Source: Aduncisulcus paluster
Lineage: Eukaryota
Length of the DNA stretch: 47,055 nucleotides
NCBI GenBank assembly: GCA_024181965.1
Contig: BQXS01010884.1
Coordinates: 1-47,055, forward strand
Direction of reading: 5' to 3'
The stretch's first letter is position 1. Each line of letters begins with the position of its first letter. The notes beneath the pieces are model-generated. The model saw only the letters and a program-made list of their open reading frames with translations, did not search any database and was not told the DNA's origin. Of the stretch, positions 1 through 47,055 are shown one piece after another. The translations under genes and the position numbers were made by a program.

Positions 1-11080: not shown

Positions 11081-11276
11081 AGCATACAACACCAACATAA
11101 CGAAGAGAATTTCATTATTGAATAATGATTATTCTTAACCAAAATAATGGTAAATGCACTCAGAGCTAAGGAGTTAGAATCCCCATAATGAAGATGCATT
11201 TCCAACCAGAAAACTCAATATTTCTCAGACGAAGTCCTCCTTTTCCCAGATGATTTATTCCACAAGATGTCAGATC

Positions 11277-12434
11277 CTATCCAAAAAAGCATGTATTCTC
11301 AAGTTTTGTCATGATATCATCTTTGGAATGTTCCCATGGCAGAAGGGATAATAGTTCACTCACAACTATTTCTTCTGGCATAGTAAATACAAGGGAGTTG
11401 ATCCAAAAATTGCTACTAGTCTTATCAAACCATGTTCCTTTCCCTTCAATCTCACATATCACAACATTATCTAAATCAATAGGAAGGAAGTGCCATTCAT
11501 ATGAATGTTTAGGCCTTGTGAATTCATACTTCTTGGATGTCTTCTTACCATCACAATCAGTGAAAGTGAAGAGAAGAGAGGGTGAACTATAACAGTTATT
11601 CACACAGATATAAGCACCTTTCATGGGACTAGGTAAAGGGAAAGGGATGGAAAGATGGGATAAGGATACAAAATATTCCCCTTTTAACATTCTTTGTGCA
11701 TCTGAACTCTGATCATAATACTTAGATTCCTTACTCAGCGAACCTCTCTTGCACTTAATCATTGAGAATAAAGGATCTACAAGCTTTGGATCATCTCGTG
11801 GAATGGGAATAGAATCTCTACCTTTAGATTCTTCATCTCCTTCCTTAACAAACTCTGCTTTCACAACTGGAGCTTCAGACCATAGTTTTTCTCTGGCTTC
11901 ACGAGCTTTGATTTCTTCATGAGTTTCTTCTCTACTAATGAAAACGAGGGATTGCATGTTAAAATACTCTTCCTCTCTTCCTTTCCCTGTAATCTCACAC
12001 AAAACAACATCAGGGAGATCAACAGGAAGGAAACACCAATGCAAACCTTCAAATTCAGGAAATTCATATTTCTTGGATGTTTTATCACCTTTTGAAGATG
12101 TAAGAGTGAAGGTAAGATGTGATGGAGGTGAATAGTAACTATATAGACAGATATAAGCTCCTTTCATTGGGGAAGATGATGAAGAGAAAGGAATCGAGAT
12201 ATGGGTAAACAATCCAGCATTAAACTCTCCTTTCATCATCTTTTGTGCTTTAACACTTTGATCGTACTCTTTGTCATCTTCTTTCTCCGTTCCATCTATT
12301 GCTGTGATAGTTGGGATCTCTGAACTCTTAATATTCGGGGAATCTCTAGGAATTGGACAGCAATTAAAAATATATCCTTCATGAATAAACTCTGGTTTTA
12401 CAATTTGTATTTCGGTGGAAGAACTCATTGCCAA
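11277..12434 (-). CDS. lineage-specific protein with two tandem ~170-aa repeat domains
   Basis: The internal repeat VKxEFxxEG..PIPRD..AQxMxKGE..HxSIPF..SPMKGAYIC..KTSKKYEF..WxFLPxDLxxVVxCEIxGKG..SLVF occurs twice. Confidence 0.85.
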   Translation of the reverse strand: MAMSSSTEIQIVKPEFIHEGYIFNCCPIPRDSPNIKSSEIPTITAIDGTEKEDDKEYDQSVKAQKMMKGEFNAGLFTHISIPFSSSSSPMKGAYICLYSYYSPPSHLTFTLTSSKGDKTSKKYEFPEFEGLHWCFLPVDLPDVVLCEITGKGREEEYFNMQSLVFISREETHEEIKAREAREKLWSEAPVVKAEFVKEGDEESKGRDSIPIPRDDPKLVDPLFSMIKCKRGSLSKESKYYDQSSDAQRMLKGEYFVSLSHLSIPFPLPSPMKGAYICVNNCYSSPSLLFTFTDCDGKKTSKKYEFTRPKHSYEWHFLPIDLDNVVICEIEGKGTWFDKTSSNFWINSLVFTMPEEIVVSELLSLLPWEHSKDDIMTKLENTCFFG

Positions 12435-12936
12435 TGGAAAAGAGTCGGGATCTAAGAAAAAATTTAAAACAAAAATTTAATTACAATACAGTGAATATAA
12501 TTGCATGACATCGCATAAAATATGTCTTAATGTGCATTTAATGAAATATATGACATACGATAAATCTTGTATTGCTTGCAACGAAGGAAAAGCAGAAGAC
12601 GAAAACACAAAGTCGCGAATGACAACCTCAGGAAGCAATATCATACAATATATAAATAAATTTATATGGTCATTTTTCTTTCTATCATATATTGCATGCC
12701 ATCCTTGTGAGTCCACTCCTGACACGAAATCGTTTCATAACTTCGACATTTGTTTACATAGTGGATTATAAGGTGACAAAATATGCTGATGAGTTGCAGT
12801 TGAAATCCATGAGTATTGTGAATATATCATCGACTCGATATTCACCAACATTATGAGGGGAAAAGTTGATGATATTTTCGAGTGTCATGATTTATTAATA
12901 ACATAAAAGTGGAGATTATATTGATATAATTATTAA

Positions 12937-14085
12937 TTATATCAAAGTATCGCCGAGTCCAAACGACTTTTGAAGAGGAATCCTTACATCCTCTTCCTCA
13001 ACAATACTATCCAAATATTCGGCAAGTCTCAACAATGCAGTATCTTCTTTGTCGTCGAACCAACTTGAGATAGGAATGGCATTGTCAACATTCGCACTAT
13101 AACTAATAGGACTATTGTCAACGATAATGATACTTGAGAGGTCTCTGCCGAGCTCACCAAGATCCTTCACAAACATACCGTCATGCTGAACACAGGCTTC
13201 ACGGTATAGTCGAGAGGAGATCGTTTCATGAATGTCCAGTTTATCTAATAAAGGATCGGCATACTTGCTCAAACTGGCTGTAAATATAACTATTTCATAC
13301 AAGCCGCTCATACGACGCATGAATTCATCAACATATGGCCGTTTAGAGACGAAAATGGCTCTTTTCTTTCCATCAAGCTCCACAGCAATCTGAAAGTCTT
13401 CATATCCCGTGGGTTTGAAGGAAGAATGGACGAGAGTTTCATCCAAATCAAGAACAAGACACTTTTTACCCCGATTATGCGGATCAAGAGGGGGGAGAAG
13501 AGCCGGACGATATTCTTCAGTTACGTCTGTCGTAACATCTTTTAATTGTGGATCGTTGGGGTCATCACTAACAGCTTTTTTGGTTATTTGAGTTTTGGAA
13601 TCATCAACTGCAGCATCAGGAACCATCGTATGGACTGGTTTTATGGTGGCAATTGGATTCGTTTTAGTTTCAACTTTTATCGAAGGAGAGGGAACAACTT
13701 GAACAATATCATCCTCTTCTTCCTCATCTCGAAAGGATGGAGATATGCAGCAGCATAAATACTGCCATAGTTTGCATCTTCTTGTGGCATTTTTAGAAGA
13801 AGGTGAAGGAACCTTTTCTTCTTCAAGAAGTGCACTTTTTGAGACTTGTTTGGGGGCTTTAGTATCTTTTTGAGGAGAAGTAGAACTGATATCAGTGGAA
13901 GTTCCCTTTTTCTCATCGGGTTTTTTAACTTGGGTAACAAGGGCTGAAAAGGCGGCTTCATCATCGGATTCTTCTTTTTCGTCAACAGTTTCGACAAATG
14001 TCGCTTCCTTAGCCTGACGAACATCGTGATCTTCACAATGATCGTGAGGTGAAGATGGAAGTGGAGACATTAACTCTGAAGACAT
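12937..14085 (-). CDS. small CTD phosphatase (SCP1/PSR1-like, NIF/FCP1 HAD domain)
   Basis: LVLDLDETLVHSSF, KRPYVDEF, FTASLSKYADPLLD, IIIVDNSP and ISSWFDD. The N-terminal YLCCC cluster is a likely palmitoylation site. Confidence 0.93.
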   Translation of the reverse strand: MSSELMSPLPSSPHDHCEDHDVRQAKEATFVETVDEKEESDDEAAFSALVTQVKKPDEKKGTSTDISSTSPQKDTKAPKQVSKSALLEEEKVPSPSSKNATRRCKLWQYLCCCISPSFRDEEEEDDIVQVVPSPSIKVETKTNPIATIKPVHTMVPDAAVDDSKTQITKKAVSDDPNDPQLKDVTTDVTEEYRPALLPPLDPHNRGKKCLVLDLDETLVHSSFKPTGYEDFQIAVELDGKKRAIFVSKRPYVDEFMRRMSGLYEIVIFTASLSKYADPLLDKLDIHETISSRLYREACVQHDGMFVKDLGELGRDLSSIIIVDNSPISYSANVDNAIPISSWFDDKEDTALLRLAEYLDSIVEEEDVRIPLQKSFGLGDTLI

Positions 14086-14632
14086 TATTATTGGTAATAT
14101 GGTAAAATATTAATGAAATTCAGGGGTATTATCAAATATTTATGAGAGTACTAGTCCAACAATACGAATATAATATTTAAGGAAAGGTAAATGCATAAAC
14201 GAAAAAAATAAGATATATTCAATATTATAAATGGGTCTTTGAATATAAAATGTATTTTATTATGATTAGATTATGTATAATGAGCGAGATAATGTAATTC
14301 AGTCCCAAAATCACTTGGAAATCAATATGCAGTACATTTTGAGACATAAAATGATTTATTCACTTACTAATATGAGTAAATATTTAAACATTTAGATGAA
14401 ATTTTTCATATTTGGTGGTCTATATTGAACATTCGGATAGAGGCTAGTTTAGTCATCTTTGAACTGATTGAATGATTATTTTGAGATTTTCTCTCCATTA
14501 GATAATTGTTTAATTGCAATAATAGGAAATCTTATGTGTAAGCTGAATGACACGTCCTTTGTTCCGAGTTGATTCTTGAGTTTTTCTTTGCACCCAGGAC
14601 ATAACAAATAGTGAAATAATTAAATACATAGT

Positions 14633-15880
14633 ATGAGTGCTAGCGAAGAGATTCCAACTGATGTTCTTCAAATGAGTGATTCACAGATCCAACAACAAAT
14701 AGCCTACCTCAGACAAGAAATAGGATTTTTTGAAAATAATGCAAGGGCATTGAAACATGATATTGCAGCTAAGAAGGCAGAAATGAAAGATTTGAAGAAA
14801 AAAATTAAGCTTTATAGACAGCTTCCTTATCTCGTTGGTACCGTTGCCGAGATATTGGATATGCCTGAAGTTCAGGAAGATAAGACTGATATATCATTAA
14901 AAGATGTGAAAGAAGGGAAGTGTGTGGTTGTGAAAACTACGACTCGGCACACAATGTTTCTTCCTGTTCCTGGATTGATAAGATCCCATGAAATTGTTCC
15001 TGGAGATATGGTTGGAGTGAACAAGGATTCGTACCTTATTTTAGAAAAGCTTCCTCCTGAGTATGATACTCGAGTTACTGCCTTTGAGGTAAAAGAGAAA
15101 CCAAAGGAATCATACACTGATGTTGGTGGACTCGATGATCAAATTAAAGAGCTTCGGGAAGCTGTGGTTCTTCCCATGGAGCAACCTGAGATATTTGAAG
15201 CTGTTGGGGTTAAGGCTCCAAAGGGTGTTCTCATGCATGGACCTCCAGGAACTGGAAAGACTTTACTTGCCCGTGTCTGTGCTGCCCAAGCAGGCGCAAC
15301 ATTCCTTAAACTGGCGGCCAGTGAGTTAGTACAGAAATATATCGGTGAGGGAGCTCGTATTGTTCGTGATACCTTCAAGCTTGCCCGTGAGAAACAACCA
15401 GCAATATTGTTCATTGATGAGCTTGATGCTGTTGGTACAAAACGTTTTAGTAGTGAAGTTAGTGGAGATAGAGAAGTTCAGAGAACAATGCTTGAGCTCT
15501 TGAATCAAATGGATGGATTTAGCAGTGATGATAGGATCAAAGTTCTTGCTGCCACTAATAGGATTGATGTCCTCGATCCGGCTCTGCTTAGAAGTGGTCG
15601 TTTTGATAGGAAGATAGAGTTTCCATTGCCTAAGTTATCTGCAAGAATGAAGATTCTCAAGATCCATTCTCGGAAGATGAATGTAAGTGCTAAGGTCAAT
15701 TTAAAAGAAATTGCTGGAATGTGTGAAGATTTCAATGGTGCTCAGCTTAAAGCTGTCTGTGTGGAAGGTGGAATGATTGCTCTGAGAAGAAGGGCTCGAA
15801 TTGTTGAACACGAGGATTATGTTGAAGCTGTGGCTCAAGTTAAGAGTAAGAAGGTAAAACATTTGAAATATTTCATCTGA
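14633..15880 (+). CDS. RPT5: 26S proteasome regulatory AAA-ATPase subunit 6A (Rpt5)
   Basis: [69 protein letters not shown] and [21 protein letters not shown]. Confidence 0.95.
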
Positions 15881-16165
15881 GTTGGTTATAATAGAGCTAA
15901 TTTTTATCAAAATTTGAATTAATGAGAATAAAGACCCATTCTTTTTTTTTTTTTTGACTGCAAATCTGTATGGGGGCTAATGAAAGTCAGCCAAAAGTTG
16001 TATATACTCAACAAGATGTATGTTTTATTCGTTTTTAGTAGTTTTTTTGGCAAGATTACATGACAAATCATTATGTAGTATCTGATCTTCCACCGTCGGT
16101 TTATTTAACGCCTATTTTTTGATTGTTCATGATCATAGTTATCTGGAGTATCAACTCATCAAGGA

Positions 16166-17458
16166 ATGACTATTAATAATGAAATACTTGATGACCCTAT
16201 CATTAAAGAATTGGAAGATTTGACATTACCCGAATATATTGTAAGAAAAGGAAGAAAAAAGCAAAAAAAATATTTAAATAAGGCATTAAAAGAGATATTT
16301 CAAGATAGTTTGCCATTTAGTCCCCATGTTTCGGAAAGATGGAGAGATGGTACATTTTCTGCTCCCCAGAGTCCAACAGTGGACCCAGGTCATGAAGAAT
16401 CCGAGACGGATGTGTCAAGTTCAGAAAGTACAATGTCAACCTCAATTTTATCTTCTCCAACTCATGACCATTATAGTCAGACTTATATCGGGTCAAAGGA
16501 GTACCTTTCAATTGTCAAACAGATATGTAGAGATGCCAAAGAGCAGTGGCATGGAGATATTGATCGTCAATTTCTTAGATTTTTTATGGAATCCGTATCT
16601 AGGTCATCTATCATTTTACCAATGACCTTAATTCCAAATATCAATATTATTCATGATTCAAGTCCTAAAATGTTGGGAACATATCCTATTATTCAATTTA
16701 AAGAGGTTTTTCTTTCTTTCGTTGCACATAAGTTTGAGAAGGCTGATATTTTTGGTATTCAGCGGAAAATTATTGAAAAAATGAAAAATATTTCTAAATC
16801 TTTTAATCATTTTAGAGTTTTACACGAAAGACAGCCAGAAATAATCTCACAACGTACCTTTTTCCGACTTCGACCAATTGTTGAACGTATTTCTGTTATG
16901 AATACAGAGGAGAAGCTTTCCATCGATGATAAACAATTTGGGGTCATTCCGAGCCATATTTTAGGACCTCAATACTTTCAAATTGGATCATCACGCTTAT
17001 TGGGATCTTGTGGAGCGATGTGGCCATTTTGTAATGTCACTTTGAAGCTTCAAGGCTGGCTTCCTTCTCACCGAGCTCCAAAAATAGAAGTCAAAGAAGA
17101 TAAACGTGGTTCTTATGATCCGAATAGATATAATATGTTTTTGAGGCCACAAATTGATGCATTTCATCCCCTTTTTCTTTCTCTAGATGGATACAAAAGC
17201 CCCATTCTCAAAAGAAGTTCTGTTGCCACCACCCAGTTGCCGGTTCCTCCCAGCCACCGACTTCTTATGAGAGATACAGCTCAAGAATTGGCATTTATTG
17301 AAGATATTTTACTTGATTGCCGAATTACTCTTGAAGACTCTATATCAAGGCTACGAATGCTTTGGCTGACCTTAAACAACACTGTTCCAGTTCTTGAGAA
17401 CATACAAAGTGAGAAAATGATTGAAATAATACTAGGCGATGATTCACTCCACAAATAA
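16166..17458 (+). CDS. hypothetical protein, 430 aa
   Basis: Long uninterrupted ORF with an ATG start; no domain recognised. Confidence 0.8.
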   Translation: MTINNEILDDPIIKELEDLTLPEYIVRKGRKKQKKYLNKALKEIFQDSLPFSPHVSERWRDGTFSAPQSPTVDPGHEESETDVSSSESTMSTSILSSPTHDHYSQTYIGSKEYLSIVKQICRDAKEQWHGDIDRQFLRFFMESVSRSSIILPMTLIPNINIIHDSSPKMLGTYPIIQFKEVFLSFVAHKFEKADIFGIQRKIIEKMKNISKSFNHFRVLHERQPEIISQRTFFRLRPIVERISVMNTEEKLSIDDKQFGVIPSHILGPQYFQIGSSRLLGSCGAMWPFCNVTLKLQGWLPSHRAPKIEVKEDKRGSYDPNRYNMFLRPQIDAFHPLFLSLDGYKSPILKRSSVATTQLPVPPSHRLLMRDTAQELAFIEDILLDCRITLEDSISRLRMLWLTLNNTVPVLENIQSEKMIEIILGDDSLHK

Positions 17459-17515
17459 TATTATAATATAAAATTAATCGGTAAAATGTCTTTGAAATAA
17501 ATTAATGATTCGTTT

Positions 17516-20500
17516 TTAAAATAGATCCAATTCTTTGCCTTCCGTATCTCCAAGAGGAATGACTTGAGAATAAGTGTGGTCGAGGGAAAGGAGGAGCTTA
17601 TCTCTCCTTCTTGAATGGCCTCTCTCTGCTGAAACGATATTTATAGCAACATAGAACTCATGATCTGCAGAAGAGAGGAGAACAAAACTCACAGGAATCT
17701 TTATGCATGAAAATGCATTTAATTCCATCCATTTTCTCATTTCTCCCTTGCTATTTTTAGTACCACAAGCGATTACATCCTCATCAAAGCAAAATACAGA
17801 AATACAGAGTGACAATAGATAGTGTGATTGATTCCTTACAATAATATTTCCAACAATACGGTCAGATGTTTTCTTGGAACAAAAAGAAATGTTAATTGGG
17901 TTTCCAAGAATTTTACAAAGAACCTTACTGGTTATACAAATGGGGAAATCTTGGACTTTGACACCATCCAAAACAAGATTTGACTTCTTGCAAAGAATCT
18001 TCCGGCATTCACTTTCAAGAATCTGTCCAATTTTCTCAAACTCTTCCAAGATATCGCGATCAAATTTAAATGTTTCATCCAAACCTAATTTTAGAACATG
18101 AGAAATATCATCTTTTGACAAAGCTAATGGAAGATAGAATTGAATTGAAGAAGAAGGTGTGAGAAGGACAACATCTGAAGAATGGGAGATAGCTCTGGCT
18201 TTTACATATGTTGGTGTCGATTGAGGGTTTGTTACAGTAAATCTAAGTGAATTGGAAACATCAAGAATTGAATTGTGGATTTGAACGGAATCTTCAACAG
18301 GAATCTTGATTCTTATTGCTGTATCAAAAGAGTGATGTTTTCTTTCTCTTGACGATTGTTGGACCAATCTTGAAGCAGTAATTTGGATCCCAAGCTCTGA
18401 AGCAATATAAGGGACAAACTCAATCAAGATCGTCCCAACGCTTCCTCTCTCCCTCTTTCCTTTGTCACTTGAGATGATTTCCGCAGAACAATGATGTTTG
18501 GAGGAATTCAGGATAGAAATGCATTTAATGGTAACATCCGCACTGACTGTGAAGTGAAGACAAAGAGAGGCGACATTTCGAGGTCTTGATGGTGGCAAAT
18601 GGGATATTTCAACATCTTCACCGTTCATCTGGCCGTTTTTGTGGAAATGGACGTGAGAAACAGGGGGAATTATGATGATAGGATATGATTTGATTGGGGA
18701 ATGGATGATAGAGGAGGAAGAAAGATCAATGAGCTTAACGCCAACAATTTCTCCAAATACCTCACGGGAAATATCAGATGTAATACCAACTGGAATGAAA
18801 GAAACTGTTGAAGTGGATTGGTAGGAAGCTGAGAGAGAAACAAAACCTGTAGCAGGAATTATAATCTCTTTCTTAACTATTTTAGTCTTTGCATCAAGGC
18901 TGGCATCAAGAAGTTGAATAACAACACCGATAACATTCAATTGGGTTCCAACATGATATCTTTTCCACTGAAATCTGATCGGAATGGTCTCACCTTCAGG
19001 GAGTAAAGGAGCTTCACGAACTTCTGGAAAACATATTATAAATGTACTATTCCCCATGCCAATTCCGACATCAACACCAGTGATTGAAATATATTCGACT
19101 AAAGAAAGAGATACATCAGAATCAGAATCTATTTTTAGACATTCCCAAGGATGATATTCTTGAATATGATGGGCTTCTGGCTTGTTTGGATGAGTTGAAA
19201 ACAGAACAAACTTAAAAGGACTAGGACAGGCTGTGATATGAAAGGAATATTCGTGTATAAAATTCATCCAGACTTTCTCATCATGGAGACCCATTTCCTC
19301 GGCCAATAATATTGGAATTTCACTTGCTATTCCTTCAAAAACGCGTGAACAGAAAGCATACACAAGGAAAGATAATCGTTTGTGAGGGGAACGGACCAGT
19401 AAAAGAAGGATTCGAGCCAGACCACAAAATGTCCACAAAACTTGCCTAAATTCAGGAGCATGGGATAAGGCATTTGGAAGCGAACTTTCAATATATTTAT
19501 CGCACACAGAATGGCAAATGGAATTTATAGAATCGCGACACGAAGAAAAAACATCCAAATGCTCTTGATAAGAAGCCATATGATGATCATTCATTATTTG
19601 GGCTCTTCTTAACTTTAACAAGGAAAGAGTAAGAGGAAAATCATGAAGTTGCTCCCTATTTTTCTCACATTCATTCAAGAGACCAAGAGTAGTGTATACC
19701 AATTCTTCTTCTTTTATCTTGACTTCACGAAGTTTTTTTTCCGCCAATTCCCTGCCCTTTTCCTTTGCCTCCAGTTTTTTAGCTAGTTCTTCTTTTTTTT
19801 CTTTCGATTCTGCCTTTAATTTTGTGTCAGCTATTTGCTTCGTTATTTCGGCTATTTGCTTCGTTATTTCGGCATCATCCTTGGCTATTTCTTCTTCCAT
19901 CTTTCTTTTAAATTCGGCAAATGGAGCAAAACCTTGAGAATAGAAAATACATGCTTTAGTTTCAGCAGCAAACACAAGGGAGATATCAAGATTATCGTCT
20001 TTAGGTTGTTCCATATATATCTTGAGAAAGTTGAGGGCAAGACTATGTAAATGCAACAGAAAACAAACATCGGCTACAACTTTCATCGCCCTAAACTTTC
20101 TGTTTGTGCGGAGGTGCTGCTGCATTACTGTTTTGTTCTCTGAGGTCGAGGATATCTTTAATTCGGCCTTAACATCACCATGGGGAGTAAAGATATCACA
20201 TGGAAGCCATACGGCACTATTGGATATGTTTTCATATAATAATGCACTAATAATAAGAGTGTTTGTGACTTTGGATGCAACTTCTTGCATCAAAGTTGGA
20301 AGTTCTTCGGAAGAGAGGAGGCAAACGTCAATACTAGGTTTTCTAGGTAAATTAGGTTCCAAACTACATGAAGATTTGGTGAAATACTCATCTAAAACAT
20401 CAAAATCACAACAAACAAGGTCTGTAGATTCAACAAGGATAGGCTTGTAATCATCTTCATCATATCCATCAATCCAGATATATATTGGAATTGGAAACAT

Positions 20501-21088
20501 TCCATATAAGCTATTTAATCCAGATGCTAGATTTTTACAGCGTAATTTTATGCAATCTATTTGTTCAATCTCAGTAGATTCAGCTCCGGCTATTTCAGCA
20601 AAATAATCGATGATAACATCACTCAAAGATTTACCCTTAAGGGAAGGATAATAAATATATCCAATGATATAGTGAATGTCTTCCCAAACATTCATTGATA
20701 ATCTTGAAATCTCTTCAATTGAGCATCCATGAAGCCACCCACCCATTTCGGCCCGCACTTCGTCAAAAGAACGAGTATCCCGAGGGGTAATACAAGTGAG
20801 GGTCTCATAATTTCTTTTTTTTGAGTGATAGTACGCAGCTAATTTATCAACAGACCACACTTCGGGCTGTAATTCAACAGACACTCCATCCCAACCCAAG
20901 AAAAGCCATTTTCCAACACTTTCATCTTTGATAACTGGTTTTTGTAAATCTGAATGTTCAAATTTGGAATATTTTTTAATATTAGACACAAATTGTTGCA
21001 ATGGAATGGAAGGAACTTCATTAATAGGGGTAATGATTCCACGAATTTTCCCACAGTTGGAGAGGGAAGGATCTAAGTTTGTAAACAT
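17516..21088 (-). CDS. TRAPP II subunit TRAPPC9/Trs120-like protein
   Basis: N-terminal IRGIITPINEVP..QQFVSNIKKY, RAMKVVADVCFLL (cf. GRxxKxxGDxxLL) and LVFAAETKA, followed by a helical solenoid and beta-rich C-terminus. Size about 1190 aa. Confidence 0.6.
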   Translation of the reverse strand: MFTNLDPSLSNCGKIRGIITPINEVPSIPLQQFVSNIKKYSKFEHSDLQKPVIKDESVGKWLFLGWDGVSVELQPEVWSVDKLAAYYHSKKRNYETLTCITPRDTRSFDEVRAEMGGWLHGCSIEEISRLSMNVWEDIHYIIGYIYYPSLKGKSLSDVIIDYFAEIAGAESTEIEQIDCIKLRCKNLASGLNSLYGMFPIPIYIWIDGYDEDDYKPILVESTDLVCCDFDVLDEYFTKSSCSLEPNLPRKPSIDVCLLSSEELPTLMQEVASKVTNTLIISALLYENISNSAVWLPCDIFTPHGDVKAELKISSTSENKTVMQQHLRTNRKFRAMKVVADVCFLLHLHSLALNFLKIYMEQPKDDNLDISLVFAAETKACIFYSQGFAPFAEFKRKMEEEIAKDDAEITKQIAEITKQIADTKLKAESKEKKEELAKKLEAKEKGRELAEKKLREVKIKEEELVYTTLGLLNECEKNREQLHDFPLTLSLLKLRRAQIMNDHHMASYQEHLDVFSSCRDSINSICHSVCDKYIESSLPNALSHAPEFRQVLWTFCGLARILLLLVRSPHKRLSFLVYAFCSRVFEGIASEIPILLAEEMGLHDEKVWMNFIHEYSFHITACPSPFKFVLFSTHPNKPEAHHIQEYHPWECLKIDSDSDVSLSLVEYISITGVDVGIGMGNSTFIICFPEVREAPLLPEGETIPIRFQWKRYHVGTQLNVIGVVIQLLDASLDAKTKIVKKEIIIPATGFVSLSASYQSTSTVSFIPVGITSDISREVFGEIVGVKLIDLSSSSIIHSPIKSYPIIIIPPVSHVHFHKNGQMNGEDVEISHLPPSRPRNVASLCLHFTVSADVTIKCISILNSSKHHCSAEIISSDKGKRERGSVGTILIEFVPYIASELGIQITASRLVQQSSRERKHHSFDTAIRIKIPVEDSVQIHNSILDVSNSLRFTVTNPQSTPTYVKARAISHSSDVVLLTPSSSIQFYLPLALSKDDISHVLKLGLDETFKFDRDILEEFEKIGQILESECRKILCKKSNLVLDGVKVQDFPICITSKVLCKILGNPINISFCSKKTSDRIVGNIIVRNQSHYLLSLCISVFCFDEDVIACGTKNSKGEMRKWMELNAFSCIKIPVSFVLLSSADHEFYVAINIVSAERGHSRRRDKLLLSLDHTYSQVIPLGDTEGKELDLF
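19830..19873. repeat. 21-bp tandem repeat x2 (AEITKQI) inside a CDS
   Basis: gctatttgcttcgttatttcg is repeated perfectly. Confidence 0.9.
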
Positions 21089-21382
21089 TCAAAAAATAAT
21101 AAATAATAATCGGTGTATGTATTCAAATGATAAAGAAGATAAGACATTCTTGAAGAGCAAAATATCTAAAATTAGAAATTTATTATTTTTTTTATATAAA
21201 AAAATTAAATATAATACAATTAAATATGTAATAGTCAAATTTACTAAATACAAATTTTAATGTTCTATTTTTAGGTATTTTCGGTTTTTAATTTGTCCAC
21301 AATTTTTCCAATCATAAACAAGCTGGACGAAGTAGTATCTATCTTGTTTTTATTATCTTATGGTAACGAAATTATTTCTGAG

Positions 21383-24300
21383 TTAGAATATTATTGGTGT
21401 CGGACCACATATTTTTCTAAGAACAAATATTGTGATGATGGCCAATATCGTCAGCCCAAGAGTAAATATTATTAGTCGAATTTCGTAAGATGAAAGGAAT
21501 AGAAATTCAGAGTTATATGAATTAAGAGATACTGAAAATACATCATCTAAGCAACCAGAAATATATTCTTCACTCGCTTGATAACTTGATTGGGTGAGGG
21601 AAGGGCATTGATCACACACAGAAAACCCTTCTGTTTGGAAGGAAAAGGCATAGTCTGACAAACAGGATTCAATTAGATTATGATTTGAGGATGAAATGGA
21701 AACTGATGATGCTGAAATAGGTGAAGAGAGGTCACTAATATGAATTATAAATATATTCATCTCAGGAATTTTAAAAATATAGAAATCATAATCAAGGGAG
21801 CACGTCGAAGTAAATGAAACGATAGAATAACTGATCGTATCATCTGATACAACATAAAAATCCGACAACATGCTATCTTCGACAATATAATAGTCATAAC
21901 ACTGGCAAATACTTGAACACTGAACATTTGAATATTTTACAATGATTTCAGCACTTACAAGGCTTTGAAAAACACATGGATCAAGTGCACCCAGAAAGAT
22001 CTGCTCTTCAGAGGCAGTAGCTTCCGTGATAAGCATTGTATGGGAAGATATTGATGACTGAAGAACGGTGGCAGAATCGGTGATAACATATGTAATGGAA
22101 GAAGAGGAATCGATCAGAGAAGAACTTGCAAAGACATCAGAAATTGTATCGATGCTCAGGCCAATGGTAGCAACACCGATCATTTGTTCATCGAATAAGA
22201 TTTTCTGACTCATGTTAAAACCTGTAGTTTCAAATATATTTGTTGGACCCGTAATAATTAAATCTTCGACAGAATCACTGAACATTTGAATATTTTACAA
22301 TGATTTCAGCACTTACAAGGCTTTGAAAAACACATGGATCAAGTGCACCCAGAAAGATCTGCTCTTCAGAGGCAGTAGCTTCCGTGATAAGCATTGTATG
22401 GGAAGATATTGATGACTGAAGAACGGTGGCAGAATCGGTGATAACATATGTAATGGAAGAAGAGGAATCGATCAGAGAAGAACTTGCAAAGACATCAGAA
22501 ATTGTATCGATGCTCAGGCCAATGGTAGCAACACCGATCATTTGTTCATCGAATAAGATTTTCTGACTCATGTTAAAACCTGTAGTTTCAAATATATTTG
22601 TTGGACCCGTAATAATTAAATCTTCGACAGAATGTTTGGTTTGGATGAACCATGGAGTTTCGAGTGGAGAATAGCTCGTGTCAAAGGATTCTCCGGGAAA
22701 AGAAATAAAAATGCCCGATAATCCAGAAACACCAATGGAAAGAACATTTGAATCCCATTCATCAAGGTCAGAAAAGGAAGAGATGAAGGTTGGAGATAGC
22801 AAGGAGAATATATTCGCTTCAATAATTGGTGTTTCATAGAAAATCGAGGCGTTTTCATTCGAGGGGTTTGAATAATTTCTCGACAAATCATCTGAAGCCT
22901 TTTGGAAGAAATCTTCTTCAATCAAGAGAGGATTGAGAAGAAATGGGCTATCTTCTCCAAAAATATCATTAATTACATCAAAATTGTGATCGCTCGGAGG
23001 GACGTGAGTGGCTGTGTGAGTTCTCATTAGTTGAATATTCGATCGTAATGTATCTTCTGGGTAAACATTATACCCAAGAATATAATCATATTTGGTCTGC
23101 AACGACTCGACAGCTTGGCTGATGTATCCGTAAACAAGATCACAGGAACAGAATTTCCCCTCGATAAGAGGATTCTCAACACCGATATCCTCACACCGAT
23201 GGATTGGTGGTTGCAAAATACTGATTGAATAATCAACACTAGCAAGGGAAAATACAATGATAATATCATATTTATGGATATATTTCCAGAAATACGTTGT
23301 AGAAACATCTTGAAATCTTCCATCATATAAATATCGAATGGTATCAACAGTAATGTTTCCTTGGTCAATATTCAAAGAATAAGTAGAACCAAAAATAGAA
23401 TCTGAGAAAGTAGATCCTCCTGTTGATGTTGTACCAGATAAATGAAACTGCTCAAGATCATCAATTTGGATTTGCTGAGGAGTAATTCCAGTTGAATTCA
23501 AGATGGGATGAGAAAGAATAGTTCCATCTGGTCTAAAAATAGAAAAATATGACATATCTGATATTGACGGATGAGAAACAAGTGAGATAAGCTGTTTTGA
23601 GTCGAGTTGCATGAAGATAGTTACGAAAGAGTCACCAGTGTATACAAGCTTTGATAAGACAATACTCTGCCTGTTGTATAACATTCCATGGGTGGGTACC
23701 ATAACAACAGGAAGAAGTTTGGAGGAATAAAAAGGATCGCAAAGAGTATCTCCGTTCTCATTCACAAGATATTCTGACGGACAATCGACTAGCAAACGAA
23801 ATAATCGAAAGGCATGCTGTGTGAAGAATTTCGTCATCCTGTCGTCAATTCCTTTTAATATCGACGACTCAGACCCGTGATACCATAAATTAAGCCCGTC
23901 AAGCACACCAGATATCTCATCTATATTTTGATGGACTGAACCTCCGCCCAATTCGTGATACTTTGAGACATCAATAAGTTCATAAATACCGTTGCGTTCC
24001 TTGACGATCCTTCTGAGGGTCATTTCGGTGTTGTCAATGTAATGAATACCAGAAACGAGCCCATTGTCCTTTGCGAATGAAGCTAAAGAAACACGATAAA
24101 ATATTGGGATTATTGGATTGTATGTATTGTGAATATCAATATTTGAATAGAAAAACGATGAAAATGAGTGTGGAAAGAGGGAACCAAGAGAAATACAAAT
24201 AATATAGAGAGGAGATGGTGAAACAAGGGGTCGATTGGATGAAATATTAAACATTTTGGAGGGGCTTACATTTATATTCGCACTTCCGAGAGGTGATGAT

Positions 24301-25511
24301 GCAAGTTTCTCACGTAAAACAGTCTGAGCGCCAACATTAGAAGTAAGAGAGGAGAATAGAAGGGAAGCGGCGTCTTGAAACGCTTGAGAAATAGAAGATT
24401 GAGCGTCATTCACAAAGGAAGAGAAGGAAAGATCTTGAACAGTGAGAGTTTGAAGAGAGGAAATATTCATACCCTCAAAATAATCTGCGAGAGAAAGTCT
24501 GGCTTTGGAAACAGTCAAAGGGGTGGCTTTGGCCAATCCTCGAAAATGAGTGCACGAATCGGATGAAGCTTCTAACGATCCATTGTATTCACCATCGGTG
24601 GATAATATGGTGAAATAGTCGAGAGGAGTGAGTCCAGATAATATCATGTCGGAAATATCACGCAGAATGTTGATAGCGGAGGTTACTAGACCATCTTCTG
24701 AATCAAGAAAATATTTAATCGTCTCATCGATAGTTGTGTCGATGATAATGGCAATACCTCGTCTAAAACCAGAAAATGAAGACGATTTTATGCTCAGGGA
24801 GGATGCTGGATCATATTTGGCTCTATAGCTAACATCTACTGGTAATGATGGATGGAGAAAAGCAGCGGCGGGATAGTACAACATCGATGAGTTGGAAATA
24901 ACTCCAGATAAACTCACAACCGAACTAGTCTCATCAGAACACTCAACTTCCATAGATTCTGAAATATCACATGAAGGGGATTGATTCGAAACAAAAGATG
25001 ATCTAAGAGCTTCAACAATGGAAGAAGAAGAAAAGAAATCTTCTTTTTTATCGCAATCTGTGGAAAAGGTTGGATTACAGTAAAGAGTGGCATTATCAGA
25101 TCGGGGAATAGAAACGATATCGGAATCCATAAAAAAAGAATATGAATTAATTTCTGAAGATATTTCATCTTCATCTAACATTTCACTGTAAAAATGCAAT
25201 TTTGTTGTTTCATCAGAATCGGGTTGAGTTATGGATGTTTCAATGTCATAAATTGATTTTAAAGCGGAATCAACACAAGATGATAATGAAGATTCCGCAA
25301 TGGTTACTATACTGCTTCCATCACACGAATATGTATTAATTACACTTTGTTCTGCAATATCAACAAAAGAATCGATTGGAATAAATGAATTGAATGTTGA
25401 TTTTAATTGAGTATATAAAGAATATGAACTTTCTGCAGCAGAATCAAGCGATTCCAAGGTTAAAGCATAAAATAGGGAAAATACAACTAAAAATATGATG
25501 AACTCCTGCAT
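21383..25511 (-). CDS. VWA + Cache domain type I membrane protein (CACHD1/alpha2delta-like), about 1256 aa after collapsing a 358-bp duplication
   Basis: Signal peptide; YDP...RGIAIIIDTT and ILSGLTPLDYF (VWA); YFSIFRPDGTILSHP, FPGESFDTSYSPLETPWF and IGVATIG (Cache); Cys-rich stalk; C-terminal TM IIFTLGLTILAIITIFVL. Confidence 0.75.
21918..22633. repeat. exact 358-bp tandem duplication (21918-22275 = 22276-22633), frameshifting
   Basis: Identical copies; the length is not a multiple of 3, which splits the ORF. Confidence 0.9.
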
Positions 25512-26343
25512 AATATTTATATTATTAAAGTTATTGAAAATAGAGGTGTTAAAAATAGCTCTATTTTATGTAGAAAGAGAACAAACATGGAACTTGTCAT
25601 TTGTGGTTTCGAAATATTCCAAGATAATCGATGGTTTGACGATTTATCCATGTGCGAAGAAATGGATGAGAAGGAATTTATTATCAAAAGGGGGCTCTAT
25701 TTTTCAAAATATGCAGAAATTTATGTTGCTACAGAGATTGCGACGAGAAGAACAGTTGTGCTGAAGGATCTATTTTATATAAGTGACGGGAAAGTCGATG
25801 AAAAGATGTTAGTCCTTGTCAAAAGGGAGATAAATATTCATTCGGCACTTTCTCACCCGAATATAGTCATGTTGATTTTAATTGAGTATATAAAGAATAT
25901 GAACTTTCTGCAGCAGAATCAAGCGATTCCAAGGTTAAAGCATAAAATAGGGAAAATACAACTAAAAATATGATGAACTCCTGCATAATATTTATATTAT
26001 TAAAGTTATTGAAAATAGAGGTGTTAAAAATAGCTCTATTTTATGTAGAAAGAGAACAAACATGGAACTTGTCATTTGTGGTTTCGAAATATTCCAAGAT
26101 AATCGATGGTTTGACGATTTATCCATGTGCGAAGAAATGGATGAGAAGGAATTTATTATCAAAAGGGGGCTCTATTTTTCAAAATATGCAGAAATTTATG
26201 TTGCTACAGAGATTGCGACGAGAAGAACAGTTGTGCTGAAGGATCTATTTTATATAAGTGACGGGAAAGTCGATGAAAAGATGTTAGTCCTTGTCAAAAG
26301 GGAGATAAATATTCATTCGGCACTTTCTCACCCGAATATAGTC
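25394..26343. repeat. exact 475-bp tandem duplication (25394-25868 = 25869-26343)
   Basis: Identical copies contain both divergent gene starts and create the truncated kinase ORF 25587-25973. Confidence 0.9.
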
Positions 26344-26955
26344 CACTTTTATGGAATGATTCATGAAGATGATCGTTATACGTTGGTACTAGAATATTGT
26401 AAGCATGGTGATTTAGGGCATAAATATAATCGTGATGGGTTATTATCAACAGAACTCATAAAGGAAGTCGTAAAAGGGATTGGGCGAGCATTGGAATATT
26501 GTCATAAAAAGGGAATAATACATGGGGATATCAAACCAGAAAATATATTTTTAGATTCGGAGAATTGTGTAAAATTAGGGGATTTTGGAGGAGCAGTCTT
26601 ATTATCTTCAAAAGAACAAAAGAAAGATATTTATGCTCATGGAACAGCTGAATTTCTCCCTCCAGAGGTGTTGGTCGTTGAAAAGAAATTCGAACTGACT
26701 GAAAAGGCTGATATATGGTCATTTGGAGTTACTCTTATTGAAATCATGAGTGGAGAAAACCCTTTCTCTTCGGATGAAGGAAAAGATGAAATATACAGAA
26801 AAATAGTTGAAGATGATATAATATTTGAGGATTTTGATTGCATAGATGAATTGGGAATGGATTTAATAGAAAAAATGCTTGAAAAGGATCCACAACAAAG
26901 AATTGGGCTTTCTGAAATTCTAACACATCCATTTCTTCTACATTCTGAAAAATAA
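26062..26955 (+). CDS. Ser/Thr protein kinase, Aurora-like
   Basis: VKREINIHSALSHPNIVHFYG, LVLEYCKHGDL, IIHGDIKPENI, LGDFG, GTAEFLPPE and DIWSFGV. Confidence 0.88.
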   Translation: MELVICGFEIFQDNRWFDDLSMCEEMDEKEFIIKRGLYFSKYAEIYVATEIATRRTVVLKDLFYISDGKVDEKMLVLVKREINIHSALSHPNIVHFYGMIHEDDRYTLVLEYCKHGDLGHKYNRDGLLSTELIKEVVKGIGRALEYCHKKGIIHGDIKPENIFLDSENCVKLGDFGGAVLLSSKEQKKDIYAHGTAEFLPPEVLVVEKKFELTEKADIWSFGVTLIEIMSGENPFSSDEGKDEIYRKIVEDDIIFEDFDCIDELGMDLIEKMLEKDPQQRIGLSEILTHPFLLHSEK

Positions 26956-27199
26956 TTCAATATTGGTTTGATATTGACATTAATTTGTGTTTTAATATTG
27001 AAATAAGACGAGAATACGAGGAAAATTTTCAAGGGTGTTTGTGTAGCATCATGCTAGGATGATCCTATTGTAAAGGAGAATAATTAAAAATCATAAGCTG
27101 TTTTTAAAGGTACTATTAAAGCGGAAAATTGTCATTGGTATGTCACTAAAAATGCTGTTCTTGAGCAAAACACTGAAAGTTGATTTCTCTGTGATTAAT

Positions 27200-27424
27200 A
27201 TGGAATCAAAAACGAAAGAGGAACTGATTGAGGAAAATCAACATTTACAATCTCAAATTGATCATTTAACAAAGGAATTAAAGATGTCAAAAGAAACTCA
27301 CATCCCTTCACTCCAAACTTTGGTGAAGAAGCAAGCAGAACTTATTTCGACACTAAAAATGAAATGTATCTGTCTTGAATCATGTATAAAGGATGAGGAT
27401 ATTATTGATGTATTGAAAGAATGA
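27200..27424 (+). CDS. small coiled-coil protein, about 74 aa
   Basis: MESKTKEELIEENQHLQSQIDHLTKEL heptad pattern. The ATG at 27200 is preferred over the one at 27140. Confidence 0.55.
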   Translation: MESKTKEELIEENQHLQSQIDHLTKELKMSKETHIPSLQTLVKKQAELISTLKMKCICLESCIKDEDIIDVLKE

Positions 27425-27518
27425 CTCATAATAATACTTTCTCGCAACTTTTCGTTCAATATTATCTGCATTCTATTGCTAAAAAATATATTTATTGTTG
27501 ACTATAAAGAATATTATA

Positions 27519-28349
27519 TTAAACGAGTTGAGAAGGGGCCACATCAAAATCCTTCTCAATTATTTCGGCCACGGAGGCTCCGATATCGTCTTCTCCACCA
27601 AGAAGATCCCCATTGTTACCATCTCTTCGCTCCCCTCTTTCTCTCATCTGTGACGGACCTCCACTTGCATTCATCCGCTTCCACTTAATGGCTTCATAAA
27701 GGATAGCAACACATCCACCAGTTACAATGCAGAATGGCTGAAAAATAAAAAGCGAGAGCAAAAATCCGGTGTTATGCCCCAATGTCTCAAATAATAGGGC
27801 TGGGAGACCAGAAATAAATACAATAACACACAGGAGAAGCATTTGAAGAAATCCATTGAGCGGACGCAAAGAAAACATCAAAGAATACCAAGAATTCTTC
27901 AAACATATTATAATGTCCATTGAAGGATTTTCTATCTTATAAAAGACAGCAGGAACAAATCCAGCAATTGTCAGGAATATGCCAACACCCAAACCTACTA
28001 TCCCTGATATTGAGGCAAAAAGGCAAAGAACCATAAAAAATACTATTTCTAGATATTTGTATCTTAATAACTCAAATGATGAAGACCATAAATGAGTTTT
28101 AGTTTCTCTCAAGATCAAATCGAAAATATTTTTTAGAAGGGAGGCAAATAAAGGTAACATCAGGAAAATTCCACATAGAATAGAAATGGAAATGGGTATC
28201 CATGCTACTGATTCTGGCAATAACCAGAAAAACTCCAGTAAGATGATAGGAGCATAAAATTCAAGAAGAAGAATAGATAGGTGGGAAAATTTGGTCTTAT
28301 ATACTTGAAATACTTCAGAAAATATGCTTTTTACCGATAAATCGCTCAT
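27519..28349 (-). CDS. multi-pass membrane protein (about 5-6 TM helices)
   Basis: 276-aa ORF with several hydrophobic segments and an acidic tail. Confidence 0.8.
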   Translation of the reverse strand: MSDLSVKSIFSEVFQVYKTKFSHLSILLLEFYAPIILLEFFWLLPESVAWIPISISILCGIFLMLPLFASLLKNIFDLILRETKTHLWSSSFELLRYKYLEIVFFMVLCLFASISGIVGLGVGIFLTIAGFVPAVFYKIENPSMDIIICLKNSWYSLMFSLRPLNGFLQMLLLCVIVFISGLPALLFETLGHNTGFLLSLFIFQPFCIVTGGCVAILYEAIKWKRMNASGGPSQMRERGERRDGNNGDLLGGEDDIGASVAEIIEKDFDVAPSQLV

Positions 28350-28596
28350 GATAGTTCCCTATTACGTGAAGGTGGATGAAAAAGAAATGTGTGCTGTTAA
28401 AGAAGGAGAAAATTTAATTTACGGGAATAATATAAAAATATGTTCCCAATAAGGAATGAATAATCAGACGAAAAAAATAGGGTGGCACTATTTCCCGAAG
28501 AAAAAGAATTTTCGTTTGTATGACCTCAGAGTAGTAAATCACGAGCCACGAAAAGAGGAAATATATGATTTATTTAGGGTATGGCGTATTTTTAGA

Positions 28597-29491
28597 TTAT
28601 TCTACTTTCTCAGCATCCTTATCGTATGCACCGACGGGTTTTGTAAAATCGCAATTCCTACGCGAAGCTGCTGGATCCATGGCAAAACCATCAAGTTGAC
28701 CTTTGTACCCTTTAGTTGTTCTACCTTCTTTTTGGGCAGCTTCAGCCCAGAAAGATATCGATCCAACTGTTTCCAAATCTTGAGCTGATTTTTTTGAGAT
28801 AGTTTGAGAATGAGGGGGGCACTTTTATGGAAGTTTGGTTTGGATGAACCATGNNNNNNNNNNNNNNNNNNNNAGCTGCTGGATCCATGGCAAAACCATC
28901 AAGTTGACCTTTGTACCCTTTAGTTGTTCTACCTTCTTTTTGGGCAGCTTCAGCCCAGAAAGATATCGATCCAACTGTTTCCAAATCTTGAGCTGATTTT
29001 TTTGAGATAGTTTGAGAATGAGGGGGGGTGGAAATTACCTCTTCTTTATCTTTTTCAACAGAATCTTTAATAAAGGATAAAATAGGAACATTCGATTTTG
29101 TTTTTGCTTTACCATGAATAGAATGAGAAAAAGAAATAGTAGGATGACTTGCTTCAATTCTATGATGATGTTGTTCCTCCATACGTTTATCTTCAGCTTG
29201 TATACGGTCCATGGCTAATCTCATTAAATCATCATCTTCTATTTTTTGAGCAGGAAAGACATCACGAGGCTTGTGTTGCTCTCCAGTGAATGTTGATCTG
29301 AGAGTACTATCGAAATGCATTGTATAATCATGTTGGGCAGATATGGCAACTTCTTTTAATCGGATCCCGGATTTTTCTACTTTTTCTTTTTCAAGGGAAT
29401 AGGCCTCATTTTCTTGCCAAAATCCAATTTTTGTTGGATTTGGTCGTTTTTGATTGTAAGATTGTGCTCCTAATGTTAGGTGAAGGGACAT
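28597..29491 (-). CDS. SPAG8-like flagellar microtubule inner protein, about 228 aa after collapsing the gap duplication
   Basis: The reconstructed C-terminus is SISFWAE...MDPAASRRNCDFTKPVGAYDKDAEKVE*. The FW-E, RxNCxFxxP and N-terminal xWQE motifs recall SPAG8. Confidence 0.55.
28666..29027. repeat. 154-bp duplication across an N gap (28666-28819 = 28874-29027), with 34 nt of foreign sequence before the Ns
   Basis: Identical copies flank Ns at 28854-28873. Confidence 0.88.
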
Positions 29492-29840
29492 TTTTGGACA
29501 AAAATGAAATATTTTTCGTAACTCTCGAGGCGCTCCGTAAATTGAAAACTTACATGAGAATAATGATATTATACTATTTTAATAGACCAAATATTTTTCC
29601 TTAATTTTGTGAATCTAGCTCAAGGTATTTTAAAAATCACTCACTTTTTCATGGCTATTATTTCGGAAGAAAAATGCTATATTCAGAGTTTACAAGGAGT
29701 ATATTAGAAATAATAGTAAGATATGAAATATTAATAGGGTACGACCTTAGATCAATCTTTGATGGGTTTTTGCACGTTTTAGTTCTTACTTTTTTCTTTT
29801 AAGTATCATTCAAAATGAAGAAAGATCAATTCTTTGATTC

Positions 29841-29950
29841 ATCCTTATTCTCTCATGAATTAGCCACTCTGCTGTTACACCAAAATTCTGCTCCTTGTTA
29901 CGGAAGACCTTGTGCTCCTACTCCTGCTTTGATACATCATCCGTCTGAGA
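29841..29950 (+). ncRNA. candidate U13/snR45-like box C/D snoRNA
   Basis: ATCCTT at 29841; CCTTGTTACG at 29893-29902 (antisense to the conserved SSU rRNA CGUAACAAGG); CCGTCTGA (D box) at 29941-29948. No canonical C box. Confidence 0.35.
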
Positions 29951-30366
29951 TTTCTTTAAGCACTTCCTTTTTTTGCTATCAATCTAAATAATTGTTTATT
30001 TATTTATGTTTTTCTTGAGATTTATTCTCCCACTTTCGTTTTCTCACTCATGTCGCTTGCTTAATGTTGTTTTTATTTGTTTTAATATAATTATTATATC
30101 ATCGCTTCTTTTTCCTGCTTTTGTTTCTATTTTTTTTGGTGTTGGAGGTCTTATGGCTCAGACACAGTGAGGTTTATGAGCATCAAGGCGATCTGTTGAT
30201 GGTAACACCATATTATGTGTGATTTCAATCCGTTACAACTTTGTTTGATTAATAAAATAACATTCAATTTTATTTTTCATTCTTTCTATGACATAGAATC
30301 TATGTCCTGAGGAACACTGATTGTGTTAACCGTGTTTTGGAACCAAATAGATTTATCGTGAGTAAT

Positions 30367-30855
30367 ATGGAAAGTTTTGGGGATCCTAGATTTCAAATAA
30401 TGAAATCTCTTAGCGATATTGATCCAATTACACTTTTTAACTATTTGAAGCTTAGAGCGGAAGTATTTATTATTGAACAGGCTTGTAGATACGAAGATTT
30501 GGATGACTATGATCTCTCTTGTTCTCATATCTTGGTATTTGATGATAAAAATGATCTAATCATTGGGTGCGCTAGGGTGATCTTTCATGGTAAAATCGCT
30601 AAAATTGGTCGCTTGCTTGTTAAAAAATCTTATAGAAAACGTAAAATAGGCTCAAAATTACTCTTGAAATGTATTGAATACATTCAATCTCACGAAGAAA
30701 AAATGGAGATCAGGTTGGATGCCCAAACACAGTATATTGGATTATATTTAAAACAAAATTTTATTCAGTGTGGTAAAGAGTATGTTTTGGATGGAATTCC
30801 TCACGTTCCTATGATATTTTCGACAAAAGAGGGAAGAGAAGACATAATACATTAA
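30367..30855 (+). CDS. GNAT acetyltransferase, ElaA-like
   Basis: LKLRAEVFIIEQAC.YEDLD..D, KIGRLLV..YRKRKIG..LL, LDAQ and EYVLDGIPHVPM. Confidence 0.88.
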   Translation: MESFGDPRFQIMKSLSDIDPITLFNYLKLRAEVFIIEQACRYEDLDDYDLSCSHILVFDDKNDLIIGCARVIFHGKIAKIGRLLVKKSYRKRKIGSKLLLKCIEYIQSHEEKMEIRLDAQTQYIGLYLKQNFIQCGKEYVLDGIPHVPMIFSTKEGREDIIH

Positions 30856-31006
30856 ATCTACATTGGGAGAAATTTATTTGCTGGAATGAAAATAAATAAT
30901 TAAACTGAACTCGATTAAACGAGTCTATTTGTTAGAATTTGCTCTATTTTTCTTTCTGGAAAATGTTACGAAGATGATCGTGTCTCATGATTATTGGAAT
31001 TTTTTA

Positions 31007-32032
31007 TCACTTTTTACCCAATTTCCAGGCAACAGAAGATATATTAAATGCTTTTTCATCCTCTACCTTTTTGGATAATTCCAAGGTTTGAACTCTGTCA
31101 GAATCGTAAATTATCGATTCTAAGCCTTCAACTTTTTTGAATTCAACAGATATTTCGGATAAATTAGAAGAGAGGGCAAGAATGTCCTTAAGATCATACT
31201 TTTTAACTTCAGAAGACCCATATCCACTTTCTAAAGAATCTGGGGCAGATGAAGAAAGTGTTGGGAAAGAATCGTCGACGAGCCTTTTACCGCGTGATTT
31301 GGTGGAGGTAAGCTTCTTACGAGAACTCTTTCTCGGTTTCTTGGAGCGGTCACCTTTTTTGCCTTTCTTTCCATCGTCTTTCTTGGCAAAACTAGGTAAT
31401 GTAGAAAGAAGGGAAGTAATGAGAGGAAGAGGACTAACGGCAGTACCAAAAGCCATATCCTTCTCTTCAACTCCTTTGGCTTTAGCAGCATCCTTGATGA
31501 GTTTAGTGTATGACACACGAGAAGTAGCTGGCTTGGTGAAGGCACAGGAACTGGGGTTATCAGCTCTAGAAAAGGATTTAAACGTCAGAGCCTTATGAGC
31601 AATGTGATGAGCATGCTCTGTCCCACAAAAAATAGTCCATTTGTCATCAACAAGTTCAATTTTTTCAAATTCAGCCTCACCGAGAAGATTTTTAATGATC
31701 TCTTCGTTCAACTCTTCTTTGTTATTTTTTAAAGTAATAATTGTACAAACTGGTTGTTCTATGTTGGGAGAAATTGTGGCTTTAGATTTATCAATCACAA
31801 ATTTCTCTCCCTCCAATTCGAGAATGATTTTGTTGATATCTTCCTTGGAGATATCGGTATACTTTTTATATACATCTGCGAAATCAGAGATGTACTGCAA
31901 CTGTTGGAGGGGAACATCGAGCCCATTCATCGATGAAAGAAGATAGGGATTCTTGACGAGGTTTTCGGGTGAAAAATGAAAATTAAGCAAATATCTAAGT
32001 ATAACCTGAAGTTCGGTCGTCTTGTCGCTCAT
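31007..32032 (-). CDS. La-related RNA-binding protein (LARP4-like La motif plus degenerate RRM)
   Basis: LNFHFSPENLVKNPYLLSSMN matches the La HTH. CTIITL..EEIIKNLL is RRM-like, and an SFPTL motif follows. Confidence 0.7.
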   Translation of the reverse strand: MSDKTTELQVILRYLLNFHFSPENLVKNPYLLSSMNGLDVPLQQLQYISDFADVYKKYTDISKEDINKIILELEGEKFVIDKSKATISPNIEQPVCTIITLKNNKEELNEEIIKNLLGEAEFEKIELVDDKWTIFCGTEHAHHIAHKALTFKSFSRADNPSSCAFTKPATSRVSYTKLIKDAAKAKGVEEKDMAFGTAVSPLPLITSLLSTLPSFAKKDDGKKGKKGDRSKKPRKSSRKKLTSTKSRGKRLVDDSFPTLSSSAPDSLESGYGSSEVKKYDLKDILALSSNLSEISVEFKKVEGLESIIYDSDRVQTLELSKKVEDEKAFNISSVAWKLGKK

Positions 32033-32384
32033 TTACCTCTTCGCTCTCTCTCAAATTGCTGATTGAATTCAATCAAGAGATAGAAGATCCAAAAATAGTA
32101 CAAGTTCTCATGGTCATTATCTTTGCTTTTTATTAATTAATACCTTGGTAGAATACTTAAATTTGAACGGAATTATTTCCAAGATCATAAATTCCTGTTT
32201 TCACTGTTGTAACACCAACAGAACTGTCAATTACTTTGAGCCTATATTCTTTAATTATATGCAAATAAAATATATAAAAAAGATGTGATTAAGAGCTTAG
32301 ACAAATAATATGTTAAATATCTAATCATCCTTTTATTACAACATAATTTCGGATTTGATGAAGACCAACCGGTAAACAATAGTA

Positions 32385-33293
32385 TTACAACTTCTTAAGT
32401 CCTCTGGATGCAAGGTAGAAGGCACCAATTAATCCAGGGTGGGATAATTTCGGGGGGACAATGTATTTGTCCACCGGAGGGACAGAAACATAATCATTGA
32501 GATATTTAACGAACTTCATCCGGATGAGTTTAAATAAACAGGAGCGTTGCATGACCCCGCCGCCAAGTACAATTCTTTTTGGACGCCACATGAGGGTGAT
32601 ATTAAGACATAAGTGAGCCAAATAGTGAGCTACGTTATTCCAGACATCATGATCATCAGGGAGTGATTTCAATTCAGAGGGATCAATCCCAGCTCGTTTA
32701 GCTATGGAAGACGCACATGCCATGCCCTCGATACACCCGCATTTATGAAATGAACATACACCAGGAAATCCAGTGAGTTGATCAACACGAGAAACTGGAC
32801 AAGAAGCATGTCCAGCTTCACAGAAAATTGTGGATTCATCTTCAAAACACACACTGGCGCCTATTCCAGTTCCTACTGTAACATAGGCCGTCGAAATAGA
32901 TGGACTTTCAAATGTCTCTTTCGACTCGGCTAAAGCTGGAGGATAAACATCAGTATGCATTGTACACACCATAGAAGGAAAAGACTTTTCAAAAAAGCCA
33001 AGAATATTTGTGAATTTCCACTGTTCTTTGGGAGTAGTTGTTATATACCCATAAAATTCACTACCTTCAGTGAGATCGATTGGACCGAAAGCAGCGACCC
33101 CAATAGCAAGAATATTGTGGCTTTTACCCCACAATTCAATGATCTTTTTGCACTGACCGAGAGTTTCTTCGGGTGAAACGGTTTCTATCCTCTTTGATAT
33201 CACGATATTGTGAATATCCTTAATGGCGGCTAATCCCAATAAAAAACTGGTCCCACCTGCTTCTATCCCAACAATAAATCCAGATTTATCCAT
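32385..33293 (-). CDS. ROK-family fructokinase (ScrK-like)
   Basis: GIEAGGT, FGPIDL..YGYITTTPK..W, YVTVGTGIG, EAGH, GVCSFHKCGCIEGMA (Zn site) and IVLGGGVMQ. Confidence 0.9.
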   Translation of the reverse strand: MDKSGFIVGIEAGGTSFLLGLAAIKDIHNIVISKRIETVSPEETLGQCKKIIELWGKSHNILAIGVAAFGPIDLTEGSEFYGYITTTPKEQWKFTNILGFFEKSFPSMVCTMHTDVYPPALAESKETFESPSISTAYVTVGTGIGASVCFEDESTIFCEAGHASCPVSRVDQLTGFPGVCSFHKCGCIEGMACASSIAKRAGIDPSELKSLPDDHDVWNNVAHYLAHLCLNITLMWRPKRIVLGGGVMQRSCLFKLIRMKFVKYLNDYVSVPPVDKYIVPPKLSHPGLIGAFYLASRGLKKL

Positions 33294-34097
33294 GAAATAT
33301 TTTTAAAACGAAATTGTGTTGCCAAGGATGAAGGAACGGAATATGTGAAATTTGTTTTGAGCTGTTCAGGATGGATGCAGTCGTTTTCAGCATAGATAAT
33401 CTGCTAAAATAATTTTTATCTGTATTTTAAAATTCTTTTGCACTACTAAGTTTTGTGGCTATTGTGTTTAGCCTGTTTGGAATGTGACAATGGTAATTTA
33501 TCGATTTGCATCGCGATAGTTAATGCTGAAGAGTATTTTATAAATTCTTTGATAAAATATAGATGAATTATTTCGATATTTAATATGATAATAGTATTTT
33601 GCTATCTTTTTTAGATATATCCATCTATTTCATTTTTTCTATTTTATTGTAATCATTTCTCATGCCAATATTTATATATTGTTTGATTATGCGTACATTA
33701 TATCATTTTTCTTGGTTCGATTGTCATTTTTTCTCCCAAACCATTCCAACAATATGTAGACAATTATTTTTGGATTTGATTTCATTTAATTATGATTAAA
33801 TTGAAAAATGGTTACGTAAAGGTAGAAATATATGGTAAATTTACTTATTTTTTGTCGTTCAGGCAAAATCATTAGAAATCTTTCTTTTTTTTTCTGCAAT
33901 ATAGAGCTTTCTCTTTGTTTTCTTTCTTAAATTTGATTGTTTTTACACATATAATACAATATTAGTTGGGTTTACCGAACATTTTTAATTAATATTATTC
34001 GGATACCTTTTGATTTCAAAAAACATTGTTATTGTTGGAAAAACTAATTTTAAAAACTAATATTATCTTAAAATATATTATTATTCTTATTGTTAAA

Positions 34098-36059
34098 ATG
34101 GGTGACCAATTTTATTATATACATCCAGCCTTTTCTGATTCAACTTCTTCCAAACATATTTCTCTCGATTTATTTGGGAAAAGTTCGGATAAAGAATATT
34201 CCCTTCAGATAAAACTTGAAGGTGACGAAGATGATGGACATAAGTCTCACTTAACTTTTCCGCCAGATTCCACATATCCAGATTCTTCATCTCTTCTCGT
34301 AACTTCTCATATGATACCAACCTCCAAGCCTGAATCGACGACTCCAACTGTTCCTCTTCTTTCCCACTCTGACGGATTGTTACAAGAAATGGTTCCATGC
34401 TATTCTCCGTCGCCCGATCATCTATTACGATCTCACTTATCGTCACAAATCCTCATGCAAGAAGATAAAGAAGGTGGCGAAACATACAATCCCCTCGACT
34501 TTGGGTCAGTTATTTCGAGTGGTCTATTGTTGGATGATACCCATTCAATTATCGGAAAGAGGAGAACTGTATCATCTCCTATATTGTCAACTGAAGATAC
34601 CTCGATCGATGGGATTATTCGAAAGACTCTCCGCGGTTCAAGTTCAACCCCTGAACCCAACCATCCTTCCACACTTTATGAAGCTGCTGATATTCATTCT
34701 TTGACTGATCCATCAAAAGAGAAGCCAAAGGATCCTGAACAAATCACTTCAACGAATGATAACATCCTTAAACTCCCCTTTTCTGCCCGTCGTGTCCATA
34801 ATCTCTTGGATTCTACTCCTCCACAGACCCATCTAACTTCTTCAAGAATTTTGACTCCGATGAATGCCGTTCCAAAAGTTCTTCCTTGGATTTCTGTTTC
34901 GCCGCATGAAGCGTGGGTGGTCGAACATCAGAAAATTATGGGTCACGAAAAAAAAATGGAGCAAGAGAGCTCATTAAAGGAGAGACATGAAAGAAAGAAA
35001 TTTAGATTTGACTCTGAGTTGCGTGACGATGAAGAGTATGAAGGTGATGATGATGACGAATATAAGCCTCCTGAAAGGGTCGGGAGGATGCCTAAACCCA
35101 AGAAACATATGTCTCCGACTAGTAAGAGATCCTCAAAACATTCATCTCGGGAACGATCGTTATCCCATGTGTCCTCCTCATCATCATCCTCAACATCCTC
35201 TTCCGCTGCAGGGATTATATTGGATCATCTCTTGGAACCTCCATTTGCTATCTCAAAGAAAACAGTCGATAGCTTACCATTTAATAGACGCCCTATGAGT
35301 ACAGTGCTGAATGTCGTGAAGTCTATTGGTCTCGGCATCAGTGTTGGTGCCACGGATATTAGCAAACGGGGTGTTGCATCAGACAACAAGAGAATGGGTT
35401 TGACAGAGTTAGGTGCTGTTTTGTTCCTCCAATCTCTTGATGATGGCACTGATTATTCCGAAGAAGATGAGGATCGAAGTCACATCTCATCTGATCGTCA
35501 CGGAATCACGTTGCACTCGAATGGGAATATTATTCTGACACATCTTTTGTTGTCATATGGACTTTTGGCTGGTATTTCTTCAATGTTAAAACGATCCTTG
35601 TCGCACCTTCAAAATGTTGTTCTCTCTGTGGCATCTGAACATCAAATGGCAAAACCCATTTCATTCTCGTGTGCTAGTTTTTCGGAAACTTCTGTAGAAG
35701 GCATTTCAGAAGGAGATTTTTCAAGGGGTTGGCTCGGAAAGAGAAAGAATGTTTCTCACATCCAACGATCTATTCCTATTTCGCTTGAAGAATCTATCAG
35801 ATCTGAGATAGAAGGTGAGATAAGGAAAAGAGAGATCGAGCGGGGCAAAGTAAGGAAAAGGTATTTGGAAGGTAAGAAAGTGCCTCAGAAAATGTATATG
35901 TTTCCATCCTATGGAAGTATTACTTCTTCATTTAAATCAACAATCCAAATTATTCTCACATATTGGATAGAGTTATCAGAGAAACGATATCTCGAGCCCG
36001 AATCGATTAATGAACAAGCTGTTAAAACGTGTTTGACCAAGTTTAAAGATCAAGGTTGA
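34098..36059 (+). CDS. hypothetical Ser-rich protein, about 653 aa
   Basis: Long ORF; first ATG (aaaATGG) at 34098; no domain recognised. Confidence 0.8.
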   Translation: MGDQFYYIHPAFSDSTSSKHISLDLFGKSSDKEYSLQIKLEGDEDDGHKSHLTFPPDSTYPDSSSLLVTSHMIPTSKPESTTPTVPLLSHSDGLLQEMVPCYSPSPDHLLRSHLSSQILMQEDKEGGETYNPLDFGSVISSGLLLDDTHSIIGKRRTVSSPILSTEDTSIDGIIRKTLRGSSSTPEPNHPSTLYEAADIHSLTDPSKEKPKDPEQITSTNDNILKLPFSARRVHNLLDSTPPQTHLTSSRILTPMNAVPKVLPWISVSPHEAWVVEHQKIMGHEKKMEQESSLKERHERKKFRFDSELRDDEEYEGDDDDEYKPPERVGRMPKPKKHMSPTSKRSSKHSSRERSLSHVSSSSSSSTSSSAAGIILDHLLEPPFAISKKTVDSLPFNRRPMSTVLNVVKSIGLGISVGATDISKRGVASDNKRMGLTELGAVLFLQSLDDGTDYSEEDEDRSHISSDRHGITLHSNGNIILTHLLLSYGLLAGISSMLKRSLSHLQNVVLSVASEHQMAKPISFSCASFSETSVEGISEGDFSRGWLGKRKNVSHIQRSIPISLEESIRSEIEGEIRKREIERGKVRKRYLEGKKVPQKMYMFPSYGSITSSFKSTIQIILTYWIELSEKRYLEPESINEQAVKTCLTKFKDQG

Positions 36060-36179
36060 TTTTACATGTTATGATAGTTATGAATATTGACAAAATTGAA
36101 TAAATATCCAGAATTATTAACGAATTTAATTAAATTGTTATGGATTAGTAAATTTTGGGATAGGATTGTCACAAAAAAT

Positions 36180-36253
36180 CGCTTCCACCGGGGTTCGAAC
36201 CCGGGTCTGCCACGTGACAGGCGGCCATACTAAACCAACTATACTATAGAAGC
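36180..36253 (-). tRNA. tRNA-Asp (GTC)
   Basis: Acceptor GCTTCTA/TGGAAGC plus discriminator G; anticodon arm GCCGC-CTGTCAC-GTGGC; T arm CCGGG-TTCGAAC-CCCGG; T6 Pol III terminator immediately downstream. Confidence 0.97.
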
Positions 36254-36716
36254 TATAAATAGTAACTGGCTAAAATCTATCAATGATAGAAAGATCAAAA
36301 TTCTTTAGAAAAAAGGAAATTCAATATCTCATATGAAATTTAGCCAAAATTAAATTTGATAAAGAATTTTATTTCCAAAAACTCGTTGTCATTGTCTAAG
36401 AAAAGATAAATTTGTTCTTGGAAGGAAATTCATGCTAATTGTCCTTAAAAATATCCAAAATAGAATATACTTGTACATGTTGCTTTCAATAAACTTGTTG
36501 AAAAGTTTCATAACACTTTGATGAATGCAAAGCTGAGACTCAGTCATTCGGATTCTTTTTTTTTTTTTTTTTTTTGAGTGATTTCATTTTTATTAACATT
36601 TTTTAATTTATTTTTATCATTTTTCTGTGAAAATTTTGCAAAATATTTCATTTTTTTAGGAAATAGCTCGCTATACAGTTCATTATTACTATCACATCCA
36701 GATCTATCAATATCCC

Positions 36717-38876
36717 ATGTCAGATTCACTCTCTGTTTATGAATTATTAGATTTAAGGGAAAAGATAAAATCATCTTCTCCAGAAAAAATGTCTGCTCTC
36801 TTTTCTGAATTTTCCAGCCGTATCAGAAGAACTTATAGAGACTTTTCCATGAATCCTTCCATTGTTGATACTAATAGAGAGCTGTTTGATCTTTTTTGGG
36901 AATGTATTTTTCAATTTGTTCTACTAACTTTAGAACGTAGACCTTCAGAATCTTTTCAATCATTTCTCTTTGAAGTTTTCTCTACGCCCAGGCATGATGA
37001 GGATTGTGATATACGTCATGTTACAAAAAATGATACGGCGAGTTCAGATCTTGATCCTCTATCCAAATGGCTGTCTGATATTGCCACTCTCTCAGAACGC
37101 AAGTTTCCTACCCTCCAATCCAAATTAATTCCTCAAATATCTTCTATTGTCATAAAAAAACTAAACAATATCATGTTTATTATCAAATCATCTCGTGATT
37201 GTGACTCGATCTCAAAGATCTTCTATGAGTATCGTGACTATTTTCTTTCCATTATTTTTGCTTTTGATTCAATGCATATTCAACAATACAAAAGTGTAAT
37301 GATCCAATGTTTTAATTGTTTAAATTGGATGATTCAACATTCTTCTCCTGATTGCATATTTCTCCCAATTTCTCCACTCATATCTCTTATTGATTCATTT
37401 ATTCAACATATTTCGAGGATTCATTTGAAATCTGAAGAAATATTCGATTCCCAATTCTTGGAAATAATTTACTATATCATTTCAAATTGCTCTCGACATG
37501 TTCAACAGGCTCCTGTTCCCCTTATCGATTCTATTGGATATATATATGAAGAAGTTATTATGAAGTGTATTCCCAACTTTCATGCTATATTTAGAAGAGG
37601 TTGTGTTATAAAATATGTTGGAGATCCTTCATACCATTTATTCCAGTCTCTGAACACTATTGCTGAATTCTCGTATAAATTGAGAGGATCTATTCTTTCC
37701 TTAATCAAACCTTATGTAAAGGATTGGCTTCAATTATATGACAAAATACAGGGGAAAATCTTCAAAGTTTTAGTGAATTGTTCTTCTCCTTCGAAAGATT
37801 CTGATGATAATTTCGGTTGTTGTTCGTTAAAATCTGGGATATTCGAAGATTCTTGGAGTATCTTGCCAATAGTTGTTAAATTTTTTAACGATCAATTCAT
37901 ATCAATGGATCAGAATGGTCATATATCGCAAATATCCCCAGATATTCTCTCTCAGGATCGTGATTATGTCATCCAATTCTTCTCAAACTTATGTTTCGAC
38001 TCGACTCATACTGTAAAAGTATTCGAAGTGATTAGGAACATATTGTCATGTTTCACAAAAGTGTTAAGGAGACGATATATAAAGAATTGTGGGATTGAGA
38101 AACTATTCTTCTTGTTGTCTTCAGTTTCATCACTCATACCAGAATTATCGCCAAAATATGATGATTTTATGCAGTGGTGTTTGGAAAATTGTGGATTTGA
38201 TAACAAAAAATATTTTGATTTGTATTTTCCTTCCATTTGTTCATTTATTTCGACTTCATTTATCACTAATCTTGGACATTCTATTCCAATAATATCAACT
38301 ATTCCAACGATTGAAACTTCTCAGGATCCTTATTTTGATGGATATTTTTACGCTTCACATGTTTCTTGTTGGTTAGAATTTGCAATATCAAAGATTTCAA
38401 AACCTGGCTACAAAAACTTGGAACTAATATATAACATTATTTCTGGAACCGAGGTTCTTAATCATCAAATAGATTTTGTGAAATATTCTCGAAAAGCCTC
38501 CTCATCAAAATCTAATCGATCTGAGTTTGATTCTTTCTTTTCTCACTTTCAAAGCATTTTTGGAGAGAAAGAAGATGAGAAAGATAATGATCCAGGAATT
38601 AATAAGAATCATTTTAGACATTCTTCTCTCATTCAATACACTTTCCGACACCATCTCGTGAAGATGCGATGCATTGAGGAGAGATCATTGAGGCAATCCG
38701 TGTATGACCTGATTGAACGAACAGGTGCAGGAGTTGAGGCTTTATTTGATGCAGAGACATGTTCATTTGAAGGGTATGATCAAGATGGGTGGAGAGAAAC
38801 AATGAGACATGTGGAGAGGTGGAAAGAGGAAGAAAGGGAAGAGGAGGAAATGTTTGAATATTCAGAGTCTGAATAG
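36717..38876 (+). CDS. hypothetical helical-repeat-like protein, 719 aa
   Basis: Long ORF, helical and hydrophobic, with an acidic tail. Probably a lineage-specific family. Confidence 0.8.
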   Translation: MSDSLSVYELLDLREKIKSSSPEKMSALFSEFSSRIRRTYRDFSMNPSIVDTNRELFDLFWECIFQFVLLTLERRPSESFQSFLFEVFSTPRHDEDCDIRHVTKNDTASSDLDPLSKWLSDIATLSERKFPTLQSKLIPQISSIVIKKLNNIMFIIKSSRDCDSISKIFYEYRDYFLSIIFAFDSMHIQQYKSVMIQCFNCLNWMIQHSSPDCIFLPISPLISLIDSFIQHISRIHLKSEEIFDSQFLEIIYYIISNCSRHVQQAPVPLIDSIGYIYEEVIMKCIPNFHAIFRRGCVIKYVGDPSYHLFQSLNTIAEFSYKLRGSILSLIKPYVKDWLQLYDKIQGKIFKVLVNCSSPSKDSDDNFGCCSLKSGIFEDSWSILPIVVKFFNDQFISMDQNGHISQISPDILSQDRDYVIQFFSNLCFDSTHTVKVFEVIRNILSCFTKVLRRRYIKNCGIEKLFFLLSSVSSLIPELSPKYDDFMQWCLENCGFDNKKYFDLYFPSICSFISTSFITNLGHSIPIISTIPTIETSQDPYFDGYFYASHVSCWLEFAISKISKPGYKNLELIYNIISGTEVLNHQIDFVKYSRKASSSKSNRSEFDSFFSHFQSIFGEKEDEKDNDPGINKNHFRHSSLIQYTFRHHLVKMRCIEERSLRQSVYDLIERTGAGVEALFDAETCSFEGYDQDGWRETMRHVERWKEEEREEEEMFEYSESE

Positions 38877-39059
38877 ATTGTGGTTGATTGTTGTTCACCC
38901 AATGGGCAATGCCATGTTGAGAGATTCTTTTGATTTTCGTTTGAATAATCCATTTTCATTCTTCAACTGAATTAGAGGTATTTTATTATATTTTTACATG
39001 ATATTATTGTTAAATAATTATTTTGTCTTGAATTTATTCCGACAATTAATTAAATTGCT

Positions 39060-39391
39060 GGCAGAACTCTTGGAGAACAAAGTACTCATTTTGATGCCTC
39101 ATTGGTTTGTTGGAGAAGGATGTGCGATGGAAAGTTCAAGCCAATGACAATCTTCTTACAGCCTTCGAGGGTATCATGGAGCCAGACAAGTCCAAACGAA
39201 TGACGATCCATGATGCACGTAAACTGACGGATGAGATCAAGCATTTACTTCCCCATGTTGGAGAAGGATGGGAGTGTCCATCCATCGAGGAGTACATTCA
39301 TCGTCAGCTTGAGGAGTATGAGGGACGAACGGGCTTAGACTCCATCAAAGAGTCAAATGGGGAAAAGGAATCAAAAGAGAGGGGAGATTAG
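39060..39391 (+). pseudogene. C-terminal fragment of a protein-kinase-like family gene, frameshifted
   Basis: LLTAFEGIMEPDKSKRMTIHDA resembles kinase subdomain XI (DPxKRxT). The adjacent upstream DGKFKP lies in another frame; no start or N-lobe is present. Confidence 0.5.
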
Positions 39392-39568
39392 AAAAATTTT
39401 ATCAACACTACTCGATATCTAGATCATCTGGAGAAGAATCAAAATTATAAAATTCTAAGAGATATGAAAATAATGGAAACCCAGATGAGAAAAAGGAGAA
39501 TCACCAAAAAGTTTGAATATATCCAAGTTTTCGATGATTCCAAAATACATAAATTCTATTTTTAGAAA

Positions 39569-39720
39569 TTCTATTTTTAGAAATCACTCTTTCATTCCTT
39601 TGTGATTTATCTTACAGTGCATTTAAACTTCCTCAAAAGGCTCATAGCATTGATCAAAAATATTTTGTAGCTGACTGCGAGTTTCAAAACTTTCAAAACA
39701 GATGATTTCTAAAAATAGAA
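39569..39720. mobile_element. MITE-like element with 18-bp perfect terminal inverted repeats
   Basis: ttctatttttagaaatca (39569-39586) / tgatttctaaaaatagaa (39703-39720). No clear target-site duplication. Confidence 0.35.
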
Positions 39721-40740
39721 CAACATTTCTTTGAAGAGAGAAACCATTATACAAAAAACTATATAGGATCACATGATAATATTATTATTATTAGTAATTA
39801 TCATTGATATCTAGAAGTATTTCTATATATACTAAAATAAAAAGAATCTGTTAGTTTATCTGGGATTTATGTCCGTGAACAAATTTATTAAAATAAAAGC
39901 GCAAAATCTCTTTACAATAATTTTTGGATCTCCCAGAAATGGAAGTCAAAAAAGTATTAATCTCTGCAAGGTGGCGACAATAATTAATTCGAATTATATT
40001 AATATAATAATTAATATAATTATAATCCTAAAATAAAATAATAAAATAAACCATTGTAATATCAGTCCTGCTAACAAATCTTTTAAAAAGATAAACCTGA
40101 CGTCAAGAGAAAACCACTTCGAAAGACATATGATATCGAATAGGAGTTGATGCCACAGTGTTGCTGTAGTGGTGAAAGGTCACCATATCTGGAATAGGCC
40201 TTTTATGGCATAGAAGTCAATACCACAGTTCTTCAGTCCTGTCACATTTCTATTTGATGGATTATATAAGCCAAACGGTCACAACCAAGTGAAAGTCCAA
40301 CAAATAATGGGGTGAATCACTACGTATGATGGTTTACTTTAAATCACGCTGTATTTATCTCTAGGTGGAGTTTGGAAGATAATTGAACACATAGGTGTTG
40401 GCGACGTAAGAAGAAGGCTCATAACCTCAGAAAAGGTATGGGAAGAGCATGAGCAGCTGATCTATAGAGACTATAGAAAGGTCGGAAGTCACCAAATAAA
40501 TCATATTTAAATAAACTAACTCGCTTCTATCATGAAAAATCAAAATATCGAAAATACAAATTCTATTTTTAGAAATTCTATTTTTAGATTACCAAAAATC
40601 CTATATCCAATTTTTTGTAAAAATACAATCATAAATTCATGTGAATTGACATTTTCATCAATATCAAATATGGAATACTTAACTTTGGATCATATTTCCA
40701 ATCTTTCTCAGAGACAATAACAATAAACAATTCTCTTTCC

Positions 40741-43700
40741 TTACATTTCTAATATTTCTGTAATAATTCTCTCAAAAAAGCTCCTAAAAGATGCCAAATA
40801 ATCATCAATCCACTCTACATGTCCTAAAACATTGTATCCAATTTTAATCAACCTTTGAGCAGCTCTAAAGTACCTCAAACATGGTATGGATGAATGGTGA
40901 ATATGCTTGTCCCGAAGTTTCTCAGTATTTTGGCGCAATGATTTCGAAATAATTTTCATGAATTTTGCAGACTCTTTTTGAAGTTCGAGAAAACTAATAG
41001 AATTAAATCGCGATAAATTTTGACTTATTGAATGCCCAATAAAATATTTTTCTGAACTTTTAACACTTTTAGCAATGCTTTTCTTGGCCTTTTCTTTTTC
41101 ATCCTGTTTTGAATGACTTTCATTTGGAGTTTTTTGGAATTTTCCATAAATCTCCTCGATTTTTAATTGCTTTTTGAAGTACAACTTATAAGATTTATCG
41201 AGAATATCGTGTTGAATTTTGATATTTCGCAAATGAATGCCATCGACAAAATGGAAAAGCATGCGAAAAATACAATTCATTGGCCCACTTTGTTGTTGCC
41301 CCCAATATCCTTCTTTGAATTGCAAAGCACACAAAATAAGATCACTTTCCAATTCAAATGGATGGCTATAAATCAACGATTCTAGCCTCAAAAATATTGT
41401 CGAGAGTGGAAGTGGAGGTCCGAGATCAGGAATAGAAAATGGAGGACTTGTGAGAAAAAGAGGAGGTGAAAATAATTGATGGAAATCAATATTTGTGTCA
41501 ACAACTTCAAAAGGGCTTTTATAACAAGATTTGAAAAACATGTGCTCTTTCCTGGCTTTCTCTTCAGTCCACCAAACAGAGGTTGAATCTTTGCGCAAAG
41601 TTGAGGATTTTTCATCCACAAATAACCATCTAAATTTAGAATATTTCTTCTTCCAATCCTTTAAGAATACCTTTTTCTCTTTGCGATCTTCAATTTTTGA
41701 AACCTCATAGTTTCTCAAAGCAATCAAACCGAGGGACCAAGCTGGAACATTCCACACCGATTTAAGTGCCTTAATATAGGCCTTTTCCATAATAGAACGA
41801 ATAATATTATCTTTCATATATTGTTTTATGTCATGAAAANNNNNNNNNNNNNNNNNNNNTCTAAATTTAGAATATTTCTTCTTCCAATCCTTTAAGAATA
41901 CCTTTTTCTCTTTGCGATCTTCAATTTTTGAAACCTCATAGTTTCTCAAAGCAATCAAACCGAGGGACCAAGCTGGAACATTCCACACCGATTTAAGTGC
42001 CTTAATATAGGCCTTTTCCATAATAGAACGAATAATATTATCTTTCATATATTGTTTTATGTCATGAAGAACAATGAAATCATCATCGGACCAAAACAGA
42101 CCATCCTCAATACGCTGAGAACATGAGAAAAAATACATTGATAAATACCTGGACAAAACAGAACCAAAAATGGGAGAAATTAGAGGACTTGAAGACTTTG
42201 AATCGCATTCTTTCTCTCCTTCTTTCTTTTCATGAGAGATTAGTGGGCTTTGAGAATTAGGTTGACTTTCAATAATAGACACAGAACCAACCTCATCCCG
42301 AAGTGATTTTGAGGTATAAGGATTGATTAAACGCTTATCAATAGAATGGAAAAGAGGTTGAGAAATACACGACTCTGATTCATTCTTCTTTTTCTCACTA
42401 ATATCTATTAGTGGATGCCCGGGGATTATTTGCTTTATCTTTGAATCGGATTGTTCTTTTGGGTCATTTTGACCAGGGTGAACAAGCTCCTCATTTTCAA
42501 GTATCAGACTATCCTTCTCAATTCTATTTATAGAATGAGAAACTGCCCAATTCCCAAATTCAATACAAAATAAATCAATGAAATGTTGAGATACAATATC
42601 AGATAATAATGTTGGAATGGTCTTTTTCACTCTCTTTGCCCGAGTCGATATTAATTTTGTCAAAGAGATCGATTCATGATGAGAAAATGGATCCGAATTT
42701 GATACTAAAAATAGAAACATAACACCATATGTAATGTTTGACAAAATGGACTGAATATCCTTCATGATTGATCGAACAATTTCAGATTTCTCAACCAAAA
42801 TGACAATCGGTGTGGAATTGAGTTGCTCACCAAATCTATTAATAGATTCACATAAATGAATCCGATTTTTGAAAGTATTAATAGAAACAACCTCATACCC
42901 ATTGGAACGAAGGGAATATCCGAGGAATGGGACTAAAATATTCGAAATTTCTGAGTTCGAAGTGTCTAAAAATAGATAAGAAGGAGCAATATGAGTTGAA
43001 TCGATTGAGAAATCAGATTTTGAGGAATGAAAACTCAACAATGAGGGTCTAATTTTGGCCAAGATTTCCTCGATATACCATCTAAACCACTCACAAAAAG
43101 AAGGCATTTTTACACCATAAATAGGGTCTAGAATATCAATTTTCACGCCAAAATCATGAGAAAAACTCACTGAAGAACGTTCGTAGGTTGGAACAAATCG
43201 TTTTAAAGCACAAATAAAATCAATTTTCTCGGGACAAATCGATTCCTCTTCTTCTTCCTCTTTTTCTTCCGCTTTCTCCTCAGAGCAGCCAATTCTATTT
43301 TTAGAATGAGAAACACTCACATACAGATGGGGTTTGGTTCTTCTAAGGCACATAATCGCTGTTTCATTGCACAGAGCATTTAGATCAGCACCAGAGAAGC
43401 CCTCGGTGAGTCCAGCAATGTCATTTAATATATTATAATCAAATCCAACCCATTTCTTCGTATGAATCTTTAAAATATTGACTCTTCCATCCAGGTCAGG
43501 TGCCGTGAACAGTATTTCTCTATCGAATCGCCCAGGTCGTCTCAAGGCAGCATCCAGAGAGTCTGCTCGATTTGTAGCCCCGATGACAATGACATCTCCT
43601 CGATCTTCAAGACCATCCAACAGAGATAGAAGAGTGGACACGATCGATGAGTGGATCTGGTCTTGTTTGGATGATCTTTGAGGACAAAGACCATCGATCT

Positions 43701-44595
43701 CGTCAAAGAATATAATCGACGGTGCATGCTTTTTTGCATCTAAAAATAGCAATCTTAATTGTTTCTCAGATTCCCCAACCCATTTTGAAAGGCAATCAGC
43801 CCCATTCTTAAGGAAAAAAGATACTTTCTGTCCAAGCATATTCGAACACATAGACGCAAGAACACGACAAACAAGGGTCTTTCCACATCCAGGGGGTCCA
43901 TAAAATAGAATGCCTCGAGGTGGATTCGCACCGACTGATCCAAAAATAGCCTTGTGACAAAGTGGAAATAATACGATCTCTTTTACCTGTCTAATTTGTT
44001 CATCTAATCCACCAATCTCGTCAAAGAATATAATCGACGGTGCATGCTTTTTTGCATCTAAAAATAGCAATCTTAATTGTTTCTCAGATTCCCCAACCCA
44101 TTTTGAAAGGCAATCAGCCCCATTCTTAAGGAAAAAAGATACTTTCTGTCCAAGCATATTCGAACACATAGACGCAAGAACACGACAAACAAGGGTCTTT
44201 CCACATCCAGGGGGTCCATAAAATAGAATGCCTCGAGGTGGATTCGCACCGACTGATCCAAAAATAGCCTTGTGACAAAGTGGAAATAATACGATCTCTT
44301 TTACCTGTCTAATTTGTTCATCTAATCCACCAATATCGTCAAATGAAAGTGAAGAATCAATTCGATCTGTTGCAACCATTGATGGAACCTCAGGTTGGGG
44401 TTCACGCTGCGATAGTTCAGGATTTCTTTCCTTCATTTGGAGATATAAGGACCGAGAAGATGTAAATTTTGAAGAAGAATTGACGTTCGATTGCCTAAGA
44501 GATTTCTTATATATCACATCTGCATCTTCGAAAATAGAAAAGGAATCTGAAAACCCTTCAGATTCGGGAAGAAGAAGAAGAGGATTCATCGTCAT
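40741..44595 (-). CDS. ATAD2/Yta7-like AAA+ ATPase with a bromodomain-like segment (about 1100 aa once two duplications are collapsed)
   Basis: PPRGILFYGPPGCGKT, FFLKNGADCLSKWVGESEKQLRLLF, FFDEIDGL.P.RSSKQDQIHSSIVSTLL and ALRRPGRFDRE. PLPLSTIFLRLE..IY..ELESDLIL is bromodomain-like. Confidence 0.88.
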   Translation of the reverse strand: MTMNPLLLLPESEGFSDSFSIFEDADVIYKKSLRQSNVNSSSKFTSSRSLYLQMKERNPELSQREPQPEVPSMVATDRIDSSLSFDDIGGLDEQIRQVKEIVLFPLCHKAIFGSVGANPPRGILFYGPPGCGKTLVCRVLASMCSNMLGQKVSFFLKNGADCLSKWVGESEKQLRLLFLDAKKHAPSIIFFDEIGGLDEQIRQVKEIVLFPLCHKAIFGSVGANPPRGILFYGPPGCGKTLVCRVLASMCSNMLGQKVSFFLKNGADCLSKWVGESEKQLRLLFLDAKKHAPSIIFFDEIDGLCPQRSSKQDQIHSSIVSTLLSLLDGLEDRGDVIVIGATNRADSLDAALRRPGRFDREILFTAPDLDGRVNILKIHTKKWVGFDYNILNDIAGLTEGFSGADLNALCNETAIMCLRRTKPHLYVSVSHSKNRIGCSEEKAEEKEEEEEESICPEKIDFICALKRFVPTYERSSVSFSHDFGVKIDILDPIYGVKMPSFCEWFRWYIEEILAKIRPSLLSFHSSKSDFSIDSTHIAPSYLFLDTSNSEISNILVPFLGYSLRSNGYEVVSINTFKNRIHLCESINRFGEQLNSTPIVILVEKSEIVRSIMKDIQSILSNITYGVMFLFLVSNSDPFSHHESISLTKLISTRAKRVKKTIPTLLSDIVSQHFIDLFCIEFGNWAVSHSINRIEKDSLILENEELVHPGQNDPKEQSDSKIKQIIPGHPLIDISEKKKNESESCISQPLFHSIDKRLINPYTSKSLRDEVGSVSIIESQPNSQSPLISHEKKEGEKECDSKSSSPLISPIFGSVLSRYLSMYFFSCSQRIEDGLFWSDDDFIVLHDIKQYMKDNIIRSIMEKAYIKALKSVWNVPAWSLGLIALRNYEVSKIEDRKEKKVFLKDWKKKYSKFRXXXXXXXFHDIKQYMKDNIIRSIMEKAYIKALKSVWNVPAWSLGLIALRNYEVSKIEDRKEKKVFLKDWKKKYSKFRWLFVDEKSSTLRKDSTSVWWTEEKARKEHMFFKSCYKSPFEVVDTNIDFHQLFSPPLFLTSPPFSIPDLGPPLPLSTIFLRLESLIYSHPFELESDLILCALQFKEGYWGQQQSGPMNCIFRMLFHFVDGIHLRNIKIQHDILDKSYKLYFKKQLKIEEIYGKFQKTPNESHSKQDEKEKAKKSIAKSVKSSEKYFIGHSISQNLSRFNSISFLELQKESAKFMKIISKSLRQNTEKLRDKHIHHSSIPCLRYFRAAQRLIKIGYNVLGHVEWIDDYLASFRSFFERIITEILEM
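41629..42068. repeat. exact 209-bp duplication across an N gap (41629-41837 = 41860-42068)
   Basis: Identical copies flank Ns at 41840-41859. Confidence 0.9.
43697..44334. repeat. exact in-frame 318-bp tandem duplication within the AAA domain
   Basis: 106 aa (IGGLDEQ...IIFFDE) are repeated with identical nucleotides. Confidence 0.9.
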
Positions 44596-47029
44596 CGTCT
44601 ACTCTTCTCCTATGAATTGTCAATCTAATCCAATCTCCTTTCGGAGCATACCGAGCCATGATAGCTTTTTGGACCTTCTCAGTTTCACCAATTTCCTGCA
44701 TTTTATATGATACACTCGAAACGGAGGAAATCGATGAATTCAATGAAGAATCTGATGACTCTTCATCACGAATAAGATCTAAATCTGGATTCGAGGCACT
44801 CTCAATATCAGTGTCATCGTCCGAAGAATTTCGAATTGAGCTTGGTGGTTCTAAATTTAGAGCATGTCTTTTATGATGATCTAAAAATAGAAGTTTCTCA
44901 CCAATCTTACTCTTCTCAGAAGATATTCGTGGGTTTGACAGGCACTTTTCGAATCCATGTACTTTGCTCGGATCTTCCATCCAAGATTTAACATCAGAAA
45001 TCTCAATAACCTTCTCAGTTATCCCAAAATAGGACAATGAGGTATTTTCCCAAAATTTACGAGATTTCTTGCCCATTATTTTCTTTTCTTTCAGCATAAT
45101 ATCCCGCATTGAAGCAATTTCTTTCTTATTCCACGAAATCAATTCTTTTAACATTCTGTTTGAATACTTTGACATTTCCTTACATTTTCCCGCTAATTCT
45201 ATTTCAAATCCATTTAAAAGAATGAAAATATTCCTTAAATTCTTTAAATATGGCTTATAATCTTCGTAAGCTTGCTGTGAAGGAGGCGAAAGGAAAATAT
45301 ATGAAACTTTCTCAGAAAATACAGGAATAAATACAGGGGATAGAATCCAATAACAAAAATTATCACACTGATCTGGTGAACATAATGAGTGAATTCTAGA
45401 AATATATTTAGAAATATCTGTGCTTGAAACAAAGAAAGGAATCTCAAATAGAGAAGATGCAGAGAAAAGATTCGATAATACACGTAAATAGACAGAAACC
45501 ACCGAATAAAATGAAATATTATCGCAGATAATTACCCAAACTCCTGCTTTATAACACACTTCAACTTGTTTCTCACTTTCCAAAAATAGGCGAACCATTG
45601 ATAATTTTGAGGAAGATGCTTGTAAAGACTCAAGAAGTGCCTTCCCTTCGTCTAAAATACTCATGCCATGAAGACAAGCAGCCAATCCACTCTTATTATC
45701 ACAATTAATGTGTGAATCGTGTTTAAGTGGATCTAAAATAAGAATAGAACTTTGAGAAAGTTGCTTAAGAGTGGAAAATATTTGCTTTGAACATCCTTTC
45801 CTGTGAATATGCTGAGCTTTATGATATAATAATAATTGTTGCCGCGAGAAGGAAAGAGGAATATAATGAACATTGGAAGAAGCGTTACATCTGTGCTCAT
45901 TGAGGAATATGACACAAACATCTTTAATCCCAAAATAGAATGAATCATGATCCTGAGAAACTCTACTCCGCGGATCTAAAAATAGCATATCGAACATATC
46001 AAGAACAGATGGAGATATTTCAGCCAACTGATGAACAACCTCCTGAGTCATGATATAGAAACATATGTTGGCAAGATTGTCAACCTCCGATTCGATCGTT
46101 TTCCACTCACATAAATCCCTAATACAAATAGATTCGACATTTCTTCCCAGCTGAGAATAATAATAAGAGAATAATTCAACAGGACAAATGATAGCCCAAC
46201 AATGTCCACACAACGACTTCATAAAGAAAGGCAATGATTCAACATGGCATGGAAACAGAAGAGAGGCACTAGACCGATGTGAATATGCAGAACGAAGAGA
46301 ATCAATAACAAGATTCAAATCGTCATCTTGCTTCTCTTCAATCTGAGATTGTCCTTGAGAAAGTTTGAGAATATCAAGTTGGAGATTCAGTTCCCTCGCT
46401 ATAAATAGAACGACACTGATCGGATTGAGCGAAATAATATCTGTTACCGATATCCATCTCGGATCGGAACAACCAACGAACTTCACGAGAAAAGACTCAA
46501 AGCTGAACAATGCTTTTTGAACATCAATTTTCTTCTGAGAATACCTTCGTTTTCCTGTTATTTCGTCTTTTAAAACCTTCGGGGAAGTTTTGATATTTTC
46601 TTCTTTTTTCCCTCGAAGAATAATTTCAATGCAAGACTCGATTCCCAACATCCCAAGAAAAGATAATTCACACATCAGTAAACTCTTAGAAGATGGACTA
46701 ATAATAGGTTCTTTCTCTGTTCTATATTTAGACAATATGCCAGATTCAGAGCGAGTTGAAATTTGGCAATTATTAAAAAATTTCAACACAATTTCCCGCA
46801 AAGAAGGCGAAAGAGATATAAATATTCGCTGAAATTCAGAATAACAAATATATGTTCTATATTTAGAAACTGAGAAAGAAGGAATCATTGGAAAAAGGCA
46901 ATCTATTTTTGGAATTGACTTGGAATATACAATTCTGAATAAATCATAATCAGTATCCACAGTATCGTGAGAAGAAGATGAAGAAGATGCCGATTCTTCC
47001 TCTTCCTCTCCTCTTCCTTCAGAAATCAA
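44558..47029 (-). CDS. degenerate CHD/SNF2-like protein (chromo-like segment plus apparently inactive helicase fold), 5' end probably truncated
   Basis: FLVKFVG...RWIS (chromo-like), WAIICP (motif Ia), YIMTQE, FDMLFLDP (motif II without DEAH), PLSFSRQQLLLY, LKQLSQ, SSSKLSMVRLFL (SGK) and VWVIIC. Confidence 0.6.
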   Translation of the reverse strand: MISEGRGEEEEESASSSSSSHDTVDTDYDLFRIVYSKSIPKIDCLFPMIPSFSVSKYRTYICYSEFQRIFISLSPSLREIVLKFFNNCQISTRSESGILSKYRTEKEPIISPSSKSLLMCELSFLGMLGIESCIEIILRGKKEENIKTSPKVLKDEITGKRRYSQKKIDVQKALFSFESFLVKFVGCSDPRWISVTDIISLNPISVVLFIARELNLQLDILKLSQGQSQIEEKQDDDLNLVIDSLRSAYSHRSSASLLFPCHVESLPFFMKSLCGHCWAIICPVELFSYYYSQLGRNVESICIRDLCEWKTIESEVDNLANICFYIMTQEVVHQLAEISPSVLDMFDMLFLDPRSRVSQDHDSFYFGIKDVCVIFLNEHRCNASSNVHYIPLSFSRQQLLLYHKAQHIHRKGCSKQIFSTLKQLSQSSILILDPLKHDSHINCDNKSGLAACLHGMSILDEGKALLESLQASSSKLSMVRLFLESEKQVEVCYKAGVWVIICDNISFYSVVSVYLRVLSNLFSASSLFEIPFFVSSTDISKYISRIHSLCSPDQCDNFCYWILSPVFIPVFSEKVSYIFLSPPSQQAYEDYKPYLKNLRNIFILLNGFEIELAGKCKEMSKYSNRMLKELISWNKKEIASMRDIMLKEKKIMGKKSRKFWENTSLSYFGITEKVIEISDVKSWMEDPSKVHGFEKCLSNPRISSEKSKIGEKLLFLDHHKRHALNLEPPSSIRNSSDDDTDIESASNPDLDLIRDEESSDSSLNSSISSVSSVSYKMQEIGETEKVQKAIMARYAPKGDWIRLTIHRRRVDDDDESSSSSSRI

Positions 47030-47055
47030 TTCATTGGTGAAGAATCAATTCGATC

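Follow-up and report, generated by a model that had tools for sequence, protein, structure and literature searches.

A probable CHD3-Yta7 gene chimera in Aduncisulcus paluster, concealed by assembly faults

The described systems closest to the gene analysed here are the Yta7/ATAD2/Abo1 segregases, the CHD proteins of subfamily II (CHD3/4/5, Mi-2 and PICKLE) and two Arabidopsis proteins, MOM1 and BRP1; Yta7 is called entirely distinct from SNF2 remodellers in the accessible part of one report (PMC8410769). The window, by which we mean the whole 47,055-nt stretch of Aduncisulcus paluster DNA that was analysed, holds part of a single gene, about 2,437 codons long, that we regard, with a probability of roughly 0.75, as a lineage-specific chimera of duplicated CHD3/Mi-2-type and Yta7/ATAD2 genes. 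It would link a decayed version of an enzyme that slides nucleosomes to a version of one that takes them apart. The CHD3-type donor would have supplied the start, two PHD fingers and a chromo and SNF2 region stripped of its catalytic motifs, and the Yta7/ATAD2 donor everything from within its N-terminal region through to the end; unfused, intact copies of both parent genes persist in the genome.

Like the Yta7/ATAD2/Abo1 segregases, the fused protein has an AAA1 domain with all catalytic motifs, an acidic low-complexity region ahead of it and no nucleotide motifs after it, but about 1,250 extra CHD3-type residues replace most of the disordered N-terminal region, and AAA2 and the bromodomain are unrecognised by profile. 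With CHD subfamily II it shares a pair of PHD fingers near the N-terminus, in a stretch collinear with the CHD3-type gene of the same genome, and putative remnants of the chromo and SNF2 regions, arranged as expected; it differs in that the motifs Walker A, DExH, III, V and VI are all absent and in a Yta7 part that replaces the C-terminal accessory domains. MOM1, which is not known to have an AAA domain, acts via a CMM2 motif, whereas the fused protein, judged from its sequence, seems to retain the whole ATPase span, joined to an active AAA motor. The likeness lies in MOM1 being CHD3-derived with an SNF2 region decayed past Pfam detection (PMC2507757, PMC9113485). BRP1, according to the available sections of PMC4899616, likewise combines a PHD-like finger with an AAA domain and, as the second AAA protein of a pair, binds the standard one, the Yta7-like BRAT1; this pair offers a model for a complex of fused and unfused copies. 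It differs in zinc-finger families (PF13771/PF13832), in having no SNF2 region and in its separate branch of the AAA1 tree.

Two minus-strand ORFs, ORF1 (44558-47044, 828 aa from stop to stop) and ORF2 (40741-44598, first ATG at 44595), overlap by 38 nt counted from that ATG, with a GGG at 44566-44568, the overlap and the GGG being those that a sequence-only reading of the window had reported. With two bases added at 44567, a single frame is open all the way from 47044 to its stop at 40741 (2,101 codons), while with one or three it stays broken. Contigs of both runs, X1 (depth 1286) and X2 (depth 19.9), carry AA inserted behind 44567, which is their sole difference from the window over 44015-46968; together with the two-base frame test, this indicates that the window is short by 2 nt of the TCT run and has no surplus C. 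The apparent frameshift (44566..44568, minus strand) is therefore a 2-nt deletion in this assembly, so that the earlier suspicion of a frame-breaking indel error gains support from both runs, and the single extra C to which it was ascribed gives way to two missing bases. Programmed +1 frameshifting, also proposed from the sequence, is rejected by the in-frame form in both runs; programmed +1 frameshift genes have two frames in their genomic DNA, and here there is one. A programmed frameshift or a genuine frameshift allele is scarcely credible: it has the window sequence itself in its favour, and a minority allele could escape the contigs (X1 and X2 are one sample, X1 may be the assembly's source, and contigs lose rare variants), but the in-frame form stands at full depth in both runs and the contig is full of similar faults, all four of its N gaps having duplicated flanks. 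Recoding would have been the more surprising outcome, and it is an artefact. Nor does an intron account for the junction: the GT-AG pairs closest to it (47 and 56 nt, by eye) leave the frame broken, and the run contigs list no joint there.

The single reading frame occupies 40741..47036 (minus strand) of the window, as given by the run contigs and by overlap with contig C11357, the beginning of which is identical to 46489..47036 (minus strand) at 548/548 bases. Judging from this 548-nt overlap, a join that did not appear directly in the run contigs, C11357 continues the gene beyond the window: the frame extends across a run of Glu codons into two PHD fingers, adding about 520 codons upstream with a start at L004 position 2113. 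The corrected gene has a predicted product of about 2,437 aa, in place of the ~1900 aa first estimated. The CHD3-type and Yta7 paralogs are likewise split over overlapping contigs. The window closes with 19 bases (47037..47055) that form a false contig end, an exact copy of 44349-44367 that probably stems from a chimeric read. A false 318-nt tandem duplication lies at 43691..44326, where the run contigs exit the window at 44015 and resume after the second copy, and a false 231-nt duplication (41629..42068) surrounds the N gap at 41840-41859 and is present as a single copy in the spanning contig C8785. In this assembly the gene is thus cut by a contig end, by the 2-nt deletion and by both of these spurious duplications; the extent first read from the sequence had the ORFs right and missed the upstream codons, the false end and both duplications in ORF2. 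The first 106 codons of AAA1 are present twice in the window, and a duplicated AAA half-domain as a biological feature was ruled out as an artefact by the run contigs. This false duplication also raises CDC48/p97 scores. Run X2 may be RNA; if both duplications are collapsed, the contigs of X1 and X2 both seem to stop near 40560, an arithmetical result from which nothing firm follows.

A Ser-rich and acidic linker (44690..44842, minus strand) is the likely seam of the CHD3-derived and Yta7-derived halves, with homology to the unfused Yta7 paralog of the same genome starting just past it. This homology spans the frame break: ORF1 aa 788-809 (44618..44683, minus strand) match aa 222-243 in the paralog's N-terminal region (z 6.3, 0/500 shuffles), and ORF2 aa 17-37 (44488..44550, minus strand) match its aa 286-306 (z 8.6, 0/500 shuffles). 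The single open frame, and the matches to the paralog that flank the break, support the earlier idea of one fused chromatin protein. It is quite unlikely that one DNA frame yields mostly separate products, for example a free AAA protein from an internal promoter; the public annotation does place two proteins at the locus (P0003, 697 aa, and P0004, 981 aa), but these models derive from the faulty assembly, the DNA shows neither a stop nor an intergenic stretch, and a match to the N-terminal region of the paralog lies ahead of the break.

The N-terminal ~430 aa are collinear with the intact CHD3-type paralog (L037/L026) in three segments (z 5.6, 27.0 and 10.8), which shows paralogy of the PHD regions by alignment. 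One PHD finger is recognised by Pfam (PF00628, 27.1 bits against a cut-off of 24) and the second comes from the alignment to the paralog, whose ATPase matches CHD3/PICKLE proteins. DUF1087, DUF1086 and SLIDE gave no Pfam match in the fused protein, and comparison with the CHD3 paralog's tail gave z -0.4.

The middle of the protein is probably a dead SNF2 region. By eye and position only, ORF1 contains one chromodomain-like remnant, where CHD subfamily II has chromodomains in tandem (aa 183-216, 46397..46498, minus strand; z 0.4, not significant), followed by a putative lobe 1 remnant without Walker A, DExH or TGTP (aa 244-388, 45881..46315, minus strand; z 0.3, not significant) and a putative helical region and lobe 2 remnant without motifs V and VI (aa 394-630, 45155..45865, minus strand; z 2.6, 7/500 shuffles). 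Three of four ORF1 segments were not significant against L026, lobe 2 reaching z 2.6 at most, and none of seven catalytic SNF2 motif patterns occurs in ORF1. No SNF2 match was found in ORF1 with Pfam or against PDB sequences; SNF2 HMMs built on 11 and 124 sequences did not detect it (hhalign probability 0.13%), and three custom profile tests gave z ≤ 1.9 against 2.3 for an unrelated control. In pairwise global comparison with 11 SNF2 cores of the same genome, the best was L024 (z 2.1), and L026 scored z 1.1, rising to 2.9 once its low-complexity insert is removed. AlphaFold models of the region failed (pLDDT 34 with no alignment and 35 with an 8-row alignment in which lobe 1 was misregistered), and Foldseek found no match for the first model, which is too poor to carry weight. 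Among 1.84 billion representatives the only match to ORF1 was ORF1 itself. Since neither HMMs nor profiles nor AlphaFold succeeded, the SNF2 origin leans on position, the remnants seen by eye and ESM features. For ORF1 taken without its PHD part, these features lead to SNF2 clusters (0.84 and 0.86, with CHD1 first or second), scores that are a lead only since they lie below the tool's calibrated 0.9. Of the dead CHD/SNF2-derived half proposed in the sequence-only reading, the loss of catalytic motifs stands and the SNF2 origin is probable; its chromo-like domain went unconfirmed in every search, including Pfam.

That the middle is instead an unrelated domain between the CHD3-derived PHD module and Yta7 appears improbable. 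Every sequence and structure test was negative or weak, as such a domain would have it, but the paralog has its chromo and ATPase region at the same place, ESM arrives at the SNF2 family independently, MAFFT aligns lobe 2 in register, and AtMOM1 is likewise missed by Pfam ATPase models in the excerpted text of PMC9113485. Less readily dismissed, though still the lesser prospect, is that the SNF2-derived middle of the same fused gene is no more than a spacer in decay, its frame maintained for the sake of the AAA domain that follows it, and that the protein is a PHD-targeted Yta7 like plant BRP1. Identity with the CHD3 paralog falls from 41/92 in the PHD fingers to chance level by the chromo region and lobe 1, about 60 residues past motif III seem lost (register by eye), the SNF2 remnant of MOM1 is dispensable in the accessible part of PMC2507757, and PHD-plus-AAA proteins are known from 4 of 11 long AAA matches and from BRP1 (PMC4899616, available sections). 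Against a mere spacer, the putative motifs largely keep their order and spacing across 450 aa (by eye) and ESM still reads SNF2, which together suggest that the fold is retained.

The Yta7/ATAD2-type AAA1 (43324..44340, minus strand) has intact Walker A, Walker B, sensor 1, arginine finger and pore loop, and matches the Pfam AAA family at 6e-62. It shares 71% identity with the paralog, 57-58% with four ATAD2-type proteins and 49-50% with two CDC48 proteins. A tree of 31 rows, which carries a long-branch warning and has archaeal CDC48 as its only outgroup, groups it with the Yta7 paralog at 95/96 support and puts it on the Yta7 side of a branch supported at 100/100. The ATAD2/Yta7 type recognised at the outset is borne out, and this domain is, by its motifs, the protein's sole ATP motor. 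The region past AAA1, where an inactive AAA2 is expected (42499..43233, minus strand), is collinear with the paralog (z 29.3) and did not match a 6-sequence ATAD2 profile. The best-conserved C-terminal block common to both copies in their alignment (41299..41421, minus strand) may resemble bromodomain helices; the bromo-like domain suggested earlier, which in Yta7/ATAD2 proteins sits within AAA2, found no match in Pfam, PDB or the ATAD2 profile, and the unfused paralog shows none either.

The fused protein is probably a Yta7 segregase targeted by CHD-derived readers. A little short of even odds attaches to a mechanism in which the AAA1 ring, alone or together with the unfused paralog, would draw histone tails through its pore in the fashion of Yta7 (PMC9898759 and PMC8410769, accessible parts), and the PHD fingers, perhaps with the dead SNF2 lobes, would select and hold the nucleosome. 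Bolder and rather unlikely is a self-targeting nucleosome-disassembly machine, whose PHD would read the H3 tail and whose inactive SNF2 lobes would grip nucleosomal DNA as the Yta7 ring of the same chain threads the histone.

A second example of the CHD3-Yta7 pairing was not found, by searches that are weak for this purpose because ORF1 itself is missed by Pfam and by the CHD profile. SNF2 Pfam marks were absent from all 11 long AAA matches (1,066 candidates, 2,250-5,000 aa), the CHD profile matched none of 80 metagenome loci, and a PHD-like pattern stood upstream of none of 18 Yta7-type frames. No fornicate ortholog surfaced in a match list crowded by two-domain CDC48, nor did the literature searched contain a CHD-Yta7 fusion; supplementary domain tables could bear on novelty.

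Alongside two Yta7 copies, the genome of this free-living fornicate, an anaerobic protist, holds a gene like those of CHD subfamily II. In the portions of the surveys available, Table 1 of PMC9113485 lists no subfamily II gene for its one metamonad, and the Cdc48-family table of PMC5070193, as rendered, gives no Yta7 for Giardia or Trichomonas. The fused gene is probably a natural case, in one species, of an SNF2 pseudo-enzyme, and a natural chain with both Yta7 and SNF2 parts suggests a functional link that is testable in yeast or human cells. If the self-targeting machine were real, a live protein translocase would dock through a dead DNA translocase, and this would hint that CHD3/Mi-2 and ATAD2 may cooperate on the same nucleosomes in other eukaryotes.

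Aduncisulcus paluster is described as a free-living fornicate (PMC9933649); the assembly containing the window (contig C10884) comprises 29.6 Mb in 23,235 contigs, and ORF reading and Pfam searches indicate that the window's genes are long, eukaryotic and apparently intron-poor. The two minus-strand frames ORF1 (44558-47044, 828 aa) and ORF2 (40741-44598, titled 'Tat-binding homolog 7' in its public record) and their overlap were seen again as the sequence-only reading had given them. The region is present in two sequencing runs of one sample, whose contigs, made with a different assembler from the window's, were compared over 43991-47055. Each run gave one contig for 44015-46968 (depth 1286 and 19.9) with zero substitutions, and the sole difference there, in both runs at full depth, was AA inserted behind 44567; the runs may go back to the same sample as the assembly, and rare alleles do not show in contigs. 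With two bases added, 2,101 codons are read in a single open frame that ends at the 40741 stop, and four Asp, Glu and seven Ser lead into ORF2; adding one or three at the junction gave no single open frame. The frameshift is an assembly artefact, and the fusion is real at the DNA level. An indel error had been proposed correctly, but two bases, not one, are absent from the window.

A genome search with insect ATAD2 recovered a second Yta7 gene, unfused and with a start of its own, on contig C10178; it runs on into the overlapping contig C10871 and encodes ~1,650 aa (L035 3918-7502 plus L047 1492-3003). ORF1 aa 788-809 matched aa 222-243 of this paralog (z 6.3, 0/500 shuffles) and ORF2 aa 17-37 matched its aa 286-306 (z 8.6, 0/500 shuffles). 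Because the unfused paralog matches either side of the junction, the single gene receives an independent genomic check, and the proposed joining of ORF1 and ORF2 in one protein-coding frame is borne out by these matches together with the two added bases. Since both ORFs are matched, the Yta7-derived part begins within ORF1, upstream of the break; judged from these alignments, the real CHD3/Yta7 seam is probably at about ORF1 aa 735-785, not at the break.

Further faults affect the gene. The first 106 codons of the active ATPase domain, AAA1, are present twice in the window (318 nt), and both run contigs depart from it at 44015, resuming with sequence after the second copy. At all four N gaps the right flank is repeated on the left: 231 nt around 41840-41859 (right-flank copy 209 nt; single in contig C8785), 286 nt at 6882-6901, 264 nt at 8382-8401 and 154 nt at 28854-28873, a scaffolding artefact that recurs systematically and damages gene models. 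The window's last 19 bases copy 44349-44367. Contig C11357 shares 548/548 bases with the window end and continues the open frame; we infer this join from the overlap, the last ~90 window bases having been skipped as repeats in the run comparison, and the run contigs extend 135 and 96 bases past 46968. Both paralogs are likewise divided between overlapping contigs. The summed parts predict a gene of 7,314 nt and 2,437 aa, replacing the earlier estimate of ~1900 aa. Elsewhere, two minus-strand ORFs at 21383-25511 (1078 and 300 aa, overlapping by 11 nt, no Pfam match) both contain the same ~120-residue stretch and are probably one gene broken by a similar false duplication and frame slip. A ~150-bp dispersed repeat, possibly a small mobile element, lies immediately beyond the fused gene's 3' end (40352-40500), with at least 39 further copies among 40 places scored (78-93% identity). 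A divergent plus-strand ORF of 240 codons (L004 2601-3323) lies ~500 bp from the gene's start, and a chromodomain protein (3317-4657), a GNAT acetyltransferase (30367-30855) and a ROK-family protein (32385-33293) are neighbours in the window.

In the part encoded on C11357, one PHD finger exceeds the Pfam cut-off and another Cys/His cluster is present. CHD subfamily II is marked by having one or two PHDs at the N terminus, and Table 1 of the paper that states this does not list the subfamily for its one metamonad (PMC9113485). Eleven SNF2 proteins were read out of the genome; L026 alone among them matched this part (E 3.8e-14), and L037, from the contig upstream of it, also matched (E 1.6e-18). 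L026 has intact ATPase motifs, and its best 120 matches are nearly all PICKLE/CHD3-type. L037 1-903 and L026 1-4488 (overlapping contigs C11407 and C11330) together encode a CHD3/PICKLE-type remodeller that looks intact and has tandem PHD fingers; it is collinear with the fused protein over the start region (z 5.6), both PHD fingers (z 27.0) and the next ~150 aa (z 10.8).

The ORF1 middle occupies the position of the chromo and ATPase regions in this paralog. Sequence searches of Pfam and PDB with ORF1 gave no match, no homologs were found among 1.84 billion proteins, SNF2 HMMs of 11 or 124 sequences and hhalign gave no signal, three custom profile tests reached z <=1.9 (an unrelated protein scored up to 2.3), and two AlphaFold attempts gave no usable model. 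Against L026, three of four segments were at chance level and lobe 2 scored z 2.6. MAFFT places lobe 2 in register, and an alignment by eye shows remnants that keep their order from the chromodomain through the end of lobe 2. With ORF1 alone, without the PHDs, ESM features returned SNF2-clan clusters as all 10 best matches (recognition 2542), CHD1 ranking first or second (0.84 / 0.86), a lead-level result. Because two independent pointers agree, descent of the ORF1 middle from SNF2 is probable. None of seven catalytic SNF2 patterns is kept, so this SNF2-like part should not hydrolyse ATP; the dead SNF2 domain first proposed is probable. Two very similar SNF2 genes (L023 162-4166 and L024 2445-4538), one with a SLIDE domain (ISWI-like) and the other merely 698 aa, are a recent duplication or alleles. 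A further degenerate SNF2 may be encoded at L032 3409-9327: this 1,973-aa protein matches SNF2 weakly (E 5e-10), its Walker A is altered, and it lacks a DExH match.

By motif reading, AAA1 retains Walker A, Walker B, sensor 1, arginine finger and pore loop. It shares 71% identity with the paralog; against four ATAD2-type proteins the figure is 57-58%, and against two CDC48 proteins 49-50%. In a tree of 31 rows, including the 15 of 18 Yta7-type metagenome frames that were long enough, it pairs with the paralog's AAA1 (support 95/96) on the Yta7 side, subject to a long-branch warning; this fits a Yta7 duplication within the Aduncisulcus lineage, in a tree with Aduncisulcus as the sole fornicate. 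The region after AAA1 is collinear with the paralog. The suggested bromo-like domain was not confirmed: Pfam, PDB and an ATAD2 profile detected no bromodomain in either Yta7 copy.

Yta7 is reported to form hexamers in which AAA1 is active and AAA2 inactive, to carry an N-terminal region that is acidic and disordered, and to thread the H3 tail through the AAA1 pore loops (PMC9898759). The fused protein would be a Yta7 motor in which PHD fingers of CHD3 origin have taken over targeting, and the dead SNF2 lobes may still grip nucleosomal DNA as additional targeting. In the main rival reading, the remnant of SNF2 acts as a spacer, in line with the dispensable SNF2 remnant reported for MOM1 (PMC2507757). 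As a retargeted Yta7 motor, the fused copy may also mix with the unfused paralog, by analogy with BRP1, which binds BRAT1 (PMC4899616). No CHD-Yta7 fusion was found among 11 long AAA matches, around 80 metagenome loci or in a literature search, none of which would detect a fusion with this degree of decay. The protein's function is a prediction; its CHD3-type and Yta7 parts are of known kinds, and their combination appears to be new, so far in one species.
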